In this document: positions 1-11,449 of the stretch, piece by piece
How the letters are laid out: the number at the start of each line of letters is the position of its first letter
Position numbering within the stretch: position 1 is the first letter of the stretch
Source of the DNA: a virus
Taxonomy: Duplodnaviria > Heunggongvirae > Uroviricota > Caudoviricetes
Strand: one strand, 5' to 3'
DNA: 11,449 nucleotides
Virus record (IMG/VR): IMGVR_UViG_2711768062_000006
Program-made: the position numbers and the translations under genes
Notes under the pieces: generated by a model
Told to the model about the DNA's origin: nothing
What the model saw: only the letters and a program-made list of their open reading frames with translations
Database searches by the model: none

Positions 1-1284
1 TTACTTCTTCGCCTCTGCAACCACTTTGCTACCCACGCCGCGATTATTGTATTCCCACATGCGGTTGTAGTTAGTGTCATTCAGATTGCGCTGTATTTCG
101 TCGCTATCGTCAACGCTGCCGGTATTACCCGCAAATGGACGATTGGAAATCACCGCATCGCCCCACGGTTTAACCGTGTTAAAACCTTCGTTGATGGCGC
201 TATCACGGATCACCACCTGACCGTTGGTATTGGCATCAACATCCAGCGAGCGGCCCAGTTGTGCCACGCCATCACCGGAAGCATTGAAACGGCTGTTTAC
301 GGCGAGGAAACCGTAATAGATGTTGGACAGCGTAGCCGGTGCAAACACATACGCTTCTTGCTGAGTACGTGAGTTCACCACGCGGAATTCGGTGTTATCG
401 AACACCACTGCGCCGCGACCAGAAACGATATCCACATCCCCTTCAATATAGCTGTTGGTCACCAGCGTACGCGGCTGACGGTTGGTTTCCAGACGGTTCT
501 GCACACCGCTGTTGGTGACAAAGAAGGTGTTCTGACGACCGAGAATGTTAACGTTGTTAATCTGTACCTGGTCACCATCAGTACGCAGTGCCACCGCCGG
601 ATGGTTACCTGCATCTACGCTATCGCCCAGCGTGTTTTCGATGGTCAGATTTTGCAGTTGCAGGCCATTGTTTTGTGACCAGAAGACCGCAGAGCAGAGA
701 ACACCGATACTGTCGCTGCGTTTGCTCTGGCAGCTATCGTACATATACCACGCTGGTTTACCTGGCATATATTTGCCGCGCGGGTTGACGTCGTGACGCC
801 AGTCGGTAGGGCTCATGCCACCATCAAGGGAAAGCCCAATCTTCACATCAATCGGTTTTTCACCTGTACCGTACAGAGTAATTCCACCCGGAGCGGCAGG
901 GACATATACCGTTCCCTGATACTCACCAGGCATCACGGCAATATACTGGCGCTTGTTGGTACGCTTGATAATTGCCGCATCTACCGCCGCCTGAATCGTG
1001 GTATGCGTTACACCTTGAGTGCCCGCCGGGCCGACAACAAATTCAGGTTGCGCAGGCAGGGTAATCGGGGAAGGATTCCACGCTGCAGCACCTGGTGTCA
1101 GGGATGCAAAATAGTGTTGAGCATCGAAATTCTGCGCTTCTTTTGCCGACAGAATCGGGCGAGAAGAGGTACCAGGCGCGGTTTGATCAGAAGGACGTTG
1201 ATCGGGCGGGGTTGAGCTACAGGCGGTCAGCGTCACGCCAAAAGCCAATGCCAGCGCCAGACGGGAAACTGAAAATGTGTTCAC
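1..1284 (-). CDS. ybhC: Host outer-membrane lipoprotein YbhC (pectinesterase-family, putative acyl-CoA thioesterase); complete, 427 aa
   Basis: Full-length minus-strand ORF with GTG start at 1284-1282 and TAA stop at 3-1. N-terminus MNTFSVSRLALALAFGVTLTACSS has a lipoprotein signal peptide with lipobox LTAC. Recalled as E. coli YbhC, the gene that flanks lambda attB on the gal side. Identity is from memory, not a search. Confidence 0.85.
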   Translation of the reverse strand: MNTFSVSRLALALAFGVTLTACSSTPPDQRPSDQTAPGTSSRPILSAKEAQNFDAQHYFASLTPGAAAWNPSPITLPAQPEFVVGPAGTQGVTHTTIQAAVDAAIIKRTNKRQYIAVMPGEYQGTVYVPAAPGGITLYGTGEKPIDVKIGLSLDGGMSPTDWRHDVNPRGKYMPGKPAWYMYDSCQSKRSDSIGVLCSAVFWSQNNGLQLQNLTIENTLGDSVDAGNHPAVALRTDGDQVQINNVNILGRQNTFFVTNSGVQNRLETNRQPRTLVTNSYIEGDVDIVSGRGAVVFDNTEFRVVNSRTQQEAYVFAPATLSNIYYGFLAVNSRFNASGDGVAQLGRSLDVDANTNGQVVIRDSAINEGFNTVKPWGDAVISNRPFAGNTGSVDDSDEIQRNLNDTNYNRMWEYNNRGVGSKVVAEAKK

Positions 1285-1330
1285 AGGTTGCTCCGGGCTA
1301 TGAAATAGAAAAATGAATCCGTTGAAGCCT

Positions 1331-1345
1331 GCTTTTTTATACTAA
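1331..1345. other. attL core (common core O) of the lambda-type attachment site
   Basis: Exact 15-bp lambda core GCTTTTTTATACTAA. Left flank is host (ybhC side, B arm); right flank continues as the lambda P' arm (GTTGGCATTATAAAAAAGCATTGCTTATCAATTTGTTGCAACGAACAGGTCACTATCAGTCAAAATAAAATCATTATTTG). B-O-P' order with int immediately following defines attL. Confidence 0.9.
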
Positions 1346-1418
1346 GTTGGCATTATAAAAAAGCATTGCTTATCAATTTGTTGCAACGAACAGGTCACTA
1401 TCAGTCAAAATAAAATCA
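1346..1418. promoter_or_regulatory. attP P' arm: IHF H'-like site (TATCAATTTGTTG) and Int arm-type sites (AGGTCACTAT, CAGTCAAAAT, AAAATCATTA)
   Basis: Sequence matches the recalled lambda P' arm. IHF consensus WATCAANNNNTTR and arm-type consensus C/AAGTCACTAT are both visible. Confidence 0.75.
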
Positions 1419-2489
1419 TTATTTGATTTCAATTTTGTCCCACTCCCTGCCTCTGTCATCACGATACTGTGATGCCATGGTGTCCGACTTATGCCCGAGA
1501 AGATGTTGAGCAAACTTATCGCTTATCTGCTTCTCATAGAGTCTTGCAGACAAACTGCGCAACTCGTGAAAGGTAGGCGGATCCCCTTCGAAGGAAAGAC
1601 CTGATGCTTTTCGTGCGCGCATAAAATACCTTGATACTGTGCCGGATGAAAGCGGTTCACGACGAGTAGATGCAATTATGGTTTCTCCGCCAAGAATCTC
1701 TTTGCATTTATCAAGTGTTTCCTTCATTGATATCCCGAGAGCATCAACATGCAATGTTGTTGGGATGGCAATTTTTACGCCTGTTTTGCTTTGCTCGACA
1801 TAAAGATATCCATCTACGATATCAGACCACTTCATTTCGCATAAATCACCAACTCGTTGCCCGGTAACAACAGCCAGTTCCATTGCAAGTCTGAGCCAAC
1901 ATGGTGATGATTCTGCTGCTTGATAAATTTTCAGGTATTCGTCAGCCGTAAGTCTTGATCTCCTTACCTCTGATTTTGCTGCGCGAGTGGCAGCGACAGG
2001 GTTTGTTGTTATATGGCCTTCAGCTATTGCCTCTCGGAATGCATCGCTCAGTGTTGATCTGATTAACTTGGCTGACGCCGCCTTGCCCTCGTCTATGTAT
2101 CCATTGAGCATTGCCGCAATTTCTTTTGTGGTGATGTCTTCAAGTGGAGCATCAGGCAGACCCCTCCTTATTGCTTTAATTTTGCTCATGTAATTTATGA
2201 GTGTCTTCTGCTTGATTCCTCTGCTGGCCAGGATTTTTTCGTAGCGATCAAGCCATGAATGTAACGTAACGGAATTATCACTGTTGATTCTCGCTGTCAG
2301 AGGCTTGTGTTTGTGTCCTGAAAATAACTCAATGTTGGCCTGTATGGCTTCAGTGATTGCGATTCGCCTGTCTCTGCCTAATCCAAACTCTTTACCCGTC
2401 CTTGGGTCCCTGTAGCAGTAATATCCATTGTTTCTTATATAAAGGTTAGGGGGTAAATCCCGGCGCTCATGACTTCGCCTTCTTCCCAT
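1419..2489 (-). CDS. int: Integrase, tyrosine recombinase (lambda Int, 356 aa)
   Basis: ORF-track protein MGRRRSHERRDLPPNLYIRNNGYYCYRD...HLLGHKSDTMASQYRDDRGREWDKIEIK matches recalled lambda Int almost residue for residue. Sits directly next to the P' arm. Confidence 0.97.
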   Translation of the reverse strand: MGRRRSHERRDLPPNLYIRNNGYYCYRDPRTGKEFGLGRDRRIAITEAIQANIELFSGHKHKPLTARINSDNSVTLHSWLDRYEKILASRGIKQKTLINYMSKIKAIRRGLPDAPLEDITTKEIAAMLNGYIDEGKAASAKLIRSTLSDAFREAIAEGHITTNPVAATRAAKSEVRRSRLTADEYLKIYQAAESSPCWLRLAMELAVVTGQRVGDLCEMKWSDIVDGYLYVEQSKTGVKIAIPTTLHVDALGISMKETLDKCKEILGGETIIASTRREPLSSGTVSRYFMRARKASGLSFEGDPPTFHELRSLSARLYEKQISDKFAQHLLGHKSDTMASQYRDDRGREWDKIEIK

Positions 2490-2685
2490 TTCTGATCCTC
2501 TTCAAAAGGCTACCTGTTACTGGTCGATTTAAGTCAACCTTTACCGCTGATTCGTGGAACAGATACTCTCTTCCATCCTTAACCGGAGGAGGGAATATCC
2601 TGCACTCGCGTACCCATCGACGAACTGTTTCAAGGCTTCTTGGGCGTCGCTGGCGTGCGTTCCACTCCTGAAGTGTCAAGTACAT
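2467..2685 (-). CDS. xis: Excisionase (lambda Xis, 72 aa)
   Basis: MYLTLQEWNARQRRPRSLETVRRWVRECRIFPPPVKDGREYLFHESAVKVDLNRPVTGSLLKRIRNGKKAKS matches recalled lambda Xis. Its 3' end overlaps the int start by 23 nt, as in lambda. Confidence 0.95.
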   Translation of the reverse strand: MYLTLQEWNARQRRPRSLETVRRWVRECRIFPPPVKDGREYLFHESAVKVDLNRPVTGSLLKRIRNGKKAKS

Positions 2686-2710
2686 CGCAAAGTCTCCGCA
2701 ATTACACGCA

Positions 2711-2732
2711 AGAAAAAACCGCCATCAGGCGG
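2711..2732 (-). terminator. Candidate intrinsic terminator on the minus strand, overlapping the stop codon of the 55-aa ORF
   Basis: Read on the minus strand: CCGCC-UGAU-GGCGG hairpin (plus 2719-2732) followed by UUUUUUCU (plus 2711-2718). The TGA stop lies in the loop. Confidence 0.45.
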
Positions 2733-2892
2733 CTTGGTGTTCTTTCAGTTCTTCAATTCGAATATTGGTTACGTCTGCATGTGCTATCTGCGCCCACAGC
2801 ATCCAGTGGTCATAGCAGTCGCTGATGTTCTCGGCTTCGATAACTCTGTTGAATGGTTCTCCATTCCATTCACCTGTGACTCGGAAGTGCAT
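2725..2892 (-). CDS. Small hypothetical protein, 55 aa, at the position of lambda orf-55 downstream of xis
   Basis: ATG at 2892-2890, TGA at 2727-2725; translation MHFRVTGEWNGEPFNRVIEAENISDCYDHWMLWAQIAHADVTNIRIEELKEHQAA. Below the ORF-track length cutoff. The 40-bp gap to xis matches my memory of lambda. Confidence 0.6.
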   Translation of the reverse strand: MHFRVTGEWNGEPFNRVIEAENISDCYDHWMLWAQIAHADVTNIRIEELKEHQAA

Positions 2893-3134
2893 TTATCATC
2901 TCCATAAAACAAAACCCGCCGTAGCGAGTTCAGATAAAAGAAATCCTCGTCAGTGCGAGGATGCTGTTCATTGCTGCTATACACTTTTTTGCTCTCAACG
3001 TAAGCGGTAGCCCATTCTGTTGGGTTGGTGCAGTTGCTTTTAGGAAATGCTATTTACCCCTTAAATGTCGGCTGAAAGAGCTAAAATCCATGCAAAAAAT
3101 TTACGCAATTTTGTGTATTATTGTGCAGTAAGTA

Positions 3135-3737
3135 ATGAGCTATTTTCTGCGCAAAAAATGGATGGTAAATTTGTCCGGGTCAGGAAAAATTTTATGGGCG
3201 CTAAACATGAAAAAAGATTCGTATCCTTATTTGATTTGCATGACAGTTTCAGGGCTGATCTTTATTTTCCTTTTCTTCTGGTGGCGGGCAGATATCTACA
3301 GGGTCACGTTTCTTAATCAGAGTATATCCCACTATTACATTCTGTTTAGCATGGGAATAGCTTTTCTGTTATCTCTGTTTTGGGTTAAGAAGGGGATAGT
3401 AAAACAAAGAGGCTGGAAGAGTCTGTCAGCATACCTTAAGGTTTATGCAGGGATGTGCATATTTGCTGGATTTTTTCTGATTATACCCCTTACGACACTA
3501 ACTTATTTTTTGCCTGGAGAGACATCGTCTTATGTTGCACCGTATCGGTATACTTCCGGTAGTTCAAAAAGTTGTTCTGGAGCTGAGGTGGATGACCCCG
3601 ATCTACATGAGAATATTCGCATTTGCTATCCGTATGGCAATTATGAGTACGATAATATTATCTATGTTGAAAAGAAAATTAATATATTAGGTGCGGTAGT
3701 GACATATGCACAGACCGCGCGTGATGATACTGAATGA
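3135..3737 (+). CDS. Unrecognised integral-membrane protein (up to 200 aa): three predicted TM helices plus a ~75-aa Cys-containing C-terminal domain, in an AT-rich insert
   Basis: Long ORF in a region visibly more AT-rich than its flanks. Hydrophobic segments YLICMTVSGLIFIFLFFWW, ISHYYILFSMGIAFLLSLFWV and VYAGMCIFAGFFLIIPLTTLTYFL. Lysine/arginine-rich loops (MKKDS, KKGIVKQRGWKS) suggest N-in topology with the C-terminal domain outside. Start is uncertain: in-frame ATGs at 3135, 3162 and 3207, none with a clear Shine-Dalgarno. It is the only plus-strand gene inside the minus-strand early-left operon. Confidence 0.65.
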   Translation: MSYFLRKKWMVNLSGSGKILWALNMKKDSYPYLICMTVSGLIFIFLFFWWRADIYRVTFLNQSISHYYILFSMGIAFLLSLFWVKKGIVKQRGWKSLSAYLKVYAGMCIFAGFFLIIPLTTLTYFLPGETSSYVAPYRYTSGSSKSCSGAEVDDPDLHENIRICYPYGNYEYDNIIYVEKKINILGAVVTYAQTARDDTE

Positions 3738-3771
3738 TATAGTATATAGCGGGCAAGTTTTAGTTAATTTA

Positions 3772-3795
3772 TCGAGGTAATATAATTTACCTCGA
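3772..3795 (+). terminator. Candidate intrinsic terminator for the membrane-protein gene
   Basis: Perfect 9-bp inverted repeat TCGAGGTAA / TTACCTCGA (3772-3780 and 3787-3795) with 6-nt loop TATAAT, 35 nt after the TGA stop, followed by CTCGTTTGTTCT. Confidence 0.5.
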
Positions 3796-3947
3796 CTCGT
3801 TTGTTCTGGTATTAATATTTCGCTTTACGACCGATTTTTATCTGATGATATCATGCGGTTTTCATATACTGACTTACTGTCTTTTCTCCGTTAGCGATTT
3901 TCTCCTGCTCAGCGATGATTTTATCTTTGGCTTCTAGTTAATTTCGC

Positions 3948-4169
3948 TCACTTCGAACCTCTCTGTTTACTGATAAGCTCCAGATCCTCCTGGCAACTTG
4001 CACAAGTCCGACAACCCTGAACGACCAGGCGTCTTCGTTCATCTATCGGATCGCCACACTCACAACAATGAGTGGCAGATATAGCCTGGTGGTTCAGGCG
4101 GCGCATTTTTATTGCTGTGTTGCGCTGTAATTCTTCAATTTCTGATGCTGAATCAATGATGTCTGCCAT
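3948..4169 (-). CDS. TraR/DksA-family C4 zinc-finger protein, 73 aa (lambda orf73-like)
   Basis: ATG at 4169-4167. Cys pairs CCECG...CRTCASC are typical of the TraR/DksA zinc finger. Length and position fit the recalled lambda TraR homolog. Confidence 0.75.
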   Translation of the reverse strand: MADIIDSASEIEELQRNTAIKMRRLNHQAISATHCCECGDPIDERRRLVVQGCRTCASCQEDLELISKQRGSK

Positions 4170-4222
4170 CTTCCATTAATCCCTGAATTGTTGGTTAATA
4201 CGCTTGAGGGTGAATGCGAATA

Positions 4223-4245
4223 ATAAAAAAGGAGCCTGTAGCTCC
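4223..4245 (-). terminator. Candidate intrinsic terminator inside the leftward operon, between the 103-aa ORF and the TraR-like ORF
   Basis: Read on the minus strand: GGAGC-UACAG-GCUCC hairpin (plus 4231-4245) followed by UUUUUUAUUAUU (plus 4219-4230). Confidence 0.5.
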
Positions 4246-4267
4246 CTGATGATTTTGCTTTTCATGT

Positions 4268-4579
4268 TCATCGTTCCTTAAAGACGCCGTTTAACATGCC
4301 GATTGCCAGGCTTAAATGAGTCGGTGTGAATCCCATCAGCGTTACCGTTTCGCGGTGCTTCTTCAGTACGCTACGGCAAATGTCATCGACGTTTTTATCC
4401 GGAAACTGCTGTCTGGCTTTTTTGATTTCAGAATTAGCCTGACGGGCAATGCTGCGAAGGGCGTTTTCCTGCTGAGGTGTCATTGAACAAGTCCCATGTC
4501 GGCAAGCATAAGCACACAGAATATGAAGCCCGCTGCCAGAAAAATGCATTCCGTGGTTGTTATACCTGGTCTCTCTCAT
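4268..4579 (-). CDS. Small early-left hypothetical protein, 103 aa, at the lambda orf61 position
   Basis: ATG at 4579-4577. Overlaps the upstream ORF by 20 nt, as I recall for lambda orf61/orf63. It is longer than lambda's 61-aa ORF. Confidence 0.5.
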   Translation of the reverse strand: MRETRYNNHGMHFSGSGLHILCAYACRHGTCSMTPQQENALRSIARQANSEIKKARQQFPDKNVDDICRSVLKKHRETVTLMGFTPTHLSLAIGMLNGVFKER

Positions 4580-4751
4580 CTGCTTCTGCTTTCGCCACCA
4601 TCATTTCCAGCTTTTGTGAAAGGGATGCGGCTAACGTATGAAATTCTTCGTCTGTTTCTACTGGTATTGGCACAAACCTGACTCCAATTTGAGCGAGGCT
4701 ATGTGCCATCTCGATACTCGTTCTTAACTCAACGGGAGATGCTTTGTGCAT
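4560..4751 (-). CDS. Small early-left hypothetical protein, 63 aa (lambda orf63-like by length and position)
   Basis: ATG at 4751-4749 preceded by GGGGAG at 5-nt spacing. [63 protein letters not shown]. Confidence 0.6.
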   Translation of the reverse strand: MHKASPVELRTSIEMAHSLAQIGVRFVPIPVETDEEFHTLAASLSQKLEMMVAKAEADERDQV

Positions 4752-4906
4752 ACAGCTCCCCGTTTATTATTTATCTCCTCAGCCAGCCGCTGTGCTTTCA
4801 GGGGATTTCGGATAACAGAAAGGCCGGGAAATACCCAGCCTCGCTTCGTAACGGAGTAGACGAAAGTGATCGTGCCTACGCGGATATTATCGTGAGGATG
4901 TTTCAT
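4724..4906 (-). CDS. Small early-left hypothetical protein, 60 aa from the second ATG (lambda orf60a-like)
   Basis: ORF track gives 62 aa from ATG 4912. The ATG at 4906 has a better-spaced GGGGAG and gives 60 aa. The ORF overlaps the 3' end of exo (by 4 nt from the 4906 start). Confidence 0.55.
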
Positions 4907-5583
4907 CGCCATTGCTCCCCAAATACAAAACCAATTTCAGCCAGTGCCTCGTCCATTTTTTCGATGAACTCCGGCACCATCTCGTCAAAACTCGCTATAT
5001 ACTTTTCATTCCGCTCAATCACGACATAATGCAGGCCTTCACGCTTCATACGCGGGTCATAGTTGGCAAAGTACCAGGCATCTTTTCGCGTCACCCACAT
5101 GCTGTACTGCACCTGGGCCATGTAAGCCGACTTTATGGCCTCGAAACCACCGAGCCGGAATTTCATGAAATCCCGGGAGGTAAACGGGCATTTCAGCTCA
5201 AGGCCATTGCCGTCACTGCATAAACCATCGGGAGAGCAGGCGGTGCGCATACTTTCGTCGCGATAGATGATCGGGGATTCAATAACATTTACGCCGGAAG
5301 TGAACTCAAACAGGGTTCTGGCGTCGTTCTCGTACTGTTTTCCCCAGGCCAGCGCTTTAGCGTTAACTTCCGGAGCCACACCGGTGCAAACCTCAGCCAG
5401 CAGGGTGTGGAAGTAGGACATTTTCATGTCAGGCCACTTCTTTCCTGATCGGGGCTTTGCTATCACGTTGTGAACTTCTGAAGCGGTGATGACGCCGAGC
5501 CGTAATTTGTGCCATGCATCATCCCCCTGTTCGACAGCTCTCACGTCGATCCCGGTACGCTGCAGGATAATGTCCGGTGTCAT
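4903..5583 (-). CDS. exo: Lambda exonuclease (Red-alpha), 226 aa
   Basis: [65 protein letters not shown]...FGEQWR matches recalled lambda Exo. Start overlaps the bet stop by 4 nt (ATGA). Confidence 0.97.
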
Positions 5584-6365
5584 GCTGCCACCTTCTGCTC
5601 AGTGGCTTTCTGTTTCAGGAATCCAAGAGCTTTCACTGCTTCGGCCTGTGTCAGTTCTGACGATGCGCGAATGTCGCGGCGAAATATCTGGGAACAGAGC
5701 GGCAATAAGTCGTCATCCCATGTTTTATCCAGGGCGATCAGCAGAGTGTTAATCTCCTGCATGGTTTCATCGTTAACCGGAGTGATGTCGCGTTCCGGCT
5801 GACGTTCTGCAGTGTATGCAGTATTTTCGACAATGCGCTCGGCTTCATCCTTGTCATAGATACCAGCAAATCCGAAGGCCAGACGGGCACACTGAATCAT
5901 GGCTTTATGCCGTAACATCCGTTTGGGATGCGACTGCCACGGTCCGGTGATTTCTCTGCCTTCGCGGGTTTTGAATGGTTCGCGGCGGCATTCATCCATC
6001 CACTCGGTAACGCAGATCGGATGATTGCGGTCCTTGCGGTAAATCCGGCATGTGCAGGATTCGTTGTCCTGTTCAAAGTCCATGCCGTCAAACTGCTGGT
6101 TTTCGTTGATGATGCGGGACCAGCCATCAACGCCCACCACCGGAACGATGCCGTTCTGCTTATCAGGGAAGGCGTAAATTTCTTTCGTCCACGGATTAAG
6201 ACCGTACTGGTTGGCGACGATCAGCAATGCGATGAACTGCGCATCGCTGGCATCACCTTTAAATGCCGTCTGGCGAAGAGTGGTGATCAGTTCCTGTGGG
6301 TCGACAGAATCCATGCCGACTCGTTCAGCCAGCTTCCCAGCCAGCGTTGCGAGTGCTGTACTCAT
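5580..6365 (-). CDS. bet: Lambda Bet (Red-beta single-strand annealing protein), 261 aa
   Basis: [66 protein letters not shown]...EQKVAA matches recalled lambda Bet. Confidence 0.97.
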
Positions 6366-6370
6366 CCGTT

Positions 6371-6667
6371 TTATACCTCTGAATCAATATCAACCTGGTG
6401 GTGAGCAATGGTTTCAACCATGTACCGGATGTGTTCTGCCATGCGCTCCTGAAACTCAACATCGTCATCAAACGCACGGGTAATGGCTTTTTTGCTGGCC
6501 CCGTGGCGTTGCAAATGATCGATGCATAGCGATTCAAACAGGTGCTGGGGCAGGCCTTTTTCCATGTCGTCTGCCAGTTCTGCCTCTTTCTCTTCACGGG
6601 CGATCTGCTGGTAGTGACGCACCCAGCTCTGAGCCTCAAGACGATCCTGAATGTAATAAGCGTTCAT
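6371..6667 (-). CDS. gam: Gam (RecBCD inhibitor), 98-aa short form only
   Basis: [60 protein letters not shown]...[10 protein letters not shown] matches recalled lambda Gam from its internal Met. AGGAG sits 7 nt upstream of the ATG. An in-frame TAA at plus 6722-6724 rules out a lambda-style 138-aa form. Confidence 0.93.
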
Positions 6668-6742
6668 GGCTGAACTCCTGAAAATGGCTGTGAAAATATC
6701 GCCCGCGAAATGCCAGGCTGATTAGAAAAACAGGAAAGGGGA

Positions 6743-6949
6743 TTAGTGATTCAGGCCGTTGCCGCGTCCGTCGAGAAAAACTTCCACGAGCAAGTCACGG
6801 GTATAAGTGCGCTCGATGCCGCGATGCAGATAAAGCCGTCCGCGTAAATTAGCTGATGCAGTCCAGGTACCATCTTTGTGTTTGACCAGCATTCCTGGCA
6901 TGACCGCACCGCGATTAACGGTCTGCGTTCCGTAATGTTGATGAACCAT
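6743..6949 (-). CDS. Hypothetical protein, 68 aa, at the kil position between pL and gam; identity not established
   Basis: ATG at 6949-6947 preceded by AGGAG (plus 6955-6959) and a 5-nt spacer. Protein MVHQHYGTQTVNRGAVMPGMLVKHKDGTWTASANLRGRLYLHRGIERTYTRDLLVEVFLDGRGNGLNH. I could not match it to lambda Kil from memory. Confidence 0.55.
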   Translation of the reverse strand: MVHQHYGTQTVNRGAVMPGMLVKHKDGTWTASANLRGRLYLHRGIERTYTRDLLVEVFLDGRGNGLNH

Positions 6950-7118
6950 AAAAACTCCTGCCCGTAAGCTGGGCTGCTGAACAAATGAGGGGTTGCGCAG
7001 TATCTGGCGGTGGATGGCCGCCGGTTGTCATAACTAAGCCGCCTTGTTGAAGCGACTGAGGTATGAGGTGTTGAGTTGATTTCAGCTGGTCACACCGACG
7101 TTCACGCGTCCGTTTCAC
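6915..7118 (-). CDS. Speculative short N-like ORF, 67 aa from GTG, with an arginine-rich N-terminus (MKRTRERRCDQ)
   Basis: GTG at 7118-7116 with GGGGAG 8 nt upstream. First gene-like frame after the pL-like promoter. N-terminal RTRERR resembles the arginine-rich motif of lambda N (recalled QTRRRERRAEKQAQW). It overlaps the next ORF by 35 nt and is far shorter than known N proteins. Confidence 0.25.
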   Translation of the reverse strand: MKRTRERRCDQLKSTQHLIPQSLQQGGLVMTTGGHPPPDTAQPLICSAAQLTGRSFYGSSTLRNADR

Positions 7119-7224
7119 CCCTCGCACTCCCCGGAGCCTGCTGAAATTCAAGCTGCGGATCTAAGCGGTCATCGCAACGGTGAATCAGGTGGTTGCCGTA
7201 TCGTTGTGTTGTTGCGATGAACTT

Positions 7225-7253
7225 ATTTAAAACTATAGTTGTTTTATCGTCAA
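7225..7253 (-). promoter_or_regulatory. pL-like leftward promoter with embedded operator half-sites
   Basis: On the minus strand: -35 TTGACG (plus 7248-7253), 17-bp spacer, -10 TTAAAT (plus 7225-7230). The surrounding 35 bp is nearly identical to the pR-like module at 8272-8306 and contains GTTGTT/AACAAC inverted repeats and the palindrome AACTATAGTT (7231-7240). Confidence 0.5.
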
Positions 7254-7390
7254 CAACAAAAGTTGTTTTATTGGTTGTTTTAGATATAACTGGTTGTATT
7301 TAGGATGGATTTATTTTGTGACTTGAATCGCATAGCGATAACTGAAGCGAGGTTATGGTGGTTTTTTTAACGGTGTGTGATGAGGGGAGG

Positions 7391-7419
7391 GCAAAAGAAA
7401 ACCCGGCACGGTGACCGGG
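7391..7419 (-). terminator. Intrinsic terminator after the repressor gene
   Basis: On the minus strand: CCCGG-UCACCGUG-CCGGG hairpin (plus 7402-7419) followed by UUUUCUUUUGC (plus 7391-7401), about 120 nt after the repressor stop. Confidence 0.55.
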
Positions 7420-7540
7420 ATTCTTACGCCGTTAGGTAAAGATATTATTGCGGTGGCTTAATATTACTACCTAGAGCAAAGATAGGAATTAGTTCTTTAC
7501 TGAATGAGCACAATGCCCAGTTGATAATTTTTAATTGGTA

Positions 7541-8230
7541 CTACCCATGCTTCCTATATGTCTGCGGCATGCTCCCAATAACCTTACCGAAGATGAACAC
7601 CCGGTTCATCTCGTCTTTCTCGATCGGGTCCCACGGTGAGTAGCTTTTGTTATCAGAGATGACCAGCAGCTTATCCTTCATCATTTGCAGGCGCTTTACA
7701 TGGGCTGTGTCGTCGTACAGAAACGCATAGATACCATCACCGTCGAAAGATTTAACAGTGATATCAACGAACAGCAGATCACCTGGTTCGATCGTTCCTG
7801 ACATGCTGTCACCACGCACGTTAATGATGCGGATATTTTCCGCCTTCCTACCATCGAACATGTGACGAGCATCGTCAAACGAGTACTCAACCGAGCGTAG
7901 AACTTCTACAAACTCACGGTTGATGACTCCCGGCCCAGCACTGACTTCTATATCAAGAACGTCAATCTTGAAGTATTTGGAATGGCTGACAGTTGATTGT
8001 ATTGGTTGCACTGTACTGTCTGACATATTTCCAATGCCAGAAGATAACCATTCTGCGCGCACACCCAAAGCGTTCGCGATCTCCACGATTTTAGTTGTTT
8101 GGTTAGCTTTCCCTGTTTCGATTTTCTGAATAGCAGCCTGGCTAACCCCAACCAAATCCCCAAGTGCCTTTTGTGTAAGGCCTCGCGCTAATCTGGCTTC
8201 TTTAAGTCTTTCTGAGAGTGTTGTTTTCAT
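7541..8230 (-). CDS. cI: CI-type prophage repressor, N-terminal HTH plus C-terminal S24 (LexA-like) autopeptidase; 229 aa from the MKTT start
   Basis: MKTTLSERLKEARLARGLTQKALGDLVGVSQAAIQKIETG is an XRE-type HTH. Candidate Ala-Gly cleavage site in EVSAGPG, catalytic Ser in GDSMSGT and Lys in VKRLQ. The ORF track starts at 8296, but that ATG lies inside the operator palindrome and pR. The 8230 start would give a leaderless transcript from the pRM-like promoter. Not lambda cI by sequence. Confidence 0.85.
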   Translation of the reverse strand: MKTTLSERLKEARLARGLTQKALGDLVGVSQAAIQKIETGKANQTTKIVEIANALGVRAEWLSSGIGNMSDSTVQPIQSTVSHSKYFKIDVLDIEVSAGPGVINREFVEVLRSVEYSFDDARHMFDGRKAENIRIINVRGDSMSGTIEPGDLLFVDITVKSFDGDGIYAFLYDDTAHVKRLQMMKDKLLVISDNKSYSPWDPIEKDEMNRVFIFGKVIGSMPQTYRKHG

Positions 8231-8236
8231 AGACCA

Positions 8237-8265
8237 AATGTACAACCAAGGTTTTATTTCATCAA
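8237..8265 (-). promoter_or_regulatory. pRM-like promoter for the repressor gene, predicting a leaderless mRNA
   Basis: On the minus strand: -35 TTGATG (plus 8260-8265), 17-bp spacer, -10 TACATT (plus 8237-8242). The predicted start falls at or next to the A of the ATG at 8230. Confidence 0.4.
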
Positions 8266-8271
8266 GCGAAA

Positions 8272-8296
8272 ATGGTTGTTGACTAAAAACAACCAT
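8272..8296. promoter_or_regulatory. Candidate operator: 25-bp perfect-arm palindrome ATGGTTGTT-N7-AACAACCAT overlapping the pR -35
   Basis: The 9-bp arms are exact reverse complements. Related half-sites (TGGTTGT/ACAACCA, GTTGTT/AACAAC) recur at 8242-8248, 8289-8295 and across 7238-7300. Confidence 0.5.
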
Positions 8297-8305
8297 AGTT
8301 TTAAT
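8278..8305 (+). promoter_or_regulatory. pR-like rightward promoter driving cro
   Basis: -35 TTGACT (8278-8283), 16-bp spacer, -10 TTTAAT (8300-8305), then GGAGG (8325-8329) and the cro ATG at 8335. Confidence 0.55.
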
Positions 8306-8334
8306 CTTGGTTCAGATTAACCACGGAGGTTGTT

Positions 8335-8565
8335 ATGAACCCAGCAATCAAAACAGCGATCAATATAGTTGGTTCACAAAAGAAATTGGGCGATGCCTGC
8401 GAAGTTTCACAGCAGGCCGTCTATAAGTGGCTTCACAACAAAGCAAAGGTATCCCCTGAACATGTCGGCAGCATTGTTACGGCTACTGGTGGAGTTGTGA
8501 AGGCGTACCAGATTCGCCCGGATCTTCCGAAGTTGTTTCCACACACCGAAAAGAACGCAGCTTAA
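8335..8565 (+). CDS. cro: Cro-like regulator of the YdaS type, 76 aa
   Basis: First rightward gene after pR with a strong GGAGG RBS. Motifs SQ..L...VSQQAVYKW...V.PE....I..ATGG.V.....RPDL fit my recollection of the YdaS-type Cro family. Not lambda Cro. Confidence 0.8.
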   Translation: MNPAIKTAINIVGSQKKLGDACEVSQQAVYKWLHNKAKVSPEHVGSIVTATGGVVKAYQIRPDLPKLFPHTEKNAA

Positions 8566-8577
8566 ATTTCCATTTCA

Positions 8578-8623
8578 CGCTCTTTAACAATAAGCAATCA
8601 ACTTAACAGACTGATTAACAGTC
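8578..8623 (+). promoter_or_regulatory. nutR-like element: boxA-like CGCTCTTTAACAA plus a boxB-like stem-loop GACTG-ATTAA-CAGTC
   Basis: 12 of the 13 nt (GCTCTTTAACAA) match the boxA consensus as I recall it. The stem-loop 18 nt downstream has a 5-bp stem and 5-nt loop, as in lambda boxB, but a different loop sequence. Position just after cro matches lambda nutR. Confidence 0.45.
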
Positions 8624-8646
8624 AATTCAAACTAAAGGAATCAATT

Positions 8647-8805
8647 ATGCAACCAATTACATACCAACAGACTAGCGGATTTACCCCGACTGCGGTGATA
8701 AATCGTTCTCAAACAAAACAGGCGCCAGGCCACGAAAAAATCCGTGATGCCGTTCGGCCTGGTCGGCTGCAGATAATCAGGATGTTGTTGCCGCACTCAT
8801 TGTGA
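8647..8805 (+). CDS. Small ORF, 52 aa, with a strong RBS; either a real small protein or the frameshifted 5' part of the following gene
   Basis: AAGGAA (8635-8640) 6 nt before ATG 8647. MQPITYQQTSGFTPTAVINRSQTKQAPGHEKIRDAVRPGRLQIIRMLLPHSL. Its TGA stop (8803-8805) overlaps the GTG start of the next ORF as GTGA. No lambda CII similarity. Confidence 0.4.
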   Translation: MQPITYQQTSGFTPTAVINRSQTKQAPGHEKIRDAVRPGRLQIIRMLLPHSL

Positions 8806-9185
8806 ATGAGTATCGGGAGCTGGGCGGCGGCACCATCGATTTCCCTGATGATGTCAGCCGTGCACGCCAGAAGTTGTTCCGCTTCCTCGATAACAAATTC
8901 GATTCTGAAAAATACCGAAATAACCTGCGTGAACTGACCCCGGCAATTCTGGCGGTACTACCGCTGGAATATCGCGGCCACCTGGTTGAGCAGGATAGCT
9001 TCATGGCTCGGCTGGTTGAAATGGAAAAGGAACTCAGTGAGGCAAAGCAGGCGGTCATTCTCAACGCACCACGCCACCAGAAACTGAAGGAAATGAGTGA
9101 AGGTATTGTGTCGATGTTTCGCGTGGACCCGGATCTGGCTGGTCCATTAATGGCGATGGTTACCACCATGCTGGGGGCAATATGA
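8802..9185 (+). CDS. Hypothetical protein, 127 aa from a GTG start, at the cII position; possibly a YdaT-like CII-equivalent, possibly N-terminally truncated
   Basis: GTG start with no Shine-Dalgarno of its own. The frame is open and coding-like for 18 codons upstream with no start codon. Motifs EYRELGGG and LTPAILAVLP resemble what I recall of E. coli YdaT; this recollection is unverified. Confidence 0.5.
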   Translation: MNEYRELGGGTIDFPDDVSRARQKLFRFLDNKFDSEKYRNNLRELTPAILAVLPLEYRGHLVEQDSFMARLVEMEKELSEAKQAVILNAPRHQKLKEMSEGIVSMFRVDPDLAGPLMAMVTTMLGAI

Positions 9186-9271
9186 CAGGTTCAGAAATGG
9201 CGAAAGTCGGTCTGCGGGAACAGAACCGACTTTCAGGTGCAAATCGTAACGCACTCATTACGGGAGGAATT

Positions 9272-10201
9272 ATGGCAAACACTGCTGAGATATTCAATTT
9301 TCCAGTGCCGGATGTGGCACAAAAGGAGCCGCGCGTGGCAGATCTCGATGATGGTTATACGCGCATTGCAAATGAGTTGCTGGAAGTTGTAATGCTGGCC
9401 GGATTAACACAGCACCAGCTTCTGGTCTTCCTGGCTGTCATGCGCAAAACATATGGCTTTAATAAAAAACTGGATTGGGTGAGCAACGAGCAACTTTCCG
9501 AGTTAACCGGGATATTGCCGCACAAGTGTTCTGCTGCAAAAAGTGTTCTGGTAAAGCGTGGGATTTTAATTCAGAGCGGGCGGAATATCGGCATCAATAA
9601 TGTGGTCAGTGAATGGTCAACATTACCCGAATCAGGTAAGAAAAATAAAGTTTACCTGAAAGAGGTAAATTTACCTGAATCAGGTAAGAAAAGTTTACCT
9701 AAATCAGGTAAACGCCTTTACCCGAATCAGGTAAACACAAAAGACAAACTAACAAAAGACAATATAAAACCTTTTTCGTCAGAGAATTCTGGCGAATCCT
9801 CTGACCAGCCAGAAAACGATCTTCCTGTGGTGAAACCGGATGCTGCAATTCAGAGCGGCAGCAAGTGGGGGACAGCAGAAGACCTGACCGCCGCAGAGTG
9901 GATGTTTGACATGGTGAAGACCATCGCGCCATCAGCCAGAAAACCGAATTTTGCAGGGTGGGCTAACGATATCCGCCTGATGCGTGAACGTGACGGACGT
10001 AACCACCGCGACATGTGTGTACTGTTCCGCTGGGCATGCCAGGACAACTTCTGGTCCGGTAACGTGCTGAGTCCGGCCAAACTCCGCGACAAGTGGACCC
10101 AGCTCGAAATCAACCGAAACAAGCAACAGGCTGGCGTGACAGCCGGCAAACCAAAACTCGACCTGACGAACACTGACTGGATTTACGGGGTGGAGCTATG
10201 A
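9272..10201 (+). CDS. O: Replication initiator, lambda O-like, 309 aa from the second in-frame ATG; divergent N-terminal domain, lambda-like C-terminal domain
   Basis: GGGAGG precedes ATG 9272 (MANTAEIFNF...), which parallels the lambda O start MTNTAKILNF. The C-terminal ~110 aa (AEDLTAAEWMFDMVKTIAP...TNTDWIYGVEL) match recalled lambda O. The ORF-track start at 9182 gives 339 aa. Overlaps P by 4 nt (ATGA). Confidence 0.85.
   Translation: MANTAEIFNFPVPDVAQKEPRVADLDDGYTRIANELLEVVMLAGLTQHQLLVFLAVMRKTYGFNKKLDWVSNEQLSELTGILPHKCSAAKSVLVKRGILIQSGRNIGINNVVSEWSTLPESGKKNKVYLKEVNLPESGKKSLPKSGKRLYPNQVNTKDKLTKDNIKPFSSENSGESSDQPENDLPVVKPDAAIQSGSKWGTAEDLTAAEWMFDMVKTIAPSARKPNFAGWANDIRLMRERDGRNHRDMCVLFRWACQDNFWSGNVLSPAKLRDKWTQLEINRNKQQAGVTAGKPKLDLTNTDWIYGVEL
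9623..9734. repeat. Replication-origin iterons: five 17-bp palindromic repeats TTACC-N7-GGTAA inside the O gene
   Basis: Copies at 9623-9639, 9652-9668, 9671-9687, 9695-9711 and 9718-9734, followed by an A-rich tract (ACACAAAAGACAAACTAACAAAAGACAATATAAAAC). They encode the peptide repeat LPESGKK/LPKSGK in O. Architecture parallels the lambda origin, which lies inside O. Confidence 0.8.
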
Positions 10202-10899
10202 AAAACATCGCCGCACAGATGGTTAACTTTGACCGTGAGCAGATGCGCCGGATCGCCAACAACATGCCGGAACAGTACGACGAAAAGCCGCAGGTACAAC
10301 AGGTAGCGCAGATCATCAATGGTGTGTTCAGCCAGTTACTGGCAACTTTCCCGGCGAGCCTGGCTAACCGGGACCAGAACGAACTGAACGAAATCCGCCG
10401 CCAGTGGGTGCTGGCTTTCCGGGAAAACGGGATCACCACAATGGAACAGGTTAACGCAGGAATGCGCGTAGCCCGTCGGCAGAATCGACCATTCCTGCCA
10501 TCACCCGGGCAGTTTGTTGCCTGGTGCCGGGAAGAAGCATCCGTTAACGCCGGGCTGCCAAACGTCAGCGAGCTGGTTGATATGGTCTATGAGTATTGTC
10601 GGAAGCGTGGCCTGTATCCGGATGCAGAGTCTTATCCGTGGAAATCAAACGCGCACTACTGGCTGGTTACCAACCTGTACCAGAACATGCGGGCCAATGC
10701 GCTTACTGATGCGGAATTACGGCGCAAGGCTGCCGATGAACTGACTTGTATGACCGCGCGAATTAACCGTGGTGAGGCGATACCTGAACCAGTAAAACAA
10801 CTTCCTGTCATGGGCGGTAGACCTCTAAATCGTGCACAGGCTCTGGCGAAGATCGCAGAAATCAAAGCGAAGTTCGGACTGAAAGGAGCAACTGTATGA
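10198..10899 (+). CDS. P: Replication protein P (DnaB helicase loader), 233 aa
   Basis: MKNIAAQMVNFDREQMRRIANNMPEQYDEKPQVQQVAQIINGVFSQLLATFPASLANRDQNE... matches recalled lambda P almost exactly. ATGA overlaps with O upstream and ren downstream. Confidence 0.97.
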   Translation: MKNIAAQMVNFDREQMRRIANNMPEQYDEKPQVQQVAQIINGVFSQLLATFPASLANRDQNELNEIRRQWVLAFRENGITTMEQVNAGMRVARRQNRPFLPSPGQFVAWCREEASVNAGLPNVSELVDMVYEYCRKRGLYPDAESYPWKSNAHYWLVTNLYQNMRANALTDAELRRKAADELTCMTARINRGEAIPEPVKQLPVMGGRPLNRAQALAKIAEIKAKFGLKGATV

Positions 10900-11156
10900 C
10901 GGGCAAAGAGGTAATTATTCATTATCTGGAGACGCACAAGAGCTTCTGTGCGCAGGACGTTGCTGCGGCAACAGGTGTGACAGTAACCTGCATAAATCAG
11001 GCAGCAGCTAAAATGGCGCGGGCAGGAATCCTGGTCATTGATGGTAAGGTCTGGCGAACGGTGTATTACCGGTTCGCTACCAGAGAAGAACGGGAAGGAA
11101 AGGTGAGCACGAACCTGATTTTTAAGGAGTGCCGCCAGAGTGCCGCGATGAAGTGA
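10896..11156 (+). CDS. ren: Ren, C-terminally truncated (85 aa); stop codon supplied by the first bases of the inserted IS element
   Basis: MTGKEVIIHYLETHKSFCAQDVAAATGVTVTCINQAAAKMARAGILVIDGKVWRTVYYRFATREEREGKVSTNLIFKECRQSAAMK matches recalled lambda Ren (96 aa) up to ...SAAMK. The reading frame ends in the TGA at 11154-11156, which is the start of the IS-like sequence. Confidence 0.85.
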   Translation: MTGKEVIIHYLETHKSFCAQDVAAATGVTVTCINQAAAKMARAGILVIDGKVWRTVYYRFATREEREGKVSTNLIFKECRQSAAMK

Positions 11157-11449
11157 TCTTACCCAGCAATAGTGGACACGCGGCTAAGTGAGTAAACTCT
11201 CAGTCAGAGGTGACTCACATGACAAAAACAGTATCAACCAGTAAAAAACCCCGTAAACAGCATTCGCCTGAATTTCGCAGTGAAGCCCTGAAGCTTGCTG
11301 AACGCATCGGTGTTACTGCCGCAGCCCGTGAACTCAGCCTGTATGAATCACAGCTCTACAACTGGCGCAGTAAACAGCAAAATCAGCAGACGTCTTCTGA
11401 ACGTGAACTGGAGATGTCTACCGAGATTGCACGTCTCAAACGCCAGCTG
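11154..11449 (+). mobile_element. IS3-family insertion sequence (IS3-like), left end; continues beyond the window
   Basis: Begins TGATCTTACCCAGCAATAGTGGACACGCGGCTAAGTGAG, which I recall as the IS3 left inverted repeat. An orfA-type transposase gene follows. The boundary is placed where ren homology stops and may be off by a few bases. Confidence 0.8.
11219..11449 (+). CDS. insE: IS3 OrfA transposase subunit, partial (first 77 codons)
   Basis: AGAGG RBS 8 nt before ATG 11219. MTKTVSTSKKPRKQHSPEFRSEALKLAERIGVTAAARELSLYESQLYNWRSKQQNQQTSSERELEMSTEIARLKRQL matches my recollection of IS3 OrfA. No stop inside the window. Confidence 0.85.
   Translation, partial: MTKTVSTSKKPRKQHSPEFRSEALKLAERIGVTAAARELSLYESQLYNWRSKQQNQQTSSERELEMSTEIARLKRQL

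Follow-up and report, generated by a model that had tools for sequence, protein, structure and literature searches.

A reversed AT-rich cassette in a 434-type prophage encodes a predicted inner-membrane protein with a possible role in phage exclusion

The insert and its mobile core

The stretch of DNA analysed here (the window, 11,449 nucleotides) contains a plus-strand open reading frame at 3135-3737, which is bracketed by the minus-strand ORF55 (2725-2892) and the TraR-like gene (3948-4169). The initial annotation had judged by eye that the DNA around this frame is AT-rich and had noted that its single gene runs opposite to the pL operon. Both observations are borne out: in 300-bp windows the GC fraction is 0.34-0.41 across 2851-3900 and 0.44-0.55 on either flank, and the only gene in the insert is on the plus strand. 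The cassette at 3070-3827 has a GC content of 37.3% and the gene itself of 39.0%, compared with 48.4% for the remaining prophage. The following elements delimit the insert.

2912-2931, minus strand: terminator-like hairpin on the strand of the pL transcript, just upstream of ORF55 in the pL direction (8-bp stem with 4 G-C pairs, tail TGTTTTATGG)
2943-2962, minus strand: tL4, annotated as the leftward operon's terminator in record M60848 of phage 434 (hairpin, tail TTCTTTTATC)
2961-3131, plus strand: 56-aa ORF that the phage 434 and mEp332 records list as a gene, with no family match
2963-3069, no strand assigned: left junction DNA, present in 434-type phages and not common to the P2-borne cassette; the part up to 2988 is also found in Stx phages
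3070-3827, plus strand: mobile cassette core of 758 bp (leader, gene and hairpin), delimited by its DNA match to a P2-like prophage copy
3828-3935, no strand assigned: right junction DNA, ending where homology to the sibling-prophage backbone restarts (3935/3936)

In sibling prophages whose int/xis and TraR flanks are the same, homology to the window breaks off at 2962 or 2988 and restarts at 3935/3936, which places the insert at approximately 2963-3935. The span first proposed, 2893-3947, is thus accurate to about 70 bp at its left edge. The left junction coincides with the end of the tL4 hairpin, as homology to one sibling (L029) ends at 2962; the t-L4 feature of M60848 (2292-2322 in that record) corresponds to approximately 2936-2966 in the window. 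In siblings with identical flanks, the slot between xis and the TraR-like gene is filled by Ea22-like, DUF551 or DUF4222 genes in the pL orientation, as would be expected of the variable cargo site that had been proposed for this position. The slot occupies the same lambdoid map position as the ea8.5/ea22 region of lambda; however, the ea8.5 and ea22 genes belong to the leftward pL operon, whereas the cassette described here is reversed and has its own signals.

Over 2893-3947 the window is 98.8-99.8% identical at the DNA level to phages 434 (98.8%), mEp332 and 2B8, and in phage 434 the gene is annotated as CPT_434_36, a "putative membrane protein". Phage 434 differs from the window in carrying an additional ORF114 between xis and ORF55. 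The 56-aa ORF is unlikely to be a second gene within the insert, since it runs across the junction at position 3070 and into the conserved leader; it is probably not a gene. A search of the window against Rfam found no RNA families.

The cassette core is shared between unrelated phage types. At a P2-like prophage locus of E. coli (L019, 5864-6619) it is matched with 76.3% DNA identity over 761 bp, and in two further P2-like loci (L006 and L005) DNA homology begins at 3074 and 3111, respectively, and ends at 3705 in both. E. coli, Salmonella and Klebsiella all have P2-like prophages in which the core, with its extended -10 element and gene, recurs. Deviant GC content, extra DNA relative to related phages and a terminator of its own (predicted) are among the features by which morons are recognised (PMC3594210), and all three are found here. 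Morons are further characterised by a promoter of their own, for which the conserved -10-like element described below is the candidate here, and by expression from the repressed prophage. The proposal that this is a horizontally acquired accessory gene is therefore strongly supported by the deviant GC content, the variability of the slot and the presence of the same cassette and leader in unrelated P2-like prophages.

Regulatory signals, gene start and protein architecture

Within the cassette core we distinguish the following features.

3101-3127, plus strand: T[TC]GTG repeats (two to three) phased at 10 bp, located -106, -96 and -86 relative to the ATG
3143-3171, plus strand: predicted promoter, with a -35-like TTTTCT (3143-3148), a 17-nt spacer and the extended -10 element TGGTAAATT (3163-3171)
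3207-3737, plus strand: coding sequence of a 176-aa inner-membrane protein (stop codon at 3735-3737), from homologue comparison for the start and from dN/dS
3228-3509, plus strand: predicted membrane part, comprising TM1 (residues ~8-26), loop 1 (27-39), TM2 (40-60), loop 2 (61-78) and TM3 (79-101)
3510-3734, plus strand: predicted C-terminal periplasmic domain (residues 102-176), a five-stranded small beta-barrel, from the structure model and the homologue alignment
3772-3795, plus strand: intrinsic-terminator-like hairpin 3' of the gene (9-bp stem with 4 G-C pairs, 6-nt loop, tail CTCGTTTGTT)

The candidate promoter is suggested by an extended -10-like element that is present in the window and in all six P2-borne loci examined. 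It reads TGnTAAATT at -44 in the window and in L019, L006 and L005, and TGATAATTT at -47 in two other loci (L020 and L022). Its position implies a transcript start near 3178. The predicted promoter falls below the threshold of a simple sigma-70 consensus scan, and the ATG at 3207 is preceded, at a distance of 9-12 nt, by a weak Shine-Dalgarno match, TGGG.

Upstream of this element, the arrangement TTGTG-N5-TTGTG occurs once, compared with 0.04 occurrences expected, and the T[TC]GTG repeats are kept in L019, L006 and L005. They overlap a "CII-binding consensus" annotated in the phage 434 record (TTGY-N6-TTGY, 3111-3124), and the conserved -10-like element lies 39 nt downstream of that site. A main promoter activated by CII was rejected, since there is no conserved -10 element at the proper distance and the repeats are kept in P2-like phages. 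P2-like phages are not known to encode CII.

At the 3' end, the hairpin described earlier as a strong terminator is indeed present, but it is of moderate strength: its centroid energy is -12.9 kcal/mol and the 93-nt region around it shows no unusual stability (z = -1.47). It is shared, with partial conservation, by the closest P2-borne copy, in E. coli.

The start codon of the gene had been placed at 3135, giving a protein of 200 aa. The plus-strand reading frame is confirmed, but its start is not. Met25 of the 200-aa frame is invariant and corresponds to residue 1 in divergent homologues, except for two that carry unrelated N-terminal extensions, while the upstream frame closes within 1-18 codons, without a start codon, in nine of nine homologous loci. 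We therefore take the ATG at 3207 as the real start. None of the existing annotations uses it: in the 434 record the start is a TTG (3171 in the window), and in the mEp332 and RefSeq records it lies at 3135. The gene is under protein-coding selection, with dN/dS of 0.10-0.17 over its full length and 0.09 within the C-terminal domain, values that come from copies whose synonymous sites are near saturation. Thirty residues are invariant among 21 homologue sequences. As judged from these comparisons, the predicted periplasmic domain shows strong purifying selection and no arms-race signature.

The structure of the protein was predicted with AlphaFold2 at a pLDDT of 85.9 for the full protein and 90.6 for the C-terminal domain. 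Hydropathy and the AlphaFold2 model agree with the three transmembrane helices and the C-terminal domain of about 75 aa seen at the outset. The charge pattern across the 21 homologues follows the positive-inside rule and predicts a cytoplasmic N-terminus, with a mean net charge of +3.7 in the cytoplasmic loop 2 (residues 61-78). The same pattern predicts a periplasmic location for the C-terminal domain, in line with the extracytoplasmic placement suggested earlier. This domain is the best-conserved part of the protein and contains the motif SCSGAxVxxPxL...IxICYPxGxY. In place of the three cysteines originally reported, it holds only two, C123 (nt 3573-3575) and C140 (nt 3624-3626, both in 176-aa numbering), and these are invariant in 21 of 21 sequences. 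Two further cysteines, in TM1 and TM3, are not conserved. C123 and C140 probably form a disulfide that staples the barrel. The periplasmic loop 1 (residues 27-39) carries a conserved IYRxTFL motif and, in the model, a short strand (residues 34-36) that probably packs on the barrel.

Family relatives and genomic contexts

The earlier statement that the protein belongs to no recognised family holds, as Pfam, NCBIfam and PADLOC searches were uninformative. The sole Pfam match was DUF6057 (E 0.18, under its cut-off), with no match to colicin-immunity or holin families; NCBIfam gave no match, and PADLOC-DB 2.0 gave no families at E <= 1. A PDB sequence-profile search found no relative and a Foldseek search against viral structures found none at E < 1e-3. 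The protein does match PHROG 1416 (E 7.1e-51), a family without annotation, and this match covers only residues 113-200 of the 200-aa ORF on a 90-position profile. A profile search of 1.84 billion cluster representatives recovered only 62 proteins, nearly all of about 170 aa and of the same architecture. Two proteins with large multi-stretch matches (P0124 and P0131) were dismissed as low-complexity repeat proteins.

The gene is common in E. coli. Of 5426 complete E. coli genomes, 905 have the lambdoid version and about 160 others have P2-borne variants; the family occurs in roughly a fifth of E. coli genomes. The exact protein is found on more than 1000 contigs. Two unrelated groups of temperate phages, lambdoid and P2-like, have the gene. 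Homologues with 78, 71, 59 and 55% identity (P0039, P0044, P0048 and P0054), from E. coli, Salmonella (two) and K. michiganensis, are all four located in the gpA-gpQ interval of P2-like prophages, with neighbour genes that differ among these loci. This interval, the old/tin locus, is an experimentally validated defence hotspot (PMC9122126; PMC13586616), which also carries non-defence cargo, namely a partition system in about one quarter of P2-like phages and cytolethal distending toxin (PMC9122126).

The family corresponds to "System #4, 3 TM" in Table S5B of Rousset et al. 2022, with 470 occurrences the fourth most common cargo of the hotspot. BLASTP aligns the System #4 protein with that of the window at 51% identity over 168 residues (E 2e-56), and the two share three transmembrane helices, a two-cysteine C-terminal motif, single-gene organisation and the lack of a Pfam match. 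They differ in setting: System #4 is found in P2-like myophages at old/tin, whereas the copy in the window is lambdoid and lies between xis and the TraR-like gene. System #4 is catalogued without a function, and its sequence is absent from the table of cloned and tested systems in the same study. The protein sequence is likewise absent from the searchable supplements of the DefensePredictor paper and of Vassallo 2022, and a literature search found no functional study of the gene and no experiment on the protein family. The initial annotation had named the gene its best candidate for an undescribed function. With regard to function this stands, as none is catalogued, but the gene itself had already been recorded, both in phage 434 and in Table S5B.

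Members of the family are also encoded outside phages. In six species of Enterobacter the gene occupies a fixed non-phage chromosomal locus with the order LysR, gene, GGDEF, AI-2E transporter; at one locus (L013) it begins 17 bp past the LysR gene. Fixed non-phage loci also harbour it in Cedecea, Pseudescherichia, Citrobacter and Pantoea; the Citrobacter locus is an island flanked by rstA and rstB, and the Pantoea loci are on megaplasmids. The chromosomal members in Enterobacter, Cedecea and Citrobacter are vertically inherited. In Serratia, a homologue follows ptsG after 235 bp on the same strand, and a homologue in Klebsiella sp. R390 adjoins a bgl-type PTS EIIBCA gene; adjacency to a PTS permease did not recur in other loci when 12 species-level loci were tested. 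No toxin or cognate partner gene was found beside a family member in the contexts examined.

Possible functions of the membrane protein

Our preferred reading, with a probability of roughly 0.4, is that this is a horizontally acquired moron whose product gives the lysogen envelope-level protection against other phages. A transcription unit of about 0.76 kb (leader with promoter, one gene, hairpin) would have been inserted in reverse into the variable xis-to-TraR slot of a 434-type prophage. Since it has its own conserved extended -10 promoter (predicted) and is insulated from the pL operon, expression would be expected in the lysogen under repression of the phage. The 176-aa protein would reside in the inner membrane, with a cytoplasmic N-terminus, three transmembrane helices and a 75-aa periplasmic barrel. 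It has no enzymatic domain, and the barrel would have a conserved binding partner: on the host side, a component of the inner membrane or periplasm required for genome entry, or, on the phage side, a conserved part of the ejection or tape-measure apparatus of the incoming phage. Binding of this partner would keep superinfecting DNA from crossing the inner membrane. The position of the P2-borne copies in a defence hotspot lends real, though contextual, support to such an anti-phage role.

Two small inner-membrane proteins that are expressed from prophages and block DNA entry, HK97 gp15 and P22 SieA, provide the functional precedent for exclusion. HK97 gp15 is encoded by a lambdoid moron with its own terminator, and this small inner-membrane protein blocks genome entry when made from the prophage (PMC3594210). 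Like the family described here it has non-phage chromosomal relatives, known as YebO, which are confined to Enterobacteriaceae (PMC3594210). The two differ in that gp15 has 62 aa and is encoded in the tail operon, compared with 176 aa here, and homology to gp15/YebO was rejected (hhalign probability 0.9%). P22 SieA, which blocks DNA injection, has 162-164 aa and three predicted transmembrane helices in the inner membrane and is expressed from its own promoter in the prophage. The general build of the SieA family (about 160-200 aa, three or four transmembrane helices) fits the protein of the window (176 aa, three predicted helices). Homology was nevertheless rejected (hhalign probability 0.1% for the profile of the window protein's family against P22 SieA): the conserved FxRYPxEAxxFNK near the SieA C-terminus, predicted to be cytoplasmic, is missing here, where the conserved domain is predicted to be periplasmic, and SieA is encoded between genes 16 and 9 in P22-like phages. 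The P2 genes old and tin are also exclusion genes expressed from the prophage and share the gpA-gpQ slot with the P2-borne family members, but their products are soluble, intracellular and unrelated, so that the likeness is one of slot alone.

Several observations count against exclusion, namely the vertically inherited chromosomal members, the lack of a PADLOC match, the purifying selection, the non-defence cargo of the hotspot and the failure of the sigma-70 scan to detect the promoter. We also considered, as a rather doubtful extension, that the protein founds a structurally orphan envelope anti-phage family in which the stapled barrel occupies a conserved host entry component, possibly a PTS permease. 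Such a shared component would account for carriage of the gene by lambdoid siphophages as well as P2-like myophages, for its fourth rank in the hotspot and for its presence in about a fifth of E. coli genomes, phage 434 lysogens among them.

It is possible, if somewhat unlikely, that the protein instead serves lysogenic conversion or host physiology, with the barrel binding a host periplasmic or inner-membrane partner and phages carrying the gene because lysogens gain fitness from it. It might, for instance, confer tolerance of envelope stress, modulate a transporter, or act as an orphan immunity protein against a membrane-acting bacteriocin or a T6SS or CDI toxin. The family members at fixed non-phage loci (Enterobacter, Cedecea, Pseudescherichia, Citrobacter and the Pantoea megaplasmids) fit a host role at least as well as exclusion, and the strongest conservation in the C-terminal domain (dN/dS ~0.09) is as expected for a conserved host partner. 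Non-defence genes do occur in the P2 hotspot, and morons with non-defence roles are known, for example Lom and SopE (PMC3594210). Against a host role, no toxin or cognate partner is adjacent in the contexts examined, no colicin-immunity or other Pfam family is matched, and all four P2-borne copies examined lie in the defence hotspot, where the family is the fourth most common cargo. The chromosomal relatives are moreover compatible with exclusion by the phage-borne clade, as the precedent of HK97 gp15 and YebO illustrates.

The gene is common and yet unexplained in a textbook phage, 434. If it acts in phage exclusion, the few known inner-membrane exclusion proteins would gain a new family and fold, and a host genome-entry factor could come to light, which is relevant when phages are chosen for therapy against E. 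coli, Salmonella and Klebsiella. With another role, it would be a widespread lysogenic-conversion gene and a warning against equating genes in defence hotspots with defence.

An abortive-infection effector or toxin, which would depolarise or permeabilise the inner membrane on infection and kill the cell before progeny release, is improbable. The location in a defence hotspot would suit such an effector, and in known systems transmembrane proteins are generally assumed to act as suicide effectors (Rousset et al. 2022, PMC9122126). However, the gene stands alone, with no sensor or partner in any context, and is listed as a one-protein system in the Rousset table; neighbours vary at the P2 locus; conservation is centred on the predicted periplasmic barrel rather than on the transmembrane helices; and a stand-alone chromosomal gene persists in Enterobacter.

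We consider it highly improbable that the barrel specifically binds a PTS EIIC sugar permease of the Glc or Man family, thereby blocking entry or modulating uptake. The Serratia and Klebsiella sp. R390 homologues do lie near ptsG and the bgl-type EIIBCA gene, respectively, and lambdoid siphophages rely on inner-membrane proteins of the PTS permease class for the entry of their genomes. For HK97, entry is reported to need an inner-membrane protein, and this protein is PtsG. Genome entry by lambda requires ManYZ (PMC13190303), and the prophage protein DicB is reported to protect against phage via inhibition of inner-membrane receptor proteins (PMC6832061). We counted the facts on DicB, ManYZ and HK97 entry in favour of a PTS partner. 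The adjacency is nevertheless not repeated in the other species-level loci, and adjacency to LysR is about equally frequent, which indicates that such coincidences arise easily when contexts are few.

Finally, a silent passenger, that is, an unexpressed or functionless ORF, might be suggested by the weak Shine-Dalgarno match and the predicted nature of the promoter, but is scarcely credible given the dN/dS of 0.10-0.17, the 30 invariant residues in 21 sequences, the confident fold prediction, the conserved upstream element and the recurrence of the exact protein on more than 1000 contigs.

Genomic setting of the insert

The window opens in the host gene ybhC and continues into a lambdoid prophage integrated at the lambda attachment site, with the following features:

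1-1284, minus strand: ybhC, host gene
1419-2489, minus strand: int
2467-2685, minus strand: xis
2725-2892, minus strand: ORF55
2912-2962, minus strand (strand of the pL transcript): two tandem terminator-like hairpins, the second being tL4 of the phage 434 record
between ORF55 and the TraR-like gene, plus strand: membrane-protein gene
3948-4169, minus strand: TraR-like zinc-finger gene
beyond this, in order: orf63-like and orf60a-like genes, exo/bet/gam, a repressor/cro pair, replication genes

Many E. coli chromosomes match the region 2893-3947 at 100% identity, and the phages 434, mEp332 and 2B8 match it at 98.8%, 99.8% and 98.9%, respectively. Of 5426 complete E. coli genomes, 905 contain at least 80% of it. 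The gene is already known, as it belongs to phage 434 and is listed in a published catalogue of a hotspot. The region corresponds in phage 434 to CPT_434_35 and CPT_434_36, each labelled 'putative membrane protein', and the 434 genome announcement states no function for either.

The initial annotation described this region by eye as AT-rich, and the computed profile agrees: GC content is 0.34-0.41 over 2851-3900 as compared to 0.44-0.55 in the flanks, and 37.3% in the cassette core as compared to 48.4% in the remaining prophage. Sibling prophages that share int, xis and TraR with this one cease to be homologous to it at 2962 or 2988 and match again from 3935/3936, and the interval is filled in them by Ea22-like, DUF551 or DUF4222 genes in pL orientation. 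The slot, which is the counterpart of the lambda ea8.5/ea22 region, is thus a variable cargo site, as had been guessed, and the view that it holds an acquired accessory gene is well supported by the deviant GC content and by the absence of the gene from sibling prophages. The left junction at 2962 is the precise end of the tL4 hairpin annotated in an old 434 int-xis record, which suggests that the hairpins mark recombination boundaries at this site.

Elsewhere in the prophage, phage 434 is longer by approximately 436 bp (ORF114) between xis and ORF55 (434 positions 2384-2821; window approximately 2713-2716), indicating that the prophage is a mosaic relative of 434 rather than 434 itself. The translation of its 251-aa repressor (7541-8296) looks unlike the 434 repressor. 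Adjoining the end of the repressor gene is an AT-rich stretch (approximately 7150-7540) in which GC is 0.37 and the GC skew reaches +0.36; it contains no ORF of at least 40 aa and gives no Rfam match.

Coding sequence and predicted protein

The gene was originally placed at 3135-3737. Its strand and its end at 3737 stand, while its start has to be moved. Apart from two that have gained unrelated N-terminal extensions, the divergent homologues are 169-180 aa long and begin at the residue equivalent to the invariant Met25 of the 200-aa ORF that starts at 3135. Since, in addition, the frame upstream of the conserved ATG closes within 1-18 codons, without a start codon, in nine of nine homologous loci, we ruled out the 200-aa ORF as the conserved product and assign the coding sequence to 3207-3737 (176 aa). 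The dN/dS values of 0.10-0.17, obtained against copies with near-saturated synonymous sites, indicate that the protein is real and constrained. The records of phage 434 and mEp332 annotate a 56-aa ORF at 2961-3131 (plus strand) as a gene, called hypothetical or 'putative membrane protein', which RefSeq leaves out. It is probably not a gene, because it overlaps the conserved leader and spans position 3070, where lambdoid-specific DNA gives way to the mobile cassette.

Hydropathy and AlphaFold2 (whole protein: mean pLDDT 85.9, pTM 0.70) both place a five-stranded beta domain (pLDDT 90.6 when modelled alone) after three long helices, in keeping with the three TM helices and C-terminal domain originally proposed. 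Across 21 family members the TM2-TM3 loop has a mean net charge of +3.7 and the N-terminus of +1.3, and the C-terminal domain is net negative. The positive-inside rule thus predicts that the N-terminus and loop 2 face the cytoplasm, and that the C-terminal domain lies in the periplasm together with loop 1, which agrees with the extracytoplasmic location suggested earlier for this domain. Loop 1 contains a conserved IYRxTFL segment, a short strand in the model, which probably packs against the barrel, consistent with both elements being periplasmic. The C-terminal domain had been credited with three cysteines, incorrectly: it has two, C123 and C140, which are the only invariant ones, and the other two vary and lie in TM1 and TM3. 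As C123 and C140 flank the beta2-beta3 hairpin, a periplasmic disulfide between them is likely. The C-terminal domain is the most conserved part of the protein (identity 56-85% versus 32-73% for the membrane part), with a dN/dS of approximately 0.09.

A mobile cassette and its relatives

The cassette moves as a unit: the DNA shared with a copy in a P2-like prophage of E. coli extends over 3070-3827 and comprises a leader of approximately 137 bp, the gene and the hairpin. In the window and three of the P2-borne copies, the leader contains an extended -10-like element, TGnTAAATT, 44 nt upstream of the ATG, with a T-run 17 nt further upstream; the variant TGATAATTT is found at -47 in two more distant copies. 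The predicted transcript start near 3178 lies downstream of the misannotated start codons, in agreement with initiation at 3207. The hairpin at 3772-3795 is a plausible terminator, of moderate strength rather than strong as first described. With its deviant GC, its absence from sibling phages, a predicted promoter and a terminator-like hairpin, the cassette fits the published definition of a moron (PMC3594210) and would be expressed in the lysogen; we rate the gene among those for inner-membrane proteins that prophages carry as morons.

Two to three T[TC]GTG(C/T)A repeats, spaced in 10-bp phase, precede the predicted promoter (3101-3127, plus strand) and overlap a site that the 434 record marks as a 'CII-binding consensus'. 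The window has a single occurrence of the pattern versus 0.04 expected, and the T[TC]GTG repeats recur at -106/-96/-86 from the ATG in three P2-borne loci (L019, L006, L005), so that they are common to lambdoid and P2-borne cassettes. There is no suitable -10 at CII distance downstream of them, and P2-like phages are not known to have CII. We therefore rejected a CII-activated promoter as the main one and treat the repeats as a possible regulator site.

The four phage-borne homologues examined (E. coli, 78% identity; Salmonella, 71% and 59%; Klebsiella michiganensis, 55%) are all encoded in P2-like prophages, adjoining the replication gene gpA and convergent with its operon; in those loci that include the portal gene, they lie within the gpA-gpQ interval. 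P2-type DNA variants of the cassette occur in approximately 160 further complete E. coli genomes. The gpA-gpQ interval is the old/tin locus, a hotspot with several validated defence systems (PMC9122126; PMC13586616). System #4 in the catalogue of this hotspot (Rousset et al. 2022, Table S5B) is a single protein with three TM helices and no Pfam hit, occurring 470 times in 18,150 loci, and it aligns with the protein of the window at 51% identity (E = 2e-56). It appears there in the catalogue table only and is absent among the cloned systems.

Other relatives lie outside phages. In six Enterobacter species the gene occupies a single syntenic chromosomal locus (LysR - gene - GGDEF - AI-2E transporter), a distinct non-phage locus is common to Cedecea and Pseudescherichia, a small island separating rstA from rstB holds the Citrobacter member, and Pantoea members are on megaplasmids. 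The picture is that of a chromosomal Enterobacterales family of which one clade was recruited as a moron by two unrelated temperate phage groups, for which HK97 gp15 and the YebO family are a precedent. The Serratia marcescens member of the family follows ptsG at a distance of 235 bp on 'plasmid' pE28_003, a linear sequence of 67 kb; it carries pabC, mltG, tmk, holB, ptsG, hinT and lpoB in chromosomal order and is probably a mislabelled chromosomal fragment. A protein 100% identical to that of the window is encoded at 442-969 of a 3.5-kb contig from a 'Candidatus Nanosynbacter' (Patescibacteria) MAG (JARKOR010000073.1); the contig is almost certainly a contaminant of the metagenome bin from an E. 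coli prophage.

Proposed function

The lack of a catalytic domain, the concentration of constraint in a small periplasmic barrel and the single-gene organization point to a binder at the periplasmic face of the inner membrane rather than an enzyme or a channel. Since the cassette is an autonomous unit opposite to the lytic operon, is carried by two types of phages, and in P2-like phages always occupies the defence hotspot, phage exclusion is its most likely role, and the anti-phage reading proposed initially is plausible and gains independent contextual support. By analogy with the inner-membrane exclusion proteins HK97 gp15 and P22 SieA, the protein would block genome passage through the inner membrane of the lysogen. 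We hold exclusion, most likely by this route, tentatively, at a probability of about 0.4.

The main rival, a function in host physiology or orphan immunity, is somewhat less probable; the vertically inherited chromosomal members and the absence of an arms-race signature in the periplasmic domain are in its favor, as is the warning by Rousset and colleagues that the P2 hotspot also holds partition and toxin genes (PMC9122126). The gene is common and cheap to test, and informative under either outcome. An abortive-infection effector is unlikely, given that there is no sensor partner and that conservation is concentrated outside the membrane. Binding of the barrel to a PTS permease is a weak lead, raised by adjacency to ptsG in Serratia and to a bgl-type PTS gene in one Klebsiella, and this adjacency failed a systematic look at 12 species-level loci.

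The P2 hotspot also holds other cargo beside the cassette. In several Salmonella P2-like prophages (L005, L007, L008, L020 and L021, approximately 5230-5890) a pair of small genes in one orientation, the first encoding 81 or 123 aa and the second 119 aa, precedes the cassette; they look like a separate module, as both are absent from P2-borne loci L006 and L019 and L022 retains only the 81-aa gene. In the Klebsiella michiganensis P2-like prophage (L023-L025, 2281-5623), the hotspot additionally encodes a protein of 790 aa that weakly matches AAA_16, along with a partner of 279 aa; the two are likely a defence system sharing the slot with the three-TM gene.

What the first reader, a model, noticed from the sequence alone, without database searches (positions are those of the whole stretch)
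6915..7220. No recognisable N, cIII or nutL after the leftward promoter; a short ORF with an N-like arginine-rich N-terminus is the only candidate
Only about 270 bp separate the pL-like promoter (7225-7253) from the 68-aa ORF at the kil position. Lambda has roughly 1.5 kb here carrying N, sieB, ral, ea10 and cIII (from memory). Yet the leftward operon contains intrinsic terminators (4223-4245, 2711-2732) and a nutR-like boxA/boxB sits after cro, which implies an antitermination factor. The only candidate is a 67-aa GTG-initiated ORF whose N-terminus MKRTRERRCDQLKSTQ resembles the arginine-rich RNA-binding motif of N proteins. I found no convincing boxA/boxB between pL and this ORF; the nearest is a weak CTGATTCACCG segment. 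This may be a miniature or decayed N, or a deletion may have removed the N region.
Basis: partly seen in the sequence, partly recalled or inferred. Interest (0 to 1): 0.6.

Follow-up and report, generated by a model that had tools for sequence, protein, structure and literature searches.

The report
N-less phage leader with conserved RNA
The stretch between this prophage's leftward early promoter and its kil gene is a non-coding transcript leader, not a shrunken N gene; it belongs to a very common E. coli phage lineage with no N and no known substitute, and it carries a conserved folded RNA of unknown function.

Summary
Only about 270 nt separate pL (TTGACG-17-TTAAAT, 7253-7225, start near 7218) from kil (6949-6743, phrog_294), and there is no N, cIII or nutL.

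The interpretation mostly fails. The arginine-rich ORF (7151/7118-6915) matches no protein family and no N, Nun or gp24. It carries an in-frame TAG or a frameshift in 23 of 47 related loci. The "boxB" after cro is a 12-nt duplication missing from the closest relatives.

The layout is not decay of this prophage. The same leader occurs in at least 16 sequenced phage genomes and in 2231 of 5426 complete E. coli genomes. Across immunity types, homology starts at the transcript start.

Nt 7065-7006 form a two-hairpin RNA. HP1 covaries (8 pairs changed on both sides; 93.7% of cells paired). HP2, GGCGG-CCAUCCA-CCGCC, is nearly invariant. The motif is absent from Rfam and occurs in Escherichia, Klebsiella, Enterobacter and Citrobacter phages.

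In the other phages the RNA abuts an intrinsic terminator, downstream of a put RNA or a boxA. Here that whole early block is replaced by 150 nt of lineage-specific leader.

A put covariance model finds nothing. How, or whether, this lineage antiterminates remains open.

The parts
7225..7253 (-). pL promoter: TTGACG (7253-7248), 17-nt spacer, TTAAAT (7230-7225), overlapped by OL operators. Predicted start is A7218.
   Evidence: Read from the sequence. Operator repeats are shared with pR/OR (I2 and I22). Homology with phages of other immunity begins at 7217/7218 in 15 of 32 distinct leader variants.
6950..7218 (-). Non-coding pL leader, i.e. the 5' UTR of kil (269 nt).
   Evidence: It is 94-96% identical in 16 phage genomes. 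It is present in 2231 of 5426 complete E. coli genomes, with nothing annotated under the match in the 60 rows listed. Non-triplet indels and stop codons occur among relatives.
7200..7218 (-). 5'-terminal hairpin: stem AUCG/CGAU with a CA-rich loop. Nt 7214-7203 (CAACAACACAAC) are perfectly complementary to GcvB nt 72-83.
   Evidence: Folding. The same position and shape occur at the start of the pL leaders of HK639, HK225 and KO-TP1. A GcvB complement of 12 nt or more arose in 5 of 3000 shuffles, and the 12-mer is kept in 30 of 32 leader variants.
7066..7199 (-). Lineage-specific part of the leader, found only in the N-less E. coli phage group. Function unknown.
   Evidence: No similarity outside the group. 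No put match. Folding energy is ordinary (z -0.2). No covariation, because divergence is too low.
7029..7065 (-). HP1 of the conserved RNA cassette. A basal CAUA/UAUG helix buries the AUG at 7031-7029. Above it sits a variable, covarying stem with loop UUYANNGAG.
   Evidence: Eight pairs changed on both sides and 93.7% of cells paired, against 32-49% when the partners are slid; 0 of 500 shuffles reach the covariation score. The 60-nt element has MFE -21.5 kcal/mol, z -3.98.
7006..7028 (-). Invariant linker ACAACC (7028-7023) and HP2, GGCGG-CCAUCCA-CCGCC (7022-7006).
   Evidence: Nearly invariant in 157 matches from four or more genera. Three of the four stem variants are G.U-compatible (CCGTC x2, CTGCC), the fourth (CCGAC) breaks a pair, and all change the Pro-Pro-Pro codons. 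Covariance model R2 scores 83.8 bits, with a single copy on this strand.
6950..7005 (-). 3' part of the cassette: a mosaic spacer (6975-7005, carrying an alternative allele at 6985-7005), HP3 GCCC-AGCUUAC-GGGC (6974-6960), SD AGGAG (6959-6955).
   Evidence: The window's allele AGATACTGCGCAACCCC recurs in unrelated contexts such as L009, L023 and L068. HP3 sits 1-6 nt before the SD, with stems GCC/GGC, GCCC/GGGC, GCGC/GCGC and GCCGA/UCGGC in different phages.
6915..7151 (-). Spurious ORF (78 aa from TTG 7151; 67 aa from GTG 7118).
   Evidence: No family hit. No N-like tblastn hit. The frame is broken in 23 of 47 related loci.
6743..6949 (-). kil (KilR-type FtsZ inhibitor, 68 aa), the first gene of the left operon.
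   Evidence: phrog_294, E 1.3e-37, covering profile positions 13-80 of 83.
8578..8623 (+). rrn-type boxA CGCTCTTTAACAA (8578-8590), followed by a hairpin GACTG-ATTAA-CAGTC (8609-8623) created by a 12-nt duplication.
   Evidence: Exact boxA match. The duplication is absent from PhiR34_1 and PhiR47_2, and the boxA is absent from Perceval.

Best explanation
The interval 6950-7218 is a non-coding 5' leader of the pL transcript. It belongs to a naturally N-less and put-less lineage of lambda-like phages (Perceval, 4A7, PhiR34_1 and related E. coli prophages). The arginine-rich ORF is a chance reading frame.

The leader has three parts:
1. A 5'-terminal hairpin, also found at the start of pL leaders in other lambdoid phages.
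2. About 130 nt of lineage-specific sequence.
3. A conserved structured RNA cassette (HP1, invariant linker, invariant HP2, spacer, HP3, SD) that runs into the first gene, here kil.

In other enterobacterial lambdoid phages the same cassette opens the delayed-early left operon, directly after the tL1-type terminator. In this lineage the upstream block (put or boxA/nut element, immediate-early genes, terminator) is absent as a unit. So kil-gam-bet-exo are transcribed straight from pL, with no antitermination checkpoint in front of them.

Inferred, not shown: the cassette acts in cis on the RNA to set expression of the toxic first gene(s). I think HP2 plus its linker is most likely the binding site of a trans-acting factor common to all these hosts, because its loop and flanks are fixed while HP1 keeps only its shape.
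For: The ORF is not a gene.

The leader is conserved from +1 across immunity types. It is widespread: 16 phage genomes and 2231 of 5426 E. coli genomes, with nothing annotated under the match in the 60 rows listed.

No other leftward ORF in the window is an N homologue, and Perceval's annotation lists no N.

The RNA sense is the minus strand. G.U pairs in HP1 and the G.U-compatible HP2 variants would be A.C mismatches on the other strand. HP1 covaries strongly, and the element is unusually stable (z -3.98).

Context of the cassette in 142 informative distinct loci:
- 36 have the window-type leader, none with an abutting terminator.
- 32 have put upstream.
- 43 have a boxA upstream.
- 31 have neither.
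- 101 of the 106 non-window loci have an intrinsic terminator abutting CATACC.

The first gene after the cassette varies while the UTR is kept. A kil homologue follows within 50-1150 nt in 119 of 156 loci.
Against: Nothing tested here shows what the cassette does. Its linker and HP2 conservation could reflect recent horizontal spread rather than selection, and the search patterns fixed parts of the core.

Intrinsic terminators remain between exo and xis/int. Some way past them may therefore still be needed, and it is unaccounted for.

The lineage-specific 130 nt is conserved for no reason I could identify.
Confidence: 0.6

Rival explanations
1. The ORF at 7151/7118-6915 encodes a miniature N-like antiterminator. 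Its arginine-rich N-terminus would bind an RNA hairpin in the early transcripts.
For: The N-terminal KRTRERR stretch is arginine-rich. An exact boxA lies after cro. Terminators lie in the left operon.
Against: No hit in Pfam or PHROGs at E<=1. tblastn at E<=10 finds no N, Nun or gp24. An in-frame TAG occurs in the commonest relatives, and 5-nt and 1-nt insertions in others: 23 of 47 loci are broken. Its reading frame relative to kil differs between alleles. The pL leader has no boxA or boxB. The boxB after cro is a private duplication.
Confidence: 0.03
2. The lineage-specific leader (7218-7066), alone or with the cassette, is a new cis-acting antiterminator RNA. It would do the job of HK022 put without being related to it, and would carry RNA polymerase through the terminators upstream of xis/int.
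For: It occupies the position of putL. It is conserved from +1 across immunity types. It is present exactly in the phages that lack both put and boxA. Terminators remain downstream. Most single-sided changes in the predicted helices are C->U opposite G.
Against: No match to a put covariance model (best hits 3.3-8.5 bits, none in the leader), and none to put sequences. Folding energy is ordinary (z -0.2). There is no covariation. No second copy exists in the right operon.
Confidence: 0.2
3. The cassette is a leader-peptide device. The short ORF starting at AUG 7031 (MTTGGHPPP...) is translated. Ribosomes stalling on Pro-Pro-Pro would melt HP2 and so control termination or downstream translation, in an EF-P-sensitive way.
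For: The AUG is invariant. A GAG(G) sits in the HP1 loop 10-12 nt upstream. Codons 4-9 coincide with HP2. In a minority of phages HP2 is followed by a T-run and is annotated as a terminator in HK639.
Against: Natural variants change the peptide: Thr3 to Ile or Asn, and PPP to PPS, PLP or PPT. Three of the four HP2 stem variants nonetheless keep the pairing through G.U. The peptide's length and tail are unconstrained, from 16 to about 200 aa. The AUG is paired in the HP1 base. The window has no U-tract after HP2.
Confidence: 0.1
4. HP2 is simply a weak terminator or pause hairpin, and the rest of the conserved block is a recombination linker between phage modules with no RNA function.
For: HK639's record calls HP2 plus its T-run a terminator. 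The region is a mosaic junction with several alternative alleles.
Against: Most copies, including the window's, have no U-tract. HP1 shows eight compensatory pairs. A terminator would not need an invariant loop and linker.
Confidence: 0.07

Closest known systems
Lambda N / nutL early-left region (pL-nutL-N-tL1)
   Same: The position directly downstream of pL in a lambda-type immunity region. The downstream genes kil-gam-bet-exo-xis-int are shared. An rrn/nut-type boxA is present after cro.
   Different: There is no N-family protein, no boxA or boxB in the pL leader, and no tL1 terminator before kil. The boxB-like hairpin after cro is a non-conserved duplication.
HK022 / HK639 put antiterminator RNAs
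   Same: An N-less lambdoid phage with a conserved non-coding leader starting at the pL transcript start. The 5'-terminal hairpin is shared with the HK639 leader.
   Different: No sequence or covariance-model match to put. No right-operon copy. HK639 carries put and the HP1-HP2 cassette, 0.5-1.8 kb apart, so the cassette is not a put.
KilS sRNA / kilR 5' UTR of the Rac prophage (PMC8175672)
   Same: A regulatory RNA region directly upstream of a KilR-type kil gene, on the same strand.
   Different: No sequence similarity (alignment score at the shuffled mean). KilS ends in its own terminator and has its own promoter. The cassette here has neither.
AgvB anti-sRNA of EHEC prophages (PMC4104026)
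   Same: A prophage transcript with a 5' CA-rich stretch containing CACAACA, the GcvB R1 target consensus. Here the perfect complement is 12 nt.
   Different: AgvB is a 51-60-nt sRNA encoded downstream of pR'. Here the motif sits in the loop of the first hairpin of the repressed pL mRNA. No interaction has been tested.

Membership tests
Lambda N-type antitermination (N protein plus nut site) | An arginine-rich-motif protein of the N family encoded just downstream of pL | tested here: not met
   The 78-aa ORF has no Pfam or PHROG hit at E<=1 and no N, Nun or gp24 hit by tblastn at E<=10. Its frame is broken in 23 of 47 relatives. No other leftward ORF is N.
Lambda N-type antitermination (N protein plus nut site) | nutL: a boxA followed by a boxB hairpin in the pL leader | tested here: not met
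   No boxA match with up to 3 mismatches in 6950-7218. The folds show no short boxB-type hairpin after a boxA.
Lambda N-type antitermination (N protein plus nut site) | nutR: boxA plus a conserved boxB after cro | tested here: not met
   The boxA is exact at 8578-8590. The hairpin at 8609-8623 arises from a 12-nt duplication that is absent from PhiR34_1 and PhiR47_2. Neither element is present in Perceval.
HK022-type put RNA | Sequence and structure match to putL/putR | tested here: not met
   Covariance model R1, built from 21 put sequences, has its best window hit at 8.5 bits (E 0.48) at 4432-4458 on the plus strand, with nothing in the leader. Local alignments score at the shuffled mean.
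HK022-type put RNA | Related copies in both early operons (putL and putR) | tested here: not met
   The only similarity between the leader and the right operon is a 15-mer at the end of cro. HK639 is annotated with putL only, so this feature is not universal.
HK022-type put RNA | Action through the beta' zinc-binding domain; read-through of downstream terminators | not testable with these tools
   This needs reporter assays in rpoC zinc-domain mutants.
Kil (phrog_294, KilR type) | Full-length profile match for the ORF at 6949-6743 | tested here: met
   E 1.3e-37 over profile positions 13-80 of 83. The 139-aa 'Kil' annotated in Perceval matches only from residue 63.
Any Rfam 15 family | A covariance-model match in 6950-7218 | tested here: not met
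   cmscan of the whole window at E<=1 gives one unrelated weak hit, at 9670-9811.
Intrinsic terminator (for HP2) | A GC-rich hairpin followed directly by a U-tract | tested here: not met
   HP2 is followed by AGAUACUGCG in the window, and the site is not listed by the terminator scan. A T-run follows HP2 only in a minority of other phages.
Leader-peptide attenuator | A conserved short ORF whose peptide or codons are under selection | tested here: inconclusive
   The AUG is invariant, but residue 3 and the PPP motif vary, and three of the four HP2 stem variants keep the pairing. The tail length is unconstrained.
GcvB target or sponge (AgvB-like) | An accessible CA-rich stretch complementary to the GcvB R1 region | tested here: met
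   A 12-nt perfect complement to GcvB nt 72-83 at 7214-7203, in a hairpin loop. Matches of 12 nt or more arose in 5 of 3000 shuffles. Hfq dependence and any regulatory effect are not testable here.

The most novel reading that the evidence does not exclude
A phage lineage present in about 40% of complete E. coli genomes runs its early-left operon with no N and no put. It could rely on one or both of two uncharacterised RNAs. One is a lineage-specific pL leader acting as a new kind of cis-acting antiterminator or anti-Rho element. The other is the HP1-HP2-HP3 cassette, a widespread enterobacterial phage riboregulator read by a host factor, which gates expression of toxic delayed-early genes such as kil.
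Probability: 0.2. Interest if true: 0.8.

Novelty: new variant of a known kind. Interest (0 to 1): 0.5.

Why it matters
Lambda's N-nut switch and HK022's put RNA are the two textbook ways in which lambdoid phages carry early transcription past terminators. This leader shows that a very common E. coli prophage lineage has neither, and it gives the exact boundaries of what it has instead. That lineage includes sequenced phages such as Perceval, 4A7 and PhiR34_1. The open question of how these phages time early-left expression and reach xis/int therefore becomes directly testable with a 270-nt fragment.

The work also defines a covarying RNA motif upstream of kil-type genes in several enterobacterial genera. 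The motif is not in Rfam. Kil-type toxins are known from the Rac prophage to matter for host physiology.

Practically, it corrects annotation. The 128-139-aa 'Kil' proteins in several deposited phage genomes are over-extended into this leader.

Tried and rejected
- **Rfam scan of the window.** Nothing in the region.
- **AgvB or another EHEC anti-sRNA at this site.** AgvB lies downstream of pR', not here. I tried to place the leader among the EcOnc sRNAs of strain Sakai, but the region I fetched was the late region of Sp9, so I dropped it.
- **Homology with Rac KilS.** Only a 9-mer is shared, at the chance level.
- **HK022 or HK639 put.** There is a faint resemblance, GAAACGGACGCG..CGUCGG against GAACGGCGCG..CGUCGG, but no covariance-model or alignment support.
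- **An RfaH ops site, sigma-70 or sigma-32 promoters, or a CsrA site on the opposite strand within the cassette.** I considered these by eye and rejected them. The matching bases fall in variable positions, or the G.U pairs fix the RNA sense to the minus strand.
- **RNAduplex of the whole leader against GcvB.** Meaningless for long sequences. I replaced it with an exact-match test.
- **King et al. 2011 on HK639.** The paper could not be read.
- **Literature search for the HP2 sequence.** No paper.

Full report
**Setting.** The window is a lambda-like prophage at the lambda attachment site. On the minus strand, in order, lie:
- a pectinesterase gene at the left end;
- int (1419-2489) and xis;
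- small early-left ORFs and a DksA/TraR-like gene;
- exo (4903-5583), bet (5580-6365) and gam (6371-6667);
- a 68-aa Kil (6743-6949);
- a CI-type repressor (7541-8230).

On the plus strand lie cro (8335-8565), a 180-aa CII-like gene, then O, P and ren. The 276 bp queried around the finding (6950-7225) is 100% identical to E. coli WP5-S17-ESBL-11.

**The observation.** A leftward promoter, TTGACG-17-TTAAAT, lies at 7253-7225. It mirrors pR and shares operator sequence with it. The predicted start is A7218. The next gene is kil, whose ATG is at 6949, so the leader is 269 nt. It contains no N, no cIII, and no boxA even at 3 mismatches. Terminator-like sites on the minus strand at 4247-4229, 2931-2912 and 2735-2716 are confirmed.

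**The ORF is not a gene.**
- It matches nothing in Pfam or PHROGs at E<=1.
- tblastn against 50,697 phage records at E<=10 returns only the same locus in relatives, plus noise. No N, Nun or gp24 appears.
- I aligned the homologous leaders from 47 loci, which gave 32 distinct sequences. The frame carries CAG->TAG in the commonest variants (19 loci), a 5-nt insertion in three loci and a 1-nt insertion in one.
- The frame relation to kil also differs between alleles. Most relatives carry a different 20-nt allele at 6985-7005 that is 2 nt longer. It puts the upstream frame in phase with kil. This is why several deposited genomes annotate a 128-139-aa 'Kil'. The Kil profile matches that product only from residue 63.

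**The nutR argument.** The boxA after cro is exact (8578-8590). The hairpin GACTG-ATTAA-CAGTC (8609-8623) exists only because of a 12-nt duplication. PhiR34_1 and PhiR47_2 have the same cro and boxA but lack the duplication. Perceval shares the pL leader but has another cro, and it has neither the boxA nor the hairpin. So nothing here points to an N-boxB system. An rrn-type boxA could still act with host Nus factors alone; that rests on general knowledge and was not tested.

**Not a damaged prophage.**
- The leader is 94-96% identical in 16 phage genomes. They include Perceval, 4A7, Lambda_4C10, 1W, 3W, Turner and several PhiR phages.
- It is present in 2231 of 5426 complete E. coli genomes, and 2209 of them hold at least 80% of the query. 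Nothing is annotated under the match in the 60 records listed.
- Perceval's annotation lists Q but no N.
- In 15 of 32 distinct leader variants the flanking immunity region is different, and homology begins at 7217/7218, the predicted transcript start.

The unit of conservation is therefore the transcript.

**What is in the leader.**

First, nt 7218-7200 form a small hairpin with a CA-rich loop. A hairpin of the same shape and position opens the pL leaders of HK639, HK225 and KO-TP1.

Second, nt 7199-7066 occur only in this lineage. They fold no better than shuffled sequence (z -0.2). They are too uniform to show covariation (0 compensatory pairs).

Third, nt 7065-7006 match a 60-nt element that blastn found in HK225 and in Enterobacter and Klebsiella phages. 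They also gave 18 species-representative genomes of Citrobacter, Enterobacter, Scandinavium, Huaxiibacter and Trabulsiella.

**Structure of the 60-nt element.**
- HP1 (7065-7029) has a basal CAUA/UAUG helix and a variable upper stem.
- On 50 distinct sequences, 8 of its 14 pairs change on both sides and 93.7% of cells pair. With slid partners the figure is 32-49%. No shuffle out of 500 reaches the covariation score.
- The linker ACAACC is fixed.
- HP2, GGCGG-CCAUCCA-CCGCC (7022-7006), is nearly invariant. Three of its four stem variants (CCGTC x2, CTGCC) keep a G.U pair and one (CCGAC) breaks a pair. All four change the Pro-Pro-Pro codons of the embedded short ORF.
- These G.U pairs fix the functional strand as the pL sense.
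- The element folds exactly as modelled: -21.5 kcal/mol, z -3.98.
- Covariance model R2 scores it at 83.8 bits and finds no second copy on this strand.
- Rfam has no match.

**Downstream of HP2.** A mosaic but recognisable stretch runs to a short hairpin, HP3, placed 1-6 nt before the Shine-Dalgarno sequence. In the window HP3 is GCCC-AGCUUAC-GGGC (6974-6960). Elsewhere its stems are GCC/GGC, GCGC/GCGC or GCCGA/UCGGC. The same UTR is joined to several unrelated first genes. A kil homologue follows within 50-1150 nt in 119 of 156 loci.

**Context elsewhere.** classified 142 informative distinct loci:

| Upstream of the cassette | Loci | Intrinsic terminator abutting CATACC |
|---|---|---|
| Window-type leader | 36 | 0 |
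| put RNA, 0.5-1.8 kb upstream | 32 | 31 |
| rrn-like boxA, 0.24-1.3 kb upstream | 43 | 41 |
| Neither found | 31 | 29 |

HK639 is the experimentally studied put phage. It has the cassette after its tL terminator, and its GenBank record calls HP2 plus a T-run a second terminator.

The cassette is therefore not the antiterminator of those phages. It marks the start of the delayed-early left operon. In the window's lineage the whole immediate-early block and its terminator are missing, with the junction at 7065/7066, and 150 nt of unrelated leader stands in their place.

**Antitermination.** A covariance model built from 21 put sequences finds nothing in the leader. Local alignments to HK022 putL and putR are at the chance level. 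No leader-like copy lies in the right operon. The one exception is a 15-mer, CGCAGCTT(G/A)AATTTC, at the end of this cro allele.

Three possibilities remain, and I cannot separate them by computation:
- the lineage-specific leader is a new RNA antiterminator;
- a factor is encoded outside the window;
- pL transcription stops at 4229, and xis/int are expressed in some other way.

**Side observation.** Nt 7214-7203, in the loop of the 5' hairpin, are a perfect 12-nt complement of GcvB nt 72-83. A complement of 12 nt or more arose in 5 of 3000 shuffles, and the 12-mer is kept in 30 of 32 leader variants. The stretch contains CACAACA, the GcvB target consensus used by the prophage anti-sRNA AgvB (PMC4104026).

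**Verdict.** The absence of N is real and characteristic of the lineage. The mini-N reading is refuted. The region is a non-coding leader that carries an uncharacterised, covarying RNA cassette.

Noticed in passing
window 8647-9185 (+), near 8757: The 180-aa CII-like gene (phrog_163 type in relatives) is split by a 1-nt deletion relative to PhiR34_1. The result is a 52-aa ORF and a 127-aa ORF. This is either a pseudogene or a sequencing error in this prophage.
   Followed up: partly
window 8610-8621 (+): A 12-nt tandem-like duplication (TTAACAG ACTGA TTAACAG) creates the boxB-like hairpin after the boxA. It is absent from the closest relatives.
   Followed up: yes
window 7214-7203 (-): A 12-nt perfect complement to the GcvB R1 region sits in the loop of the first hairpin of the pL transcript. 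It is conserved in 30 of 32 leader variants. It could be a GcvB target or sponge site.
   Followed up: partly
window 7157-7143 (-) and 8556-8570 (+): Both early transcripts contain CGCAGCUU(G/A)AAUUUC: in the pL leader, and across the cro stop codon. The motif is kept in PhiR34_1 and PhiR47_2 but is absent after the different cro of Perceval.
   Followed up: partly
L006 2794-3213; L002 3144-3530: The deposited 'Kil' proteins of 128-139 aa in Perceval, PhiR47_2 and other phages are extended into the non-coding leader. The Kil profile starts at the ATG that corresponds to window 6949.
   Followed up: yes
L004 4020-4330 (-); L005 3270-3730 (-): HK225 and Klebsiella phage KO-TP1 share a long, highly conserved pL leader. 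It has the same 5' hairpin, a boxA (TGCTTTTTAACAA) and about 150 nt of GC-rich sequence ahead of small, unrelated first ORFs. No N homologue was identified there.
   Followed up: no
L130 17911-17970 (+): HK639's record annotates an 'M3-like RNA' after its CII-like gene in the right operon. The window has no equivalent, because its CII-like and O genes overlap.
   Followed up: no
window 3135-3737 (+), with 2943-2962 and 3772-3795: A 200-aa membrane-type ORF (phrog_1416) lies on the opposite strand inside the left operon, bracketed by terminator-like hairpins. It looks like a moron. It may explain some of the terminators that were taken to imply antitermination.
   Followed up: no
window 9623-9736 (+): A cluster of inverted and direct repeats of about 17-23 nt (TTACCTGAATCAGGTAA and variants) lies inside the O gene. 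This fits replication-origin iterons.
   Followed up: no
L129 7406-7503 (-): The Rac prophage of K-12 has an annotated sRNA, KilS, in the kilR 5' UTR. It sits in the analogous place but is unrelated in sequence to the cassette described here.
   Followed up: yes

What the first reader, a model, noticed from the sequence alone, without database searches (positions are those of the whole stretch)
8566..8646. nutR-like boxA/boxB element after cro with an unusual boxB loop
CGCTCTTTAACAA (8578-8590) contains a 12-nt match to the boxA consensus as I recall it. A 5-bp stem and 5-nt loop hairpin, GACTG-ATTAA-CAGTC (8609-8623), follows 18 nt downstream. This has the architecture of a lambdoid nut site, but the loop ATTAA differs from the GAAAA/GACAA loops I recall for lambda and P22. 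That would imply a distinct N specificity, and it conflicts with the apparent absence of a normal N gene.
Basis: partly seen in the sequence, partly recalled or inferred. Interest (0 to 1): 0.5.

Follow-up and report, generated by a model that had tools for sequence, protein, structure and literature searches.

The report
Orphan boxA left from lost nutR
The boxA motif after cro is real and descends from a true phage nut site, but the "boxB" hairpin is an incidental, non-conserved 12-base indel product and the phage has no N gene, so this is a leftover half of an antitermination site, not a new N specificity.

Summary
Both sequence features are at the stated coordinates. The boxA (8578-8590) is an exact match to the published functional consensus GYTCTTTAANA. 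It is not a chance match, and it sits where related cro modules in other Enterobacterales carry a genuine nutR (boxA, GC-rich boxB, a matching nutL and an arginine-rich N).

The hairpin is not a boxB. Its 5' arm lies in a 12-nt indel that is absent from all five sequenced phages with this immunity region, from 115 of 120 viral-contig copies and from about 97% of about 1,500 E. coli genomes. It is weak (-4.2 kcal/mol), varies without compensation, has no partner downstream of PL, and hairpins of this size are common by chance.

There is no N gene. The roughly 67-aa "N-like peptide" is Kil, and an arginine-rich ORF in the PL leader is interrupted in relatives. All 87 informative relatives carry the same N-less PL module and have no leftward boxA. 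Sister N-less phages with other immunities have no boxA at all. An HK022 put model finds nothing.

Best reading: an orphan boxA, a relic of nutR. It probably still binds NusB/S10 and might act as a host-only Nus element on the downstream YdaT (CII analogue) gene, but this is untested.

The parts
8578..8590 (+). Orphan boxA, CGCTCTTTAACAA. The core GCTCTTTAACA (8579-8589) matches the functional consensus GYTCTTTAANA and has the high-affinity rrn/phi21-type U at position 8.
   Evidence: Consensus from PMC5725501; position effects from PMC3177189. Homologous boxA 7-24 nt after cro in 8 of 14 outgroup loci.
8609..8623 (+). Incidental 5-bp/5-nt hairpin GACTG-ATTAA-CAGTC. It is not a boxB.
   Evidence: dG -4.2 kcal/mol and common by chance. 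Absent in most relatives. Natural variants break the stem (GACTA, -1.0 kcal/mol) or change the loop (ATGAA) without compensation.
8603..8614 (+). 12-nt indel TTAACAGACTGA, bounded by the 7-nt direct repeat TTAACAG (8603-8609 and 8615-8621). The segment carries the whole 5' arm of the hairpin. The short allele is what a repeat-mediated deletion of the long allele would give.
   Evidence: Alignment A1; allele tables. The direction of the change is inferred.
8335..8565 (+). cro (YdaS / P22-Cro family).
   Evidence: Pfam PF15943 E = 6.6e-17; phrog_35; annotated as Cro in relatives.
8635..8639 (+). Shine-Dalgarno AAGGA of the ydaT-type gene, 7 nt before the ATG at 8647 and 45 nt after the end of the boxA 13-mer (33 nt in the short allele).
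   Evidence: Read from the sequence; inferred.
8647..9185 (+). YdaT-type CII analogue. In this window it is split by a private 1-nt deletion at about 8757; relatives have an intact 540-nt gene.
   Evidence: Pfam PF06254; phrog_163; frameshift located; private to the window.
8272..8310 (+). OR/PR region. The operator-like 19-mer AAAACAACCATAGTTTTAA mirrors one at PL. The likely promoter is TTGACT-17-TAATCT, reading into cro and the boxA.
   Evidence: Inverted repeats I2 and I22 and the sequence. Promoter assignment is inferred; the consensus scanner did not call it.
7541..8230 (-). cI-type repressor (HTH plus S24 peptidase).
   Evidence: annotated as cI in relatives.
7225..7275 (-). OL/PL region (TTGACG-17-TTAAAT). 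No boxA or hairpin copy lies downstream of it.
6950..7222 (-). Conserved, GC-rich, untranslated PL leader of about 273 nt that occupies the place of nutL and N. It is not a put RNA and its function is unknown.
6743..6949 (-). kil, the first gene of the PL operon.
   Evidence: phrog_294 E = 1.3e-37; annotated as Kil in relatives.

Best explanation
The element is an orphan boxA, the surviving half of an ancestral nutR. A cro module that in related phages is followed by boxA, boxB and a lambda-type cII is here joined to a YdaT-type cII/O/P module and to an N-less PL module (PL, a leader of about 273 nt, then kil). The boxB segment is gone.

The GACTG-ATTAA-CAGTC hairpin is an incidental feature of a 12-nt stretch bounded by TTAACAG direct repeats. 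About 97% of copies have lost that stretch.

Mechanistically, the boxA is transcribed in the PR message. Because it is an exact consensus site with U8, it should bind host NusB-NusE(S10). With no boxB and no N it cannot nucleate an N-type antitermination complex. Any residual effect would come from a host-only Nus complex, and sister phages show that this is dispensable for the phage type.

Shown: the motif, its homology and position, the absence of N and nutL, and the non-conservation of the hairpin. Inferred: transcription from PR, NusB/E binding, and the direction of the indel.
For: The boxA is real and significant:
- It is exact and unique in the window, with about 0.05 expected per window.

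It is homologous to a nutR boxA:
- 8 of 14 outgroup cro modules have a boxA 7-24 nt after cro, followed by GC-rich hairpins and a lambda-type cII.
- 4 of these have a matching nutL and an arginine-rich N-like ORF. L099 has the identical hairpin TATGCCGCGAGGTGTA on both sides; L100 has TCGCTGAAAAAGCGA.
- In the alignment, a gap of about 42 columns follows the boxA exactly where the outgroups hold boxB.

The hairpin is not conserved:
- It is missing from 5 of 5 phages of the same immunity type.
- It is missing from 115 of 120 viral-contig copies and from 74 of 80.
- Only 47 of 1,515 E. coli genomes carry it.
- Natural variants are non-compensatory.

There is no N system:
- The 68-aa ORF is Kil.
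- The arginine-rich ORF is interrupted in relatives.
- There is no second boxA.
- 87 of 87 relatives have the N-less leader and 0 of 87 have a leftward boxA.
- Sister N-less phages 4A7, PhiR70_1, Perceval and D2 have no boxA.
Against: - The boxA is retained intact in nearly every copy, which could mean it is used. The whole spacer is equally monomorphic, however (110 of 120 copies identical), so retention is uninformative.
- The long, hairpin-bearing allele is probably ancestral in this lineage and is more diverse, so a past function for the hairpin cannot be excluded.
- Deletion of boxB is inferred from an alignment that is unreliable downstream of the boxA.
- No binding or expression data exist.
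Confidence: 0.72

Rival explanations
1. The orphan boxA is actively used as a host-only Nus element, with no phage protein involved. NusB/E, NusA, NusG and SuhB would assemble on the PR transcript as they do at rrn, suhB and CRISPR leaders. The complex would either repress translation of the YdaT (CII analogue) gene and promote Rho termination (suhB-like), or protect the PR transcript from Rho (rrn/CRISPR-like). Either effect would tune the lysis-lysogeny decision or delayed-early expression in an N-less phage.
For: - The site is a perfect match to GYTCTTTAANA. BoxA-only regulation is documented for suhB, works with up to 100 nt between the boxA and the Shine-Dalgarno sequence (PMC5725501), and is documented for CRISPR arrays (PMC7665894).
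- Here the boxA lies 33-45 nt upstream of the ydaT Shine-Dalgarno sequence, in a G-poor spacer (7 G, 17 C of 81) that is predicted to be largely unstructured.
- The boxA has the high-affinity U8 (PMC3177189).
- The module is in 1,515 of 5,426 complete E. coli genomes.
Against: - Sister N-less phages with the same PL leader and the same ydaT/O/P genes, but another cro, have no boxA.
- Outgroups where a YdaT-type gene follows cro (L092, L096) have none either.
- Natural boxA-breaking variants exist: G2U (CTCTCTTTAACAA) and GCTCTTTGACAA.
- No selective constraint can be measured.
- There is no boxA on the PL side.
Confidence: 0.27
2. This is a complete, functional nutR with a novel AUUAA-loop boxB, read by an unrecognised N-like protein.
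For: The order boxA-spacer-hairpin and the position after cro resemble a nut site. The long allele may be the ancestral form of the spacer.
Against: - The hairpin is absent from about 97% of copies, including all sequenced phages of this immunity type.
- It is weak and AU-rich, its loop is not GNRA-like, and it lies 18 nt from the boxA 13-mer.
- Variants are non-compensatory.
- There is no nutL copy.
- There is no N gene: the candidate peptide is Kil and the arginine-rich ORF is not conserved.
Confidence: 0.02
3. The spacer acts mainly at the DNA level, as the PRE-equivalent promoter and YdaT operator region. The 15-bp palindrome of the long allele would be a protein-binding site and the boxA match would be incidental to that role.
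For: In CP-933P, YdaT footprints about 95 nt across the ydaS-ydaT junction, which holds the PRE equivalent (PMC9986795). The spacer contains AATCAA twice, and the insert adds TGATT.
Against: - The published operator TTGATT-N6-AATCAA is not enriched: the best spacer hit has 3 mismatches, with 12 hits observed against 8.7 expected.
- The palindrome is missing in 97% of copies.
- The homology of the boxA to the outgroup nutR boxA is not explained by a DNA-site role.
- A DNA role for the spacer and an RNA boxA are not mutually exclusive.
Confidence: 0.2
4. This is an HK022-type put RNA. HK022 has no N either and carries putR exactly between cro and cII.
For: The position corresponds to that of putR, and the phage lacks N.
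Against: A covariance model built from 10 putL/putR sequences scores HK022 putL at 92 bits and putR at 72 bits. It scores nothing above 6.5 bits in the window, and 6.0 bits or less in 4A7 and Perceval. BLAST with putL and putR does not reach this phage group. The spacer is AU-rich and unstructured.
Confidence: 0.01

Closest known systems
Lambdoid nutR sites (lambda, P22, phi21): boxA, then boxB, read by N with NusA/B/E/G
   Same: The boxA sequence is of the rrn/phi21 high-affinity type with U8. It lies just downstream of cro and upstream of the cII-function gene, on the PR transcript. It is homologous in position to the nutR boxA of related cro modules in Photorhabdus, Arsenophonus, Rosenbergiella, Buttiauxella and others.
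   Different: There is no conserved boxB, no nutL partner and no N gene. The hairpin is an indel polymorphism with an AUUAA loop. Sister phages manage without any boxA.
BoxA-only host Nus-factor elements: rrn leaders, the suhB 5'UTR (Baniulyte 2017) and CRISPR array leaders (Stringer 2020)
   Same: A perfect GYTCTTTAANA match stands alone on an mRNA leader or spacer, tens of nucleotides upstream of a Shine-Dalgarno sequence, with no phage protein needed.
   Different: No evidence of Nus recruitment or regulation exists here. The site was probably inherited from a nut site rather than evolved for this role. It is not conserved across the sister phages that share the downstream genes.
HK022 put RNAs (N-independent antitermination)
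   Same: The biological situation is the same: a lambdoid phage without N whose early operons must still be read through. putR occupies the same cro-cII gap.
   Different: No sequence or structure match. The spacer is short, AU-rich and unstructured.
Rac / CP-933P type immunity regions (RacR-YdaS-YdaT)
   Same: Cro is of the YdaS family, and the downstream gene is of the YdaT family and is a CII analogue (PMC9986795).
   Different: In CP-933P the YdaS-YdaT junction is described as a YdaT operator/PRE region. I searched that paper only for operator and promoter terms, not for boxA, so I cannot say whether a boxA is present or discussed there. The two outgroup loci here that have a YdaT-type gene after cro (L092, L096) have short junctions and no boxA.

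Membership tests
Lambdoid nut site (N-utilisation site) | boxA matching the consensus, on the early transcript | tested here: met
   CGCTCTTTAACAA at 8578-8590 is an exact match and unique in the window.
Lambdoid nut site (N-utilisation site) | boxB stem-loop a few nt downstream of boxA, conserved among phages of the same N/immunity specificity | tested here: not met
   The hairpin is absent from 5 of 5 phages, from 115 of 120 viral-contig copies and from about 97% of E. coli copies. It has non-compensatory variants and a dG of -4.2 kcal/mol.
Lambdoid nut site (N-utilisation site) | A second site (nutL) with the same boxA and boxB downstream of PL | tested here: not met
   No other boxA with up to 2 mismatches. 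No copy of the hairpin in the repeat search. 0 of 87 relatives have a leftward boxA. Positive control: L099, L100, L102 and L098 do have one.
Lambdoid nut site (N-utilisation site) | A cognate N protein with an N-terminal arginine-rich motif, encoded just downstream of nutL | tested here: not met
   The first PL gene is kil. The arginine-rich ORF 6915-7151 has an in-frame stop in PhiR34_1 and IdasGreatGrand, and stop-free length varies from 37 to 84 aa among 46 leader variants. No N is annotated in any relative.
Lambdoid nut site (N-utilisation site) | Location between cro and the cII-function gene | tested here: met
   The boxA starts 12 nt after the cro stop, and its 13-mer ends 56 nt before the ydaT-type start codon.
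BoxA-only host Nus-factor regulatory element (rrn / suhB / CRISPR type) | Perfect match to GYTCTTTAANA on the transcribed strand | tested here: met
   GCTCTTTAACA at 8579-8589. Consensus from PMC5725501.
BoxA-only host Nus-factor regulatory element (rrn / suhB / CRISPR type) | Association of NusB/NusE/SuhB with the site in vivo, and boxA-dependent change in expression | not testable with these tools
   Needs ChIP, reporter fusions and nus or rho mutants.
BoxA-only host Nus-factor regulatory element (rrn / suhB / CRISPR type) | Conservation of the boxA in orthologous contexts | tested here: inconclusive
   The boxA is retained in almost all copies, but the whole spacer is monomorphic. It is absent in sister phages with the same downstream genes. 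Rare boxA-breaking variants exist.
HK022 put antiterminator RNA | Match to the put sequence/structure profile downstream of PL and PR | tested here: not met
   Model R1 scores HK022 putL at 92 bits and putR at 72 bits; the best window hit is 6.5 bits and lies elsewhere.

The most novel reading that the evidence does not exclude
A very common family of N-less lambdoid E. coli prophages, present in about 28% of complete genomes, may have kept the boxA half of nutR as a phage-protein-independent switch. Host NusB/E-NusA-NusG-SuhB would load at the orphan boxA on the PR transcript and set either translation and Rho termination of the CII analogue YdaT, or Rho resistance of the PR operon. This would link the lysis-lysogeny decision to the host's pool of free Nus factors.
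Probability: 0.22. Interest if true: 0.5.

Novelty: new member of a known kind. Interest (0 to 1): 0.25.

Why it matters
As proposed (a nut site with a new boxB loop and so a new N specificity), the finding does not hold, and no search for a cognate N protein is warranted.

What remains is modest but real. It is a clear example of modular decay of an antitermination system: a consensus, high-affinity boxA stranded in a phage lineage that has lost boxB, nutL and N.

This module is in roughly a quarter of complete E. coli genomes. Because of that, the orphan boxA is a convenient natural test of whether a lone boxA on an mRNA recruits the host Nus complex and alters translation or Rho termination, as shown for suhB and CRISPR leaders.

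It also raises an open question: how do these N-less, put-less lambdoid phages read through their early operons?

Tried and rejected
1. Rfam scan of the whole window at permissive E-value: nothing in the region. The only hit is a spurious SprD match in the ori iterons.
2. HK022 put hypothesis, for the spacer and for the PL leader: BLAST and a covariance model with positive controls were all negative.
3. Hidden N gene. The 68-aa ORF is Kil. The arginine-rich 78-aa ORF 6915-7151 looked tempting (RLRGVRGVKRTRERR). It has no family hit, has an in-frame stop in two phages, and is frame-shifted relative to others.
4. A shared 15-mer, CGCAGCTT(A/G)AATTTC, in both early transcripts (I18) was considered as a nutL/nutR-like pair. 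I rejected it because it overlaps the cro stop codon, is absent from sister phages with another cro, and about 0.5 such pairs are expected in the searched region (my own back-of-envelope estimate, not a tool result).
5. Test for purifying selection on the boxA within the lineage: impossible, because 110 of 120 spacers are identical.
6. YdaT operator motif in the spacer: not above chance.
7. Supplementary list of putative boxA sites in Baniulyte 2017. I read the part covering E. coli CFT073 onwards in full and saw the earlier E. coli rows only as search snippets. No entry at the roughly 45-nt spacing expected for this site appeared. Other prophage cI/cII boxA sites are listed.
8. Covariation in the PL leader: 0 compensatory pairs among 46 variants.

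Full report
CONTEXT. The window is a lambda-like prophage integrated next to ybhC. From left to right it carries lambda-type int/xis, exo-bet-gam-kil, a cI-type repressor (7541-8230, minus strand), cro (8335-8565), a YdaT-type CII analogue (8647-9185), and O with its iterons followed by P. From 3936 to 11153 it is 99.93% identical to a prophage of E. coli WP5-S17-ESBL-11. Mirror-image operator-like 19-mers mark PL (about 7225-7275, minus strand) and PR (about 8272-8310).

THE OBSERVATION. CGCTCTTTAACAA is at 8578-8590, 12 nt after the cro stop. GACTG-ATTAA-CAGTC is at 8609-8623. The boxA is the only match on either strand, even allowing 2 mismatches. It fits the published functional gamma-proteobacterial consensus GYTCTTTAANA exactly (PMC5725501). 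That consensus is expected about 0.05 times per window and about 2e-4 times per spacer. The boxA also has U at position 8, the high-affinity rrn/phi21 state (PMC3177189). The hairpin is unremarkable by comparison. Its free energy is -4.2 kcal/mol against -7.9 for lambda boxB. Hairpins of this size occur 4.2 times per kb in the window, and 12% of random 50-nt windows hold one. The spacer folds no better than shuffled sequence.

THE HAIRPIN IS A MINORITY INDEL ALLELE. Five sequenced phages share this cro/immunity region: PhiR34_1, IdasGreatGrand, PhiR5_1, PhiR26_1 and PhiR47_2. All five lack the 12 nt TTAACAGACTGA, which holds the entire 5' arm of the hairpin, but keep the boxA. I collected viral-contig copies anchored only on the cro end and the ydaT start, leaving the spacer free to vary. 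Of these, 115 of 120 are short, 5 are long, and 110 are identical. An independent set gave 74 short and 6 long. Among 5,426 complete E. coli genomes, 1,515 carry the junction. Only 47 carry the long allele, counted with a query that can seed only across the insertion.

The long alleles vary without compensation. One has GACTA...CAGTC (-1.0 kcal/mol) together with a G2U boxA. Another has the loop ATGAA. The 12 nt are bounded by the direct repeat TTAACAG, so the short allele is what a repeat-mediated deletion of the long one would give. The reverse change would need 5 new bases. The long form is therefore probably ancestral in this lineage (inference), and it has been lost in about 97% of copies, including every deposited phage genome of this immunity type.

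THERE IS NO N AND NO nutL. The 68-aa ORF in the N position (6743-6949, minus strand) is Kil (phrog_294, E = 1.3e-37). It is preceded by an untranslated leader of about 273 nt that begins at the PL start. An arginine-rich ORF within that leader (6915-7151) has no family match. It carries an in-frame TAG in PhiR34_1 and IdasGreatGrand, and it is in a different frame relative to kil in the window than in 4A7. Across 46 distinct leader variants its stop-free length ranges from 37 to 84 codons. No relative has an annotated N. All 87 viral-contig loci with enough left flank carry the same N-less leader, and none has a leftward boxA within 6 kb. No second copy of the boxA or of the hairpin appears in the window.

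WHERE THE boxA COMES FROM. I retrieved 14 loci from other Enterobacterales genera whose Cro is 63-86% identical. Eight of them have a boxA with 0-2 mismatches 7-24 nt after the cro stop, followed by GC-rich hairpins and a lambda-type cII. Four of these also show, within the 1.5-kb flank available, a leftward boxA with a related hairpin:
- L099: TATGCCGCGAGGTGTA, identical on both sides.
- L100: TCGCTGAAAAAGCGA on the left and CTCCCTGAAATTGGGAG on the right.
- L102 and L098 similarly.
In each of these four an ORF opens just downstream with an arginine-rich N-terminus: MSAKQRCKSRRKNRR, NARCRRHERRSAKR, MNAKKRCKLRRIDRRK and MNRNQRRMAEYNARK. These are genuine N/nutL/nutR systems and serve as positive controls.

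In an alignment of the spacers, the cro end and the boxA line up across genera. The E. coli alleles then show a gap of about 42 columns directly after the boxA, where the outgroups hold boxB. Further downstream the alignment is unreliable. Outgroups in which a YdaT-type gene follows cro (L092, L096) have no boxA. The simplest history is that a cro-plus-boxA segment from an N-dependent ancestor became joined to a YdaT-type cII/O/P module and an N-less PL module, and boxB was lost in the process.

IS THE ORPHAN boxA USED? BoxA-only regulation by the host Nus complex is established. At suhB it represses translation and thereby promotes Rho termination, and it still works with up to 100 nt between the boxA and the Shine-Dalgarno sequence (PMC5725501). 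At CRISPR arrays it prevents Rho termination (PMC7665894). The boxA here lies 33-45 nt upstream of the ydaT Shine-Dalgarno sequence, in a G-poor and largely unstructured spacer. NusB/E binding is therefore very plausible, and an effect on YdaT expression or PR read-through is possible.

Three points argue against the boxA being needed. First, sister N-less phages (4A7, PhiR70_1, Perceval, D2) share the PL leader and the ydaT/O/P genes but have a different cro. They have a cro-ydaT gap of about 25-30 nt where cro is annotated (4A7, Perceval, D2) and no boxA anywhere in the early region. Second, boxA-breaking variants occur naturally: G2U and GCTCTTTGACAA. G2U is a known inactivating change. Third, no constraint can be measured, because the spacer is nearly monomorphic. 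I put about 0.25 on the boxA having a real host-only function, and about 0.7 on the overall reading of a relic boxA plus an incidental hairpin.

OTHER READINGS TESTED.
- HK022-type put RNA, which occupies the same gap in another N-less phage (PMC9986795 is not the source here; see PMC9378689). A covariance model built from 10 putL/putR sequences finds both HK022 sites (92 and 72 bits). It finds nothing in this window, in 4A7 or in Perceval.
- A DNA-level role. In CP-933P the ydaS-ydaT junction holds the PRE equivalent and a YdaT footprint of about 95 nt (PMC9986795). The spacer here probably has such duties as well. However, the published operator motif is not enriched, and a DNA role would not explain the homology of the boxA to nutR.
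- Rfam has nothing for this region.

VERDICT. The interpretation of a nutR with an unusual boxB and a distinct N specificity is not supported. The element is an orphan boxA, a known kind of motif in an unusual, stranded context. Interest is low to moderate.

Noticed in passing
window 6950-7222 (minus strand): A GC-rich untranslated leader of about 273 nt starts at the PL transcript start and runs to kil. It is about 95% conserved even in phages with a different immunity region; in 4A7 the homology begins at the predicted start, at GTCGCAACAA. It occupies the place of nutL and N in a phage group that has neither N nor put. The four common polymorphisms that fall in predicted helices all preserve pairing (U-G/C-G, A-U/G-U and similar), but no pair shows a change on both sides, and the fold z-score is only -1.7. 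Its function is unknown, and it is the most interesting loose end here.
   Followed up: partly
window about 8757 (within 8647-9185, + strand): The YdaT-type CII analogue is split into 52-aa and 127-aa ORFs by a single-base deletion (CGCGCC to CGGCC). The deletion is private to this window: the otherwise 99.93% identical prophage in E. coli WP5-S17-ESBL-11 and all phage relatives have the intact 540-nt gene. It is either a real inactivating mutation or a sequencing error.
   Followed up: yes
window 7143-7157 (minus strand) and 8556-8570 (+ strand): The same 15-mer, CGCAGCTT(G/A)AATTTC, occurs in both early transcripts, in the PL leader and across the cro stop codon (I18). This is probably chance: about 0.5 such pairs are expected in the searched region (my own estimate, not a tool result), and the 15-mer is absent from sister phages with another cro.
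   Followed up: partly
window 9620-9740 (+ strand, inside the O gene): Four or five iterons, TTACC(C/T)GAATCAGGTAA, spaced about 24 nt apart (D1-D3). They look like the lambda-type replication origin inside O. The only Rfam hit in the window (SprD, 23.9 bits against a gathering score of 100) falls here and is spurious.
   Followed up: no
window 7260-7541 compared with relatives L003-L006, L104-L106: The slot between cI and PL, the rexAB position, is empty in this window. In relatives it holds varied cargo annotated as HipA/HipD, GevT/GevA, a lipoprotein or an ASCH-domain protein. A terminator-like hairpin follows cI at 7419-7402.
   Followed up: no
L009 (HK225) 2304 (+ strand); L090 243 (minus strand); L092 153 (minus strand): A boxA-like TGCTTTTTAACAA lies on the leftward (PL-side) strand in several phages that have no boxA after cro. 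In HK225 it is just downstream of the annotated PL-side promoter. It differs from the consensus at position 4 (C to T), one of the two changes in the C4T/T6C double mutant that abolished SuhB association at suhB. These may be decayed or variant nutL sites.
   Followed up: no
window 6985-6995 (minus strand), just upstream of kil: Relative to the other phages there is a 2-nt indel and a cluster of substitutions (CAGATACTGCGC--AACCCCTCATTTG against CTGAATACGCGCAGAAGTCTCTATATG). This changes which upstream ORF is in frame with kil, which explains why Kil is annotated at 207, 291, 378 or 420 nt in different records.
   Followed up: partly

What the first reader, a model, noticed from the sequence alone, without database searches (positions are those of the whole stretch)
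9600..9780. Origin inside the O gene with five palindromic iterons matched to a divergent O N-terminal domain
Five copies of TTACC-N7-GGTAA with irregular spacing (29, 19, 24 and 23 bp between starts) are followed by an A-rich tract, all inside O, where they encode the repeat LPESGKK. The O C-terminal (P-interacting) domain and P are lambda-like, but the O N-terminal (iteron-binding) domain differs from lambda. The mosaic boundary therefore falls within O, pairing a distinct origin specificity with lambda P.
Basis: partly seen in the sequence, partly recalled or inferred. Interest (0 to 1): 0.45.

Follow-up and report, generated by a model that had tools for sequence, protein, structure and literature searches.

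The report
Non-lambda replication origin inside prophage O gene
This is an ordinary lambda-family phage replication origin inside the initiator gene O; its five binding repeats and DNA-binding domain differ from lambda's and are joined to lambda's P-interacting half, a textbook mosaic that is very common in E. coli prophages.

Summary
Five exact TTACC-N7-GGTAA palindromes start at 9623, 9652, 9671, 9695 and 9718 (0.01 expected by chance). They lie inside gene O (9272-10201) and are followed by an A-rich, 25% GC tract.

The interpretation also holds. The O N-terminal winged-helix domain is 48% identical to lambda's. O from about residue 168 onward, and P, are about 98% identical to lambda. The crossover maps to 9765-9775, at the right edge of the A-rich tract.

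- **Architecture:** iterons 2-5 align in register with lambda's four iterons (spacing 19/24/23 against 20/24/23). Iteron 1 is an extra upstream copy.
- **Selection:** the half-sites are invariant in relatives from E. coli, Klebsiella and Salmonella whose N-terminal DNA is 78-96% identical. Only 48% of third codon positions are invariant there.
- **Wider carriers:** the same iteron type occurs in seven more genera of Enterobacterales, with 4 to 9 copies. It always accompanies the helix motif LPHKCSAAKS, and it is joined to at least five different C-terminal modules.
- **Prevalence:** this origin type is in 45% of complete E. coli genomes (lambda type 25%) and in 15 isolated phages.

It is not the lambda, phi80, P22 or SEN34 type. 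It may be the classical phage 82 origin, which I could not check. It is ordinary biology and of low interest.

The parts
9272..10201 (+). Gene O, the replication initiator (309 aa). The start is ATG 9272, preceded by GGGAGGAA. Many database copies are annotated from an upstream ATG at 9182 (339 aa).
   Evidence: The N-terminus MANTAEIFNF aligns with lambda MTNTAKILNF.
9332..9616 (+). Coding region for the O N-terminal origin-binding winged-helix domain (residues 21-115). The predicted recognition helix is residues 83-95, PHKCSAAKSVLVK.
   Evidence: Pfam PF04492, E = 1.2e-33. The AF2 model shows H-H-H-H-beta-beta with a core pLDDT of 66-81. The domain is 47.8% identical to lambda.
9623..9639 (.). 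Iteron 1, TTACCCGAATCAGGTAA. It is an extra upstream copy, 29 bp before iteron 2. Its right half is degenerate (GGTAC) in Klebsiella and Salmonella relatives, and it is absent in Xenorhabdus, Providencia and Pantoea.
9652..9668 (.). Iteron 2, TTACCTGAAAGAGGTAA. It aligns with lambda ITN1.
9671..9687 (.). Iteron 3, TTACCTGAATCAGGTAA. It aligns with lambda ITN2.
9695..9711 (.). Iteron 4, TTACCTAAATCAGGTAA. It aligns with lambda ITN3.
9718..9734 (.). Iteron 5, TTACCCGAATCAGGTAA. It aligns with lambda ITN4.
9735..9775 (+). A-rich, low-GC tract, the presumed DNA-unwinding element. It begins with ACACAAAAGACA...ACAAAAGA, which is conserved after the last iteron in lambda, P22 and all carriers of this iteron type.
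9765..9775 (.). Inferred crossover zone between the non-lambda module (immunity region, O N-terminus, iterons) and the lambda module (O C-terminus, P).
   Evidence: Relatives L003, L007 and L011 are homologous up to 9764, and lambda identity is about 97% from 9776.
9778..9805 (.). Lambda-type palindrome to the right of the A-rich tract, GTCAGAGAATTC / GAATCCTCTGAC. It is identical to lambda here.
   Evidence: (repeat I11).
9776..10198 (+). Coding region for the O C-terminal domain. By homology with lambda it is the P-interacting domain. It is about 98% identical to lambda.
10198..10899 (+). Gene P, the DnaB helicase loader. It is 228/233 identical to lambda P, and its start overlaps the O stop (ATGA).

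Best explanation
This is the theta-replication origin of a lambda-like prophage integrated at att-lambda, built like ori-lambda but with a different initiator-iteron specificity. Proposed mechanism, by analogy with lambda:
1. Dimers of the O N-terminal winged-helix domain bind the dyad-symmetric 17-19-bp iterons TTACC-N7-GGTAA. The four iterons next to the A-rich tract form the core, and iteron 1 is an accessory copy.
2. The resulting bent nucleoprotein complex destabilises the adjacent A-rich tract (9735-9775).
3. The lambda-type O C-terminal domain recruits the lambda-type P-DnaB complex to load the host helicase.

The iterons, the A-rich tract and the DNA-binding domain are inherited as one module. 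This module was joined to the lambda O C-terminus and P by recombination at the right edge of the A-rich tract.

Shown here: the anatomy, homology, conservation, co-variation and junction. Inferred from lambda biochemistry: binding, unwinding and P recruitment.
For: - **Array significance and position:** five exact copies against 0.01 expected, all inside O.
- **Gene families:** O matches Phage_rep_O and P matches Phage_lambda_P.
- **Register with lambda:** iterons 2-5 align without gaps on lambda ITN1-4, with spacing 19/24/23 against 20/24/23.
- **Shared unwinding motif:** the A-rich tract starts with the same ACACAAAAGACA as in lambda and P22, and GC is 25%.
- **DNA-level selection:** half-sites are invariant in 49 of 50 columns across five lineages. 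Only 48% of N-terminal third codon positions and 52% of inter-iteron positions are invariant. The iterons are read in two frames. They encode a segment predicted to be disordered, with pLDDT about 33.
- **Co-variation of helix and iteron:** all 14 carriers of this iteron type keep the motif TG(I/M)L(P/S)HKCSAAKS, from E. coli to Providencia, which matches only 67 of 116 N-terminal residues. P22 (58.6% identical) and SEN34 (61.7% identical) have other residues in that helix and other iterons.
- **Lambda-like partner module:** the C-terminus and P are about 98% identical to lambda.
- **Viable phages:** fifteen isolated, plaque-forming phages carry this O at 97% identity.
- **Mechanistic model:** taken from lambda (PMC5043065, PMC6022878, PMC7466680).
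Against: There is no experimental evidence for binding or origin activity of this allele. The structural model has low overall confidence (mean pLDDT 53), and Foldseek hits are weak, with none at E < 1e-3. No solved structure of an O homologue is detectable by sequence. The role of iteron 1 is unknown. In Stx phages with six iterons, only the four proximal ones are bound efficiently (PMC7466680). Whether this particular prophage is inducible is not known from an 11-kb window.
Confidence: 0.9

Rival explanations
1. The repeats are a protein-level repeat (LPESGKK) in a low-complexity linker of O, and have no DNA function.
For: Three of the five copies encode LPESGKK, LPESGKK and LPKSGKR. phi80 gp15 has a similar FPKTGK / FPKSG repeat.
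Against: - Two copies are read in a different frame.
- Each copy is a perfect DNA palindrome.
- Half-sites are invariant at synonymous positions, while flanking third positions vary.
- The array sits exactly where lambda's O-bound iterons sit.
- Copy number varies from 4 to 9, always as whole DNA units.
Confidence: 0.03
2. It is simply ori-lambda, or an origin of another characterised specificity (phi80 or P22), so there is nothing distinct about it.
For: The overall architecture, the A-rich tract, the right palindrome, the O C-terminus and P are lambda-like. P22 shares the half-site GGTAAA.
Against: - Lambda iterons are TCCCTCAAAACGAGGGA.
- phi80 iterons are TTCCCGAAAACGGGAA.
- P22 iterons have 5-6-bp centres rather than 7 bp, and its N-terminus is 58.6% identical.
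- SEN34 iterons are TTAGC-N7-GCTAA.
Confidence: 0.04
3. It is the already published origin of the classical lambdoid phage 82. From memory, that origin was sequenced in 1979-81, has its own iteron set, and has lambda-compatible O C-terminus and P. If so, the finding is a rediscovery.
For: All 15 isolated phages with this O also carry the phage 82-type nin region, X92588, at about 95% identity (one search compared). An E. coli prophage with an identical O N-terminus continues into ybcN-ninE-ybcO-rusA-ylcG-quuD. Lambda-82 hybrids with crossovers inside O are cited in PMC6022878 (Furth and Yates 1978).
Against: No ori82 sequence could be retrieved. No phage 82 record appeared among the matches at 95% or more, although a small phage 82 record is in the collection. 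No paper in the searchable library prints this iteron. Lambdoid mosaicism weakens inference from linked modules.
Confidence: 0.55
4. It is a decayed origin in a defective prophage, with iterons retained but non-functional.
For: Many E. coli prophages are defective. One close copy (strain DS26-1) has an IS21 insertion in gam.
Against: O and P are intact and overlap as in lambda. All five iterons are perfect. Near-identical O genes occur in plaque-forming phages. Conservation is strong across genera.
Confidence: 0.05

Closest known systems
Bacteriophage lambda ori / O / P
   Same: - The origin lies in the middle of the initiator gene.
- The core is four dyad-symmetric iterons of about 18 bp, with spacing 20/24/23 against 19/24/23.
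- An adjacent A-rich tract begins ACACAAAAGACA.
- The right palindrome is identical.
- The O C-terminal domain and P are about 98% identical.
- The O stop and P start overlap.
   Different: - The iteron sequence is TTACC-N7-GGTAA rather than TCCCTC-N5-GAGGGA.
- There are five copies instead of four.
- The O N-terminal domain is only 47.8% identical.
- The recognition helix is PHKCSAAKS rather than VKRCNEAKL.
Salmonella phage P22 ori / gene 18
   Same: It has the closest N-terminal domain among classical phages, at 58.6% identity. It shares the half-sites TTACC / GGTAA(A) and the ACACAAAAGACA tract.
   Different: The P22 iteron centres are 5-6 bp rather than 7 bp, and there are four copies. The P22 gp18 C-terminus is unrelated, and it partners a DnaB-type helicase (gp12) rather than P.
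Phage phi80 ori / gene 15 / gene 14
   Same: It has the same architecture, and its C-terminal domain and P homologue belong to the same family.
   Different: Its iterons are TTCCCGAAAACGGGAA, and whole-protein identity of gp15 to this O is 44% in the multiple alignment A2.
Stx phages 933W / P27 origin with six iterons
   Same: It is a precedent for copies beyond the four-iteron core. There, only the four iterons proximal to the A-rich tract are bound efficiently (PMC7466680).
   Different: Those iterons are lambda-type and are bound by lambda O. Here the specificity differs.
Phage 82 origin (recalled from the literature, not retrievable here)
   Same: It is said to have its own iterons and a lambda-compatible O C-terminus and P. 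Phages carrying this O have the 82-type nin region.
   Different: Unknown. No sequence comparison was possible.
Iteron-containing plasmid origins (pSC101, P1, RK2 and others)
   Same: They work on the same general principle: winged-helix initiators bind repeated sites next to an AT-rich unwinding element.
   Different: Plasmid iterons are direct repeats that bind monomers and lie outside the rep gene. These are palindromes inside the coding sequence and bind dimers, by analogy with lambda.

Membership tests
Lambdoid O-type origin (ori inside the initiator gene) | The initiator has an N-terminal Phage_rep_O winged-helix domain. | tested here: met
   PF04492, E = 1.2e-33, residues 21-115. The AF2 core is H-H-H-H-beta-beta.
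Lambdoid O-type origin (ori inside the initiator gene) | There is an array of at least four dyad-symmetric iterons of about 18 bp in the middle of the initiator coding sequence. | tested here: met
   Five exact palindromes at codons 118-154.
Lambdoid O-type origin (ori inside the initiator gene) | The iterons are in register with lambda ITN1-4 and are immediately followed by an A/T-rich tract. | tested here: met
   Gap-free alignment with lambda; 25% GC and AT skew 0.77; shared ACACAAAAGACA.
Lambdoid O-type origin (ori inside the initiator gene) | A cognate helicase-loader gene lies immediately downstream, matched to the O C-terminal domain. | tested here: met
   P is 228/233 identical to lambda P, and the O C-terminus is about 98% identical.
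Lambdoid O-type origin (ori inside the initiator gene) | The initiator binds the iterons, and the region supports O/P-dependent replication. | not testable with these tools
   This needs EMSA or footprinting and a lambda-dv-type plasmid assay.
ori-lambda specificity type (lambda, 434, 933W) | Iteron consensus TCCCTC-N5-GAGGGA and a lambda-type O N-terminal domain. | tested here: not met
   The iterons differ at nearly all half-site positions, and the N-terminus is 47.8% identical.
phi80 specificity type | Iteron TTCCCGAAAACGGGAA and a gp15-type N-terminus. | tested here: not met
P22 gene 18 specificity type | Iteron TTTACC-N5-GGTAAA and a gp18-type N-terminus. | tested here: not met
   The half-sites are shared, but the spacer is 7 bp rather than 5-6 bp, the N-terminus is 58.6% identical, and the recognition helix differs.
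Phage 82 specificity type | Iterons and O N-terminus identical to the published ori82. | not testable with these tools
   No ori82 sequence is in the collections or papers I could reach. The only evidence is circumstantial linkage to the 82-type nin region.

The most novel reading that the evidence does not exclude
This TTACC-N7-GGTAA / LPHKCSAAKS origin type is a specificity that has never been characterised, i.e. it is not ori82. It is the commonest O-type origin in E. coli prophages (45% of complete genomes, against 25% for the lambda type). Together with the lambda, phi80, P22 and SEN34 (TTAGC-N7-GCTAA) types it forms a natural allelic series with fixed geometry, from which a recognition code for O winged-helix and iteron pairs could be read. 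The variable distal iterons (4 to 9 copies) might tune initiation or copy number. The conserved ACACAAAAGACA tract would serve both as unwinding element and as the joint for module exchange.
Probability: 0.3. Interest if true: 0.35.

Novelty: new member of a known kind. Interest (0 to 1): 0.15.

Why it matters
It matters little for discovery. It illustrates the classical rule that in lambdoid phages the origin and the DNA-binding half of the initiator travel together, while the C-terminal half travels with the helicase loader.

It has some practical value:
- Prophage annotation pipelines do not mark these iterons.
- This origin type is more frequent in E. coli than the lambda type.
- The set of related specificities with identical geometry could serve as orthogonal O/ori pairs, or as material for studying initiator-iteron co-evolution and replication-based exclusion between co-resident prophages.

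Tried and rejected
- **Rfam:** the scan of the whole window gave no match.
- **Solved structures:** a sequence search with O gave no match.
- **Structure model:** the AF2 model from a shallow alignment had mean pLDDT 53. Foldseek against PDB returned only weak winged-helix hits (CRP, NtcA, MarR, Fur), none at E < 1e-3. I use this only as being consistent with a wHTH.
- **Terminator call:** the terminator-like hit on the minus strand at 9713-9693 is iteron 4 itself, so it is an artefact of the palindrome.
- **Search for ori82:** full-text searches for the iteron sequence and for phage 82 origin descriptions found nothing. The 1981 Tsurimoto paper and the Casjens-Hendrix review are not held.
- **Junction prevalence:** the query 9600-10300 against E. 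coli genomes cannot count the specific chimera, because lambda-type copies already cover more than 80% of it.
- **Phage D2:** its O gene is split into two CDS, with the lambda-iteron part out of frame (this type to about residue 83, then lambda sequence). I set it aside as uninformative.

Full report
**Observation**

The region 9600-9780 contains five exact matches to TTACC-N7-GGTAA, at 9623, 9652, 9671, 9695 and 9718. These are the only exact matches in the window. The chance expectation is 0.01, and none of 200 dinucleotide-preserving shuffles reached 5. With two mismatches allowed, no further copies appear near the array. Start-to-start spacing is 29, 19, 24 and 23 bp.

An A-rich tract follows immediately at 9735-9775. 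It contains a duplicated ACAAAAGACAA. GC falls to 25% and AT skew reaches +0.77.

The array lies inside a 309-codon gene, 9272-10201. This gene matches Pfam Phage_rep_O at residues 21-115. The next gene, 10198-10899, matches Phage_lambda_P.

Iterons 1, 3 and 4 are read as LPESGKK, LPESGKK and LPKSGKR. Iterons 2 and 5 are read in another frame.

**Context**

The window is the left arm of a lambda-like prophage integrated at att-lambda.
- A host pectinesterase-like gene occupies 1-1284.
- Lambda homology begins at 1331, which corresponds to the lambda attP core (lambda 27724).
- int, xis, exo, bet and gam are 97-99% identical to lambda.
- Two blocks are not lambda: 2963-3935 and 6750-9734.
- The second block holds a different cI, a YdaS-like Cro, a YdaT-like protein in the cII position, and the O N-terminus with the iterons.

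**The mosaic junction**

BLASTN places the resumption of lambda homology at 9735, directly after iteron 5. Within 9735-9775 the window resembles its non-lambda relatives, which stay homologous up to 9764. From 9776 (TTCGTCAGAGAATTC...) it is about 97% identical to lambda, and this continues through P. The crossover therefore lies at about 9765-9775.

At the protein level, O residues 1-115 are 47.8% identical to lambda. O from about residue 168 differs from lambda at three positions, and P is 228/233 identical.

**Architecture compared with lambda**

In a gap-free stretch of the alignment, iterons 2-5 sit exactly on lambda ITN1-4. Lambda's iterons start at 39034, 39054, 39078 and 39101, giving spacing 20/24/23 against 19/24/23 here. 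The apparent irregularity is therefore the conserved lambda architecture plus one extra copy 29 bp upstream.

The first 12 bp after the last iteron, ACACAAAAGACA, are identical in lambda, P22 and every carrier of this iteron type that I examined. The lambda right-hand palindrome is present at 9778-9805.

**Evidence that the repeats are functional DNA sites**

I compared five lineages: the window, an E. coli 284-aa form, two Klebsiella phages and a Salmonella prophage. Their N-terminal DNA is 78-96% identical.

| Class of position | Invariant columns |
|---|---|
| Iteron half-sites | 49 of 50 |
| Half-sites of iterons 2-5 | 40 of 40 |
| Third codon positions of the N-terminal domain | 48% |
| Positions between iterons | 52% |

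The encoded segment, residues 111-168, is predicted to be disordered with pLDDT about 33. The preceding core is H-H-H-H-beta-beta with pLDDT 66-81. The conservation is thus at the DNA level.

**Distribution and co-variation**

A scan of one genome per species with the iteron 3-4 pair found nine more carriers. They are in Pseudocitrobacter, Kluyvera, Enterobacter, Xenorhabdus, Providencia, Klebsiella and Pantoea.

In every carrier the iterons lie inside an O-like gene. The four copies next to the A-rich tract are always spaced 19/24/23. The total number of copies varies:

| Copies | Carriers |
|---|---|
| 4 | Xenorhabdus, Providencia, Pantoea |
| 5 | E. coli, Klebsiella, Enterobacter, Pseudocitrobacter |
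| 7 | a Salmonella prophage |
| 9 | Kluyvera |

All carriers keep TG(I/M)L(P/S)HKCSAAKS in the predicted recognition helix. This holds even for Providencia, which matches only 67 of 116 N-terminal residues. Initiators that are equally or less divergent have other helices and other iterons:

| Phage | N-terminal identity to the window | Helix residues | Iteron |
|---|---|---|---|
| P22 | 58.6% | APTKCSTAKN | TTTACC-N5-GGTAAA |
| SEN34 | 61.7% | HHTHCSTAKN | TTAGC-N7-GCTAA |
| lambda | 47.8% | PVKRCNEAKL | TCCCTC-N5-GAGGGA |
| phi80 | 44% over the whole protein (multiple alignment) | SDTHVSDALK | TTCCC-N6-GGGAA |

They are the expected signature of a specificity determinant, although this remains an inference.

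**Modularity**

Downstream of the A-rich tract, the same N-terminus and origin module is joined to at least five unrelated C-terminal sequences. Examples include:
- the lambda type, with P (the window);
- an NPPKSPRAVSFD type, with a DnaC/IstB-like ATPase (E. coli, Klebsiella, Enterobacter);
- the same body with a different tail of about 25 residues, next to a distant P homologue that is 36% identical to lambda P (Salmonella);
- other types in Providencia, Pantoea and Klebsiella sp..

The junction used in the window is therefore one instance of a recurrent exchange point.

**Prevalence**

The 499-bp segment holding the N-terminus and iterons is present at 95% identity or more in 2453 of 5426 complete E. 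coli genomes. The equivalent lambda segment is in 1368. The exact protein is on 137 contigs, and its 90%-identity cluster has 7825 members. Fifteen isolated phages, including 4A7, Lambda_4C10, 1W, 3W, Perceval and several PhiR phages, carry the full gene at about 97% identity, annotated as replication protein O. None of the records I inspected annotates the iterons.

**Mechanism**

By homology with lambda, O dimers would bind each palindromic iteron through the winged-helix domain and bend the DNA. The assembled complex on supercoiled DNA would open the adjacent A-rich tract. The C-terminal domain would then dock P-DnaB (PMC5043065; PMC6022878, citing Furth and Yates 1978 and Wickner and Zahn 1986). 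In Stx phages with six iterons only the four proximal ones are bound efficiently (PMC7466680). This suggests that iteron 1 is accessory. It is degenerate in Klebsiella and Salmonella relatives and absent in the four-iteron carriers. Binding, unwinding and P recruitment are inferred, not shown.

**Is it already described?**

It is not the lambda, phi80, P22 or SEN34 type; all four were tested here. From memory, the origin of phage 82 was sequenced in 1979-81, has its own iterons, and works with a lambda-compatible O C-terminus and P.

Circumstantial evidence points that way. All 15 phages with this O also carry the phage 82-type nin region (X92588, about 95% identical). A prophage with an identical O N-terminus continues into ybcN-ninE-ybcO-rusA-ylcG-quuD. 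I could not retrieve an ori82 sequence, and no paper in the searchable library prints this iteron. I put the chance that this is ori82 at roughly 55%.

**Verdict**

What is there is a standard lambdoid origin of a non-lambda specificity, in a textbook mosaic, and it is extremely common. Interest is low.

Noticed in passing
window 9203-9297, minus strand: A sigma-70-like promoter (TTGAAT-17-CATAAT with an upstream TG) lies on the minus strand at 9297-9269, inside the start of O. A 9-bp hairpin lies at 9203-9233, at the position where lambda has pO and the oop terminator. This may be an oop-like antisense RNA. Rfam gives no match, and the hairpin lacks a good U-run.
   Followed up: partly
window 1-1345: The prophage left end lies at about 1331, which corresponds to the lambda attP core (27724). 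It adjoins a host pectinesterase-like gene (1-1284, minus strand). This fits integration at att-lambda with a lambda-type int/xis at 98.6% identity.
   Followed up: partly
window 2963-3935: A non-lambda insert replaces the lambda ea8.5/ea22 region. It contains a plus-strand ORF (3135-3737, 200 aa) with no Pfam match, annotated as a hypothetical protein in E. coli genomes.
   Followed up: no
window 7541-9185: The immunity region is not lambda. It has an S24/HTH repressor (7541-8296), a YdaS-like Cro (8335-8565) and a YdaT-like protein (8802-9185) in the cII position. The same gene order occurs in E. coli locus L007.
   Followed up: partly
L009 2852-3011; L017 (Kluyvera): The iteron array expands by whole units. 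A Salmonella prophage has seven copies (two extra 24-bp units). A Kluyvera prophage has nine (two extra 48-bp units of two iterons each). The last three spacings stay at 19/24/23.
   Followed up: partly
L007 and L011 O genes: Two O proteins are 85% identical over residues 1-259 and differ in the remaining C-terminal tail. One is followed by a DnaC/IstB-like ATPase and the other by a distant P homologue (36% identical to lambda P). This may mark a second exchange point and a partner-specific tail.
   Followed up: partly
L005 (phage D2) 1411-2432: O is annotated as two CDS. It has the N-terminus of the window type to about residue 83, then lambda sequence including the lambda iterons in another frame. 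This is either a recombinant with a frameshift or a sequencing error.
   Followed up: no
L004 (SEN34) 1873-1940: SEN34 carries a further iteron type, TTAGC-N7-GCTAA, with spacing 24 and 23. It has the same geometry as the window type, with the inner dinucleotide of each half-site changed (CC to GC and GG to GC). It is paired with a lambda-like O C-terminus and P.
   Followed up: partly
L015 (E. coli DS26-1) 4964-7395: In a prophage whose O N-terminus/iteron segment and 9600-10300 are 100% identical to the window, gam is interrupted by an IS21 element. At least some copies of this prophage family are therefore decaying.
   Followed up: no

What the first reader, a model, noticed from the sequence alone, without database searches (positions are those of the whole stretch)
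10896..11449. IS3-like element inserted in the 3' end of ren, supplying the stop codon and probably disrupting the prophage
Ren homology runs to ...KECRQSAAMK and ends in TGA at 11154-11156, which is the first triplet of a sequence I recognise as the IS3 left inverted repeat. An orfA-type transposase gene follows at 11219. The phage late region is therefore displaced or deleted beyond this point, so the prophage is probably cryptic, while its recombination module (int, xis, exo, bet, gam) looks fully intact.
Basis: partly seen in the sequence, partly recalled or inferred. Interest (0 to 1): 0.5.

Follow-up and report, generated by a model that had tools for sequence, protein, structure and literature searches.

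The report
IS3 insertion truncating prophage gene ren
A copy of the common E. coli jumping gene IS3 has landed seven codons before the end of the dispensable lambda-type prophage gene ren; this is an ordinary, strain-specific event, and the sequence stops there only because the draft assembly breaks inside the repeat, not because the rest of the prophage is shown to be missing.

Summary
The ren ORF (10896-11156) is identical to an intact 93-codon allele up to base 11153. From 11154 the sequence is canonical IS3, matching K-12 IS3C at 295 of 296 bases. The first three IS3 bases (TGA) stop ren after codon 86. The IS3 orfA (insE) starts at 11219 and runs off the window.

The window is the tail of a 78,742-nt draft contig (GCA_001268945.1) that ends one base past the window, 297 nt into a multi-copy repeat. 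The abrupt end is therefore an assembly break and says nothing about loss of the late region. A simple insertion would move downstream genes by only 1,258 bp.

Relatives whose left arm is 99.7% identical, at the same ybhC/att-lambda site, carry a full nin-Q-lysis-terminase-head region. The junction occurs in none of 5,426 complete E. coli genomes. The truncated protein is on a single public contig, against 672 contigs for the parental allele, so the event is recent and strain-specific.

Whether the prophage is cryptic cannot be decided here. One other lesion lies in the window: a 1-nt deletion that frameshifts the CII-like gene. Interest is low.

The parts
10198..10899 (+). Replication gene P (233 aa), intact. 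Its stop overlaps the ren start (ATGA).
   Evidence: Pfam Phage_lambda_P, E 8.8e-62. ORF list.
10896..11156 (+). Truncated ren: 86 ren codons (10896-11153) plus a TGA stop (11154-11156) contributed by IS3. The conserved C-terminal RVLAVYG is lost.
   Evidence: PHROG 142, E 4e-35. tblastn to phage Ren genes, 90-93%. 0 mismatches to the intact 93-aa allele up to 11153. Alignment with lambda Ren and other alleles. Product = WP_053275307.1, found on 1 contig.
11151..11153 (.). Predicted 3-bp target site (AAG), expected to be repeated after the right IS3 end if the insertion is simple. This is inferred; the second copy was not observed.
   Evidence: The intact allele reads ATGAAG|CGGGTG. IS3 makes 3-bp duplications: GAT/GAT at yagU::IS3 in L018, ATC/ACC at K-12 renD::IS3C.
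11154..11449 (+). Left 296 nt of insertion sequence IS3, in the same orientation as ren and rightward early (pR-equivalent) transcription. It is cut off by the end of the contig.
   Evidence: 295/296 identical to the annotated K-12 IS3C. RefSeq annotates the homologous copies as 'IS3-like element IS3 family transposase'.
11154..11192 (+). IS3 left terminal inverted repeat (IRL).
   Evidence: Identical to the K-12 IS3C IRL. In K-12 the IRL and the reverse complement of the IRR match at 28 of 40 positions.
11219..11449 (+). First 77 codons of IS3 orfA (insE; 99 aa when complete). This is the HTH part of the transposase.
   Evidence: Translation identical to K-12 InsE residues 1-77. Pfam HTH_Tnp_1, E 6.4e-10.

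Best explanation
A canonical IS3 element transposed into the ren gene of a lambda-like prophage integrated at the lambda attachment site next to ybhC. It inserted after ren nucleotide 258 (codon 86 of 93), in the same orientation as ren.

Shown:
- The break in homology falls exactly at the terminal base of the IS3 left inverted repeat.
- The first triplet of that repeat (TGA) is in frame, so Ren ends 7 residues early. It keeps its predicted winged-helix part (residues 1-66) and loses the conserved RVLxxYG tail.
- IS3 orfA begins 65 nt inside the element.
- The window ends there because the short-read assembly could not pass a multi-copy repeat.

Inferred:
- The event is recent and confined to this isolate.
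- Most likely (about 0.65) it is a simple insertion with an AAG duplication and the rest of ren, the HD/SNIPE genes, nin, Q and the late genes 1.26 kb further on. In that case the direct effects would be a shortened accessory protein and some transcriptional polarity on rightward early transcription.
- The state of the late region, and hence whether the prophage is cryptic, is undetermined.
For: - Exact breakpoint and IS3 identity.
- Ren identity.
- orfA.
- Window is the tail of a contig that ends 297 nt into IS3.
- IS3 is widespread and multi-copy: the 600-nt ren/IS3 query gave 20,030 places in 4,894 of 5,426 genomes.
- No complete genome spans the junction (0 places with at least 80% coverage), while 384 carry the same prophage arm at ybhC.
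- The truncated protein is on 1 contig; the intact 93-aa allele is on 672.
- The closest relative (99.7% identical, 31 substitutions and 1 indel over 11,153 nt) has an apparently complete prophage downstream of ren.
- The att core is intact at 1331-1345.
- IS3 makes 3-bp target duplications.
Against: The right end of the IS3 copy and the remainder of ren were not found in any searchable collection. A simple insertion is therefore not demonstrated. IS3 copies without a target duplication exist: L001 has flanks ATG and GTT and a 1,214-nt element. Nothing here tests whether truncated Ren still works or whether the prophage is inducible.
Confidence: 0.88

Rival explanations
1. The IS3 marks a rearrangement, either an IS3-mediated adjacent deletion or recombination between two IS3 copies. 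The ren tail, nin region, Q and late genes are then deleted or moved elsewhere, leaving a defective remnant that runs from int to ren.
For: - The contig stops in IS3, so contiguity is unproven.
- E. coli genomes hold several IS3 copies that can recombine.
- Some IS3 copies lack target duplications (L001).
- Lambdoid remnants with IS3 in ren exist: K-12 DLP12.
- A second lesion, the frameshift in the CII-like gene, suggests the prophage has begun to decay.
Against: - Nothing in the window indicates a deletion. The abrupt end is fully explained by repeat collapse in a draft assembly.
- The insertion is unique to one contig, and the left arm is 99.7% identical to complete prophages. That favours a young, simple event.
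- int, xis, attL and the replication genes are intact.
Confidence: 0.28
2. The junction is an assembly artefact: a chimeric join of a prophage contig to IS3 reads, with no IS3 at this site in the real genome.
For: It is a draft short-read assembly. The junction is seen on one contig only and in no other genome.
Against: The join falls precisely at the first base of the IS3 inverted repeat, and ren is perfect up to the preceding base. That is what transposition produces. A random chimera would fall at this exact base with a probability of roughly 1 in 1,258. Assemblers normally extend from unique sequence into a repeat exactly as seen here.
Confidence: 0.03
3. ren is not interrupted. The 86-codon form is a natural short allele, or ren continues in another frame.
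For: None beyond the fact that NCBI names the 86-aa product simply 'protein ren'.
Against: All other alleles run 93-97 aa and share KRVL after position 86. Everything after 11153 is IS3 at 295/296 identity, so no frame can encode the ren tail.
Confidence: 0.01

Closest known systems
Insertion sequence IS3 of E. coli K-12 (insE/insF; the copy compared is IS3C in DLP12)
   Same: 295 of 296 nt identical over the part present. Same left inverted repeat, same orfA start 65 nt in, identical first 77 InsE residues.
   Different: One substitution (G at 11353, A in K-12). Only the left 24% of the 1,258-nt element is in the window, so orfB, the frameshift site, the right repeat and the target duplication are unseen.
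renD::IS3C in the K-12 cryptic prophage DLP12
   Same: The same element interrupts the same gene family (ren) in the same orientation, in a lambdoid prophage.
   Different: It is an independent event. The K-12 insertion lies after nt 93 of renD, not after nt 258. That prophage sits at argU rather than att-lambda and is heavily deleted (exoD and xisD are pseudogenes). Both IS ends are visible there, with flanks ATC and ACC.
Phage lambda ren (Ren, 96 aa; lets lambda escape Rex exclusion; non-essential, from established lambda genetics)
   Same: Same position overlapping the end of P. 87% identical over 86 residues.
   Different: The parental allele here is 93 aa. The copy in the window lacks the last 7 residues (10 relative to lambda). 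The function of this allele is untested.
Classical polar IS insertions in the lambda early rightward operon (IS1/IS2 insertions such as r14 and r32; recalled from the literature, not checked here)
   Same: An IS sits inside the rightward early (pR) transcription unit, upstream of Q, where it could reduce downstream expression.
   Different: Those insertions were selected in the laboratory and lie in or near cII/O. Here the IS is natural, lies in a dispensable gene, and its effect on expression is unknown.

Membership tests
IS3 (IS3 family, IS3 group) | Nucleotide identity to the reference IS3 sequence | tested here: met
   295/296 identical to the K-12 element annotated 'insertion sequence:IS3C'.
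IS3 (IS3 family, IS3 group) | Terminal inverted repeats beginning TG...; left repeat at the point where host homology ends | tested here: met
   The IRL at 11154-11192 is identical to the K-12 IRL. The ren homology stops at 11153. The right repeat lies outside the window.
IS3 (IS3 family, IS3 group) | orfA with an HTH domain, followed by overlapping orfB (DDE transposase) expressed by -1 frameshifting | tested here: inconclusive
   The first 77 of 99 orfA codons are present and identical to InsE, with an HTH_Tnp_1 match at E 6.4e-10. The frameshift site and orfB lie beyond the end of the contig.
IS3 (IS3 family, IS3 group) | 3-bp direct duplication of the target | not testable with these tools
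   The right junction is absent from the window and from every collection searched. The expected duplication is AAG. Other IS3 copies show GAT/GAT and ATC/ACC.
Ren (lambda ren exclusion protein family) | Sequence similarity to lambda Ren | tested here: met
   87% identity to lambda Ren. PHROG 142, E 4e-35. Annotated phage Ren genes, 90-93%. Neither Pfam nor NCBIfam gave a family match for this protein at the thresholds used.
Ren (lambda ren exclusion protein family) | Position immediately after replication gene P, with start overlapping the P stop | tested here: met
   ATGA overlap at 10896-10899. The order O-P-ren is as in lambda.
Ren (lambda ren exclusion protein family) | Full-length product (93-97 aa) with the conserved C-terminal KRVLxxYG | tested here: not met
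   The product ends at K86. All eight compared alleles continue with RVL.... It is a truncated member, not a natural short form.
Ren (lambda ren exclusion protein family) | Confers resistance to Rex exclusion | not testable with these tools
   Needs a plating assay on a Rex+ lysogen.
Cryptic (defective) prophage | Loss or inactivation of genes essential for excision, replication, late gene activation, morphogenesis or lysis | tested here: inconclusive
   Within the window, int, xis, attL, O and P are intact. The only lesions are ren::IS3 and a frameshift in the CII-like gene, and neither gene is essential for lytic growth in lambda. Q, the lysis genes and the structural genes lie beyond the end of the contig.

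The most novel reading that the evidence does not exclude
ren, at the boundary between the replication genes and the nin/Q region, may be a recurrent landing site for IS3 in the orientation of rightward early transcription. Two independent events are seen: this isolate and K-12 DLP12. Such insertions might be favoured because they uncouple the early recombination and replication genes, which the host may find useful, from Q-dependent late and lysis genes. That would make them an early step in prophage domestication. Two events in the same orientation are compatible with chance, and no hotspot was tested statistically.
Probability: 0.05. Interest if true: 0.4.

Novelty: already known. Interest (0 to 1): 0.08.

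Why it matters
It matters little beyond annotating this isolate. IS insertions in prophage accessory genes are routine, and the same element in the same gene has long been annotated in K-12 DLP12.

The useful lesson is methodological. A window that ends inside an insertion sequence in a draft assembly should not be read as evidence that the sequence beyond is deleted. If the insertion is simple, the prophage may still be inducible, with a shortened Ren and possibly reduced rightward early transcription reaching Q. If IS3 mediated a deletion, the remnant keeps intact int, xis, the Red recombination genes and O-P-ori. That question can only be settled with the remaining contigs or with long reads.

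Tried and rejected
1. Looked for the junction in complete E. coli genomes. None of 5,426 has it. Apparent extensions of IS3 hits 10-24 nt into 'ren' (H1, H18) turned out to be unrelated IS3 sites, in yagU and in an integrative conjugative element (ICE), with chance flank resemblance.
2. Exact-pattern scans for the left junction and for the predicted right junction (IS3 end, 0-6 nt, ren tail) in genome contigs, metagenome contigs and viral contigs gave 0 hits in all six scans.
3. Tried to reach the neighbouring contig of the same assembly through the expected downstream gene (HD-domain protein).
   - A homologue search and a cluster look-up gave the exact protein.
   - The contig look-ups read only the longest contigs and did not return GCA_001268945.1.
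4. Checked whether the short 'partial ren' proteins in the cluster mark other IS insertions. The 56-aa form is a contig-end truncation, not an IS insertion.
5. Rfam scan of the window: no family reached its gathering score.
6. Promoter and terminator scan of 10600-11449: nothing found.
7. A hairpin enclosing the orfA ribosome-binding site (11188-11218) is predicted, but it is not better than shuffled sequence (z = -1.68). I draw no conclusion from it.
8. Literature search for the assembly accession found only an unrelated reverse-transcriptase survey.

Full report
**What is in the sequence**

The window starts in ybhC, which sits at the window's low-coordinate end on the minus strand. It crosses the exact lambda att core GCTTTTTTATACTAA at 1331-1345. 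It then runs through a lambda-like prophage:
- int and xis;
- accessory genes;
- exo, bet, gam and kil;
- an S24-type repressor, a Cro-like gene and a CII-like (YdaT-domain) gene;
- O, P and ren.

The finding concerns the last 554 bases. ORF 10896-11156 is 86 codons plus TGA. Its ATG overlaps the stop of P (ATGA), the same arrangement as in lambda.

**Check of the observation**

The ORF is ren:
- PHROG 142 'Ren-like exclusion protein', E 4e-35;
- 90-93% identity to Ren genes annotated in 170 phage records;
- 87% identity to lambda Ren.

An intact allele of 93 codons exists in many E. coli genomes. The window is identical to it, with 0 mismatches, from 10896 to 11153. The intact allele then continues CGGGTGTTGGCGGTATATGGGTGA (...K-RVLAVYG*), whereas the window continues TGATCTTACCCAGC....

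From 11154 to 11449 the window equals positions 1-296 of the element annotated as IS3C in K-12 MG1655, with one substitution at 11353.

The ATG at 11219 opens 77 codons identical to K-12 InsE. They carry a transposase HTH domain (Pfam HTH_Tnp_1, E 6.4e-10).

Seven residues are lost relative to the parental allele. They include RVL, which is invariant in the eight full-length alleles I aligned. The part resembling MarR-type winged-helix regulators (residues 1-66, PHROG 1687) is untouched.

**Why the sequence stops**

A look-up of the exact 86-aa product returned a single place: contig CXYK01000016.1 of the draft assembly GCA_001268945.1. The contig is 78,742 nt long, and the gene lies 297 nt from its end. 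The window is identical to the tail of that contig and stops one base before its end.

IS3 is multi-copy in E. coli. The 600-nt query, half ren and half IS3, matched 20,030 places in 4,894 of 5,426 complete genomes. A short-read assembler runs from unique sequence into such a repeat and then stops. The end of the data therefore carries no biological information about what follows.

**What probably follows**

- 384 complete genomes carry the same prophage arm next to ybhC at 80% coverage or more.
- The closest ones are 99.6-99.7% identical over all 11,153 bases. Against strain Evo1 there are 31 substitutions and one indel.
- In Evo1, ren is followed by two leftward genes (an HD-domain protein and a DUF4041/SNIPE nuclease, there split by IS1). 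Then come ybcN, ninE, ybcO, rusA, ylcG, quuD (Q), a porin gene, lysis genes, terminase, portal, protease and capsid. That is a complete-looking lambdoid prophage.
- Other relatives show the same ren-HD-SNIPE-nin-Q order.

**How old the insertion is**

No complete genome contains the ren-IS3 junction. The truncated protein (WP_053275307.1) is recorded on one contig, whereas the intact 93-aa allele is on 672. Exact-pattern scans for the left junction, and for the predicted right junction, found nothing in species-representative genomes, JGI metagenomes or IMG/VR.

The event is therefore young and private to this isolate. That fits a plain insertion better than a long history of decay, but it does not prove one.

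IS3 normally duplicates 3 bp of target:
- yagU::IS3 in NCTC9064 has GAT on both sides;
- K-12 renD::IS3C has ATC and ACC;
- a shortened copy in strain 504239 has no duplication.

The prediction for a simple event here is ...GGATCA-AAG-CGGGTG.... I estimate about 0.65 for simple insertion, about 0.28 for an IS3-associated deletion or rearrangement, and a few percent for artefact.

**Consequences: what is shown and what is inferred**

Shown:
- Ren is shortened by 7 residues.
- IS3 lies in the direction of rightward early transcription.
- P, O, int, xis, exo, bet and gam have the same lengths as in the complete relative.

Inferred from established lambda biology:
- ren is dispensable for growth, so the truncation alone cannot make a prophage defective.
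- An IS inside the early rightward operon can be polar on Q expression. The size of that effect depends on the phage's antitermination system, which I could not define. There is no recognisable N gene, although there is an exact boxA downstream of cro (see 'Other things seen').

It remains possible but undecided.

**Comparison with known cases**

The element is IS3 itself. The same element interrupts renD in the K-12 cryptic prophage DLP12 in the same orientation. That insertion lies after nucleotide 93, and the prophage is at argU, so it is an independent event.

Two events are not enough to claim a hotspot. Apparent flank similarity between this site and two other IS3 sites is weak.

Nothing about the feature departs from known behaviour of IS3 or of lambdoid prophages. 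Novelty is 'already known' and interest is low.

**Other things seen**

- The CII-like gene is 179 aa in relatives. In the window it carries a 1-nt deletion after 8756 (GTTCGCGCCTGG becomes GTTCGGCCTGG, not in a homopolymer run). This splits it into a 52-aa ORF and a 127-aa ORF.
- Between kil and the repressor gene (6950-7540) there is no N-like gene.
- Operator-like repeats are shared by the leftward and rightward promoter regions.
- A terminator-like hairpin follows the repressor gene.
- An exact boxA, CGCTCTTTAACAA, lies at 8578-8590.
- Rfam found no known RNA family in the window.

Noticed in passing
window 8647-9185 (deletion after 8756): The gene in the cII position (YdaT-domain, PHROG 163 'CII-like transcriptional activator', 179 aa in relatives) is frameshifted by a 1-nt deletion: GTTCGCGCCTGG becomes GTTCGGCCTGG, not in a homopolymer run. 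This leaves a 52-aa ORF (8647-8805) and a 127-aa GTG ORF (8802-9185). It is the only indel against the 99.7%-identical Evo1 prophage. It could be a real second lesion or a consensus error.
   Followed up: partly
window 6950-7540, both strands: No N-like antiterminator gene lies between kil (6743-6949) and the repressor gene (7541-8296). The only ORF is a 78-aa TTG ORF (6915-7151, minus strand) with an arginine-rich start (KRTRERR) and no PHROG match. A terminator-like hairpin (7419-7402, minus strand) follows the repressor gene.
   Followed up: partly
window 7227-7270 and 8275-8304; 7143-7157 / 8556-8570; 7069-7081 / 8596-8608; 8578-8590: Operator and promoter sequences are shared as inverted repeats between the leftward and rightward early control regions. 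Two further short motifs are shared by the two early leaders. An exact rrn-type boxA (CGCTCTTTAACAA) lies downstream of cro. These look like nut-type or other antitermination signals in a phage with no obvious N.
   Followed up: partly
window 3135-3737 (+): A 200-aa ORF lies opposite in direction to int/xis and the early-left genes. Its sequence looks hydrophobic, as for a membrane protein (not tested). Only its C-terminal 88 residues match a PHROG of unknown function (phrog_1416, E 7e-51). It is likely a moron gene.
   Followed up: no
L004 30549-34735; L006-L016 (relatives, downstream of ren): Relatives carry two leftward genes between ren and the nin region: an HD-domain protein (515 aa) and a DUF4041/SNIPE-T5orf172 nuclease (500 aa). 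This looks like an anti-phage defence insert. In strain Evo1 the SNIPE gene is split by IS1.
   Followed up: no
L005 3685-5248 (K-12 MG1655 DLP12): renD of K-12 is also interrupted by IS3 (IS3C) in the same orientation, but after nt 93. The flanking triplets are ATC and ACC, an imperfect 3-bp duplication.
   Followed up: yes
L008 5919-7200 (GCA_051053905.1): In one relative, ren lies directly next to exo. The whole block from bet through the immunity region to P is therefore deleted, an architecture reminiscent of DLP12.
   Followed up: no
window 7541-8296 (-): The repressor ORF is 251 aa from the first ATG. RefSeq annotates the same gene in relatives as 229 aa (S24 family peptidase), so the start codon is uncertain.
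   Followed up: no
window 11130-11153; L001 4001-4010; L018 5000-5023: The 10-24 nt to the left of three unrelated IS3 copies resemble each other loosely (TGCCGCCA...G.GA.G). This was enough for megablast to extend past the IS end. It could be chance or a weak target preference.
   Followed up: partly
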